64,000 bases of DNA, from assembly GCA_963827235.1 (NCBI GenBank), contig CAWHAE010000014.1, positions 397,891-461,890 of the forward strand. Direction: 5' to 3'. Below, one piece after another: positions 1-64,000 of this stretch. This DNA is from an uncultured bacterium (GTDB taxonomy: Bacteria > Chloroflexota > UBA5177 > JANWHV01). The position numbers were made by a program, and so were the translations under genes. Each line of letters opens with the position of its first letter. The stretch's first letter is position 1. Under the pieces are notes generated by a model. The model was not told where the DNA came from. It worked only from the letters and a program-made list of their open reading frames with translations, and did not search any database.

Positions 1-1692
1 AAGGACCTGCCGACGGCGGCCGTGGTACTGATCATCGAGGATCTGGAATCGCAGACGAGCGTCAACATCTCGAAGAAGGCAGGCGAGGGAGTGGTCGGCC
101 TACTCAATCCCCAGGATCAGGTCGCGGTAAGCGACGCGCAGCCGGGGCTCGTGTGGCCCATGAGCCACGTTACCAACAAAGCGGCCATCGTGCAGGCCAT
201 CGAAGCGATGCAGCCGGAGGACCCTCCAAGCTATGCCCCGTTCCTCGAGCAGGCCTACGAGATTCTGAAGAGCGCCCAGGCCCAGACCAAGCACATCATT
301 CTGCTGGGCGACGGCGATGCCGCCAGCGGCGACACCACGAGCATTCTGCAGCAGATCTACAGGGCCGGCATTCGCGTCTCCACTATCGAGACGAACGCCG
401 CTGCGCCGTCCGACTTTCAGAACCTTGAGGACATCGCGCGTTACGGCGGTGGCAAGTACTATCCCGCCGACAATGTGAACACCATTCCGCAGATCTTCCT
501 CAAGGTTGCGCGCACCGTGGCCCACAGCGGCATCATGCAGGGGAAGTTCTTCCCCGAAGCCGTGGCACCCAGTCCGATCATCGACGGGCTGGTAGGCGTT
601 CCCGCCCTGACGGGTTACGTCATCACGACGCCCAAGCCGCTGGCCACCGTGGTGCTTGCCAGCACGAAGAGCGATCCGGTTCTGGCCCAGTGGCAGTATG
701 GACTCGGGCGATCGGTGGCCTGGACAAGCGACGCCGCCGGTGTGTGGACGTCGGCGTGGCTCACCTCGCCGCAGACTCGCAAGCTCTGGGCATCCATGGT
801 GAACTGGACTCTGCCGCCGCAGCAGACCGTGAGCCTTGCGCTTTCCTCCTCGGTGTCCGACAGCACCATGAATGTCGACGTGGTCAGCGTCGACGGACAG
901 CCGTATCGCTCGCTCACTGCACACATCGTCGGCCCACAGGGCACACAGACGATCGCTCTGCAGCCGTCGGCACCAAACGAATACGACGGGCAGGCTCCGG
1001 CTGCCGCTGCCGGTGTCTATCTCCTCGACGTGCAGGCTCGGCCGGTCTCGTCGCGATCCACCAGTTTGACGCGAACCGTGAGCGGCGGACTGGTCGTGCC
1101 CTACGCCCCCGACTATCGGGATGCCGGCGTCGATCAGACACTCCTCCGTGCGATAGCCGCCGCCGGCGGAGGCACGGTGCTCACGCGGCCAGGCGAAGCC
1201 TTCGCTCCGAATCTCCGGCCCGTCGATGTCGCATCGCCGCTGCAGGAAGCACTGCTCATTCTCGCCCTGGCGCTGATCCCTGTCGACGTGGGTGCGCGCA
1301 GGCTGGTGCTGCAGCGCGCGGATTGGCTTGCCCTGCTGCGCGCCTTGGGTCTCCGCCGAGCGACGGCGAGCACGGGGCAAGCGCCTTCTCCGCTCGCCGG
1401 CGTCCGGGTGCGTCACAACGCTCGCGCGCGACGTCCGCGCGACCGGGCTATCGAGCCAATCGCACATGTTGCCTTCCCCGCGGCAAGTGTCCCGCCGGCG
1501 TCGGACCGCGGTGCCTTACCGGCGTTGACACAGGCTCAGCCCGGCCGGAGCGCCGCGACAGCAGCCGGCGCTACTGCGCCGCGAGGGGAAGGAGCGCTCG
1601 CGCCGCCCGAACACGGTGCAGGTCTGGAGGATCAGCCGCCGCCGTCGTCGAGCAGATTGCTTGACGCGAAGCGGCGCGCACGGCGGCAGTAA
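1..1692 (+). CDS. VWA-domain membrane-anchored protein (5' partial)
   Basis: Frame is open from the window edge; VWA-like strands (VLIIED, TKHIILLGDGDA), WQYGLGRSVAWTSD motif, C-terminal TM helix and basic low-complexity tail. Confidence 0.75.
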   Translation, partial: KDLPTAAVVLIIEDLESQTSVNISKKAGEGVVGLLNPQDQVAVSDAQPGLVWPMSHVTNKAAIVQAIEAMQPEDPPSYAPFLEQAYEILKSAQAQTKHIILLGDGDAASGDTTSILQQIYRAGIRVSTIETNAAAPSDFQNLEDIARYGGGKYYPADNVNTIPQIFLKVARTVAHSGIMQGKFFPEAVAPSPIIDGLVGVPALTGYVITTPKPLATVVLASTKSDPVLAQWQYGLGRSVAWTSDAAGVWTSAWLTSPQTRKLWASMVNWTLPPQQTVSLALSSSVSDSTMNVDVVSVDGQPYRSLTAHIVGPQGTQTIALQPSAPNEYDGQAPAAAAGVYLLDVQARPVSSRSTSLTRTVSGGLVVPYAPDYRDAGVDQTLLRAIAAAGGGTVLTRPGEAFAPNLRPVDVASPLQEALLILALALIPVDVGARRLVLQRADWLALLRALGLRRATASTGQAPSPLAGVRVRHNARARRPRDRAIEPIAHVAFPAASVPPASDRGALPALTQAQPGRSAATAAGATAPRGEGALAPPEHGAGLEDQPPPSSSRLLDAKRRARRQ

Positions 1693-1714
1693 GTAGCCCC
1701 GGCGGGCGGCGCGC

Positions 1715-2620
1715 TCACGAAGCGGCGAGGGCCACGATGACGCCGAGAACGGTCAGCCCGTTCACCATGGCATGAAGCATGATGCTGGAATACAGTGACT
1801 TGGTTCGCTCCACCAGAGTGCCGAACACGATGCCCATGAATACCAGCCAGGGCAGGACCGTGGGCGATCCGTGCAGGGCCGCGAAAGCAATGGCAGTGCT
1901 GACAACCGTTGCCAGCCCAGAGCATCGACCGCGTATCAGCCTGAACAGGAAGCCTCGGAAGAACACTTCTTCCGCCACTGGCGCAAGAACGACCAGCAGG
2001 ACGAACAGCATCAGGAAGCTGCCGGCCGAGGCGGACATGTCCTGCGTCAGCACCGACACCTGGGAGGCGCGAGGAGCCGTGCCGAGAAGGGTCTGCGACG
2101 ACAGGTTGATGGCGACGCCAGCGACGGTGACCGGCACGAACATCATCGCTACGCGGCCCACCGTGCGACGGGAGACCGGCCGCAGACCAAGTGCCGCCAA
2201 AGAAACGCCGTACTTTACGACGCTCTGCCGGTATACGGCGTAGACGAGGCCGCCATACAAGCCGGCACCTACCACGAGATCGGTCAGCACGCCAGAATAC
2301 GGTCCGATCGCGGCGGTGAGCCGGTCGTACGCTCCATCGGGAAGCAGCCAGGTCATCTCGCCCACCAGGTACACCGTTGAGACCACGAGGCGAATGAGAA
2401 TCATGGCAAGGATCGTGCTGGTGGCAATAGCTACTGTCCACAGCAGCACGAATCCCAGATCGTTGAATCCCCACGGAGCCGGCTCCACTGCTTCAGCCCG
2501 GGCTCCTCCATGCTTCCAGGTTGGCCGAAAGGAGGTGACCAGTCGCACGCGATCCAGGGGTCCGCCAAGCCAACGGCCCGCATACGGGCCAAGAGTTCTT
2601 CGTTCAAGCATCGTCAGCAC
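1715..2620 (-). CDS. CPBP (CAAX/Abi) family intramembrane glutamic endopeptidase
   Basis: APVAEEVFFRG, FAALH and SIMLHAMVN motifs; multiple TM helices. Confidence 0.9.
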   Translation of the reverse strand: MLTMLERRTLGPYAGRWLGGPLDRVRLVTSFRPTWKHGGARAEAVEPAPWGFNDLGFVLLWTVAIATSTILAMILIRLVVSTVYLVGEMTWLLPDGAYDRLTAAIGPYSGVLTDLVVGAGLYGGLVYAVYRQSVVKYGVSLAALGLRPVSRRTVGRVAMMFVPVTVAGVAINLSSQTLLGTAPRASQVSVLTQDMSASAGSFLMLFVLLVVLAPVAEEVFFRGFLFRLIRGRCSGLATVVSTAIAFAALHGSPTVLPWLVFMGIVFGTLVERTKSLYSSIMLHAMVNGLTVLGVIVALAAS

Positions 2621-2973
2621 CTACACTGCTGCTAGCCGTGGCTCGCCGTCAGCGGCCGTATGTCGTGACCGGCGAGTCGGTCGCAGCGTCTGACCGGGAA
2701 TTCGCACCCCGGCGCCTCATCAGTATAGGTGAGCGGCGATCTGGTATCGGGTGGTTATGCACATCGAGCGGACCGGTTCCTGCCGGGTTGGCGACGGAGT
2801 GCTGCTTCCGGTCTCTCACGTACTGGCGAGCCCCGCGGGAATGGCCTGCTCGTCTTACCGTCTCCGCATGCGTCAAAGCACGCCTACGATGCCGAGCGGT
2901 ACCGAAGCGGAACATGCTGGCCGGGCGCGCCTCACACCTGGCGAGCGGCCCGGCAATTCGCTGCGCTGACCGC

Positions 2974-3264
2974 CTACCGGCCGCGCGACAGGGGCGTGCC
3001 CGCCGGTTCATTCATCCTGGCGGCGTTGTTCGCGGTGACCATTGCGCGGTTCCGAGCTCGCCGCCTGCGTGTGAGCATGAGCACTGCCGAGGACGATAGA
3101 CCCCAGAAGAACAGCAGAGCCCCGAGGGCCGACACGTCGACGCTGGCGACGCCGATTCCGAGGAAGAATATGGCCACACCGATCACCACGATCACCAGCG
3201 GTACCTTGACTGGCTTTCTAGGCCGCTCCGCGCGCTTCCCGACCGTCGATTGTGACATCCCCAT
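2974..3264 (-). CDS. small two-TM hypothetical membrane protein
   Basis: GGAGGTG RBS before ATG at 3264; two hydrophobic segments followed by RRRR. Confidence 0.6.
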   Translation of the reverse strand: MGMSQSTVGKRAERPRKPVKVPLVIVVIGVAIFFLGIGVASVDVSALGALLFFWGLSSSAVLMLTRRRRARNRAMVTANNAARMNEPAGTPLSRGR

Positions 3265-3364
3265 CCAGTTGTTCACCTCCCGGTTGTGCCGTTGATCCCT
3301 ATGCAGTGGCGCCGCCCGCCACCGCTCCGGACGGCGGCCGAGCCTACGCTTCCCATGTGCCCGG

Positions 3365-4036
3365 TCAATTCGGATTCGAGTATTGTCGCGCGTAGGCCGA
3401 CCCAAGGGCGGACATGCGCTCCAGTATGGCGAGCTCGCGGTGAAGGATCGCCAGCTCGAGCTGCAGCCGCATTTCGGCGGTCTCCGCCTCCAGCACCGCC
3501 TGCAGCGCCTCGGGAGCGCTCGGCTGGAGCTGCTGAATGATGCTCGCCAGGCGGTACGACAGATCTACCGCTCCGGTAGGTAGATCGACTTCCAGTGGCT
3601 CCTGGTCCACTTGCTGCAACAGGAGCCCGATATATCGGCGGATAGAGTGGCTACAGGACGCGGCCAGATGAGGCGTCCACTGCTCGTCGCCGACAGGCTC
3701 CTCGAGGATCTCCACTGCAGCGTGCAGGTATGCCCGATCGAAGCAGCGCTCGTGAACGCGGAAGCGTTGCCTGCCCTCCGCCACGATGTTCATCCGCCCG
3801 TCCGACAGCCGATTTGTCTCCATTATCTCCGCGACGGTGCCGATATCGATCGACGCCGGCGCATCCGCTGCCTGTCCGTGGCGCGAGGGCTGCAGCAGCA
3901 CGCCGAAGCGACCATCAGTGGCAAGACAGTTGGCGACCATTTCCCGGTATCTGGGCTCGAAAATGTGGAGAGGCAGCGACATCTCAGGCACCAACACAAC
4001 ATCCAGGGGGAACAACGGAAGGTCAATGTGGCTCAT
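3365..4036 (-). CDS. LON peptidase N-terminal (substrate-binding) domain protein
   Basis: LPLFPL..VL.P...LPLHIFEPRYREMV and DGRMNIVAEGRQRFRV motifs; no ATPase or protease domain. Confidence 0.9.
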   Translation of the reverse strand: MSHIDLPLFPLDVVLVPEMSLPLHIFEPRYREMVANCLATDGRFGVLLQPSRHGQAADAPASIDIGTVAEIMETNRLSDGRMNIVAEGRQRFRVHERCFDRAYLHAAVEILEEPVGDEQWTPHLAASCSHSIRRYIGLLLQQVDQEPLEVDLPTGAVDLSYRLASIIQQLQPSAPEALQAVLEAETAEMRLQLELAILHRELAILERMSALGSAYARQYSNPN

Positions 4037-4320
4037 CGTTCGTTCCCGTACCCTCAACACTACGTGCCTCGCCTCGCGAGTCGGGGCACTCCACCCGGAG
4101 CCAAAGCACGCGCACTGTCTGGTAGCTCCACGTACGATATGAGCGTTACCCTAGACTATCATCGGCCACGGCGAACAACAAGTACGCCCCCATCTACAGC
4201 CTCACACGGAGTCACGACCGGCATCTCCCGGTACCCTGGAAGTGACGCGCCGTGGCGCACACCACTTCGTACGCGACGATCGGGCGCAGTCTGACGCGAC
4301 ACTTGGAGGAGATCTCGAGT

Positions 4321-5160
4321 ATGGGCCCCGTGGTAGATCGTGACGTTACAGCGCCGGAATTCGCCGAGCGCGTGGTGAAGCGCTCGGCGACCGTGCCGGT
4401 TGTGGTAGACTTCTGGGCGACTTGGTGCCAGCCTTGCCGCATTATCTCGCCGACGCTCGAGCGGCTCGAGCGGGCGGCCGGCGGAACGTGGGAGCTCGTC
4501 AAGGTCGACATCGACCGGGAGCCCGCCCTTGCGGCCGAGTACAGGATTACCAGTATCCCGGCCCTCAAGGGCTTCCGGGACGGTCGCGTGGTGGCTGAGA
4601 TGGTCGGTGCCCAGCCCGAAGCTGCCGTTCGCTCGTTCCTGGCCAGCCTGCTTCCGTCGGAAGCGGATCGATTGTACGCCGAGGCCGCGGATCTGCTCGC
4701 GGCAGGGTCATCTGACCAGGCTGAGAATCGCCTTCGCCAGGTGCTCTCCGCCGACGCCGGTCATACGCGAGGCCTGCTTGCCTTCGGCCTCTTGCTCGCC
4801 GACCGCGGGCAGATCGACGAGGCGGCAGAAACTCTGGAGCGGATTCCTGTCATGGCGGAGGAGTATCGCGAGGCTCGCGCGAAGCTGGCCGCGATAGGCT
4901 TTGCGCGGGCTGCTACTTCGGGCGCCGTCGGTCAAAGTGCTACCACCGCTGAAGACGAACACCTGGCGGAGGGAAACCGCCTGGCTGCTACGGGCGACTA
5001 TCGGGGTGCACTTGGGCATTTTCTCTGGCTGGTGGAGCACAACCGGCGCTATCGAGACGACGAGGGCCGGCGGGCGGCGATCGCCGTCTTCGAGATCCTA
5101 GGCCCGGACGACCCGGTCACTCTGGAATACAGGCCGCGGCTCTCGTCACTTCTGTTCTGA
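4321..5160 (+). CDS. thioredoxin-TPR chaperedoxin (YbbN/CnoX family)
   Basis: VDFWATWCQPC thioredoxin motif, TPR-like helices, C-terminal YRPRLSSLLF; GGAGGA RBS. Confidence 0.9.
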   Translation: MGPVVDRDVTAPEFAERVVKRSATVPVVVDFWATWCQPCRIISPTLERLERAAGGTWELVKVDIDREPALAAEYRITSIPALKGFRDGRVVAEMVGAQPEAAVRSFLASLLPSEADRLYAEAADLLAAGSSDQAENRLRQVLSADAGHTRGLLAFGLLLADRGQIDEAAETLERIPVMAEEYREARAKLAAIGFARAATSGAVGQSATTAEDEHLAEGNRLAATGDYRGALGHFLWLVEHNRRYRDDEGRRAAIAVFEILGPDDPVTLEYRPRLSSLLF

Positions 5161-5332
5161 GCTCGCGGTGACCACGAAAGCAACGCAGTACCTTCCACAC
5201 GCTCCGGGGCTGTTGCCCCGCCGTTACCAGGCCGGCGCCCGGCGGCGCGGGCAGGGACATACTGAGCAGGTGGCGATTCGCGTGAGAGCATCGTCTTGTG
5301 CGATCGACCCCATACCAGCGTTGGCTCTGCGT

Positions 5333-6050
5333 TCATCGATCCCGAGTTGGCGCCGCGCCATCAGCCAGCCAGGTCGCCACCTCGTGCAGGCTCTCGAATC
5401 GGCGGAACGCGCCGGCAAAGTCCTGCCCATCGGTGACCGAATTCGGCACTACGACGCATCGCAGGCCCGCGGCCGTCGCCGCGCGCAGACCAACGGACGA
5501 ATCCTCAATTGCCAGAGCCTCTTCTGCCGACAGGCCGAGCCGCCGCATGGCGAGCAGGTGAACGTCTGCCGAGGGCTTGCCCCGCTCGACCTGATCACCT
5601 GTGGCCAGGGCGGTAAAGGTCTGGAGCACGCCGAGCGATTCCAGTGCATGCCGTGCTGATTCGAGTGGCGAATTGGAAGCAAGGGCCACCACGAGACCGA
5701 GCCGCGTCGCCACCTCGATAAGCTCACCGGCTCCCGGCATTGGCGCCAGGCACCGGCTCCGTATGCGCAGGTACGCCTCGGTGTGGGCCGCGCCGTATTG
5801 GCTTCGTATGTCGGGCAGAACGCGGAGGGTGCACAGCTTGTTCCATTCTCCCACCCCTATCAGACCTACCATGCTTCTAATCTCGTCGGCCGTCAAGGGT
5901 GCCAGACCGAGCGAGGCCAGGACCTCATCGTGAGCCTGCCAACTCCAGAATCTCGCTGTCGATCAGCAGGCCGTCGAGGTCGAGCACCAGTGCGCGCAGT
6001 CCGACGGGCGGCTCCGCTACCTCCGCGACAATCGACTTTACTGAACGCAT
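5333..6050 (-). CDS. HAD-IA family phosphatase (frameshift near 5945)
   Basis: LVLDLDGLLIDSE motif I lies in a different frame from GKPSAD and AIEDSSVG; ATG overlaps the pdp stop. Confidence 0.8.
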
Positions 6051-7411
6051 CAGAAACGCGTCTCCTGTAGATGACCGTCTACCGTGCCGATGATCAGCGG
6101 CGACGGCTCCGGTAGCTCCTGCGACATTCGCAGAGCCGATTCAAGCAGGCTGGCGCCGGCATCGAGGTGCGCGGAATCGGAGCCAAAAACGGTTGCCCAG
6201 ATCGCGCCTTCCTTCAGTGGCGTGCCCACTTTCACCCTCAGCAGCACGCCGGCCGCGTAGTCTATCGGATCGCCTTTCCGCTGACGACCGGCGCCGAGCG
6301 CCCGAGCGGCCTCTCCGACCGCGAGAGCGTCGACGCGGCTTACGAAGCCTGACCGGGGCGCGGCGAGATCGCGGTTCATCCGTGCGCCAGGCAGCACCGA
6401 CACCGGATCATCGACCACCCGTACATCGCCTCCCTGGGCGGCTACCAGGGCGCGGAATCGCTCCATGGCCTGCCCGCTCGACAGCAGATGCTCGAGTTCC
6501 CGGCGCAGTGCCGCTGCTTCCGCCGAGCCACGCGCGAGTGCTACCAGCCGGCCCGCCAGCCATAGGCAGACCTCCTTGAGATCGTCGGGACCACGGCCCG
6601 ACAGCGTGTCGATCGCCTCACGCACTTCCAGCCCGTTACCTACCGCGAAGCCAAGCGGCTGATCCATGGAAGTTACGGTAGCTTCCACGAGGCGTCCCGC
6701 CGCCGATCCGATCTCCACTAGGGCGCGAGCAAGGACGAAGGCCTGATCCGGAGTCGACATGAACGCGCCTGAGCCTGTCTTCACGTCCAGGATGATCGCG
6801 CGGGCCCCCGCTGCGAGCTTCTTGCTCATAATGCTGCTCGCGATCAGTGGCACGCTGTCGACCGTAGCCGTGACGTCGCGCAGTGCGTAGAGCATGCCGT
6901 CGGCAGGCACGAGTGTGCTTGACTGGGCCGCCACAGCGATGCCGATCCGCCGGGCTTGCTCGATCATCGCGTCGGTCGTCATGCTCGTGCTGAAGCCGGG
7001 TATAGACTCCAGCTTGTCCAGAGTGCCTCCCGTGTGCCCGAGGCCCCGTCCGGACATCTTGGCCACGGTGAGCCCGGCAGCTGCTAGCAGCGGACACAGG
7101 ACCAGCGTGGTCTTATCGCCAACCCCGCCCGTCGAGTGCTTGTCGACGGTCACGCCGGGCAGGGCCGAGAGGTCGGCGGAATCGCCCGATGCTACCATCG
7201 CTGCGGTAAGGTCCGCGGTCTCTCGCGCGGACATCCCGCGGAAGTAGACGGCCATAAGGAACGCCGCCATCTGATAGTCGGTGACGGCACCCGACATGTA
7301 GCCACCGATCAGATCTCGGATCTCTTCGCTGCTTAGCTCGATGCCGTCGCGCTTTTTCTTGATCAAGCTGTACATGCGCTGCTCCCGGATCAACTCATTA
7401 TGTGCAGTCAC
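6050..7411 (-). CDS. pdp: pyrimidine-nucleoside (thymidine) phosphorylase
   Basis: VDKHSTGGVGDKT, KMSGRGLGHTGGTLDKLES and LIASSIMSKK motifs. Confidence 0.95.
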   Translation of the reverse strand: MTAHNELIREQRMYSLIKKKRDGIELSSEEIRDLIGGYMSGAVTDYQMAAFLMAVYFRGMSARETADLTAAMVASGDSADLSALPGVTVDKHSTGGVGDKTTLVLCPLLAAAGLTVAKMSGRGLGHTGGTLDKLESIPGFSTSMTTDAMIEQARRIGIAVAAQSSTLVPADGMLYALRDVTATVDSVPLIASSIMSKKLAAGARAIILDVKTGSGAFMSTPDQAFVLARALVEIGSAAGRLVEATVTSMDQPLGFAVGNGLEVREAIDTLSGRGPDDLKEVCLWLAGRLVALARGSAEAAALRRELEHLLSSGQAMERFRALVAAQGGDVRVVDDPVSVLPGARMNRDLAAPRSGFVSRVDALAVGEAARALGAGRQRKGDPIDYAAGVLLRVKVGTPLKEGAIWATVFGSDSAHLDAGASLLESALRMSQELPEPSPLIIGTVDGHLQETRF

Positions 7412-7674
7412 GTAGCGCGCTACGACACCCGCCTGGACACCGCTCTCAAGCTACAGCAGCAAGGCCCGGCTCACGCTGACTTGGATGGCCTGCACTGTGT
7501 GATGCTACATTGAGAAGGAGGGGCACGGCCAGCCCTGGCCAGCACCCCGGTGTGAGGAGAAGCGCCGCTCTCCGGCCGTCGGCTGCGTTCGTCGAACGAT
7601 CAAGCTGTTGTCTGCCCCCGGGCCGTCGCCGTACTGTTTCGACCCGCTCGTCGGCCCGGCAGATTGGGAGCCCA

Positions 7675-8673
7675 ATGAAGAAGTCGTTGCCCGCGCACGA
7701 GGGACCCTCGAGTCTCCGCGGGCGTCCTTCGTACCGTATGCTCGTGACCGATATAGATGGCACGCTCCTCAATTCGGAGTCCCAGCTCGCGCCGCCAGTC
7801 GTCACGGCGATCGAGCGCGCGCGCCGAGCCGGTGTGATCGTTACGATCGCCACCGGTAGGCGATTTGCCACCTGCGAGAAGCTCCTTCGCGACCTCGGGC
7901 TATTTGGACCGCTCGGCCCAACCCCTATTCGTGCCGTATCGGCGCAGCTCGCCCTTCAGTCACCGCCCATCGTCCTGGAGACCGGCGCCATGGTGTCGAG
8001 CGCCGACGGCTCCCACGTCCTGTATCGTGACCCGCTCGCACCGGCCAGCGGTAGGCAAGCACTGAGAATACTCGTCGAGGCCGGTCTGCAGCCTATCGCC
8101 TACGAGGACCGCGTGATCGGACAGCGGCTCTTCACCGGCACGGAGGAGTACGACTCCCCGGCAGCCACCGAGTTTCTGAGCCGGAATCCCGAGCTGGTGA
8201 TCCGCATGCCGTACGCCGCCCTGGAGTCCGACATCGAGCCAGTGCATATCGTGGTGGTTGACAACTATGCGCGAGTCGAGCCTATACTCGCCCGCCTCGA
8301 GCTCGCCGACTGCCGCACGCTGATCTCTTACAGCCCCAACCTTGACAGCTGCTTCCTCGAGGTCTTCCATGGAGACTGCTCGAAGGGCACCGCCGTGGCA
8401 TGGCTGGCAGGCTACCTTGGCATGGGAATCGAGGATGTCGTCTGTATCGGCGACAACTGGAATGACGTGGAAATGCTCTCGACGGCGGGTTGCGGTATCG
8501 TGGTTGCCAATGCCGAGCCCGGTGTCAAGCCCTACGCGAGGCGCATCACGGTGTCGAACGACCAGAACGCCGTCGCGGTCGTGCTGAATCAGATAGTTGA
8601 TGGCACAGAGCCGGGCAAGGCGAATCCCGACTACCTACCCGTCGTCGAGGAGAGTGTCGGCCTCGCCGAATGA
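7675..8673 (+). CDS. Cof-type HAD-IIB hydrolase (start uncertain)
   Basis: VTDIDGTLL, IATGRR, SKGTAV and IGDNWNDVEML motifs. Confidence 0.9.
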   Translation: MKKSLPAHEGPSSLRGRPSYRMLVTDIDGTLLNSESQLAPPVVTAIERARRAGVIVTIATGRRFATCEKLLRDLGLFGPLGPTPIRAVSAQLALQSPPIVLETGAMVSSADGSHVLYRDPLAPASGRQALRILVEAGLQPIAYEDRVIGQRLFTGTEEYDSPAATEFLSRNPELVIRMPYAALESDIEPVHIVVVDNYARVEPILARLELADCRTLISYSPNLDSCFLEVFHGDCSKGTAVAWLAGYLGMGIEDVVCIGDNWNDVEMLSTAGCGIVVANAEPGVKPYARRITVSNDQNAVAVVLNQIVDGTEPGKANPDYLPVVEESVGLAE

Positions 8674-8683
8674 CTCGCCATCG

Positions 8684-9928
8684 CTAGCGATACAGAGAGA
8701 CTGAGCATTCCAGCAGGCCGAATTGCAGCGAGTCGCCCTCCTGGAGCAGAAACCACTGCTGCGGCTGCAGGGTGCTCCACTGCGGCTGGCCGGCCCTCCG
8801 CACCCGCGTCCCGTTCGTGCTGCTCAGATCCCTGATCGCGAAGCCATCGCCCTGCCTCGCTATCTCCGCATGTCTTCGGGACACTCCCAGGTCCTCGGAC
8901 TCGCCGGGGTCGCAGGCTTGCGAAAGGTTCACATAGGCCTGACCTTGGGTTAGCGGACCGTCAAGGCCACGGCCGACCACCGTCGGCGTTCCATTGCAGC
9001 GAAATACGAAGCCGCTACGCACTTCGATCAGCGTCAAGGCACGCACTGCTGGCGCGGCATGCGGCACGGATCCGGCCACGGGCTGCCCAAACGCCACTCC
9101 GGGCCCTGATGGCGTCCCTGTTGCCGGCAAGCCAGGCGAGGAGTCGCCGGCGCGAATCTGCTGGCTGGCAGGCAGTACGATCTGCTGCGTCTCATCTGCC
9201 GGCGGCGTGTGAGCCGCGGACGGCTGCCTGCCGGCATCGCCGCCCAGGGCCGCTTGGGCGCGCGCGTTCGCCGACGTACGGGCCCGCTGAGCCATGTCCA
9301 AAGCACCCTGAAGCTCGCCCAGCGCCTGGTCGAGCGATGCGCGCGCGTCGTCGAACGCTCGATCGCGAACGCTCGCCGCCGCGGATGCCATGCGGACATC
9401 CTGCGCGGCAAGGATGGAGCCTATCGACCTCAGGGTGCTCTGCCAGCCGGCATCGTCGAATCCCGGTCCGCGCTGAAGCTGCATGTCAGCCAGGGCCTGG
9501 CGTAGGGCTGAGTAGCGGCGGCGAGCCGTCTCCAGCATGGCATTGCATTCGAAGGTCTGTTGAGCCCGATGAGCCTGCTCCGCGGCCGCCTTCTCTCGCG
9601 CGGCCCGGTCCGCGACTACTTGCCGCGCCGCGGTCACGCGCTGTCCAAGCTGCAAGTACGGCGCGAACAAGGGCTGGAAGCTGAGAGCCTGGTCTAGTAG
9701 CCTCCTGGTTTCGCCCCAACGCGTCTGCTGGCCGGCGCTTGGTACCGACGCAAGAAACTCACGAGCGCGCAGCGTCAACGCAGGCAGGCGCGACGCCAGA
9801 TCCCGGGCCTCGGGCAAGCCAATCTGTAGCGCCGCGGCTACATTGCTTTCGGCCAGAGAGATTGCGTGATCCAGTTGCAGCAGCGCGTCCGTCAGCGACT
9901 GGACGGACTTGGCAAAAGGGTCGTTCAT
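8684..9928 (-). CDS. FHA-domain protein with N-terminal helical/coiled-coil region
   Basis: C-terminal VVGR...GVSRRHAEI...DLSSTNGT FHA signature. Confidence 0.85.
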   Translation of the reverse strand: MNDPFAKSVQSLTDALLQLDHAISLAESNVAAALQIGLPEARDLASRLPALTLRAREFLASVPSAGQQTRWGETRRLLDQALSFQPLFAPYLQLGQRVTAARQVVADRAAREKAAAEQAHRAQQTFECNAMLETARRRYSALRQALADMQLQRGPGFDDAGWQSTLRSIGSILAAQDVRMASAAASVRDRAFDDARASLDQALGELQGALDMAQRARTSANARAQAALGGDAGRQPSAAHTPPADETQQIVLPASQQIRAGDSSPGLPATGTPSGPGVAFGQPVAGSVPHAAPAVRALTLIEVRSGFVFRCNGTPTVVGRGLDGPLTQGQAYVNLSQACDPGESEDLGVSRRHAEIARQGDGFAIRDLSSTNGTRVRRAGQPQWSTLQPQQWFLLQEGDSLQFGLLECSVSLYR

Positions 9929-10051
9929 GGCTCCATCACCGCCCTCTTCCGCACGCTCGACCTTCGGAATTGCCCGGGCACATGGGTTCCTCTTCGTGTT
10001 GTGGTGCCGGAGGACAGCGATCCCGCCCGGGCTGGGCAGTCGAGCAATCTC

Positions 10052-12156
<2,105 letters not shown>

Positions 12157-12244
12157 CAGGCCACCGGTATCCGTCTGCAGGCAGATAGCCAGGGCGGCTG
12201 CTGTATGGGAACGTGTGTCGCCCAACCGGGGATGGACGCCTCGG

Positions 12245-12589
12245 TCACACCTGCTCGAAACGCACCACATCGACGACGAAGATTGTGGCGCCTCCAAGCT
12301 GGACGTCGACCGGGGTCGGCATGTAGAACTCGCCCGGCTCCATCATCGGCGGTAAGGGGTTGATGTACTGCGTTCGCGTCCTGCAGTTCTTGCGCACCAC
12401 TGCGATGGCATCGTGTACCTTTTCGTCGGGCACACCGACCAGGATTGTCGCGTTACCCTGGCGGAGAAACCCACCGTGTGACTGGTAGCGCGTGCTGCGA
12501 AATCCTTCCTTGGTAAGTGCGCTGACGAGGCCGCCCGCGTCCTCGTTCTGGACGATGCAAAAGATCAGCTTCACGTCTACTACCTCCAT
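12245..12589 (-). CDS. darA: cyclic-di-AMP receptor, PII-like PstA/DarA (YaaQ)
   Basis: KLIFCIVQNED, GGFLRQGNATILVG and GGATIFVVDV motifs; downstream of tmk as in Firmicutes. Confidence 0.92.
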   Translation of the reverse strand: MEVVDVKLIFCIVQNEDAGGLVSALTKEGFRSTRYQSHGGFLRQGNATILVGVPDEKVHDAIAVVRKNCRTRTQYINPLPPMMEPGEFYMPTPVDVQLGGATIFVVDVVRFEQV

Positions 12590-12762
12590 AGAGGCCCGAG
12601 AATTGCGCCGTAGTGCAGCGCATACGGCGTGGCTGGCTATACGCTTTCTTTATGAGCCTGATGAGACCGACAGCCGTACAACGCTGGTCATAGGTTATGC
12701 CTGTTGCTCAGACGATGCAAGCACTTTCGCGCACCTCCTGGGTGATGAACCGCGGCACGGCG

Positions 12763-13380
12763 CTACGGACATCGCCGCGGCAATAGCGGTGAGACTGTTT
12801 CGATGATACGCGCCAGGACGACACCAGGTGAGCACCCGGCATCCAGAACCACCCACCGGCTGGGCTCCTGAGATGCCAGCCTCAGGAAGCCCTCTCGAAC
12901 GCGCTGGTGGAACTCCAGGCCGCGCCGATCGATAACGTTGAGATTACCCGCCAAATTGCGGCGGCGCAGACCTTCAGCCGGATCGATATCCAAAAGCAAG
13001 GTCAGGTCGGGCGCCAGCCCACCGGTAGCTAATCGATTGAGCGTCCTGATCTCTTCGACGGGCATTCCTTCGCCAAAGCCCTGGTAGGCGAGTGTGGAGT
13101 CCGTGAAGCGATCGCAGAGCACAACCGCATGCCGATCGAGCGCCGGGCGGATCACGGTGGCCACGAGCTGTGCCCGGGCGGCTTGGAAGAGGAGGAGCGA
13201 CGCGTAGCGCTCCAGCCGCTCGCTTTCCAGAAGGATCGACCGGATCCTTTCGCCAGCCGGAGTTCCCCCAGGCTCCCGCGCGGTCACCACTCGCGCCCCG
13301 CGCTCCACCAGCCATGCCTCTAGCTTCGCAAGCGCGGTCGACTTGCCGCTTCCCTCAGCACCCTCGAATGTGACGAACAT
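12763..13380 (-). CDS. tmk: thymidylate kinase
   Basis: FVTFEGAEGSGKST, REPGGT and CDRFTDSTLAYQG motifs. Confidence 0.97.
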   Translation of the reverse strand: MFVTFEGAEGSGKSTALAKLEAWLVERGARVVTAREPGGTPAGERIRSILLESERLERYASLLLFQAARAQLVATVIRPALDRHAVVLCDRFTDSTLAYQGFGEGMPVEEIRTLNRLATGGLAPDLTLLLDIDPAEGLRRRNLAGNLNVIDRRGLEFHQRVREGFLRLASQEPSRWVVLDAGCSPGVVLARIIETVSPLLPRRCP

Positions 13381-13382
13381 GA

Positions 13383-15140
13383 TCAGGAGGTTTGCACACC
13401 GGGCGGCAGGATTCGCACGCGCCGGTACGGCTCCTTGCCGTGACTGCGCGACGTCAGATTGTACCGTTCGGCCAGCCGGTGCTGCATGCGCCGAATATAC
13501 GGATTCTGGGGATTGAGGTCCACTGCGGGACCTCCCTCAAGCACCGTGTTGATGGCGTCCTCCGCCTCCTGCAGCCCTGCGGATTGCGCGTCTGTATTAG
13601 TGTCGGGCTGCGCGGACGGAACCTCGAGATTGAACATGCCGGCCAGCGCGGTCTGCATCTGCGAGCCGGTGTTGTTCTTGAGCACCCAGATGGGCTTCCC
13701 GCCGGCCTCGGCGTCGCGCAGCACCTGCGGTTTGCGGCGATAGTACGGCTTGAGCGTGAGCACGAGATCCGCATCCTGGAGTTCGCCAGCCAGTGCCACC
13801 GGAACGCGCAGCTCGCGCGCCGCCTGCTCCAGCTTCGGCCTGCTCACGCCGAACGGCAGCACGCGAATCGGCTGCAGGACGTCGGACTCGATTGCTACAC
13901 GTTGAGGAGTCTCAGCCGCCGGGGACGTGCCGTTGCGCGTCACGAAGCTGTGATTGCCCGCCATCAGGCCGCCGCCTCTGGGCGGGGCCACGCTGTTCTT
14001 ACCGTGGCCGTTGGCCCCCGCGACGTCGCGGAACACGCCGAGATCTCGCACCGAGATCGCGCCGTCGTCCGACCTCGTCCGAACCTGCGCCCCTACGGGC
14101 CGTCCAAGCAACATGGCATCGACCACTGCCGCGACGTCACTATGCACCGTGACGTGATACCAGTCCTGTATCTCCACCACGACCTGGAATGTCGGCGGCG
14201 CTTTACGCTCGAGCACCGACTTCTGGGTGCCCCGCCGCCGCGCTTCCTCGTCGCCCAGCGTTACCGTCTGGATACCGCCGATCAGATCGCTCAGGGTGGG
14301 ATTCTGCATCAGGTTCTCGAGAGTGTTGCCATGTGCGGTGCCTACCAGCTGCACGCCGCGCTCGGCGATAGTGCGAGCCGCCTGTGCCTCCAGCTCAGTG
14401 CCGATCTCGTCGATCACGATCACCTGGGGCATGTGGTTCTCCACCGCTTCGATCATCACCGCGTGCTGGCTTACCGGCGTGGCTACCTGCATGCGCCGCG
14501 CCCCGCCGATGCCCGGATGCGGAATGTCCCCATCGCCGGCGATTTCGTTGGAGGTGTCGACGATCACAACGCGTTTCTGCGCCTCGTCGGCCAGCACGCG
14601 CGCGACCTCACGCAACATGGTCGTCTTGCCTACGCCGGGACGGCCGAGCAGCAGCATGCTTTGTCCGGACTCCACGATGTCCCGGATGATGGCTATCGTC
14701 CCGGTGACGGCTCGTCCGACCCTGCACGTAAGGCCGACCACTCGACCCTTGCGGTTACGGATCGCCGAGATGCGGTGGAGCGTTCTTTCGATACCGGCGC
14801 GGTTATCTTCACCAAAGTCGCCGATCCGCTGGACGACGTATTCGATGTCGGCTGCCTCGATTACGAGGCCGTCAAGCCGGTATTCCCCTTGGCGGAGGCG
14901 GATGCTCGGCACGCGTCCGAGATCCATGACGATTTCAAGCAGATCTCCTGCTGCGGCCATCTGGTTGACCGCCACTGCGATCGCAGGGGGGAGGGCGGAG
15001 ACAAGTGCACCCAGGTCATCAGTAACCACTCGCTCTGGCTGGACGGTCAAATTGGTCATAGTACTGGTGTTCAACTTCCATACTCGACGCCAATCGATGT
15101 TGAACGACGTCGGCTCTGGTGCCGTAACGGGAGATGTCAA
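13383..15140 (-). CDS. Ycf45/SpoIIIAA-like AAA+ ATPase with C-terminal R3H domain
   Basis: GRPGVGKTT Walker A, VIVIDEIG Walker [14 protein letters not shown]3H motif; start uncertain. Confidence 0.9.
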
Positions 15141-16119
15141 TACCCAGCCCCTGTGCCCTGATCGCTGCGACGAGCAACTGCCGCTCCGTCACGCGGGCTA
15201 CAGTGTGACGGACAAGCAACGTCTCCCGAAGACCGGCCGAGAAACCGGCCTCCAGTAGGGACGTGGACACGCCCCCATCATACTCGCGCACCTTGCAGAC
15301 GGTGGTGCAGTCCGGGTCGAGCCCAAGGTGTTCGACACCGAACCTGACCAGCTCTCCGAGCCGGCTCGCCTCCTCGGGACGCACGAGGATTTCAAGCCAC
15401 TGGAGTCCCAGCTGCCGGCGCGGCGACCATCGAATCCACCCGTGAATTCCACTGAGGTCGCCGGCGATTACCTCCCGGGGATGGCGCCATCGGCTGACCG
15501 TGGCATCGGCCACCCGGTTGCGCACGGACCATTCCTTGAGACTCCTTCCCTCTGCGTGCCGGATGAGCGCCGGCGTCACTGCGCAGTAGAGTGAGAACAC
15601 GTCCCAGGCATCGGACGGACGGCGATCCCGCACGTCCGGCGATATGGCACGTGTCGCCATCGCCAGCGAACGGAGCGCGCCATGGTAGATTACCTCGCTT
15701 GCATACGGGCGAAAGCCGCTCTCGGATAAGAGCGCCACGTTCGGGCTGTCCGCCGGCACCCGGGCGAACGTGCGTAATGCACCGCGCTGGGCGGCTACGC
15801 CGCCGACGTGATCGAGCAGATCCGCACACCCTCGTAGCCACATTTCGTCATCGCAGGCCACGCAGGCCAGGCGCACGATGTCCCATGACTCCCGCCCGGG
15901 CCGGGGTCGAGCTTGCACGAAACCACGGCACTGGTCGCCGTCGTGGAGCACCAGTGTCTGCGCACGCTTGCCAGCACCACGCCATACGGACTTCACCGCC
16001 AAGGCGAACGCCGAAGGACAGGCAACAGCGGGTAAGGGCGCGAGCACGAGCGCGTCATCATTACGGACCAGCTGTCGGATCACCAGCAGGTCTGAAAGCC
16101 GAGCCGCATGGACCCCCAT
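15019..16119 (-). CDS. hypothetical protein, probable tandem GNAT-like fold
   Basis: Long ORF with two GNAT-like ends ([17 protein letters not shown]); TGGTATAAT upstream at ~16307-16315. Confidence 0.55.
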
Positions 16120-16490
16120 CGAAGCCCCCCGACGTTACTGGCCGATGCGACGGAACACCTTCGACGTGTTCACTGCGCATATAGAATCGTAAGGCAGTGG
16201 CGGTCTCTGTTCAACATGGATGGCCCGAGCCTCCCGCCAAAATCGTCAGGTGACGGCGCCGGAAGCGCGCCGGAGGAAGACCATGGAGAGCATCTCAACT
16301 GCTACGATTATACCACAGGTCCCATTTTACGCCGGACCGCGACGGTGCTCCGAACTCGCCTGCGGTCGTCGCGGATCGGTGCCAGCGCGGCGACTGTGCG
16401 GCGCCGATCGCGTGCCCGTCGCTTGAGGTGGACGGAGCGGTCGGTACGGCCTGGCTTGGTGTGCGGCATGCAATTCGTGAAGGGGAGTCT

Positions 16491-17681
16491 ATGTCGGGAA
16501 CCCGTCCTGCTCTCATGGTCGCCCAATCCGGGGGTCCCACGGCAGCCATCAACGCGAGCCTCGCGGGCGTGGTGGAGACGGCCATCGCCTCACCGAGAGT
16601 TGGCAGCGTCTTCGGCGCTCGGTTCGGCGTCGAGGGCCTGTTGCGGCGAGACGTCATCGACCTGGGAATCGTTAGTCGAGACATCTGGCCGCGCATTAAG
16701 CTGACTCCCTCCGCCGCCCTCGGCTCGTGTCGGCGCCGAGTGACGGGCTCGGAGCATGAACAGATCCTGGAGACGCTGGTTGCTCTCGACGTGCACTTTC
16801 TGCTCTACATCGGAGGCAATGACTCGGCGGACACGGCGCAGGTGCTCGATCGCGCCGCTAGAGAGCGTTCCTACGACCTGCGCGTGATCTCCGTGCCCAA
16901 GACAATCGACAATGACCTTCCCGGCACCGACCATTGTCCGGGCTACGGTAGCGCCGCGCGCTATCTTGCACAGTCCACCCAGGACGCTGGGCTCGACACG
17001 CAGGCAATGCGCCTGACGGATCCGATCAAGATCATCGAGGTCATGGGACGCGACGCCGGTTGGCTGGTGGCGTCGTCGGCTCTCGGCAAGCTTGACGATC
17101 CCGATCCGCCTCACTTGCTCTGCGTGCCTGAACGCCCGCTCGATGTCGACTCGTTCGCCGCCAGCGTGGAGGCGATGTACAAGCGCCACGGATACGTCGT
17201 GGCAGTGGTGGCCGAGACCATAAGGGACCCGCACGGCAGGCCGATAGGCAGCCTTCACGAGGTACAGCAGGTCGATGCTTTCGGGCACGCGGTCATTCAG
17301 GGAACGGCTGCGTCCCTAGTGTCGATCCTAGGTAGTCGGCTAGGCCTGAAGGCTCGCTTCGATAAGCCGGGTACGCTGCAACGCATGTCTGGTGCGCTGC
17401 AGTCGCCGGTGGACATCGAAGAGGCGTATGCTGCCGGCGCTGCCGCAGTCCGGCTGGCCCTCGAGGGAACCAGCGGCAAGATGGTCGGCTTTCGCCGCGT
17501 GCCCGGGCCCGCCTATCAGTGCGAGATCGTGGAAGTTGATCTCGGCGAGGTTGCCAATCGGCATCGCGTGCTTCCCGCCGAGTTTCTCGGCGAGGATCCA
17601 TTCGGCGTCGCGGCCGCCTTCGTCGACTATGCTCGTCCGCTCATCGGCCCCCCGCTGCTGCCCTATGCCCGCCTTCCCTGA
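16491..17681 (+). CDS. 6-phosphofructokinase, probably PPi-dependent
   Basis: AQSGGPTAAIN, IGGNDS, PKTIDND and EVMGRDAGW motifs. Confidence 0.93.
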   Translation: MSGTRPALMVAQSGGPTAAINASLAGVVETAIASPRVGSVFGARFGVEGLLRRDVIDLGIVSRDIWPRIKLTPSAALGSCRRRVTGSEHEQILETLVALDVHFLLYIGGNDSADTAQVLDRAARERSYDLRVISVPKTIDNDLPGTDHCPGYGSAARYLAQSTQDAGLDTQAMRLTDPIKIIEVMGRDAGWLVASSALGKLDDPDPPHLLCVPERPLDVDSFAASVEAMYKRHGYVVAVVAETIRDPHGRPIGSLHEVQQVDAFGHAVIQGTAASLVSILGSRLGLKARFDKPGTLQRMSGALQSPVDIEEAYAAGAAAVRLALEGTSGKMVGFRRVPGPAYQCEIVEVDLGEVANRHRVLPAEFLGEDPFGVAAAFVDYARPLIGPPLLPYARLP

Positions 17682-17849
17682 GCTTCGCGTCCGGGACGCC
17701 GAAACGCCCAATGGGACGATAAGGACCGGCTGCGTGCGTTTGCCCCGCTCGATCACGGGTGGGTACAATGGAGGCGCCAAATCCGCCGGGGCCCCGAGAG
17801 CAGGCAACAACCGGCGGCGCCTTCAACGGAGCGGAGGGAGTGCAGCAGG

Positions 17850-18206
17850 GTGAACATCTACGACCAACTGCACGATATTCGTGATGAGCTCGAACGTCGA
17901 GGCGCAAACAGCGCTACGCTCAGCGTACTGGACAAGCTGATCGCGCAGGCCGAGCCGGAACGAGAGAACCCGCTGTCCGTCTCACAGTCCATGATGTTTA
18001 GGCATCTGCTCAGACAGCGAGACGTACTCAACAACTCGGTCGTTGAAATGGACATTCTCTCGCTGGCAGGCGACTTTGACGAGCAGCGGCCGGCGAGGCG
18101 AGACGAAGACATGCCAGACGCGACCGACGATGCGGACACGCGTCCACAGCACACGCGGACTTACTACAAGAAGCTCAAGGATCGCCAGCGCCGTACCATG
18201 CCCTGA
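17850..18206 (+). CDS. hypothetical protein
   Basis: GGAGGGAG RBS; TTGCCC-N18-TACAAT promoter-like element at 17740-17769. Confidence 0.65.
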   Translation: MNIYDQLHDIRDELERRGANSATLSVLDKLIAQAEPERENPLSVSQSMMFRHLLRQRDVLNNSVVEMDILSLAGDFDEQRPARRDEDMPDATDDADTRPQHTRTYYKKLKDRQRRTMP

Positions 18207-18424
18207 GGCCGTACCCGGCCGCAAAGCGGAGTATTGGCGTTGAGCCACCACGTGGCTGCCGCCCCAGCCCTCCTGGCCCGTGTGCTCCCCGACCTCGCTG
18301 CCGCGCAAGCTAGTTGCTGCCGGGCCTGCTCCGAAAGCACGCGCAGTGATCGGAATACTGCGACCGAGCCACACGCATCGACGGCGGCCGGCGGTAGCTC
18401 CGGCGCGACCAGCGGCCGCCCGGG

Positions 18425-18772
18425 CTAACTGGGCTTCGACGGAGTGGCGGCCGGTTGCACCGCCGAGCTCTTCGTGGAGCTATCGCTGGACGAAGTGCTC
18501 GAAGCCGCGGCGCCACTCGAGGCGGCATCGCTCGCTGGCTTGGCCGCGGCGGTCCCACTGCTGCTCTCACCTGGTGGCACACTCGCTGAGCTCGTGCTCC
18601 GGCTATCGGTCTTGTAGAAACCGCTGCCCTTGAACACGATGCCCACGGGCTGAATAACCCGTCGCACTCGTCCGGAACACTCTGGGCACACGCTCAGCGG
18701 ATCGTCGCCGAAGCGCTGCCTCACTTCGAAGCCGTGGCCACACGTTTCACACGCATACACATATAGGGGCAT
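18425..18772 (-). CDS. FmdB family zinc-ribbon protein
   Basis: MPLYVYACETC...CPEC...IVFKGSGFYKTD with Ser/Ala-rich tail. Confidence 0.93.
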   Translation of the reverse strand: MPLYVYACETCGHGFEVRQRFGDDPLSVCPECSGRVRRVIQPVGIVFKGSGFYKTDSRSTSSASVPPGESSSGTAAAKPASDAASSGAAASSTSSSDSSTKSSAVQPAATPSKPS

Positions 18773-18961
18773 CAGGACTCTCCAGGGTCATCTTGGTAAG
18801 CACGCAGGCGAGCGCACTCGGCCTGCCGACTATACTTGATTGTAGTGTACCCAGAAACGCGAACCGGCAGCAGCACGAAGCGTTCCGGCGGCGTGCCGGC
18901 AACATGCCGTAATGCTATACTTTGGCAGGTCAATCGCACGGCGTCGGGAAAGGTTATTACC

Positions 18962-19663
18962 GTGCATCTTGCTATCCCACTGGCCTTCGTGGCACCCACC
19001 TTCGGTGATCACACGATTACGCAGATCGTCGACATCATCCTTGCGCTGCTGATCGCTATCGACTTACACGAGCTGGCGCATGCGCTCGTCGCCACGTACC
19101 TGGGTGACGACACGCCTCGACTGGCGGGTCATATCTCGCTCAACCCGTTCCGCCACATGGACCAGTTCGGCATTGTGTTGCTGGTGCTCATGGCGGTAAG
19201 CGGGTACGGCTTCGCGTACGGATTTACACCGGTCAATGAGAACGCGCTTCGTCGCCGCACCAGATTTGGCCCGGCATTGGTCGCCGCGGCCGGTCCGATC
19301 GCCAATTTGCTGACGGCCTTCGTGCTCGCTTTTCCACTGAAGAATGCCATTGACGCGACGATCAATAATGGCGTGGACCTTGCCCTCCTCGGCAATGCCG
19401 AGCTGTTCAATTTCGTGGCGGAGCTCTTCCTTGTCAGCGTGCTGCTCTTCGTGTTCAACCTGATACCGGTGCCGCCGCTTGACGGGTGGACCGTCTTCTC
19501 CGCTTTCTTGACGCGCAAGACCCTCTACGAGCTTCGATCGTTCATCCAGTACGGGCCGATGATCCTGCTGATCGTGTTCATCTTCAATCCGTACTTGCAC
19601 ATTCTCGACAACACGATCTTTCCCTTGCAGCAGTGGCTGGGAGATCAGCTGCTCCGGCTATGA
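18962..19663 (+). CDS. site-2 protease family (M50) protein
   Basis: HELAH, AGPIAN and FNLIPVPPLDG motifs. Confidence 0.92.
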   Translation: MHLAIPLAFVAPTFGDHTITQIVDIILALLIAIDLHELAHALVATYLGDDTPRLAGHISLNPFRHMDQFGIVLLVLMAVSGYGFAYGFTPVNENALRRRTRFGPALVAAAGPIANLLTAFVLAFPLKNAIDATINNGVDLALLGNAELFNFVAELFLVSVLLFVFNLIPVPPLDGWTVFSAFLTRKTLYELRSFIQYGPMILLIVFIFNPYLHILDNTIFPLQQWLGDQLLRL

Positions 19664-20400
19664 CCTCAAGCCTCGGCGCCTTGCACCTGAGACTAGACGA
19701 CTTCGAGGGACCACTACCGCTACTTCTCCACCTGATCGAGAACAACGAGCTCGAGATCACGCGGGTTTCGGTGGCCGCCGTGGCCGATCAGTTTCTGGCC
19801 CTGATGGCAGGGCACGGGTCCATGGAGCTGGCGACCACGGGTGAGTTCGTGTCCGCGGCTGCCAGGCTCTTGCTCATCAAGTCCAGAGCGCTTCTGCTGA
19901 GGCGGGACCCGGCGACCGACGAGCGCGACGAGCTGGATGACGCGGAGGCGCTGGCGCGGCAGATCGCCGAATACGCGCGCTTCAAGCGCGTCGCGCTAGC
20001 GCTCGCGGAGAGACTGGAAGGCGACGCGGAGACGCGCGCCCGTCTACCCTCCCCACGACCCGTGGCGCTGCCGGCGAATCCGGCGAAGATTCAGGCCGGC
20101 AGCCTGCTCCGGGCGGCTCGCAGGTTGCTCGTGGAACCAAGCCCCAGCGCCCAGGAAGCGGGACCGTGGTCCGAAGTGACATTCAGCGAGGTGAAAGCTG
20201 TCCTCCTGGCAGAGATGAACAAGGTCGGGCAGACGAGCTTTGGCGCGCTGAGTGCCACGGTCCGGCATCCACTCATCGTGATCACGATGTTTCTAGCACT
20301 CCTGGATGCCGTGAGAGCGCAGCAACTGTGCATGGCGCAGGAAGAGCCCTTCGGCCCCATTTCCGTGTCGCTGGCGGGCGTGTCGGCGTCTCATGCTTGA
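19660..20400 (+). CDS. scpA: segregation and condensation protein A
   Basis: FEGPLPLLLHLI, LLLIKSRALL, FLALLD and QEEPFGPI motifs. Confidence 0.93.
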   Translation: MTSSLGALHLRLDDFEGPLPLLLHLIENNELEITRVSVAAVADQFLALMAGHGSMELATTGEFVSAAARLLLIKSRALLLRRDPATDERDELDDAEALARQIAEYARFKRVALALAERLEGDAETRARLPSPRPVALPANPAKIQAGSLLRAARRLLVEPSPSAQEAGPWSEVTFSEVKAVLLAEMNKVGQTSFGALSATVRHPLIVITMFLALLDAVRAQQLCMAQEEPFGPISVSLAGVSASHA

Positions 20401-20908
20401 CGCAGACGTGCGCGTGGTCGAGGCGCTCTTGTTGCTCGCAGCCGATCCGGTCGACGTCGCCGCCCTGGCGGCAGCGGCCGCGATTCCCGAGGCACGCGCG
20501 CTCGGTTGCCTCGATGAGCTCGAGCGCGGCTACATGACAGACGGCAGGGGGATGCGGCTCGAACGCAGCCGCTCCGGTGTCCGCCTGGTCACCGCGCCGG
20601 ATACCGGTCCTGCAGTGGCCCGCTTCCAGGGGCTCGACCGCAAGCCGAAGCTGTCGTCGGCGGCCCAGGACGCCCTGGCCATCGTGGCCTACCGCCAACC
20701 AGTGACGCGCTCAACCGTCGAAAGGATCCGTGGCGTCGGCAGCGAGCACGTGCTCACGGTGCTCCTTAATGCGGGCCTGATCGAGGAGGTCGGCCGAGCC
20801 GACGCGCTGGGAAGGCCGGTGCTCTATGGAACGACGCCGTCGTTCCTGGAAGCAACCGGCCTCACCTCGCTCGATGATCTGCCGCCGCTGGAGGAGTCTA
20901 CTCCCTGA
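20393..20908 (+). CDS. scpB: SMC-Scp complex subunit ScpB
   Basis: LAIVAYRQPVTR, IRGV and GRPVLYGTT motifs. Confidence 0.95.
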   Translation: MLDADVRVVEALLLLAADPVDVAALAAAAAIPEARALGCLDELERGYMTDGRGMRLERSRSGVRLVTAPDTGPAVARFQGLDRKPKLSSAAQDALAIVAYRQPVTRSTVERIRGVGSEHVLTVLLNAGLIEEVGRADALGRPVLYGTTPSFLEATGLTSLDDLPPLEESTP

Positions 20909-20923
20909 AGCCCAACGCTCCCA

Positions 20924-21322
20924 CTAGCGCTTGGTGTATTGCGGTGCCTTGCGGGCGCGCTTGAGACCGTACTTCTTCCGCTCTTTGACGCGCGAATCAC
21001 GCGTGAGGAAGCCATTTCGTCGCATCACAGGGCGCAACGCTTCGTCCATGCGCACCAGCGCACGTGCCACACCGTGCCTGATCGCGCCGGCCTGTCCGGC
21101 GTGCCCGCCGCCCACGACCTTCACGATTACATTGTAGGCCACCGGAAGTGCTGCTTCGGCGAGCGGTGCCCGCACGATGGCTTCCAGCGCCGGGCGTCCG
21201 AAGTAATCGGCCGCCGACTTGTTGTTTACGACGACGCGCCCGTCTCCCGCCATGAGCTTGACACGTGCGACGGCGCATTTGCGGCGGCCGAGGCCGTAGT
21301 GATACTGAATTGCGTCAGCCAT
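20924..21322 (-). CDS. rpsI: 30S ribosomal protein S9
   Basis: GRRK, ERKKYGLKRARKAPQYTKR. Confidence 0.98.
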   Translation of the reverse strand: MADAIQYHYGLGRRKCAVARVKLMAGDGRVVVNNKSAADYFGRPALEAIVRAPLAEAALPVAYNVIVKVVGGGHAGQAGAIRHGVARALVRMDEALRPVMRRNGFLTRDSRVKERKKYGLKRARKAPQYTKR

Positions 21323-21342
21323 TCCTGCCCTACTTCCCCCTC

Positions 21343-21807
21343 TTACCGCGACCGCTTCGTGGCCCGGCCGGCGTCGAGTACCAGTGCGATGTCCTGAGGC
21401 ACCTGACCCTCGTGCGGATGGCCGTCCCCTGCGTATACCCTCAGCTTGCTGGCCATCGCATCGCCGAGCTTGTTCCTCGGCAGCATGCCGCGAACGGCAG
21501 CCTCGATTACGCGCTCCGGGTGCGTATCGAGCATGCGCTGCAGGCTCGTTGCCCGCAGGCCGCCCGGAAACCCAGAATGCGAATAGTAGGTCTTCTTGGT
21601 CAAGCGTTGACCCGTCACCGCTATCTTCTCCGCGTTGATCACAATCACGTGATCGCCGACGTCGATGTCCGGACTGACGATGGGCTTGTGCTTGCCGCGC
21701 AATACGAACGCGACGTCAGACGCAAGGCGCCCAAGCACCTTGCCGGAAGCGTCGATGGTGTACCACTTCCGCTCGATCTCGTTTACTTTCACAACATGCG
21801 TTGCCAT
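21343..21807 (-). CDS. rplM: 50S ribosomal protein L13
   Basis: IDASGKVLGRLAS, LRGKHKP. Confidence 0.97.
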   Translation of the reverse strand: MATHVVKVNEIERKWYTIDASGKVLGRLASDVAFVLRGKHKPIVSPDIDVGDHVIVINAEKIAVTGQRLTKKTYYSHSGFPGGLRATSLQRMLDTHPERVIEAAVRGMLPRNKLGDAMASKLRVYAGDGHPHEGQVPQDIALVLDAGRATKRSR

Positions 21808-21856
21808 CCGCGACTCCTTCAGCCTCACGCCGAGAGACTCTACCCGCCCGCCTCGC

Positions 21857-22633
21857 TCAATAGCGGACACGTACAAGATACAGACCATGTGCCGGCACCG
21901 CCGGACCCGCTACTATCGATCGATCGCCGCGCAGCAGCGAAGTGATAGCGTGCTTCACTAACGAGCCGCTCCCTATCCTCAAGAGTGTGCCAACCACCAT
22001 GCGTACCATGTGACGGAGAAAGGCGTCAGCCACGAAGCGGAACTGCACGAAGCGCGCACGTTTCCAGCACGCGGCATCGTACATGGTGCGCACCGTCCCG
22101 CCCTTGACTTCAGTCGCCTGCGATGGACTCGCGCTCTCTCGGCTGTGCACCATCGGCCCGCCGAAGGCGGCGAAATCGTGTCGGCCGCAGAGCGAGCCCG
22201 CGGCTTCATTCATGCGATCGACGTCTAGAGCCCCGGACACGTGGTAGGCTCGCATGCGCAGCAGCGGAGATTGGACCTGGCAATTCTCCACGACGTAGCG
22301 ATACTCGCGGCTTACCGCATTGAAGCGGGCATGGAAGGCCGGCTCCGCGTCCTGCAACTCACGTATTCGCACCGCCGCCGGAAGATTGGCGTTCACCGCG
22401 CGCTCCAGCACTTGCACGTGTAGGCCCGAGTCGGTGCCGAAGTGAACCACCTGTCCGATCGCGTGCACGCCGGCATCAGTCCTTCCGGCGCCCACGACGA
22501 GCACCGGTTGGCTGGTCACGGTACCGACTGCGGACTCCAATGCACCTTGAACCGTCTGTCTCTCCGGCTGCCGCTGAAAGCCGGCGAAGGCAGTTCCGTC
22601 ATATTCCACCAGGCAGCGCAACAATCTCGTCAT
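21857..22633 (-). CDS. truA: tRNA pseudouridine(38-40) synthase
   Basis: YDGTAFAGFQ, AGRTDAGVHA, FLRHMVR. Confidence 0.96.
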   Translation of the reverse strand: MTRLLRCLVEYDGTAFAGFQRQPERQTVQGALESAVGTVTSQPVLVVGAGRTDAGVHAIGQVVHFGTDSGLHVQVLERAVNANLPAAVRIRELQDAEPAFHARFNAVSREYRYVVENCQVQSPLLRMRAYHVSGALDVDRMNEAAGSLCGRHDFAAFGGPMVHSRESASPSQATEVKGGTVRTMYDAACWKRARFVQFRFVADAFLRHMVRMVVGTLLRIGSGSLVKHAITSLLRGDRSIVAGPAVPAHGLYLVRVRY

Positions 22634-22983
22634 TCAACCAGTTCGATGACTGCCATCGGCGCGGCATCGCCGAACCGCGGCCCAAGCTTCACCACGCGAG
22701 TATAGCCGCCCGGCCGGCTCTTCATCTTGGGACCGATCTCGCTGAACAACCGCTCAACCGCTGCCTTGTCCGGAAGGTCGGAGAGCGCCAGCCTGCGGTG
22801 ATGAACGCTCGGGTCACGCGCCAGTGTGATTAGCTTCTCGGCTGTCGGTCGAATTGCCTTGGCTTTAGCATGTGTCGTCGTGATGCGGCCCTTCATGAAG
22901 AGTGCCGCCACCAAGGCACGATACAGCGCGATGCGCTGGTTGGTGGGCCGCCCGAACTTGTGGCCCGCGCGTAGATGCCTCAC
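22630..22983 (-). CDS. rplQ: 50S ribosomal protein L17
   Basis: RPGGYTR..K...R.GDAAPMA. Confidence 0.97.
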   Translation of the reverse strand: MRHLRAGHKFGRPTNQRIALYRALVAALFMKGRITTTHAKAKAIRPTAEKLITLARDPSVHHRRLALSDLPDKAAVERLFSEIGPKMKSRPGGYTRVVKLGPRFGDAAPMAVIELVE

Positions 22984-23996
22984 TATTCGTCCTCCTCCTC
23001 ATCCAGGTCGCCGAGCAAGCCGCCGGATCCAGAGGACTGCAAGAGTGGGCTATTGCTCGCTTCGGACAGCAGATTGTTGGCCGCAAGGCGATCCTTCAGC
23101 TCGTCCAGCGACTTCTTGCCAAAGTTGCGCACGGCGAGTAGCTCATCCTCAGACATCTCGAGTACCTCGCCGACCTTCGAGATGTTCGCCCGCTTGAGCG
23201 AGTTGTAGGCACGCGGTGTGAGCTCGAGCTTCTCGATCGGCATGTCGTAGATGTGAGAAGGAAGCGAGCCCCCTGCCGGCGTCTTTGCCGCCGCGGTGGC
23301 GTCGACTTTGCCGAAGCCCGCCACTTGCTCGAAATGCTGTCGCAAGATCTCCGCGCTCTGCGTGAGCGCGGTGCTGGGATCCATGGTGCCGTCGGTCCAG
23401 ATCTCCAGGACCAAGCGCTCGAAGTTCGTCATTGGCCCGACGCGTTTGCGCTCGATGACGTAATTGACGCGGCGGATAGGGCTGAACACGGCATCGATCG
23501 GTATGGTTCCGATCTCCGTGCTCTCGTTGAGATCGGTAGGTAGATACCGCTTGCCGCGTTCGACAATCATCTCGGCGTGCAGTGTGGCGTCATCCCCGTC
23601 GAGGGTCGCCAGATATTGCTCAGGATTGACTACCTCGATATCCGCCGGAACCAGCAGATCCTTGGCCAGGATTTCACCGGCTCCGCGCATGTCGAGCTCG
23701 ATTGACACCGGCTGCTCGCTGAACGACTTGAGACGTACTTTCTTGAGGTTGAGCACGAACTCCGTCACGTCCTCGCGAACGTGCGGGATATCGGTGAACT
23801 CGTGAAGGACGCCGTCAATCTTGACCGAGGTGACGGCCGCTCCCCAGAGAGAGGACAGCAGGATTCGCCGCAGTGCGTTGCCTAGCGTGACACCGTAGCC
23901 CTCCTCGAGCGGCGAGATCTCGAAGCGGCCGTGAGTCGGCCCCAGCTTCGTAGCTTCTATGTTGAACGGAGACGGAGCGGTATTGCCATCCAACAA
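22983..23996 (-). CDS. rpoA: RNA polymerase subunit alpha
   Basis: PLEEGYGVTLGNALRRILLS, RNFGKKSL; TTG start after GGAGGG RBS. Confidence 0.97.
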   Translation of the reverse strand: MLDGNTAPSPFNIEATKLGPTHGRFEISPLEEGYGVTLGNALRRILLSSLWGAAVTSVKIDGVLHEFTDIPHVREDVTEFVLNLKKVRLKSFSEQPVSIELDMRGAGEILAKDLLVPADIEVVNPEQYLATLDGDDATLHAEMIVERGKRYLPTDLNESTEIGTIPIDAVFSPIRRVNYVIERKRVGPMTNFERLVLEIWTDGTMDPSTALTQSAEILRQHFEQVAGFGKVDATAAAKTPAGGSLPSHIYDMPIEKLELTPRAYNSLKRANISKVGEVLEMSEDELLAVRNFGKKSLDELKDRLAANNLLSEASNSPLLQSSGSGGLLGDLDEEEDE

Positions 23997-24071
23997 CGGA
24001 CGTACCCTCCCTGACTCGTTGAAGGCCTTGGAGGCCAGGCTGTCTGATGCTATCAAGGGCGCTACCTTCGA

Positions 24072-24704
24072 CTAGACGCGGCGCGAGTAGTACTCGACGA
24101 TTAGCTGCTCGTGCACGCTCTGATCGCAGTCAGTCCGCTCGGGCAAAGAGAGCACGGATCCGGTCAGCCCGTCCCCCTGCGCACTCAGCCACTGCGGAAC
24201 CGGCTTGGAGCGCAGCGTCGCGGCTACATCCTTGAAGTACGTCAGGCTTCTGCTGTTGGGCCGCACGCTCACCACGTCGCCAACCCGTAGCCTGTGCGAT
24301 GGGATGCTCGCCTTTCGGCCGTTCACGAAGAAATGGCCGTGGTTCACCAGTTGCCGAGCCTGCTCCCGATTTGCGGCAAGTCCGAGCCGGAAAACGACGT
24401 TGTCCAGGCGAAGCTCGAGAAAGCGAAGCAGCGTCTCGCCAGTCATTCCCGCACGCTTGCTGGCTTCTCCGAATGTCTTCCTGAACTGCGATTCGAGCAC
24501 GCCGTAGATTCGGCGAGCTTTCTGCTTTTCGCGTAGCTGCAGACCATATTCCGATGGTTTGCGGCGACGCTGCTGATGTGGTCCCGGTGGATTCGGGCGG
24601 CGCTCGATCGCGCATTTCTTTGTCATGCACCGCTCACCCTTGAGGAACAGCTTTATGCCCTCACGGCGGCACAGCTTGCAGTCGGGCCCGGTATATCGTG
24701 CCAT
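24072..24704 (-). CDS. rpsD: 30S ribosomal protein S4 (Zn-binding type)
   Basis: [33 protein letters not shown]. Confidence 0.98.
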
Positions 24705-24808
24705 ATTGCGCGAAACGGTACCCAATCAAGACACTCGCTATCTGCTAGCCTGTGCCAGCTCCTCGCGCGTCCCAACCGGTACCTGACGCAACCTCCTCTC
24801 TTGATTAA

Positions 24809-25222
24809 TCAGACACGCCGCCGCTTCGGCGGGCGGCAGCCGTTGTGAGGAATTGGTGTGACGTCGGTGATGGAGCTTACGCTCAATCCAGCCTGCTGCA
24901 ATGCCCGGATCGCAGACTCACGTCCAGAGCCGGGGCCCTTCACGTAGACATCCACCTGTCGCATGCCGTGCTCGATCGCCTTCCGAGCAGCCACGTCGGC
25001 GCTCATTTGCGCGGCGTACGGCGTACTCTTCCTGCTGCCGCTGAATCCGGCCGCTCCCGCACTTCCCCAGCAGACGACTGCCCCGGTGGGATCGGTAATC
25101 GTCACAATGGTATTGTTGAACGTGGAATGGATATGGGCCTGCCCGATGGGCACGTTCTTTCGCTCACGGCGCCGACCGCGAACCGGACTCCTCCGTTTCG
25201 CGGGTGTCTTGGCGTCTGCCAT
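24809..25222 (-). CDS. rpsK: 30S ribosomal protein S11
   Basis: [22 protein letters not shown]. Confidence 0.98.
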
Positions 25223-25291
25223 GTCGTTCCCCCCTGGCGCACCGAGGCGCGTCAATCACAGTCCGGCGAGAAGCCCGCGCCGGCTTCGCTA

Positions 25292-25669
25292 CTACTTCTT
25301 GGCCTTCTTGCGAGCGCCCACCGTCTTCTTTGCACCGCGCAGCGTGCGCGCGTTCGTGCGCGTCCGCTGGCCGCGACTGGGCAGCTTGCGGCGATGCCGG
25401 AGACCTCGGTAACTGCCGATCTCCTGAAGCCGCTTGATATTCAGCGCAATTTCCCGGCGTAAGTCACCTTCAACGCGGTAGTTGCGGTCGATATACTCAC
25501 GCAGCCTGTTGACTTCGTCTTCCGTTAGATCCTTGACCCGCGTATCCTCGTTCACGCCGACCGTGGCAAGTACCTTCTTGCTGGTGGTCGGGCCAATGCC
25601 GAAAATATAGGTCAGAGAGATCACCACGCGCTTATCGCGCGGAATATCGACACCGGCGATACGAGCCAA
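25292..25669 (-). CDS. rpsM: 30S ribosomal protein S13
   Basis: TTG start, [20 protein letters not shown]. Confidence 0.97.
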
Positions 25670-25778
25670 TAGAACTCTCCTTATGATCGGGGGCCGAAAC
25701 CCGCCGCTTGCTTGACTGCCACTGGACGGCACGTGGCGAGAGAAGCTCCGGCGCAGCCGCGCTCCGGAGCTTCTGGAC

Positions 25779-25892
25779 CTAACCCTGGCGTTGCTTGTGC
25801 TTCGATTCCGAGCAAATGACCATCACCACGCCGTGGCGACGGATCAGCTTGCACTTCGGGCACCGCTTCTTCACCGAAGGCCGTACTTTCAT
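25779..25892 (-). CDS. rpmJ: 50S ribosomal protein L36 (not in ORF track)
   Basis: Hand translation [37 protein letters not shown]; GGAGAG RBS. Confidence 0.96.
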
Positions 25893-25926
25893 TGAGAACT
25901 CTCCCTAGTAGAAGGCGCGACTACGA

Positions 25927-25935
25927 ATTATATCA
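25927..25935 (-). promoter_or_regulatory. extended -10 promoter for the rpmJ-alpha operon
   Basis: TGATATAAT (TGn-TATAAT) about 35 nt upstream of rpmJ. Confidence 0.6.
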
Positions 25936-25956
25936 CATGTTCCGCGCAGACTGACT

Positions 25957-26754
25957 CTATCCCGCCGCGAGCACCGGACCACGCGCCCACATCTTGGCCT
26001 GGTCGGACGGCTCGGTCAGCACCCGAGGTCCCGACTCGGTGATGGCGACAGTATGCTCAAAGTGAGCTGACAGCTTTCCGTCTTTGGTCACGATTGTCCA
26101 CTTGTCCTCGAGCACGAACGTCTCCGCCCCTCCGGCGTTGACCATGGGCTCGATAGTGAATACCATACCCGGTCGCAATACGATGCCTCGCGATGCCTGC
26201 CGGTAATTCGGGACCTGAGGCTCCTCCCACATGCTTCTGCCAATGCCGTGGCCGACCAAGTTGCGGACCACACTCAGTCCCTTGGACTCCACGAACTCGT
26301 GAATCGCAGCCGAGATGTCGTAGAGGTGCCTGCCGGGAGTTGCCAGGCTGATGCCAAGGGCAAGTGCTTGCTCCGTCGACTCGGCCAGATGCCTCGCTTG
26401 CGGCGAAAGCAATCCGACGCCGGCGGTAATAGCCGCGTCCCCGTGATAACCTCCGTAGATCGCCGCGATGTCTAGGCTGACCAGGTCGCCGGCGCGCAAG
26501 ATCCGTGGCCCGGGAATGCCATGTACCACCTCTTCGTTGACGGACACGCAGACCACGCCGTCGAACTTGACCGCGGCATAGCTGGTCACCGCGCCCTGGC
26601 TGGCCAGATACCGCTCCGCCAGGTCGTTGAGATGCCGCGTCGTTACCCCTTCGCGCAGCTCGCCACGAAGCATCAGCAACGTGTCTGCCACGATCTGCCC
26701 TGCCCGGCGCATTGTCTCTAGCTCGCGGGCCGATTTAATCCGGACGTTAGGCAT
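25957..26754 (-). CDS. map: methionine aminopeptidase type I
   Basis: SVNEEVVHGIPG, GHGIG, IEPMVN, SAHFEHT. Confidence 0.97.
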   Translation of the reverse strand: MPNVRIKSARELETMRRAGQIVADTLLMLRGELREGVTTRHLNDLAERYLASQGAVTSYAAVKFDGVVCVSVNEEVVHGIPGPRILRAGDLVSLDIAAIYGGYHGDAAITAGVGLLSPQARHLAESTEQALALGISLATPGRHLYDISAAIHEFVESKGLSVVRNLVGHGIGRSMWEEPQVPNYRQASRGIVLRPGMVFTIEPMVNAGGAETFVLEDKWTIVTKDGKLSAHFEHTVAITESGPRVLTEPSDQAKMWARGPVLAAG

Positions 26755-27403
26755 GTGTGACGATGCTCTCCTCGAGATCTTTGAACACGTCCTCGATGTC
26801 GCGCTCGCCGTCGAAGCTACGCACCAGGTTCCGGCCCTCGTAATACTGTATGATGGGCCAGGTCTCCCGGCGGTACACGCGAATTCGATTCTGTATCTTC
26901 TCTACGTTGTCGTCGGCGCGCACGAATAGCTGGCTGCCGCAGTTATCGCAGATCCCCGCAACCTTGGGCGGCATGGACACGAGGTTGTAGACCGCGTTGC
27001 AATTGGGACAGCTCAGCCTATCCAGCATTCGATGCAGAACGGTCTCCTCGCGGACGGCTAGCCGAACCACTATGTCGATCTTCCTGCCCTTGCCCTCCGC
27101 GGCGAGCGCCGTGTCGAGCGCTTGGGCCTGGGCCAGCGTGCGCGGATAACCGTCCAGAAGGACGCCGCGAGCACAGTCGGGCCTGCTGATGCGCTCCAGA
27201 ATCATGCTCGTCGTTAGGTCGTCGGGGACCAGTCCGCCCTGCTCGACGTAGCCCTTGGCCTTGAGTCCGAGCGGCGTACCCGCGCGCATCTCGGCGCGAA
27301 AGAAGTCGCCCGACGCTACATGAGCGATCATCAGCACGTCGGCGAGCTTCGCTGCTTGCGTGCCCTTGCCAGCGCCGGGGGGGCCGACGATGATGATGTT
27401 CAT
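26747..27403 (-). CDS. adk: adenylate kinase (Zn LID)
   Basis: GPPGAGKGTQA, LDGYPRT, CxxC...CxxC lid. Confidence 0.97.
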   Translation of the reverse strand: MNIIIVGPPGAGKGTQAAKLADVLMIAHVASGDFFRAEMRAGTPLGLKAKGYVEQGGLVPDDLTTSMILERISRPDCARGVLLDGYPRTLAQAQALDTALAAEGKGRKIDIVVRLAVREETVLHRMLDRLSCPNCNAVYNLVSMPPKVAGICDNCGSQLFVRADDNVEKIQNRIRVYRRETWPIIQYYEGRNLVRSFDGERDIEDVFKDLEESIVTHA

Positions 27404-27506
27404 AAGCAAAGCCTTTCGACGACGCGACAGCCGAGCAGGCTGCCGCGCTGCCACACGAAGGACCGCCCCGTCCGACAAGCCGGGACAGCAAGTAGCGCAG
27501 ACACGC

Positions 27507-28796
27507 TCAGCGGATGAAGCTCTGGTAGTTGCGCATCATCAGTTGAGCCTCGAGCTGCTTCATGGTGTCCAGCACTACGGCTACGACAATAAGCAGTGCC
27601 GTGCTGGTGATCGGCAGCTGCGACGTGTTCCCATAGAACGGCTTGGCAAGCAGCGGCAAGATCGCGACTATCGAGAGGAAGAGCGCTCCGGCCAGCGTGA
27701 TACGCGAAAGCACTCTGTTCAGGTAGTCCTCGGTATGCTTGCCCGGGCGATAACCGGGAATGAAACCGCCGTTCTTCTGCAGGTTCTCCGACAGCTTCTG
27801 CTGCTGCCACTGCACGGTTGTATAGAAGTACGTGAAGGCAAACACGAAGACAAACGTCAGAAGCCAATAGATGTTGCTGTTCTGGTTGAACGTGTTGGCG
27901 ATCCACGTGGCCGCGCTGCTGACCCAATGCGTGTGCGACGGCTCGAAGTAGCTGGCGATGATCGCCGGCGTCGTCACGATCGAAAAGGCGAAGATCAGCG
28001 GAATCATGCCCGCGGAATTCACGCGGAGCGGAATGTGCGTGCTCTGAGCCTGCGTCATGCGGCCACGCACCACTCTCCTCGCATACTGCACGGGGATGCG
28101 TCGCTGAGCCTCCTGCACGAACACGATCGCCGCTATCACGAAGACACCCGCTATAGCCAGCATGATCAGCTCTCCATAATTGCCGGCGCTCCACTGCGTG
28201 CCGACCGTTCCCGGCAGACGCGCGATGATGCCGGCAAAAATGATCAGCGACACACCGTTTCCGATTCCTGCCTCGGTAATCAGCTCGCCCAGCCAGATCA
28301 GGAACAGGGTGCCACAGGTGAGAATGGCCATGAAGCCCAGGGTGTCCCAGAAGTAGCCGCCGAAGAAACCGAAGTTGTGCTGGAACAGATTCGTGGTGTT
28401 GGACAGGAGGACACCCTGGCCATAGGCTTGCAGCGCGGCCAGAGGAATCGTGCACAGGCGCGTGATCTGGTTGAGCTTTGTGCGCCCTGCTTCACCCTCC
28501 CGGCTTATCTCCTCCAGTCGCGGAATCACCGGCATCAAGATCTGGATCGCGATCTGCGCCGTGATGTAGGGGTACACGCCCAGCGACACTATCGAGAAGC
28601 CGCCCGAGTTACCGGAGAACAGACTGAGCAGCTGAAAGATCTGGTACTGGCTGGTCAGTTGCTTCAGTGCGTTCGGGTCCACGTTCGGCACCGGTATCGA
28701 CGCCGCGAGCCGGTAGATGATGAGGATTCCCAACGTAAAGAGGAGCTTCCTCCTCAAATCGGGAAGCCTGAACGCATTGAGCGCTGCTTGCAACAT
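27507..28796 (-). CDS. secY: preprotein translocase SecY
   Basis: LGVYPYITAQI, GIGNGVSLIIFAGI, GGFIPGYRPG. Confidence 0.98.
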   Translation of the reverse strand: MLQAALNAFRLPDLRRKLLFTLGILIIYRLAASIPVPNVDPNALKQLTSQYQIFQLLSLFSGNSGGFSIVSLGVYPYITAQIAIQILMPVIPRLEEISREGEAGRTKLNQITRLCTIPLAALQAYGQGVLLSNTTNLFQHNFGFFGGYFWDTLGFMAILTCGTLFLIWLGELITEAGIGNGVSLIIFAGIIARLPGTVGTQWSAGNYGELIMLAIAGVFVIAAIVFVQEAQRRIPVQYARRVVRGRMTQAQSTHIPLRVNSAGMIPLIFAFSIVTTPAIIASYFEPSHTHWVSSAATWIANTFNQNSNIYWLLTFVFVFAFTYFYTTVQWQQQKLSENLQKNGGFIPGYRPGKHTEDYLNRVLSRITLAGALFLSIVAILPLLAKPFYGNTSQLPITSTALLIVVAVVLDTMKQLEAQLMMRNYQSFIR

Positions 28797-28807
28797 TAGG
28801 GGCCTCC

Positions 28808-29302
28808 TTAGGCGTCCGCTTCGCCTGGTGCATCGCCGCCAGTCTCACGAGCCGGAGCCCCGACGATTGTGCCGCCAGCGCTTTCAACCTTCGCCCTGGC
28901 TGCCTGCGTGAACTTGAGACCATCGATCGTGAGTGCTTTCTCGATGGTACCATTCGCAAGCAACTTCAGAGGCCGGGAATCACCCTCGCGTACCAGCCCG
29001 GCCTTCTCCAGGAGCGCACGATCGATCGTCGTGCCTGCCTCGAACTGCTCCAGATCCTCGAGCTTGACGATCTCATATTCCACCCGAAACGGATTCTTGA
29101 ATCCACGCCGGTGCGGCAGGCGCAGATGGATTGGGGTCTGCCCGCCCTCGAAGCGAGGATTCCAGCCCCCACCCGTGCGCGCCAACTGCCCTTTCGTGCC
29201 CCTGCCGGACGTCTTGCCGCGTCCAGAGCCATGCCCGCGCCCCAGGCGACGCTTCTGCCGATGTGTGCCTGGGTTGGGTTCCAAATCGTGCAGTCTCATC
29301 AC
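28808..29302 (-). CDS. rplO: 50S ribosomal protein L15
   Basis: GRGHGSGRGKTSGRG, FEGGQTP. Confidence 0.97.
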   Translation of the reverse strand: MMRLHDLEPNPGTHRQKRRLGRGHGSGRGKTSGRGTKGQLARTGGGWNPRFEGGQTPIHLRLPHRRGFKNPFRVEYEIVKLEDLEQFEAGTTIDRALLEKAGLVREGDSRPLKLLANGTIEKALTIDGLKFTQAARAKVESAGGTIVGAPARETGGDAPGEADA

Positions 29303-29505
29303 TGTCCCTCACTGGCTGCTTCTTCAGCCATTGCCTCGACCTCAACCAGATGGCGGACCGCAAGGAGCATGCCACGCAGCGAAGGAGAATCCTCCCGCTC
29401 AACCACGCTGTTCAGGTGTGTGAGCCCAAGCGCGCGAACAGTGTCGCGCTGGCGCCGGTTATAGCCAATGAAGCTCTTCTTGTAGCGAATACGAAGCCGT
29501 GCCAT
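29299..29505 (-). CDS. rpmD: 50S ribosomal protein L30
   Basis: KSFIG...TVRALGL...RGML..VRHLV. Confidence 0.95.
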   Translation of the reverse strand: MARLRIRYKKSFIGYNRRQRDTVRALGLTHLNSVVEREDSPSLRGMLLAVRHLVEVEAMAEEAASEGQ

Positions 29506-29509
29506 TGCG

Positions 29510-30025
29510 CTACGCCTCCGGACCGTGAAGAATGCGACCAACGCTCAGGCCACGGTTCTTGGCTTCGTCCTCGATGCGGCGAAGCGACGCCAGGGCCTTC
29601 ATCGTTGCCGTGACCACGTTGATCTTGTTGTTGCTGCCCAACGACTTGGTCAGTATGTCGTGAATGCCCGCCGACTCAACTACTGGGCGGACCGACTCGC
29701 CGGCGATCACACCGGTGCCCGGGGCTGCCGGTCGCAGCAGCACGCGCGCCGCGTTGTACCGCACCTCAATCGGATGCGGAATAGTCCCCTTCACCAGGGG
29801 AATGCGAATGAGATTCTTCTTCGCCGCCTCGACGCCCTTGCGAATTGCCTCGGGCACCTCGCCGGCCTTGCCGAGCCCGTAGCCGACGACTCCGTTGCCG
29901 TCGCCCACGACCACCACGGCGCTGAAGCTGAATCTCCGGCCGCCTTTGACCACCTTGGCAACGCGGTTGATCTGCACCACCCGCTCCTCAAGGTTGCCCA
30001 GGCTCGCTGGATCAATCTTCGCCAT
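29510..30025 (-). CDS. rpsE: 30S ribosomal protein S5
   Basis: [18 protein letters not shown]. Confidence 0.98.
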
Positions 30026-30152
30026 CTCGTGTACCTCTCCTCAACCTCGGGCATTGCCCGGAATCCGTGACGACTAACGCGGGACGCCTCGTTCCGGTGC
30101 GTCATGCCCGATCGGAACCGCGGGCCGCCGGCTCATCTCCGGCTCGCACCGT

Positions 30153-30530
30153 CTAGAAATCCAGCCCGCCCTCGCGCGCGCCATCGGCCAGGGCCTTCAC
30201 ACGACCATGGTACAGATAGCCTGCCCGGTCGAAGACAACCTTGCTCAGGCCCTTCTCCTTCGCACGTTGGGCCAGCAGTTTTCCGACCTCCGTCGCCTGG
30301 ACAACCTTGCCCTTCCCGTCGGCCGAGGGCTCCGGCGAACGGAGCTCGTGATCGAGCGTCGAGGCAGCCACGAGCGTGTGGCCGTCTTCATCGTTAATAA
30401 TCTGTGCGTAGATATGCGCGCTGGAACGGAAGACGCACAAGCGCAGGCGCTCGGTGCTTCCGGAAATCTTGCCGCGAACCCGTTTGCGACGCCGCTCACG
30501 GGCGTCCCGTGCACTCTTCTTCGTTATCAT
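30153..30530 (-). CDS. rplR: 50S ribosomal protein L18
   Basis: [23 protein letters not shown]. Confidence 0.97.
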
Positions 30531-30543
30531 CGACGCCCCTGCA

Positions 30544-31113
30544 CTACTTCTTTTTGCCGCCGACCTTGCCGGACTTGCCGGCCTTGCGGCGGATGACCTC
30601 ACCGGCGTACTTGATCCCTTTGCCCAGATATGGCTCGGGCTCCCGCCAGCGCCGGATAGAGGCGGCAGTCTCGCCGACAACCTGCTTGTCGATACCCATC
30701 ACCGTTACGCGGTGCGGCTCCGTGGCACGCCCCTCCTGTACGGAGAAGCTTATTCCTTCAGGAGCAACGATATTGACCGGATGAGAAAAGCCGAGCGCCA
30801 GCGTGAGGCCTTTCCCGGCCACCTGCGCCCGATAGCCCACGCCGTTGATCTCCAGCGTCTTGCTGAAACCTTGGGTCACCCCAACCACCATGTTGTCGAT
30901 CAGTGTCCTGGTCAGGCCATGGAGCGCGCGATGGACGTGCGAGTCGGAGGCTCGCTGCACGACCAGATGGCCGTCTTGCTGCTCGACGCTCACGCCGTCC
31001 GGCACTGTATGCTCGAGCTGGCCTTTCGGCCCCTTCACGCGTACCAGGCTGCCTTGTATGCTCACCGTAACGCCCGCGGGAACGGGGACGGGACGCCTTC
31101 CTATTCGTGACAT
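30544..31113 (-). CDS. rplF: 50S ribosomal protein L6
   Basis: [23 protein letters not shown]. Confidence 0.98.
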
Positions 31114-31130
31114 CGTTCTCTCCCGCCCTC

Positions 31131-31529
31131 CTACCAGACTTCACAGAGCAGCTCGCCGCCCACGCCGAGTCGCTTGGCATGCTGTCCGGTGACCACGCCT
31201 CGCGGCGTGGAGATAATGACCAGGCCAATACCGCCCAGCACGCGTGGAATCCGTTCCTTGCCGGCATAGATGCGCAGACCGGGTGTGCTGATTCGCTTCA
31301 AGTGCGTAATGACCGGGCGCCGCTGAGACGTATACTTCAGGGTTACGCGGATGGTGGCTTTCGCCCCTTCGCGGACAATCTCGAAGTCGCGGACAAAACC
31401 CTCGTCCTTCAGAATGGACGCGATTCGCTCCTTCAAATTGGAGTGCGGAATGTCGACCGTAGCATGTCTCGCCATGGCGCCATTGCGCAGACGCGTCAAC
31501 ATATCGCCGATAGGATCACTCAGCTGCAT
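31131..31529 (-). CDS. rpsH: 30S ribosomal protein S8
   Basis: [21 protein letters not shown]. Confidence 0.98.
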
Positions 31530-31540
31530 CTGACTCCTCC

Positions 31541-31726
31541 TTACCAGCTCGCTTTGGTCACGCCCGGCAGCTCGCCAAGCAAGGCCAATTCGCGGAAACA
31601 GATACGGCAGAGCGCAAACTTACGCATGTACGCACGCGAGCGCCCACACCGGAGGCAGCGATTGTGCTGCTGCACCTTGTGCTTTGGCGGTCGCTGCGAC
31701 TTGATGATCATGGACTTCTTAGCCAC
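31541..31726 (-). CDS. rpsN: 30S ribosomal protein S14 type Z
   Basis: 61 aa, CxxC...[12 protein letters not shown]. Confidence 0.97.
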
Positions 31727-31886
31727 GGACCCTCCTGTCCCGTCTTACGGGATGGTTAGCGTGTCCTCACTCGAAGTAATAGACACGATTCCCTGGGTTT
31801 CAACCCAAGCCCGGCGATCGAAGCGAATCACCGGCCACCTCATCACATCTCACAAACCACTCTGCCCGCCACCATAGATAGCCTGC

Positions 31887-32432
31887 TCACGCCGCTCGGA
31901 ACGGCATGCCGAGCAACTGCAGCAGACGGCGGCCCTCCTCGTCCGATCGCGCGGTAGTCACGATGCTTACTTCCAAGCCGCGCAGCTTGTCCACCTTGTC
32001 GTAGTCGATCTCCGGAAACACGAGCTGCTCCCGCAAGCCCAGCGTATAGTTCCCGCGTCCGTCAAACGACCTTGGCGATACACCCTGGAAGTCGCGGATA
32101 CGCGGTAACGCCACCGTCATCAGACGGTCGAGAAACTCCCACATGCGCTCGCCACGCAGTGTCACCATGGCGCCGATCTCCATGCCCGCCCGGACCTTGA
32201 ACTGCGAGATGGACTTCTTCGCTTTGGTCACAACCGGCTTCTGCCCCACGATGATCTTGAGGTCGTTGACGGCCGCATCTACTGCCTTCGCGTTGCTCGT
32301 CGCCTCGCCAAGGCCGATGTTAATCACGATCTTGTTCACGGTGGGCAGCTGCATGGTGTTCTTGTAGCCGTACTCCTTCTGCAGCGCAGGGCCCACCTCC
32401 TGCGCGTATCGCTCCTTCAAGCGCGCGCCCAT
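31887..32432 (-). CDS. rplE: 50S ribosomal protein L5
   Basis: [27 protein letters not shown]. Confidence 0.98.
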
Positions 32433-32434
32433 TC

Positions 32435-32779
32435 CTACCCCCTGTCGATCACTTGGTTGCACTTCCGGCAGACGCGGGCACGCCGGCCGTCGGCAAGCTG
32501 CGTCCTGCCGGTGCGTGTCGGCTTGCCGCACTGCGTGCAAATGAGCATCAGGTTTGAGATCTGAAGCGGCGCTTCGAATTCGATGATTCCCGCCTGGCGC
32601 ACGCCAGGGCGGCCTTTCGAGCTCTTCTTGACGAAGTTGACGCCGCCGACGACGGCACGCACGTTGTCCTGCTTGATGACCATGCGATTGATCGTGCCGT
32701 GCTTGCCGCGGTCCTTGCCGGCCAGCACGAGCACTTCATCGCCCTTCTTTACATGTGGCTTCGGCGCATAGCGATCCAT
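32435..32779 (-). CDS. rplX: 50S ribosomal protein L24
   Basis: [19 protein letters not shown] motif, EAPLQISN. Confidence 0.97.
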
Positions 32780-32781
32780 GT

Positions 32782-33150
32782 TTAGAGCACCTCTGGCGCC
32801 TGCGACAAGATCTTGGTAAAGCCGCGCTCGCGAAGCTCGCGGGCGACCGGGCCAAAGATTCGAGTGCCGCGCGGGTTGTTCTGTACGTTGATGATCACGG
32901 CGGCATTGTCGTCAAAGCGGATATGTGAGCCGTCAATGCGACCGTACTCTTTCGCGGTCCGCACGATGACGGCGCGAACGACCTCGCCCTTCTTGACTGC
33001 CGCGCCCGGCGTGGCCACCTTTACAGAGGCAATAATCACGTCGCCGACGCGTGCGTATTTGCGGGCGCCACCACCCAGCACCCGGATACACATTATCTCC
33101 TTAGCCCCTGAATTGTCGGCCACTCGTAACCTAGTCTGGACTTGAATCAT
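32782..33150 (-). CDS. rplN: 50S ribosomal protein L14
   Basis: [16 protein letters not shown]. Confidence 0.98.
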
Positions 33151-33200
33151 TCCGAGGCTCCCCCCTCCTCGCAGCCACCGATGATGGCTCGCCGGGACGT

Positions 33201-33539
33201 CTAACCTTGCTCGGACAACACCGAGGCCGGAACGACGCCTTCCGTCGCGCGCACGTCGTGACCGATGATCTCGACCACACGCCAGCGCTTCTCTTTGCTG
33301 AGCGGTCGCGTCTCCTCAATGCGCACCGTGTCACCCGTCCGGCACTTGTTCTGCTCGTCATGTACCTTGAAGCGCTTGGTCACGCGAACTGTATGTTTGT
33401 AAAGTCGGTGTTTGCGCAGAGACTCCACGGCCACCACGACCGTCTTCTCCATCTTGTCGCTTACGACGCGCCCGACCTTCTGCTTCCGATTGCCGGCCGG
33501 CGACGACGGGGCAACCGCCTGCGTTGGCTCCTCAACCAT
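33201..33539 (-). CDS. rpsQ: 30S ribosomal protein S17
   Basis: [22 protein letters not shown]. Confidence 0.97.
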
Positions 33540-33745
33540 CAGATAGTCCTCCGAAGCTGATCCTCACGCAGCAGCGTCTTGACGCGAGCAATCTCGTGGC
33601 GCAACGTGGTCAGTCGCGCCGTATTGCTCGATTGCCTGTTGGCGAGCTGGAAGCGCAGCGTCGCCAACTCACCGCGCGCCTGCTCGAGCAGGATTTCCAA
33701 TTGGCTGGGCGTATTGGTCCGCAGCTCCTTCGTATGCCTACTCAT
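33539..33745 (-). CDS. rpmC: 50S ribosomal protein L29
   Basis: [14 protein letters not shown]; position in operon. Confidence 0.93.
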
Positions 33746-34199
33746 CTGTCTCGTCCTCCGGTTCCTCCGAGGCGACATATTGCGACGCCGTCTCGGCGCG
33801 GGCGACGAATCGCGTTGGAATGGGCAGCTTGAAGGCCGCCAGGCGGAGCGCCTCGCGAGCATCCTCTTCCCGCACCCCGGCGATCTCGAACAGTACTCGC
33901 CCCGGCTTGACCACTACCACCCAGTGGTCGGGAGCTCCTTTGCCGCTTCCCATGCGGGTCTCAGCCGGCTTCGCAGTGACAGGCTTGGCCGGGAAGACAC
34001 GAATCCATATCTTTCCACCACGGCGCGTGTAGCGTGTGATCACGCGACGGGCTGCTTCGATCTGCTTGCTCTCGAGCCAGCACGTGCCGTAGGCCTGCAG
34101 GCCGTACTCACCGAACGCGACCTCTGTGCCGCGATGGGCCTGCCCCTTGCGCCGCCCCCGATGCACTTTCCGGTGCTTGACTCTCTTTGGCATCAACAT
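33738..34199 (-). CDS. rplP: 50S ribosomal protein L16
   Basis: [18 protein letters not shown]. Confidence 0.98.
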
Positions 34200-34211
34200 G
34201 GTTGCTTACTC

Positions 34212-34952
34212 CTACACCGCGGGCCCGGACTGCGCACCCGCGCCCGATGCGCCGCGCGGAGCACGCGTCCGCCGCCGCTCCGGAGGCCGCTCGCCCGATG
34301 GCACGGCGTCGGTTTGCCGAAGCTGCCCGGGAAGCACATCGCCCCGATAAATCCAGACTTTCACCCCGATAACGCCGTAGGTGGTCTTGGCGATAGTAGT
34401 TCCGAAGTCGATGTCGGCTCGCAGGGTGTGCAACGGCACGCGGCCCTTGCGCTCCCATTCGCGGCGCGCCATCTCCGCACCACCCAGGCGTCCGGCGACG
34501 TTGATTCGTATGCCCTTGGCGCCGGCCTGCATTGCCCGCTGGACCGTCAGCTTCATGGCGCGCTTGAAGGCGACGCGCTTCTCCAGCTGCTCGGCGACGT
34601 TCCGCGCCACCAGCACAGCCGAAAGATCTGGCGACCGCAGCTCCAGGATATTCACCGCCACGCGCTTCCCTGTCTTCTGCTCGAGAAGCTTGCGCAGCTC
34701 GTCGACGTTCGCGCCGCTCTTGCCGATGATGATGCCGGGCTTGGCGGTGTGGATCATCACGGTGACCCGATTCGCCGCCCGCTCGATCTCGATCATGCTG
34801 ATGCCCGCGTTGCGATGCCGGGCGAATATCTCCGCGCGCAGCATCAGATCCTCGTGCAACAGCGTCTTGTACTCACGGCCGGCGTACCAGCGCGCCTGCC
34901 AAGTGCGGTTGATACCAAGCCTGAAGCCAACAGGATGTACCTTGTGCCCCAC
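34212..34952 (-). CDS. rpsC: 30S ribosomal protein S3
   Basis: [25 protein letters not shown]. Confidence 0.98.
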
Positions 34953-34955
34953 GCT

Positions 34956-35294
34956 CTACCCCCTATCCTCGACCACTACTGTGATGTGGGTGTGGCGCCG
35001 GAGCTTCGGCATCGCCCGGCCCTTCGAGACGCGCCAGGCGCGCTTGAAGGTCCGGCCTTCGTCCGCCGTGATCGTATGGATGTACAACTCAGCCGGCTCC
35101 AGCTGATAATTGTTCTCCGCGTTGGCAACCGCGGACTTGAGAACCTTGTAGACGTCCCTGGCGGCATGCTGCGGCATGAACTGCAGGATCGTCAGCGCTT
35201 CAGTCGCCTTTCGGCCGCGGACGGAGTCCAGTACCAACCGGACCTTGCGTACCGAGCCCTTGATGTCGCGGGCGACCGCTCGTGCCTGTGCCAT
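34956..35294 (-). CDS. rplV: 50S ribosomal protein L22
   Basis: KVRLV, SAVANAENN, THITVVV. Confidence 0.97.
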   Translation of the reverse strand: MAQARAVARDIKGSVRKVRLVLDSVRGRKATEALTILQFMPQHAARDVYKVLKSAVANAENNYQLEPAELYIHTITADEGRTFKRAWRVSKGRAMPKLRRHTHITVVVEDRG

Positions 35295-35307
35295 ACTCGT
35301 TCTCCCG

Positions 35308-35592
35308 CTACTTCAGCGCCGTCGAGCGCTCGGTCTTGCCACCGTGCCCACGGAAGTGGCGCGTCGGCGCGAATTCGCCGAGCCTGTGGCCCACCATGTT
35401 CTCACTAATGTAGATCGGAACGTGGCGCCTCCCGTCGTGGACGGCGATGGTGTGATTGACGAACTCCGGGAAGATCGTCGAGGCGCGAGACCACGTCTTG
35501 ATGATCTTTCTCTCGCGGGTCTTGTTCATCGATTCGATTTTCTTCATCAGACTCGCCTCGACGAACCAGCCCTTCTTTGTCGATCGTGACAT
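35308..35592 (-). CDS. rpsS: 30S ribosomal protein S19
   Basis: [22 protein letters not shown]. Confidence 0.98.
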
Positions 35593-35609
35593 AGCGCTAC
35601 CTCCCTTCC

Positions 35610-36434
35610 CTACTTCTTGCGCCGCCGGACGATCAGGCGATCGGTCTTCGGACTATGGCGCGTGCGGTGGCCCATGGCCGGCCTGCCCCACGGAGTCTGC
35701 GGCTGGCCGCCGATCGGTGCCCTACCCTCGCCACCGCCGTGCGGGTGATCGACCGGGTTCATGACGGATCCACGAACAGTCGGGCGAATGCCCATCCATC
35801 GTGTACGACCCGCTTTGCCGATACTCTCGTTCTCGTGATCCAGGTTCCCAACTTGACCGAGCGTGGCCCGCGCCGTCAGCGGTACCAGCCGTACCTCGCC
35901 GCTGGGCATACGTATCTGGGCGAACTTGCCCTCCTTGGCCATAAGCTGAGCGGCAGCTCCGGCGCTCCGGACCAGCTGCCCGCCCTTCCCCGGCTCCAGC
36001 TCGATGTTGTGCAGCGTGCTGCCCAGTGGAAGGCTCCGCAGCGGCAATGTGTTGCCGACACGAATTTCCGCCTCGGCGCCGGACATGATCAACTGTCCGA
36101 CTTGCAGGCCATTCGGGGCCAGGATGTAGCGCTTCTCGCCGTCGCCGTAAACCACGAGGGCGATGCGTGCCGTCCTGTTCGGGTCATACTCGATTGACGC
36201 TACCTTGGCTGGTATACCGTCCTTGTCCCGCTTGAAATCGATGATGCGATAACGCCTCTTGTGACCGCCGCCCCGATGGCGAACGGTAATGCGGCCCTGA
36301 TTGTTGCGGCCGGCATGGCGCTTCAACGACTCGGTCAACGACTTTTCCGGCTTGCTGCGTGTGATCTCCTCGAAATCGGAGACTGACATGCTTCGCCTGC
36401 CTGGAGACGTCGGCTTGTATTTCTTCACTGGCAT
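35610..36434 (-). CDS. rplB: 50S ribosomal protein L2
   Basis: [28 protein letters not shown]. Confidence 0.98.
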
Positions 36435-36446
36435 TGGCTTAGTACC

Positions 36447-36767
36447 TCACACACTGCCGAAGAAATCTTCGATTGTCTGACCAGGCTCGAGAGTCACAAA
36501 AGCCTTTTTCCAGCCTGGGATCGTGCCACGGCGCTTGCCCATGCCGCGCATGCGTGCTCGAACCGTCGCAGTGTTGACGTCAAGAACCTTGACGCTGAAT
36601 CGCTTCTCAACAGCTTCGCGAATCTCGACCTTGTTTGCCCCTTGGGGGACTCGGAACGTGTACTTGGGGCTTGGGTTGCTGCCTCGACGCCGCGAAGGAG
36701 TCGGGTTAGCCTGCGCGGTGCTCTTCTCGGTAATCACCGGCCGCTCGAGAATCTCGTAGAGGTCCAT
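36447..36767 (-). CDS. rplW: 50S ribosomal protein L23
   Basis: PVITEKS, ANKVEI, WKKAFVTL. Confidence 0.96.
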   Translation of the reverse strand: MDLYEILERPVITEKSTAQANPTPSRRRGSNPSPKYTFRVPQGANKVEIREAVEKRFSVKVLDVNTATVRARMRGMGKRRGTIPGWKKAFVTLEPGQTIEDFFGSV

Positions 36768-37390
36768 CAGCCCAACTTCCCTTCGATGGAGCGAATCGTC
36801 GTGGGGGTTGTCAGCACCCAATCTGCGTCGATCACATCGTACGTGTTCAAGATTGAGGCCGGGACCAGACGTACGTCGGGGATGTTCCGCATGCTCTGCA
36901 GAATGACGTCGTCACGCTCGTCCAGGACGACGAGCACCTTTCGCGAAAGCGACAGTGCTTTCAAGAGATCGACCATCGCCTTGGTACGCGGCTCAGCCAA
37001 GCCGAACGAGTCGATTACCCGGATGCGCTCCTGCCGAACCTTGTCGGACAACACGCACCGCAGGGCGCCCTGGCGCATCTTCTGCGGCACTCGCTGCCGC
37101 CATTCTCGCGGTAGCGGGCCAAACACGACGCCTCCGCCAATCCATTGGGGGGCTCGAGTGCTTCCCTGCCGGGCTCGACCGGTGCCTTTCTGGCGGTACG
37201 GCTTCTTGCCGCCGCCGGACACCTCACCGCGGGTCAGCACTTTCGCCGTGCCCTGACGTTGGTTGGCGAGGTACGCGACTACCGTCTGATGCACCAGGGC
37301 GGTGTTCTCAGGGGCGTCGAATACGCGTTCGCTCACCTCCAGCGTGGAAACGGCCGTGCCCGCGGCACTGAAAACCTGAATGTGAGGCAT
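36767..37390 (-). CDS. rplD: 50S ribosomal protein L4
   Basis: KPYRQKGTGRARQGS, GGGVVFGP. Confidence 0.98.
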   Translation of the reverse strand: MPHIQVFSAAGTAVSTLEVSERVFDAPENTALVHQTVVAYLANQRQGTAKVLTRGEVSGGGKKPYRQKGTGRARQGSTRAPQWIGGGVVFGPLPREWRQRVPQKMRQGALRCVLSDKVRQERIRVIDSFGLAEPRTKAMVDLLKALSLSRKVLVVLDERDDVILQSMRNIPDVRLVPASILNTYDVIDADWVLTTPTTIRSIEGKLG

Positions 37391-37462
37391 TCGATATAGT
37401 CCTTTAACCTATCAGCGTCCAGTCCCGGTGCCTCTCGCCCCGGGACTCACGGTTGACGGTGG

Positions 37463-38098
37463 TCACTTCGCGGCGTGCTTCTTCACGGCCCGCCGGACGG
37501 TGACCAGGCCCTGGTCCGCACCGGGAACAGGACCCTTTACCAGCAATACGTTGTTTTCTGCGTCCACCCCGACGATCTGCAAGCTCAGAATCGTGTGTCG
37601 TACGTTGCCCATGTGACCGGCCATGCGCGTGCCCTTGAACACGCGGCCCGGCGTGGTACCGGACCCGATCGATCCAGGGGCGCGATGCCGGTCCGACTGG
37701 CCGTGTGTCTTGGGTCCGCCATGGAAGCCATGCCGCTTGACCCCGCCTTGAAATCCCTTGCCCTTGGTAGTGCCGGTGACGTCCACGTAGTCACCCTTGG
37801 TGAAGATGCTCACGGTGATCGGCTTGCCAACCTCGACGTCATTCGCGCTCGTCCGCAACTCTCGAAGAACGCGGAAATTACCGAGATTGCGCTTCCTCAG
37901 GTAGCCGGCTTTAGGTTTGGTCAACTGCTTGCGCGTCGAATCAAAAGCCACCTGAACAGCCTCGTAGCCGTCTTTCACCGTCGTACGCACGGCGGTCACG
38001 AAGCACGGCCCCGCCTGGATCACCGTAACCGGAACGACGCTGCCGTCCTCGGCGAACACCTGCGTCATGCCGACCTTTCGACCCAGTATGTGGTCCAT
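37463..38098 (-). CDS. rplC: 50S ribosomal protein L3
   Basis: [21 protein letters not shown]. Confidence 0.98.
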
Positions 38099-38112
38099 CA
38101 GCCTCTCTCCAG

Positions 38113-38421
38113 CTACAGCTTCATTTCGATGTCGACGCCGGCAGGCAACGACAGCTTCGCAAGCGACTCAAGCGTGCGCGGATTAGGATCCAGGACGTCA
38201 ATCAGCCGCTTGTGAGTCCGGATTTCAAACTGCTCCCGTGAATCCTTGTCGATGAATGGCGACCGGATCACGGTGAAGCGCTGGATGTCGGTGGGCAGTG
38301 GAACCGGACCCGACACTTCCGCGCCCGTGCGCTGGGCCGTTTCCACGATCTGACGGGCAGACTGATCAAGGACCTTATGATCGTATGCCTTGAGCCGGAT
38401 GCGAATGCGTTGCTTGGCCAT
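38113..38421 (-). CDS. rpsJ: 30S ribosomal protein S10
   Basis: [21 protein letters not shown]. Confidence 0.98.
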
Positions 38422-38445
38422 ACCTCTCCTTCCGCCGCTGAACTA

Positions 38446-38479
38446 AACCGCCCGAGTCTCGAAGCGATCTCGGGCGGTT
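38446..38479 (-). terminator. stem-loop between tuf and rpsJ
   Basis: Perfect 11-bp inverted repeat AACCGCCCGAG/CTCGGGCGGTT; weak U tail. Confidence 0.45.
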
Positions 38480-38491
38480 CAATCTTCAAGG

Positions 38492-39697
<1,206 letters not shown>

Positions 39698-39706
39698 AAT
39701 CCTCTC

Positions 39707-41788
39707 CTAAACCTTTGCCTTCTGCGTCAGCTCCTCGAAGATATTCCGCGGCACGAAGTCGTAGTGCGATGGTTCCATGGTGTTCTGAGCCCGGCCCTGT
39801 GTCATGGATCGCAACGAAGTAGTGTAACCGAACATCTCCGACAACGGCACCAGCGCCCTGATCACCCGGCCGTTGCCAACCTGATCCATCGCCTCGATAT
39901 GCCCTCTTCGTGCCGTCAGGTCTCCCATGATCTCGCCCATGAAGTCCTCGGGCGTGTTGACCTCGACGCGCATGATCGGCTCCAGAATGGTTGGGTTCGC
40001 CTTGCGCACTGCTTCTTTGAGGGCAATGGATCCGGCAATGTGGAATGCCTGCTCTGAAGAGTCCACCTCGTGGAACGTACCGTCGAACAACGAGACCTTG
40101 ATGTCCACCAGCGGGTAGCCGGCGATCACGCCGTTTCGCGCCGCCTCGAAGGCGCCTTCCCTTACAGCCGGAATAAACTCGCGAGGAATGGCGCCGCCCG
40201 TAATCTTGTCGTCAAACTGGTAGCCGGCTCCGCGATCGAGAGGTGCAACTTCGATCCACACATCGGCAAACTGACCCTTACCTCCCGTCTGCCTGGCATA
40301 GCGGTGATGCTGCTTGGCGGAGGTCGTGATTGCCTCGCGATAGGCGACCTGCGGGCGGCCGGTGTTCGCGTTGACGCTGAATTCGCGCCGCATACGATCC
40401 ACCATAATCTCGAGATGCAGCTCTCCCATGCCGGAGATAATCGTCTGGTTCGTCTCCTCGTCGGTGCGCACGCGGAAGGTCGGGTCTTCCTCGGCCAATC
40501 GGGTCAAGGCATTACCCATCTTGTCCTGGTCAAGCTTCGACTTCGGCTCGATGGCCACCGTGATCACCGGCTCGGCAAACTTGATCGCTTCGAGAATGAC
40601 CGGAGCGGATGGATCGCAGAGCGTGTCTCCCGTGAATGTGTTCTTCAGTCCCACCACAGCCGCTATGTCGCCTGCGTAGACCTCGGTGATGTCCTCCCGG
40701 TGGTCGGCGTGCATCTGCAGCAGACGCCCTACGCGCTCGCGATTGCCTTTTGACGAATTCATGAGGTAGGAGCCCGCGGACAGCTTTCCTGAGTAGACGC
40801 GGAAATAGCAGAGCCGGCCGACGTACGGGTCGGAAACGATCTTGAAAGCCAGGGCAGCGAACGGCGCGGTCTCACTGGCCGGCCGTGCTACCTTCTCGCC
40901 GCTCGAGGGATCGATCCCTTCTACCGGAGGCAGGTCGAGCGGTGACGGCAGATAGTCAATAACGGCGTCCAGCATCGGCTGCACGCCCTTGTTGCGAAGC
41001 GCCGAACCGCAGAACACCGGGCTGATTGCACCTGCAAGCACGCCGCTGCGCAGCGCCTTTTTCAGCTCCTCAATCGAGAACGTATCGCCTTCCAGGAAGC
41101 GTCCCAGCAGGTCGTCGTCGCCGGCGGCCTCGATGATCTTCTCCACCAGCACCTCGCGGTGCTTCTCCGCATCCTCGACGAGATCTCCCGGGATGTCCTC
41201 CACGGTGTAGTTCGCGCCGCGCTCGTCATGATAGAGGGTCGCCTTCATCTCGAGCAGATCGATGATTCCCCGGAAGGTGGCCTCAATACCTATCGGAAGC
41301 TGCGCTGGAACCGAGTTCGCCCCAAGACGCTCCTTGAGCATGTCGACGCAGCGCCAGAAATCGGCGCCGGTGCGGTCCATCTTGTTGGCGAAGACAATGC
41401 GTGGAACACTGTACTTATCTGCCTGGCGCCAGACCTTCTCGGACTGAGGCTCAACGCCGGCTACGCCGTCGAGCACCACGATACCGCCGTCAAGCACGCG
41501 CAGAGACCGCTCGACCTCGGCGGTGAAGTCCACGTGCCCCGGGGTATCGATGATGTTGATACGGTGATCGTTCCAGAAGCAGGTCGTGGCCGCGGACGTG
41601 ATCGTGATGCCGCGCTCTTTCTCCTGCTCCATCCAGTCCATCGTGGCGGCGCCCTCGTGGACCTCGCCTACCTTATGGATGCGACCGGTATAGAACAATA
41701 TACGCTCGGTCGTCGTGGTCTTACCCGCGTCGATGTGAGCGATGATACCGATGTTTCTCGTCCGCTCGAGCGGAACAGCGCGAGGCAT
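39707..41788 (-). CDS. fusA: elongation factor G
   Basis: [27 protein letters not shown]. Confidence 0.99.
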
Positions 41789-41870
41789 GGTAATCTCCCT
41801 GGTTCGATAGCGCGTCCGCGGTCAGCCTGAGCACGTCGGCTCTACCCAACGCGCGTGTCGACCCCGAATG

Positions 41871-42341
41871 CTACCAACGATAGTGGGCGTACGCCTTATT
41901 CGACTCCGCCATCTTGTGTGTGTCTTCTCTGCGCTTCACGGTAGCTCCCGTGCCGTTTGCCGCGTCACGCAGTTCGGATGCCAGCTTCTCAGCCATCGAC
42001 TTACCTGACCGCGCCCGAGCCGATCGGATCAGCCAGCGCATGGCCAATGCAGTGCGGCGGTCGCCGCGGATCTCCACCGGGACCTGGTACGTCGAGCCGC
42101 CAACGCGCCGGGGCTTGACCTCGAGAATCGGCGTGGCATTGCGCATCGCCAGCTCGAACGTATCCATCGGCGGCCGATGGGTTTGGTGTTCGATCTGATC
42201 CATTGCTCCGTAGAATATGCCTTCGGAGATGGACTTCTTTCCGCCCTTCATAAGGCAGTTGATGAACTTCGAGACAGTCTTGCTGCCAAACCGTGCGTCC
42301 GGTGTCAATACTCGCCGGCTCACTCGTGCGCGACGCGGCAT
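41871..42341 (-). CDS. rpsG: 30S ribosomal protein S7
   Basis: RRVGGSTYQVP, NKAYAHYRW. Confidence 0.98.
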   Translation of the reverse strand: MPRRARVSRRVLTPDARFGSKTVSKFINCLMKGGKKSISEGIFYGAMDQIEHQTHRPPMDTFELAMRNATPILEVKPRRVGGSTYQVPVEIRGDRRTALAMRWLIRSARARSGKSMAEKLASELRDAANGTGATVKRREDTHKMAESNKAYAHYRW

Positions 42342-42561
42342 CTCGATCCCCCTAACCAACCTCGACAATCGACCCGCCATGCCTGGAGGCGAACGGTGCC
42401 CAGGCTCCCTGGGCAGTTGCTCCCCACGCCCTCTGGCACAGCCAGAGGCACTGACAAGAGAGGCCGGTACCACCAACCCCTCCGCAGTGCCTCTGGACGT
42501 GCCATCCGTTGGCTATGCGCCGGCAACCGTACCGGGTCCCGGCTCACGGCCCGCCAATTAC

Positions 42562-43005
42562 TTAGCGCTTGCCTCCGGCTTTTGCGTCGCCGGCCTTCGG
42601 ACGTTTCGCCCCGTACTTCGATCGCCCTTGTTTGCGATCCTTGACACCCGCGGCGTCAAGAGTGCCGCGGACAATGTGATAGCGAACGCCCGGAAGATCC
42701 TTCACGCGACCGCCACGGATCAAGACGACAGAGTGCTCCTGCAGATTATGACCTTCGCCAGGTATGTACGCGGTCACCTCGTACCCGTTGCTCAGCCGTA
42801 CGCGCGCGATCTTGCGAAGTGCCGAGTTCGGCTTCTTCGGTGTGATCGTTTTCACCTGGGTACAGACGCCACGCTTCTGCGGAGCGCCCTTCAGCCTCAG
42901 TGGCTTCTGCTCGAGCGAGTTGTACGCCCACCGGAGCGCCGGAGCAGCCGTCTTTTTTGGTGTTCGGGCGCGGCCCTTGCGAACCAGTTGCCGGATCGTA
43001 GGCAC
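42562..43005 (-). CDS. rpsL: 30S ribosomal protein S12
   Basis: GTG start, [20 protein letters not shown]. Confidence 0.98.
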
Positions 43006-43111
43006 GATTCCAATCCCTCTTATATGAAAGATGGTGATTTGTCCAGGCACAACGTACTTGGGCCGCCATCCGGACGACAAAAAGTCAACCGACTTATAGC
43101 CACGATTTCCC

Positions 43112-43140
43112 ATTTTACCAGCAGAGGCCGCGCCCGTCAA
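43112..43140 (-). promoter_or_regulatory. sigma70-type promoter of the str operon
   Basis: TTGACG-N17-TAAAAT with TG extension. Confidence 0.7.
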
Positions 43141-43275
43141 CGCCAAATCCGTCAGACCGTCTGAATCGAACGAAGTCGCGGAGCCCACAGGGCTGGAAAA
43201 CCGGCGAGACGATAGCGGGCGCCGGCAGATTGAGTCGCCGGCGCCTTCCCTCCGTAAGCAAGTCTCTATTCTGCT

Positions 43276-51888
<8,613 letters not shown>

Positions 51889-51981
51889 ACGGCTGTCCTC
51901 TCCTTCACTTCGAGGATCGTGGATGGGTACATCCGGGTTCGCAAGGTAGAACTCACCCTCCGCTTTGCCCGGCAACAAAAA

Positions 51982-52011
51982 ATGGTAACACGAACAGCCC
52001 GCGCTCGGCAA
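51982..52011 (-). promoter_or_regulatory. putative rpoBC promoter
   Basis: TTGCCG-N18-TACCAT with TGn extension. Confidence 0.5.
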
Positions 52012-52226
52012 GGGGGCTGATGCGGTCAATTCATGGTTAATCCACTACCCGTTCCGTTCGGACCGCGGGCGGCGCCTGGAATCGGCCCCGCCCTGGACAC
52101 ACATCGGGAGATGGACGGCTACCCCTCCACTGATCGGGGTAGCCTGGCGATACTCAGTAGGCGCTTGCTGGCTCACCAGTCGAGCCCGCGACGCCTACTA
52201 GCCTGATGCTGCGGTCGAAGGCTCGC

Positions 52227-52397
52227 CTACTTGCCCGGGAACGTCTTGTTTCGGCAGTTCTTGCACACCTTGACCTGCTCGCCGCCGTTGCTCGCGCTAT
52301 AGAGCAGCTTAATCCGTGTGCGGCCACAGGTCGGGCACGATCCCCTGCCGTGGGCCGGGGTGCTTGTGAGACCTTTGCCGCGGTGCGTTTTGCCCAT
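52227..52397 (-). CDS. 56-aa basic Cys4 zinc-binding protein (not in ORF track); candidate ribosome-associated protein
   Basis: MGKTHRGKGLTSTPAHGRGSCPTCGRTRIKLLYSASNGGEQVKVCKNCRNKTFPGK*; purine-rich RBS, promoter and downstream hairpins. Confidence 0.8.
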   Translation of the reverse strand: MGKTHRGKGLTSTPAHGRGSCPTCGRTRIKLLYSASNGGEQVKVCKNCRNKTFPGK

Positions 52398-52512
52398 GTG
52401 CAACCTTTCCCTTCTCCGAATATAGAAGGTCCTTGCAGCCTGCGAGCAATCACTTGTCGCCGGACCGCGCTCAGGCGGCGCCGGTCGCTCGCGACGGGTT
52501 ACAGGCTTTAGT

Positions 52513-52541
52513 AGTGTATGCGAGGGCGGCTACAGCGGCAA
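52513..52541 (-). promoter_or_regulatory. promoter for the 56-aa Cys4 gene
   Basis: TTGCCG-N17-TACACT. Confidence 0.55.
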
Positions 52542-52687
52542 GAGCCGCCGGATCGGCCGGTTCTTTCGCTGCCGCGCGCCCGAGCCTGCACGGTGTATCG
52601 GCCACTCAGTCCACGATGTTGCCGTTTGGTATCGTTCTCATAGGAATCGGAACTATGGATACGCGCCAATCGGAAATGAAGGACCCA

Positions 52688-52717
52688 TTGCCGCGCTTCA
52701 GGCCCAGATGATACACT
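52688..52717 (+). promoter_or_regulatory. atp operon promoter
   Basis: TTGCCG-N18-TACACT with TGn extension. Confidence 0.55.
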
Positions 52718-52750
52718 GAAGCACGCATATTACGAGGAATCGAGTCGTCG

Positions 52751-52975
52751 ATGAAGTCCTCGGATGACTTGCCTGAGCAGCTCGCGCGGTCGGTGGCGGC
52801 TACCACGGCCATCGGGCTCGATTTTGCATGTGTTCTGTTGATCTGTGTTTTCCTTGGCACATTCGTCGACGGCAAGCTCGGAACAGGCCCCTTCGGGCTC
52901 GTGCTCGGCATAGTGGTCGGAATTGCTGGGGGCGGCTACTCGGCGTACACGCTGATTCGCCGCGTATTGAAATAG
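52751..52975 (+). CDS. AtpZ/AtpI family protein
   Basis: LGTFVDGKLGTGP motif, two TM helices, first gene of atp operon. Confidence 0.85.
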   Translation: MKSSDDLPEQLARSVAATTAIGLDFACVLLICVFLGTFVDGKLGTGPFGLVLGIVVGIAGGGYSAYTLIRRVLK

Positions 52976-53039
52976 ACTGGTGTGGTTCGGGTGAAAGATA
53001 GCCCCCTGGGCGCCGCCGCCCTCGCCTGCGTTTCCCCGC

Positions 53040-53414
53040 ATGCTTAGGGTTGTCGTCGTCCAAACCATCATGGCTTCGTGTGCCCTGGGCCTCGCTATGG
53101 CAGGCATGCTGCTGCTGGCCGGCCACACGCGCGAGTGTCTCGGCCTCCTGTTCGGGACCGCCGTCGGCGTGTGCAATGAAATGATGATTGCCAACAGGGT
53201 CGCGCGCATCGGCGAGTTTGGCTCAGCGCGCCAGACCGCTATCATGATGCGGATGGGCACGCTCACCCGCTTTCTCATGATTGGCATGGCCACGGTAATG
53301 CTCATCAAGCTGCACTCGACGATGAGCTTCGGCGCCGCCGTGGTCGGCATCGTCTTTCCGATTATCGTGGCGAACTTTGTCGGCGCCCGCTATCTCTTAC
53401 GTCCGGATCTGTAG
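53040..53414 (+). CDS. atpI: ATP synthase protein I (four TM)
   Basis: Four hydrophobic helices, immediately before atpB. Confidence 0.7.
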   Translation: MLRVVVVQTIMASCALGLAMAGMLLLAGHTRECLGLLFGTAVGVCNEMMIANRVARIGEFGSARQTAIMMRMGTLTRFLMIGMATVMLIKLHSTMSFGAAVVGIVFPIIVANFVGARYLLRPDL

Positions 53415-53432
53415 GGAGAGGACTGAACAGGT

Positions 53433-54191
53433 GTGAGCATCGCGGTACCAATACCACTTCTGGCCGACGTCTCTACCGAGATCGGCAAGCATCTCAGCAT
53501 TGGCCCAAATCCCAAGCAGGGAGCCCTGATAGGCGACGTGCTGCACGTGGACACGATGCTGAGCACGCTGCTGGTTGCCGCCGTGTTGTTCGCCTTGGCG
53601 TTCTATGTGCGCTCCAAGCTCACCAGCGGCGTCCCGGGTGGGGCACAGAATCTTGTCGAGTTGGTGCTGGAGTTTGTCATCGACACCGCAAAGGGCCAGA
53701 TCGGCGAGGCGCGGGCGCGCGTCATCGCACCGCTCGCGTTCACTCTGGCCATGTTCGTGTTTCTCAGCAACATGGTCGGCCTGATCCCGACCGGTGGCCT
53801 CTTCAAGTCGCCGACCGCCGACATGAACACCACGTTTGCGCTGGCATTCACCGTGATCGGATACGTGGAAGTCATGTCGTTCAGGGCGCGAAAGGCGAAG
53901 GGCTTCTTCAAGCACTTCGTCACGCCGCCTCTGCTGACACCGATTCTCGTCGTGGAGGAGCTCTCCAAACCGATCACGCTGTCATTGCGATTGTTCGGCA
54001 ATATCGCATCCGGCGAGATCATGCTCGTCATCGTGGCCAGTGCTCCAATCTGGCTGCAGTTTGTGCTCGCTCCTACATGGTCGTTCATCTGGGTCGGCTT
54101 CAGTATCTTTGTGGGGGCTGTACAGGCTTTCGTGTTTGTTATGTTGACAATCGCCTACTACGGCATCGGAACGGATACGGAGGGCCACTGA
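53433..54191 (+). CDS. atpB: F0F1 ATP synthase subunit a
   Basis: SPTADMN, TLSLRLFGNI, VQAFVFVML. Confidence 0.97.
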   Translation: MSIAVPIPLLADVSTEIGKHLSIGPNPKQGALIGDVLHVDTMLSTLLVAAVLFALAFYVRSKLTSGVPGGAQNLVELVLEFVIDTAKGQIGEARARVIAPLAFTLAMFVFLSNMVGLIPTGGLFKSPTADMNTTFALAFTVIGYVEVMSFRARKAKGFFKHFVTPPLLTPILVVEELSKPITLSLRLFGNIASGEIMLVIVASAPIWLQFVLAPTWSFIWVGFSIFVGAVQAFVFVMLTIAYYGIGTDTEGH

Positions 54192-54360
54192 GCTAGCCGG
54201 TCGCGCACCGGCATCGAGACCGCGCCCTCACTTGCTGAAAGCAGGTCGGGGAATGCAGCGACAAACGGTGCCCACCAGCTACGTGCGCTAGCAGTCATTC
54301 GAGAGGGTTCTCGTACCAGGGAATGGATCCCGAGGGTAAGAGTTCGTTGAGTAGGAGTGA

Positions 54361-54657
<297 letters not shown>

Positions 54658-54672
54658 GCCGGAGGCACGTCG

Positions 54673-54828
54673 ATGATCAAACCCCTCATTCTGTCCCAGG
54701 ACCTGGTCAGTATTGACTGGACCTTCCTCGCGCAGCTCATTGCCTTCGCGCTGATCCTCTACGTGCTGATCCGCTTCATGTACAAGCCGGTGACCACCGC
54801 GATGGAGACACGCGCGAACACGATTCGC
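54673..54828 (+). CDS. atpF: F0F1 ATP synthase subunit b, truncated at junction
   Basis: DWTFLAQLIAF..L..FMYKPV..AMETRANTI, then unrelated sequence. Confidence 0.85.
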
Positions 54829-54829
54829 G

Positions 54830-55200
54830 TGGACCGACGACCCGGCGGCCGACGTGGTGGTGCATTACGGCGCGAACTCCTGGTCGGCGGTCGCGACCGG
54901 CACGGCGGTGGGCGTGGTGAGCGTGTGGGCAGTTCGGATTCGGACGTTTTCGCCGTGGGCAACGGCGGCACGGTGCTGCACCACGACGGCGCGAGTTGGT
55001 CGGCCATGACCAGCGGCACGAGCGCGAATTTGGCGGGCGTGTGGGGCTCGGCGAGCGGACGACGTTTTCGCCGTGGGATATATGATCGTTCATTATGACG
55101 GGGTTTCCTGGTAGACCACGAACATTGAATTCGAATGGCATCTCGAGGGCGTTTGGGGATCATCGGCGACGGACGTGTTCGCCGTGGGATCCGATTTTTT
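54830..55200 (+). pseudogene. fragment of a beta-propeller repeat protein (VWGSS.DVFAVG repeats)
   Basis: Three copies of GACGT(T/G)TTCGCCGTGGG encoding DVFAVG; frameshifted; ends at a TIR-like motif. Confidence 0.7.
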
Positions 55201-55201
55201 A

Positions 55202-55226
55202 GGGGAATTATATACTTGATTTCCCC
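55202..55226 (+). repeat. putative left terminal inverted repeat of an IS1595-family element
   Basis: GGGGAATTATATACTTGATTTCCCC where the propeller gene is interrupted; related motif at 56583-56599 upstream of the transposase. Confidence 0.5.
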
Positions 55227-55357
55227 ATGTTTGTAACTACGCGAAAGTAAACAGGATTTCCCGCGCCTGATTCGGGCAAAAACTGCCGTTTCGGGCGCGG
55301 GGAGTCCGAATAAGGGGGACGCCACTGACTCAAACAGAGCGTTCGTCAGGCGTTCGA

Positions 55358-55867
55358 TCAAGTATGACACTTTTCTGAGGCTAGATAAAACTTCATGTTT
55401 GGGGTCCCACAAAGAATATACAACGTGCTTCCCCTTCTTACGCCCCAGATTCGTTGCGTCCCGGCGACATGCAAGGAAAACAACTTCTCTTCGTCATCCT
55501 TTCCAATCTCACGCAGTCGGTCGCACGCCACCTTTTCCATTCGGCTAACGGGCATGTCGTGGTTCTTGGCGCGACGCTTATCGCGCCCCCCATATTGATC
55601 GTTCAGAACTTCTTTCCATTTTCGTTTCTCGTTGGCCTGCAAACACATAACAGCGTCATACAAAATCTCGTCTGGAGAAGCTTTTCTCCATCCGAAATAC
55701 CCGTCCATGTCGATATAACTTCTGTTGACCTCCCAGCGAAACCGCTCTTCACGAAAATCGACAGGAACCTGAACATTCCTCGCCCCAGTTCCCGGAGGCG
55801 CCTGAACATTCCTCGCCGCCCTTTCCTGCCACGGAATTTCATTGTGTTTTGGTTTTTTAGGCGACAT
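55358..55867 (-). CDS. putative RelE-like toxin partner (PanT) of Panacea antitoxin, frameshifted near C-terminus
   Basis: LFSLHVAGTQRIWGVR..TLYIL, with WDPKHEV in another frame; directly downstream of the Panacea gene. Confidence 0.6.
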   Translation of the reverse strand: MSPKKPKHNEIPWQERAARNVQAPPGTGARNVQVPVDFREERFRWEVNRSYIDMDGYFGWRKASPDEILYDAVMCLQANEKRKWKEVLNDQYGGRDKRRAKNHDMPVSRMEKVACDRLREIGKDDEEKLFSLHVAGTQRIWGVRRGSTLYILCGTPNMKFYLASEKCHT

Positions 55868-55882
55868 CTACCGGCGCCAGCA

Positions 55883-56314
55883 CTACAGGCTGGAATAATA
55901 CTCGGCCATTGCCGCGTGCGTTATCTCTTTGTCGCCACGTTCTCCTGACGCCAGACCGACCCTTGCATTTTTCCAGGGAGCCTCTAGGTGGGTTAGGTCG
56001 GCTAGGTACTGAGCGCGCATGTCGCCATAATGCTTCAGCACCGCATCAATCGTCTCTCGGGCAGTGGCGTCGAGATTTGCGACGCGCCCTAGAGGCATCT
56101 CGGATATTTCAAATTGACCCTTATGCGCGTCGTACAACTCGCGGACAACCGGCCCGTTGGCCCACGCAAGAATCTTTTCTTTGAACAGCGGGCGTTCGTC
56201 CCACACGAGGGACCACGCTTGGCAGTAATAGACGAGCTTCTGCAACTTCAACACGGTCATGGGGCCGTGTTGTCTCAGAATATACTTTGCTACGTCGAGT
56301 GCCGTTGCTGTCAT
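55883..56314 (-). CDS. Panacea-domain antitoxin (DUF4065/SocA/GepA)
   Basis: LKLQKLVYYCQAW, AWANGPVV and LTHLEAPW motifs. Confidence 0.92.
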   Translation of the reverse strand: MTATALDVAKYILRQHGPMTVLKLQKLVYYCQAWSLVWDERPLFKEKILAWANGPVVRELYDAHKGQFEISEMPLGRVANLDATARETIDAVLKHYGDMRAQYLADLTHLEAPWKNARVGLASGERGDKEITHAAMAEYYSSL

Positions 56315-56589
56315 TTTCCTGCGCCTCTAGTTACATTGTTTTTGCAGGAAGAAATCTTGTTGTTGTGCGCCATCGTCGCCAGCTTCCTCAGCGCTAAGTT
56401 TACCGCATAATGACTGTTAGTCAAGAGCAAAATTCCAAAAATCTTTGCGTTAACGCGGCCTTCGGCGATTTCTCTCACTGTGAGGAGTAGATTCTATGGG
56501 GATCATCTTCTCTCAGCCAGGGAACTCCACGCTGAATCTACGCGCCACAATCGGCGCGAAATAATTATAAAATAATTTTACGAATATAC

Positions 56590-56618
56590 TTGACTACCCA
56601 GGCGAAACGTGTTACATT
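56590..56618 (+). promoter_or_regulatory. transposase promoter
   Basis: TTGACT-N17-TACATT, then AAGGAG RBS before ATG at 56646. Confidence 0.55.
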
Positions 56619-56645
56619 AAGCTTGTAAGTAAGGAGAACGACAGA

Positions 56646-57551
56646 TGGATGACAAGGTAACGATCAGCGCCTTCCAGTTTTTCGAAATGTTTCCCGACCA
56701 GGAAGCGGCCCGTCTGTCATCTTGAAGGCCAGCTTTGGCCGAACGGCCCGGTCTGCCCGCAGTGCGGCGGCAAGGATATCACGGCGCGTAAGGGCGGTTA
56801 CTACCGCTGCAACCCCTGCCGGTTCGACTTCACGTCCGCACGGGCACGATCTTCGAGCGGTCGCACGTCCCCTTGCACAAATGGCTCTACGCGATGTACC
56901 AGCTCGTCACGGCCCGCAAGGGCGTGTCATCGCTCCAACTTTCCAAGGAACTCAGCATCACGCAGAAATCGACGTGGTTCATGCTTCACCGGCTGCGCGA
57001 AGTCTGCGGCAACGATTCGATCAAGCTGGCGGGCATCGTCGAGATCGACGAGACGTTCGTCGGCGGGAAAGAGGCGAACAAGCACAAGAGCAAGAAACTC
57101 AACGCCGGCCGCGGGACCGTCGGCAAGGCGATCGTGCTCGGTATGCGCGAACGCGGCGGCGAAGCGCGGGCGATGGTGATTGCGGAACCGCCCAGCGATA
57201 TTCAGTCGGAAGTCACCGCCAACGTCGCGCCCGGCTCGACGATCTGCACCGACGAACACCCGGCCTACAACGGCATGGAGCAGTTCACGCATCTTTCGGT
57301 CAACCAAGCGCCAACGAGTTCGTGAACGGCATGGCGCATACGAACGGCCAGGAAAGCGTCTGGGCGCTGTTGAAGCGCGGAATCTACGGCGTGTTTCACC
57401 ACGTCAGCGTCAAGCATTTGGGGCGGTACGTCAACGAATCGACGTTCAGGCTCAACGATGGTAATGTGCGTCGTCAGACAATGGATCGGATCGCCAGCAT
57501 CGTTGAAGGACGCCGGGCCATCGCCTGACGTACAGGAGGTTGACGGCGTGA
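56646..57551 (+). mobile_element. IS1595-family (ISXO2-like DDE) transposase, multiple frameshifts
   Basis: WPNGPVCPQC Zn ribbon, RKGVSSLQL, VEIDETFVGG, TDE, HTNGQESVWALLKRG, KHLGRYVNE, RLTY. Confidence 0.9.
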
Positions 57552-57676
57552 TCGAATGACTCGAAAAGTTGAACCAGTTCGCCAAGCTGGTTCTCGCGTA
57601 CCGGCCGAAGAAGAAGCGGAAGAAGAAGGCGCGACGCCGGACGCTGAATCCGAAGACGAAAGTGCGCGGGAGATAG
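57548..57676 (+). CDS. small basic peptide coupled to the transposase (in-frame TGA at codon 4, possibly an error)
   Basis: AGGAGG RBS; GTGA overlap with transposase stop; LEKLNQFAKLVLAYRPKKKRKKKARRR. Confidence 0.45.
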
Positions 57677-57812
57677 CCGCCGCCGCATCGGCGAAGAAAA
57701 AGAACGCGAGCAAACCGCCGAACGACGGGGGTTGACCGCCTTCGCGATTTGATGGTACACAACATTTGCACCGGGACTGTTACGACTAAATAACTCCATA
57801 AGGAAAAACGAA

Positions 57813-58602
57813 ATGACCGTTTGCATAGCTGCTTTGTGCGGAGGCGGCGAGGCAATAGTCGTCTCGTCAGATCGCATGATAACGGCCGGTCCTCCGATGA
57901 ACCTTGAATTTGAGCACGACGTGAAAAAGATCGACGTGCTGGGCGGGCGGTTCGTTACTATGAGTTCGGGAGATGCTTTGATCGGAACGACCATCAATGA
58001 CAGCGTTTCCGAATCATTGGCGAAGGCTCCCACCGCCGACATATGGGCCACCGCCGAGTTTTTGAAGAAAAGTTACACTGACACAAGAACTCGCGTCGTC
58101 GAGGATCAAAACCTTCGGCCGATCAACTATTCTTTCGCTACCTTCCAATCCGAAGGGCAAAAGCAAATTCCGCCGCAAATATACGGTCAGATATTGCAAG
58201 GCATTGGCACCTTCACTGTAACATTGAATTTATTGTAGCGGGCATGTCTGGTGCGCGCGGGCATATCGGCTCTGTACATCATCCGGGTCTGCTGAAATGG
58301 TGGGACCGGCTCGGATTTCACGCAATCGGCTCAGGCGGGATTCATGCGTCGATGTCGTTAAATCGGACATTCGATCACGGCGACACTTGAAGAAACGGTG
58401 TTTCGGGTTTATGCTGCTAAAAAGAAGGCGGAAGTCGCGCCGGGAGTTGGCTGCCAGACGGAACATGATGATCGTGACGGCTGGCGGAGTTCAGGAGATT
58501 AAACAGGAGATTCATCCTGTGCTGGACCGCGTTTATGCCGCGACGAAAACGCAAGATGCAGTGAACCTTGAAGAAATCAAGGAGGCGCTAAATGCAAAAT
58601 AA
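57813..58602 (+). CDS. proteasome-beta/HslV-like Ntn-hydrolase (about three frameshifts)
   Basis: Stitched across frames: N-terminal M-T, SSDRMIT, KKI, SGD, EFIVAG, FHAIGSG, EVAPGVG. Confidence 0.75.
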
Positions 58603-58789
58603 GCCGTTCGATCACACTTTTCCGCAACCGTCGGATGCGATCATTGATCCGAATTTTATATTTCACGTCGATGAAGACGAAATACAACGGGATCAAGCTG
58701 CAAACGATTTCCCCGAAACCGATTTTTTCTTTGTCCGCATCGACCTTCCCACCGGGCCTCCACCAGGGCGAGACGTGCTTGTAAAATAA
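58592..58789 (+). CDS. small acidic hypothetical protein
   Basis: Start overlaps the protease stop by 11 nt; GGAGG RBS; Asp/Phe/Pro-rich. Confidence 0.4.
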   Translation: MQNKPFDHTFPQPSDAIIDPNFIFHVDEDEIQRDQAANDFPETDFFFVRIDLPTGPPPGRDVLVK

Positions 58790-59192
58790 AATGGGCCGTC
58801 TGCAATGGTCGCCGCTTAGACCGATCACATTTGACGGCCGCGCTTCCTCTGCCGCGTGGTCCAAGGTTCACTCCGCGTCGGGCCGGCGACTACGAGTATT
58901 GAATCAGGGTTTTTAGCGGACGACAGTGAATGCAGGAATTCGCGCGTTCATGCTCCGCATCCAAGACGTTCCTTCCGTCGAAGAAATCGCGGACTCCTTC
59001 AGCCAAGCAATGACGTGATGAAGGAAGTAAAGAGGCGGCTTCCACGGGCGTCCGAGAAAGTCTATCCGCCGTTGAGGCCGAGCGCGGTCAAGGGCTGGTT
59101 TATGGTTTAGGCGATCCGTCTTTGCGGATCGCCGTGCGTTTTCAAGGGGTCCACCTTGACGCGGGATTGGCGAGGGGGTGTAATGCGCCAAC

Positions 59193-59529
59193 ATGCAGAA
59201 CAAGTCACTGAACCAGGGCCTCGCCGCCGCCAAGGCGGCCAAGCAGGACGAGTTCTACACTCAGTACATCGACATCCAAAAAGAGGTCGAGGCATACCTG
59301 GAGTTCGACCCCGACACCTTCCGTGGCAAGGTCGTCTACTGCAACTGCGACGATCCCTTCGAAAGCAACTTCTTCAAGTACTTCGCCGCCAACTTCAACA
59401 AGCTCAGGCTGAAAAAGCTCGTCACCACCAGCTACGACGGCTCCCCAATCGCCGGCGCAAACTCACATTGGTGAGTACAACGAGGGCAACGGCAAGCGCC
59501 AAAAGCCCAAGGCGATTGCCGTCGAGATC
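59193..59529 (+). CDS. EcoRI-family adenine methyltransferase, N-terminal fragment
   Basis: AKQDEFYTQY.DI and KVVYCNCDDPFESNFFKYF; breaks at ~59530. Confidence 0.85.
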
Positions 59530-59530
59530 G

Positions 59531-61408
59531 GGGTTGGTAGCTTCCCCTTTGCCAATATCGCGAGTTGGAGAGCCTCTTGATATTCACCCCGTCGATAAAA
59601 ATTCTGTGATCTCCAAATAAGTAATATTGCCTCAAGCTCAGAACTCAGTTCAAGCGTATGAGCCTCAAGTAGTTAATGCATCTAATCCTTTAAGCTCCTC
59701 TCGATCTTCTCCTTCAACCACTTGCCTTAGGATGTTCACAATACGGTGACTCCGTGCAGAACACCATTCAGTAGGTTGCGCAAATTCGCGGGTCAAATCC
59801 AATAGCGACTTTGCATAACTAATATCGAAAATCATACTTTCAATCACGCGCTTTACTAAAAATCTTAATCGCGCTATCTTCGTTGTACCAGCATAAAGCA
59901 TTGAGAGTATCAAACGTTGAATTGCGCCAGCGCGGTTCACTAACACGTTCTGAAAGTATTGACAAGCTGTTAGTCAAACTTTCCCAAACTGGTAGGTAGT
60001 ATGCGACAATTTTTTCTCCGATGGCACGCGCAGTTGTTTCATCTGTTGTTCTTAAATCTTGTCGGACAAAGTCGCGAACGATCTCGTGTAATTTCCTGTC
60101 TGGAAGTATGAAACTATAACGTGATTCGAGAGTTTGCAGAACTTTCTTAGTCGAAATCTCTTCAGGCAGCTTCCATGTGGCACGTAGCCCGCCATTATCC
60201 CAGTTGCGCAACATTGCAAGACCACGACCCTCTCTAAATCATTTTCCTCTTTTAGGCAGTATCGCAAGAAACGTTGCGTTACAAGTGCAACCATTTCCTG
60301 TGTTGAGAAGATAGAAGAGTTTTTCGGAGGAACATTTCCTCACGTACTCAATCCCCAAGTTCAATAATGCTTGGGTTACTAATTGAACAGCATACGGTAC
60401 GCCTCTTGCAAGTTCTTGTATGAAGTCTATGAGTTCTTGTTTGGGTTCTAACCCTTGATGACTAATATAATCAGCAATTTCGGGGTTGGCAAATCTTGAA
60501 ATGTTCCATGGGGTTGGGGGAGGTCACTTAAACGATCTGCATATCCTAATCGTCTTGAATTTCCATCCCCAAAATCAACTTGGCGCTCCCGATATTGATG
60601 GTGTTGACCACTAACAATAAAGATGATGGATTTTCTTGTTTCGATTGCGGGGCAAACGATTACATCTCTTAACCATTCTTCCAGCTTAGGCGAGAGTATT
60701 TCACAGGTATCAAATAATATAACGAGTGGCTTACTTGACGATGTTTCTGCAATAGCCTTTACCAGTTTTCGTGATAAATGTTTATCATCCTCTTTGTATA
60801 GCATCCCTTCGTCTGCCTTGATTCGTCCTGTGGAGACTAGCCAATCGGCAAAGTTATCTTCGGCGTGCGCCAATGCATCTGCACCTATATTTACTAACTT
60901 TCCAACTCCCCTCACCGCAGACCCCAATTCATTACCTTTTTCCCCGCCTGCTCCTCCGGCAACATCTTGTAAGGCATCAACAATTGATAGCCATTTTTCT
61001 TGATTTTCCTGTTGCAAGCGTTGGACACGCTCTTTTACATACTTGATTTGCTTTTGAATCCTTAGAAATTCTGCTGTGCTTTTCTCGCCATAAATGCTCT
61101 TTAAGTGCTCTACAATAATATTCATCATTTCAATTTCATCTGTTGGCCCAGTGTCAGCACGGTCCCAATCAATTTCAATTGTTGCCCAGCCTTCATCTTT
61201 GGCGCATTTAGCATTTTCTTGATAACCGAATTCTACCAATACCTCCAATTCCATATGGTAAAAATACCTGCGGCTTTACTTTAGTGTTTGGTTTAACGAA
61301 TATTTGAACCCATGACTTGCGCGATTCTATGGCTCTCTCGAATTGCTCAAGTTCGAGTTTTCTCCCCACAAATTTTTCGGTTGTCGAAGATATTTGTTGA
61401 TCAAGCAT
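59531..61408 (-). CDS. STAND-class P-loop NTPase, frameshifted and 3' truncated
   Basis: FVGRKLELEQF, YGIGGIG Walker A, VILFDTCE Walker B, ARGVPYAV (GxP), LHEIVRDF winged-helix motif. Confidence 0.75.
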
Positions 61409-61504
61409 TGCTCCCTCCTATTTTATAGTGGGAACTCTAATTTTCATTGATTAGCGAATTTTAGCACGATTTTCTTATTTTCAGTATATTATCTGACGGA
61501 ATAA

Positions 61505-61532
61505 ATAAAAGCCCGCCTCTCATCGAGACGGG
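61505..61532 (-). terminator. intrinsic terminator
   Basis: CCCGTCTC-GATGA-GAGGCGGG followed by CTTTTATTT on the minus strand. Confidence 0.65.
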
Positions 61533-61592
61533 AACAAATCATAATGGGTCACTTGTCAATGGAGCGAAGTATTAGGGACTGCGTACCCTTTG

Positions 61593-62566
61593 TCAGGTTT
61601 TGCTATTATGTTCCATTGTTATAACTACTTTTCCTTTAGCATGTCCTTCTCCAGAGATACCGGAGCGCTTCAGGGACTTGATTGAACGGGTAGCAGCGAT
61701 CTATAACAGGTTTGATCTTGCCCGCTTCCAGAAGCTCTTTAGAATAGCCAAATCTTTCTGGTTCACTTTCGCCGATACGGATCCCATTTTCCTGCCCCGG
61801 TTTCTGACATCCGTGACCCCAAAAGCATAGCCTGGAATATTTGCGCCATGGAACCACCGGCCATAACATAAATACCCTTGGGAGTTAAGGCACGTTTATA
61901 AGCTGAAATCGGACGATATCCGTTAGCAGCCAGAATCAGATCATACTGCTGCCCATTTTTGGTGAAATCTTCTTTAGTATAGTCAATGACATGGTCTGCC
62001 CCAAGCGAGCGTGCCATATCCAAATTCTTCGTGCTGCAAACGGCCGTGACTTCAGCGCCGAACGATTTGGCAATCTGCACCGCAAACGTTCCCACCCCAC
62101 CTGACGCGCCATAAATCAAAACTTTTTGCCCAACTGAATCTGCCCGTCATCGCGCAAACCCTGCAGGGCAGTGATTGCCGCCATGGGTACAGCCGCTGCT
62201 TCCTCAAACGAAGATTGGCCGGTTTCAGCGCCAATACTCTTTCAGGAACAGATACATACTCGGCAAAACTGCCATTACCACATGCAAATACCTCATCACC
62301 GGCTGAAACTGCTTGACGTTTCTGCCAACTGATTCAATCCGCCCCGCTAAGTCAGCGCCGAGTCTCGTGTTTTTCGGTTTGAACAGCCCTCCGCCTGTCA
62401 GGCGAATCAAGAATACGTCAGCGGTCAGGAAATGCCAATCATATGCATTTGCGGACGCCGCATGAACTTTTATCAAGACTTCATTGTCCTTGGGCATAGG
62501 TTTTTCTACTTCCTTGAACTGCAGAACATCAGGTGATCCGTATTTTGTGTACACAATCGCTTTCAT
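61593..62566 (-). CDS. NAD(P)-dependent MDR-family alcohol dehydrogenase/quinone oxidoreductase (frameshifted)
   Basis: [43 protein letters not shown]. Confidence 0.88.
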
Positions 62567-62615
62567 GGTTTTTCTCCTAGTTTACTTTGATGTGCTTACT
62601 TTATCTCGTTTATAT

Positions 62616-63320
62616 CTATTTGACTAGAACTGTGGAAACAATTGCAGATGGATTGAATCCTTTAACCATGAGCCATACTGCCAAAACCATTTCTTGCAAG
62701 GCTATGGGAAGATTGATCCTTATCTGGATTGGCTTGATATGTCTGGCTGGCTGTGGAACACTACCAACATGCCTGCTGCGATGCCCAATGTGACTCCAAC
62801 AAGGCCCCAGCCTGATAGCCAGCGAGGGAATGAGCTTTGATTGATAGAATATATAATAATACATCATAGGACCTAAGTAGAAAGCCAATGCCCCAATCAA
62901 GCTCGCCCAATCCTGAACTGCCAGTAATAATGCACCTGAGGTTTGAAAATAAGCCAAGTCCGACGCTCCAGCTTTTACAAATTCTTGGCTTAGTGTCAAT
63001 AGTAATAGTACGCCGATTACACCAACAATATAAAGCAGTCCCTCAATAATTCTGAAGCCGACAGATCCGAGGGCGTAGGATTTATTATGTTTTTTTTAAA
63101 GATCGGATACAGCGAATTACCAATAAAAATTAGATAAAAGCTGCGATTAACTGAAAAAGTGCTCCTATTAAAACTTGGTTTTCATTGGGCAGGGGTCTAA
63201 AAAGATAATCTGGATCATGTATAAATCCAAAAAGGGGAGGCTTAGTAAATCCGTAACCGTCGCAATTATAAATAGCACTCCCACAATTATTGCGGTCTTT
63301 CTGTTTGTATTTATTTTTTT
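62616..63320 (-). CDS. DUF4386-like membrane protein (frameshifted; start uncertain)
   Basis: NRKTAIIVGVLFIIAT and PIALQEMVLAVWLMVKGFN. Confidence 0.7.
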
Positions 63321-63500
63321 ATCTCCTTCTTGAATGCTACGATTGATCACGATCAATTCATTCCTAAATAGTTTACGACATTACATCCTGAAAGTTGTAA
63401 AATCTAACTCGTGATTAGGCTGCAGACTTGTTGCTAATATGCAATAACCCCTCATCGAATTCAATACAAAAGCCGTTCCGATGCGAGAAGGGAACAAGTC

Positions 63501-63938
63501 TCAGAATAACGACCAAATAAATGCAATCAATGCTAATGGCAGAAGAATATAACTTCCATATGCTCCCGGCGGGGAATTAACTTGGAATGGCTTTATTCTT
63601 CCTGCCGCGATTCGAAAAACCTGCTGGAAGGACTACAACTAAAAGCATCGTCGGGAACGAGAAATTGATAGCGCAGAATAACCAGCCAATCAAGCAGAGC
63701 CAGTAAAAGTTGTATCGCACCCCATTGAGCGAAGATCGCAATCAAGTTTTTTCCGCCGTCTACGTTGACATCCATACCAAACGTAATGGAACGCGCGCCT
63801 TCTTGTCAGCGGCGAAGATGTGAATCAAACTTTGGACCGTGCCGATGATCGTGACGACAAATTCCGGAAAAATAAAAAGGGAATTGGCGAGCCGGTATAA
63901 CCAGCATTCACGATGGGAAAGAGACGAAACCAATCCAT
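63501..63938 (-). CDS. hypothetical membrane protein (frameshifted)
   Basis: Stitched: SLIHIFAAD, NLIAIFAQWG..QLL, PPGAYGSYILLPL. Confidence 0.55.
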
Positions 63939-63973
63939 AAGTTTCCTTTTGTTTTTGATTTTATCAAATTAAC

Positions 63974-64000
63974 AAATAACCCCGCCTCAATAGAGACGGG
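63974..64000 (-). terminator. intrinsic terminator-like hairpin
   Basis: CCCGTCTC-TATT-GAGGCGGG then GTTATTT; near copy of the hairpin at 61505-61532. Confidence 0.55.

Follow-up and report, generated by a model that had tools for sequence, protein, structure and literature searches.

The window, the whole stretch of 64,000 nt analysed here, carries on its minus strand a small gene that is almost certainly real and a member of the protein family PF27208 (TP_0214). This family is already catalogued and functionally uncharacterised, and the encoded 56-aa protein (P0001) is a further member of it. The gene is a self-contained accessory cassette, present in some members of the genus and missing from others. 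The family protein may act on the ribosome, as a ribosomal or ribosome-associated protein; we hold this reading tentatively, at somewhat less than an even chance. The features of the locus are given below by their positions in the window.

51982..52011, minus strand: promoter-like site of rpoB, TTGCCG-N18-TACCAT, conserved in the genus
52117..52203, minus strand: two stable hairpins (minimum-free-energy folds), candidate terminator or insulator of the small gene
52227..52397, minus strand: CDS, with its stop codon, for the TP_0214-family zinc-ribbon protein P0001 (56 aa)
52398..52512, minus strand: 5′ untranslated leader of the small gene, ~115 nt, holding a purine-rich RBS-like stretch
52513..52541, minus strand: promoter-like site of the small gene, TTGCCG-N17-TACACT, exact pattern match with a putative function
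52688..52717, plus strand: promoter-like site of the divergent atp operon, same hexamers, exact pattern match
52751-52975, plus strand: ATPase_gene1 (Pfam)
53040-53414, plus strand: AtpI (Pfam)
53433-54191, plus strand: AtpB (Pfam)
54370-54657, plus strand: AtpE (Pfam)

The ORF runs on the minus strand from the ATG at 52397 to the TAG at 52227. Its translation is exactly that written down in the earlier note on this DNA, 56 residues including the motifs CPTC and CKNC. P0001 has a mass of 6.0 kDa, a pI of 10.5 and a net charge of about +11, with 12 Lys and Arg residues versus a single Asp or Glu. The ATG at 52397 was favoured over a TTG at 52403, because the N-terminus of the family (M-x-K-x-x-R-G) is conserved from residue 1. 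The ribosome-binding site noted before is also present: the purine-rich stretch GGAGAAGGGAAAGG lies at 52404-52417, 7-20 nt 5′ of the ATG. The 5′ leader is not conserved in sequence in a second genome of the genus (G001), and its fold was unexceptional (z = -1.69; 13 of 200 shuffles folded equally well). A search of positions 51800-52800 against Rfam gave a single sub-threshold chance match, and none in the leader.

The earlier note had also claimed a promoter with the same hexamers as that of the divergent atp operon. The pattern TTGCCG-N16-18-TACACT was found exactly twice in the 64-kb window, once per promoter, versus 0.02 matches expected, and two matches were reached in none of 100 shuffles. 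Both the -35 and the -10 hexamer of the small gene are kept in G001, amid diverged surrounding DNA. A generic sigma-70 scan did not call this site, because it matches at 8 of 12 positions and the scan requires 9. On the 3′ side of the stop codon, the two hairpins (~52200-52155 and 52144-52117) fold as had been described. The 282-nt spacer that holds them had a z of -2.54, and none of 200 shuffles folded equally well. Because neither hairpin is followed by a U-tract, a terminator role stays putative; the hairpins are possibly a terminator or an insulator. No direct or inverted repeats were found flanking the cassette. Promoter, ribosome-binding site, ORF and two hairpins make the small gene a unit of its own.

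In G001, the ORF has a counterpart with 89% protein identity. The two copies differ by 20 synonymous and 6 non-synonymous codons (dN/dS 0.059). Nucleotide identity is 145/171 (85%) within the ORF versus 106/253 upstream and 59/179 downstream (33-42% in the flanks). As judged from this codon comparison, the small gene is under purifying selection. The case for a gene had been made to depend on homologues and on selection, and both were found: the low dN/dS against G001 stands beside diverged flanks, and more than 1,000 homologous clusters occur across phyla. The window is GC-rich and full of overlapping spurious ORFs of 40-200 aa on both strands, as would be expected if the ORF were a chance open frame and no gene. 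Against this stand the dN/dS value, the diverged flanks, the homologous clusters and a confident predicted fold. The clusters and the comparison with G001 refute a chance frame, and we give it practically no credence. The gene is single-copy in the genome of the window (G000). Contrary to what the earlier note had supposed, gene callers do find the ORF, since a public protein collection already contained P0001 as a gene call from the contig of the window, with a Pfam label.

That precomputed label is PF27208.1; in Pfam 38.1, PF27208 goes under the name TP_0214 and stands for a zinc finger-like domain of that Treponema pallidum protein. The clusters nearest to P0001 in the ESM Atlas were 100% PF27208 'TP_0214' and mostly from Spirochaetota. 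A profile of three sequences, run against 1.84 billion representatives, retrieved 120 at E <= 1e-3 and 32 at E <= 1e-10, most of the 120 aligning over positions 1 to ~50. With a profile of 44 sequences, 1,096 clusters (90% identity) were retrieved at E <= 1e-3, and the best 120 of these were all labelled PF27208. The named organisms among the best 120 were Spirochaetia, Treponema, Sphaerochaetaceae, Rectinemataceae, one Poribacteria and one Anaerolineae. No clostridial member occurred among the named matches of the family searches. The earlier note had pointed to similar small hypothetical proteins from spirochaetes and clostridia; the spirochaetal part of this comparison held, as PF27208, and the clostridial part did not. 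The motif it had given, K.HRG.G...GRG.CP.C.RT..KLLY, agrees with the family consensus, M.K..RGK........RGTCP.C.RT..KLLYE........KVCK.C, which is conserved from the first residue.

The family profile matched the window ORF with E = 2.7e-24 over positions 1-52. In the 44-sequence alignment, P0001 is 37-67% identical to the 43 other, diverse representatives, and M1, K3, R6, G7, R18, G19, C21, P22, C24, K30, C45, K46 and C48 are invariant or nearly so. About nine representatives are without three to four of the cysteines, which were lost jointly while the rest of the sequence was kept (C-P-V-T ... S-K-x-G). Low-complexity tails of Ala, Glu, Pro and Lys are found on about one third of the representatives, and seven of these tails are clearly acidic; both this count and that of the Cys-less forms come from reading the sequences and from a crude regular expression, which recognised the domain in 90 of the 120 representatives. 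A protein of 1,221 aa has 12 repeated partial matches (positions 2-23). Apart from it, no fused form longer than 132 aa was seen among the 120 representatives. Several of the longer representatives resemble read-through artefacts. The proper annotation of the window ORF is TP_0214-family protein. Membership of PF27208 leaves its role unexplained, because a function has been demonstrated for none of the members.

The TP_0214 family is mainly spirochaetal and patchy across phyla. For rpoC of the window, the closest named relatives were from Chloroflexota. Among 401 Chloroflexota genomes, full-length matches were found in two only, G000 and G001. The other 12 Chloroflexota matches (E 4e-5 to 9e-4) covered only the ribbon (model positions 20-52) and lay in ORFs of 108-148 aa. 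In Spirochaetota, the phylum of the named Entomospira genome, at least 84 of 401 genomes had a match at E <= 1e-6, always one each; at most 16 candidates were scored per genome, so that some matches were possibly missed. Scanning one genome for each species with a degenerate pattern gave 344 confirmed loci. The best 80 of the 344 were nearly all spirochaetal, with one Cloacimonadota MAG, and the survey of genomic context is therefore skewed to spirochaetes.

The small gene lies upstream of rpoB in the same orientation, as the earlier note had stated. The start codon of rpoB is the ATG at 51888, preceded by a leader of ~95 nt with the motif GTTGCCGGG and the Shine-Dalgarno sequence GAAGGAGAGG. 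Promoter and leader of rpoB are common to G000, G001 and two further genomes of the genus (G003 and G004). Because this promoter lies downstream of the small gene, rpoB is independent of the small-gene promoter. A terminator-like site called by a generic scan at 52005-51987 was rejected as a terminator, as it overlaps the conserved rpoB promoter. Insertion of the small gene behind the rpoB promoter, considered in a three-way MAFFT alignment, was rejected, as the conserved promoter and leader lie 3′ of the small gene. The assembly has frameshifts in rpoB and rpoC.

On the other side lies the divergent atp operon, with ATPase_gene1, AtpI, AtpB, AtpE and AtpF as assigned by Pfam. From the first atp start codon (52751 in the window) to the rpoB leader motif, the distance is ~780 nt in G000 and ~660 nt in G001, versus 124 nt in G003 and 150 nt in G004. 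A six-frame hmmsearch at maximum sensitivity of the atp/rpoB loci of G003 and G004 found no family member (best E >= 1.2). None was found genome-wide either, with 110/110 candidates scored in G003 and 89/89 in G004, genomes that are 92% and 90% complete. The small gene is dispensable, since these congeners are without a copy both at the syntenic site and genome-wide. The ribosomal protein bS21 is present in 5/5 genomes of the genus, with or without the small gene, and replacement of bS21 by the small gene was rejected on this ground.

The same atp neighbour as in the window is found on a metagenome contig whose copy of the gene is 91% identical. The next relatives, 66% identical to P0001, resemble a protein from Anaerolineae (P0003), and their genes are flanked by one for an FHA-domain protein and a convergent one for a Mut7-C RNase. 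The earlier note had given weight to the rpoB neighbourhood. This weight is not supported: a conserved promoter and leader serve rpoB itself, atp and rpoB stand back to back without the small gene in two congeners, and the nearest relative outside the genus is found in an unrelated context. Most likely the gene occupies a permissive intergenic site next to rpoB and has no operon relationship with it; the adjacency should not be read as an operon.

The context differs between lineages. Of 64 genome loci scanned, 10 had the gene of L17 as the nearest upstream gene on the same strand and four more had rpoA, at loci labelled Treponema or Spirochaetaceae. In this Treponema type, the family gene lies 3′ of rpoA-rplQ on the same strand, often only a few bases away (14/64 genome loci); the scan covered 64 of the 80 loci, the other 16 being left out because the small ORF escaped the regular expression. 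In metagenomes, rpoA and/or L17 was immediately upstream at 27/69 loci. At other spirochaete loci, a PNP_UDP_1 phosphorylase was found upstream (15 loci), and M48 peptidase (11), PGA_cap (12), Mur ligase (11) and BrkB (4) were found downstream, with KsgA seen once and YicC twice. In a GC-rich group from peat and soil, the upstream gene encodes DHH-CBS, molybdopterin oxidoreductase, GH38 or gluconolactonase, and the downstream one is a convergent chemoreceptor gene. Away from the Treponema type, the adjoining genes have no relation to translation.

The T. pallidum namesake is abundant. The uncharacterised 7-kDa protein TP0214 leads Table 4 of a T. pallidum proteome with an NSAF of 19.6 (PMC5015957); its link to the family is through the Pfam name and not through the TP0214 sequence. 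Ribosomal proteins fill much of the same table, with L34 at 13.1 and S18 at 12.5, and the neighbouring number TP0213 is L17 (PMC5015957). The ranking is noisy, as membrane and flagellar-export proteins are also high in it (PMC5015957). The highest level of Tp0214 in that proteome is restated in PMC9200625. A full-text literature search for TP0214 gave nothing relevant beyond these two papers, and a search of the literature on spirochaete ribosome structures found no characterisation of the TP_0214 family.

The AlphaFold2 model of P0001, built from the 44-sequence alignment, is compact (mean pLDDT 84, pTM 0.57), with two short N-terminal helices and a beta-hairpin between the Cys pairs. Foldseek against the PDB gave nothing at E <= 0.001, the best match having E = 1.1 (LIM, FYVE and thymidine-kinase zinc modules). 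The best Z of VIA-align against 48,161 representative chains was 2.2, and 2.3 in a second look. For a model of 56 residues, an absent fold match does not exclude a family. The earlier note had proposed a structural search that included bL38. No significant ribosome match came from it (best E = 1.1), and no ribosomal chain, bL38 included, stood out from the 56-residue model in Foldseek (E = 1.1) or VIA-align (Z 2.2-2.3).

Sequence searches gave the same picture. The 3-sequence profile had no significant match among PDB sequences. The family profile had none against all PDB chains either: the best E was 0.009, for PRDM9 zinc-finger repeats, ribosomal chains were at E >= 0.17, and the bL38 chains were unmatched at E <= 10. 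An hmmscan of Pfam and NCBIfam at E <= 10 returned no ribosomal family, only the generic FYVE, Zn_ribbon_TFIIB, DZR_2, FmdB and Lar. The models of bL28, bL31, bL32, bL33, bL36, uS14 and bS18 were unmatched at this threshold. The description of P0001 as a Cys4 zinc ribbon that does not match the canonical L28, L31, L32 or L33 models was thus borne out. Local scans of P0001 and its relatives with Pfam, NCBIfam, PHROGs and PADLOC gave nothing above threshold.

In the mechanism that we propose, P0001 would be made at a high level and would bind structured nucleic acid, with the conserved segment M-x-K-x-x-R-G at the N-terminus and the basic side of the zinc ribbon as its contact surfaces. The likeliest target would be ribosomal RNA, and P0001 would be a ribosomal or ribosome-associated protein that is non-essential and restricted to certain lineages, comparable to bS21, bS22, bTHX and bL38. 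An rRNA partner was judged likeliest because of the conservation from Met1 onward, the Cys-less variants, the rpoA-rplQ-X arrangement of the Treponema type and the abundance of TP0214. Features of the sequences that plausibly favour a ribosomal protein are the excess of Lys and Arg (12 versus 1 Asp or Glu), the joint loss of cysteines, the single match per genome and the conservation from Met1, which is more typical of small ribosomal proteins. What counts against it is the patchy distribution, the dispensability within the genus and the fact that no solved structure or ribosomal model was matched. The low-complexity tails, some of them acidic, count against it as well, such tails being unusual for ribosomal proteins, and so do the contexts outside the Treponema type, which are unrelated to translation. 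A fuller version of the proposal is that the family is an unrecognised, laterally moving accessory ribosomal protein that binds rRNA, standard in Treponema-type genomes, where it would be co-transcribed with rpoA-rplQ, and acquired as a stand-alone cassette by a few lineages of other phyla, this Chloroflexota genus among them. We regard this version as possible, on the doubtful side.

Several of the same observations would suit an abundant protein, nucleoid-associated or DNA-binding, by which DNA is coated or bent; its single gene would, as many of this sort do, move laterally together with a strong promoter of its own. The protein is small and very basic, and its single-copy gene forms its own promoter-ORF-hairpin cassette. 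Presence and absence within one genus and patchiness across phyla are as expected for an accessory chromatin protein, the mixed-charge or acidic low-complexity tails on about one third of the representatives fit as well, and the abundance of TP0214 suits a nucleoid protein equally as a ribosomal one. We consider such a protein unlikely, as no known DNA-binding family was matched, the tight rpoA-rplQ-X arrangement of the Treponema type points to the translation or transcription machinery, and conservation from Met1 onward is more usual in small ribosomal proteins. That machinery could also be RNA polymerase, with the family protein as a small zinc-ribbon accessory factor on the core enzyme, like RbpA or the small zinc-binding subunits of archaea. 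RNA polymerase genes adjoin the family gene in two phyla (rpoB-rpoC here, rpoA-rplQ in the Treponema type), and several members carry the automatic JGI name 'RNA polymerase subunit RPABC4/Spt4', a generic zinc-ribbon COG label. However, rpoB is equipped with a conserved promoter and leader of its own, and congeners that share this rpoB do without the small gene. The immediate neighbour in the Treponema type is rplQ, with which ribosomal-protein operons normally end, and most other contexts have no polymerase genes. None of the RpoP, Spt4 and RbpA models passed any threshold, and the top-rank abundance exceeds what is expected of a polymerase factor. A polymerase factor is therefore quite improbable.

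We likewise give little credit to a zinc protein without stable nucleic-acid binding, be it a zinc buffer, an adaptor or a miniprotein resembling antimicrobial peptides. Weak similarities to generic FYVE, AN1 and LIM modules are in keeping with it, and a screen of 68 T. pallidum miniproteins for antimicrobial potential included Tp0214 (PMC9200625). On the other hand, no signal peptide is apparent in the sequence of P0001, and the strong conservation of basic residues suggests that the partner is polyanionic. Since members without the cysteines retain the remaining sequence, what the family conserves is not zinc handling.

If the ribosomal reading is true, ribosome composition would differ between congeners, and gain and loss between species of one genus would bear on the plasticity of ribosome composition. 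The family would be another lineage-specific bacterial ribosomal protein, present in relatives of the syphilis spirochaete, and would need a new bL or bS number. The ribosomal hypothesis for the TP_0214 family would be new if proven. Regardless of the outcome, the family is worth a direct experiment, being uncharacterised and found across phyla, with a T. pallidum namesake that topped a proteome list.

Compared with PF27208 at large, P0001 is alike in its full-length consensus, its single-copy gene and its equal length. It differs in its host, which is a Chloroflexota genus and not a spirochaete, and in its context between the atp and rpoB promoters, which was seen in no other member examined. 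A likeness to the N-terminal zinc ribbon of archaeal aMBF1 was found for P0003, of which residues 20-50 matched positions 1-31 of TIGR00270 (E = 3.7e-5); the score was 23.6 bits versus a cut-off of 110 bits, and the helix-turn-helix domain is absent. P0001 and P0002 did not match TIGR00270. The JGI name 'ribosome-binding protein aMB...' is due to this weak ribbon match of P0003, and the likeness is a generic ribbon resemblance only.

The zinc-ribbon ribosomal proteins bL31, bL32, bL33, bL36, uS14 and bS18 share with the family a basic N-terminal segment followed by a CxxC...CxxC ribbon of ~30 residues. They also share the occurrence of Cys-containing and Cys-less forms. The classical cases of such C+ and C- forms are paralogues within one genome, whereas the Cys-less forms of the TP_0214 family are single-copy variants in other lineages, with one match per genome.

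The closest parallels are bL38, bS22, bTHX and bS21, which are likewise small, basic and patchily distributed. Genes of bL38 are sited in ribosomal-protein operons (PMC11851116), as is the family gene in Treponema-type genomes. The precise sites differ: bL38 lies downstream of bL28-bL33 in Bacteroidia, whereas the family gene lies between atp and rpoB here and, in spirochaetes, beside rpoA-rplQ or in unrelated contexts. bL38 is known from Bacteroidia and Borrelia (PMC11851116, PMC10618245). Homology between the Borrelia and Flavobacterium proteins was questioned, and common ancestry was then supported via an intermediate from Rhodothermus (PMC11851116). The word 'zinc' has no occurrence in the main text of the paper on F. 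johnsoniae bL38 (PMC11851116). Lineage-restricted ribosomal proteins of this kind were overlooked or called 'hypothetical' until cryo-EM and mass spectrometry of ribosomes, and the Borrelia bL38 (bb0162) was found only by these two methods (PMC10618245).

The reading frames of rpoB and rpoC, both essential polymerase genes, are each broken into several frames in the window.

48191-51888, minus strand: rpoB, broken frame
43276-48213, minus strand: rpoC, broken frame

Comparison with the intact N-terminal 411 aa of rpoB from the congener G001 placed frame changes in the window's rpoB at ~51234 and ~50958, and over this same N-terminal region the pieces were each 96-99% identical to the G001 protein. 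The window's rpoC consists of two pieces, of 296 aa and 1,290 aa, the rpoC of relatives being ~1,490 aa long. The splits look like single-base indel errors of the assembly, and a reading of the two genes as pseudogenes seems less likely. The assembly carrying the window (G000) has a size of 8.0 Mb and 9% contamination, compared with 4.4-5.4 Mb for four congeners; more than one genome may be present in the bin. The window's contig was assigned to Chloroflexota by its rpoC.

Upstream of rpoB lie a promoter-like site and, following it, a ~95-nt leader (51888-52011, minus strand); both are strongly conserved in four genomes of the genus, as determined from the window and loci L172, L174 and L169. 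Directly downstream of the -10 the leader carries GTTGCCGGG, and ahead of the SD it has an extended stretch of conserved sequence. An Rfam search over the rpoB leader gave no match. The leader may be regulatory. Three housekeeping-type promoter-like sites, all inside 700 nt, have the -35 hexamer TTGCCG in common:

52006-52011, minus strand: TTGCCG -35
52536-52541, minus strand: TTGCCG -35
52688-52693, plus strand: TTGCCG -35

TTGCCG may be the -35 favoured by the main sigma factor of this lineage. Downstream of the atp genes, an ORF (56722-57528, plus strand) matches an IS1595/ISXO2-like DDE transposase domain at the C-terminal end alone (profile positions 109-153 of 153); this ORF is probably an IS remnant.

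Within the TP_0214 family (PF27208), a clade from soil and peat was represented by metagenome loci L110-L160, with a GC content of 58-73%. Its proteins share a conserved C-terminal extension, ...HGKMQKEVEALVPA., and in nearly all of its loci a convergent methyl-accepting chemotaxis gene lies downstream of the family gene. In some representatives of the family (P0027, P0067, P0076, P0083, P0109, P0110, P0118, P0119 and P0122), the cysteines are replaced in concert (C-P-V-T ... S-K-x-G). Because these Cys-less members retain the rest of the sequence, zinc is, on sequence grounds, not needed for whatever the TP_0214-family fold does.
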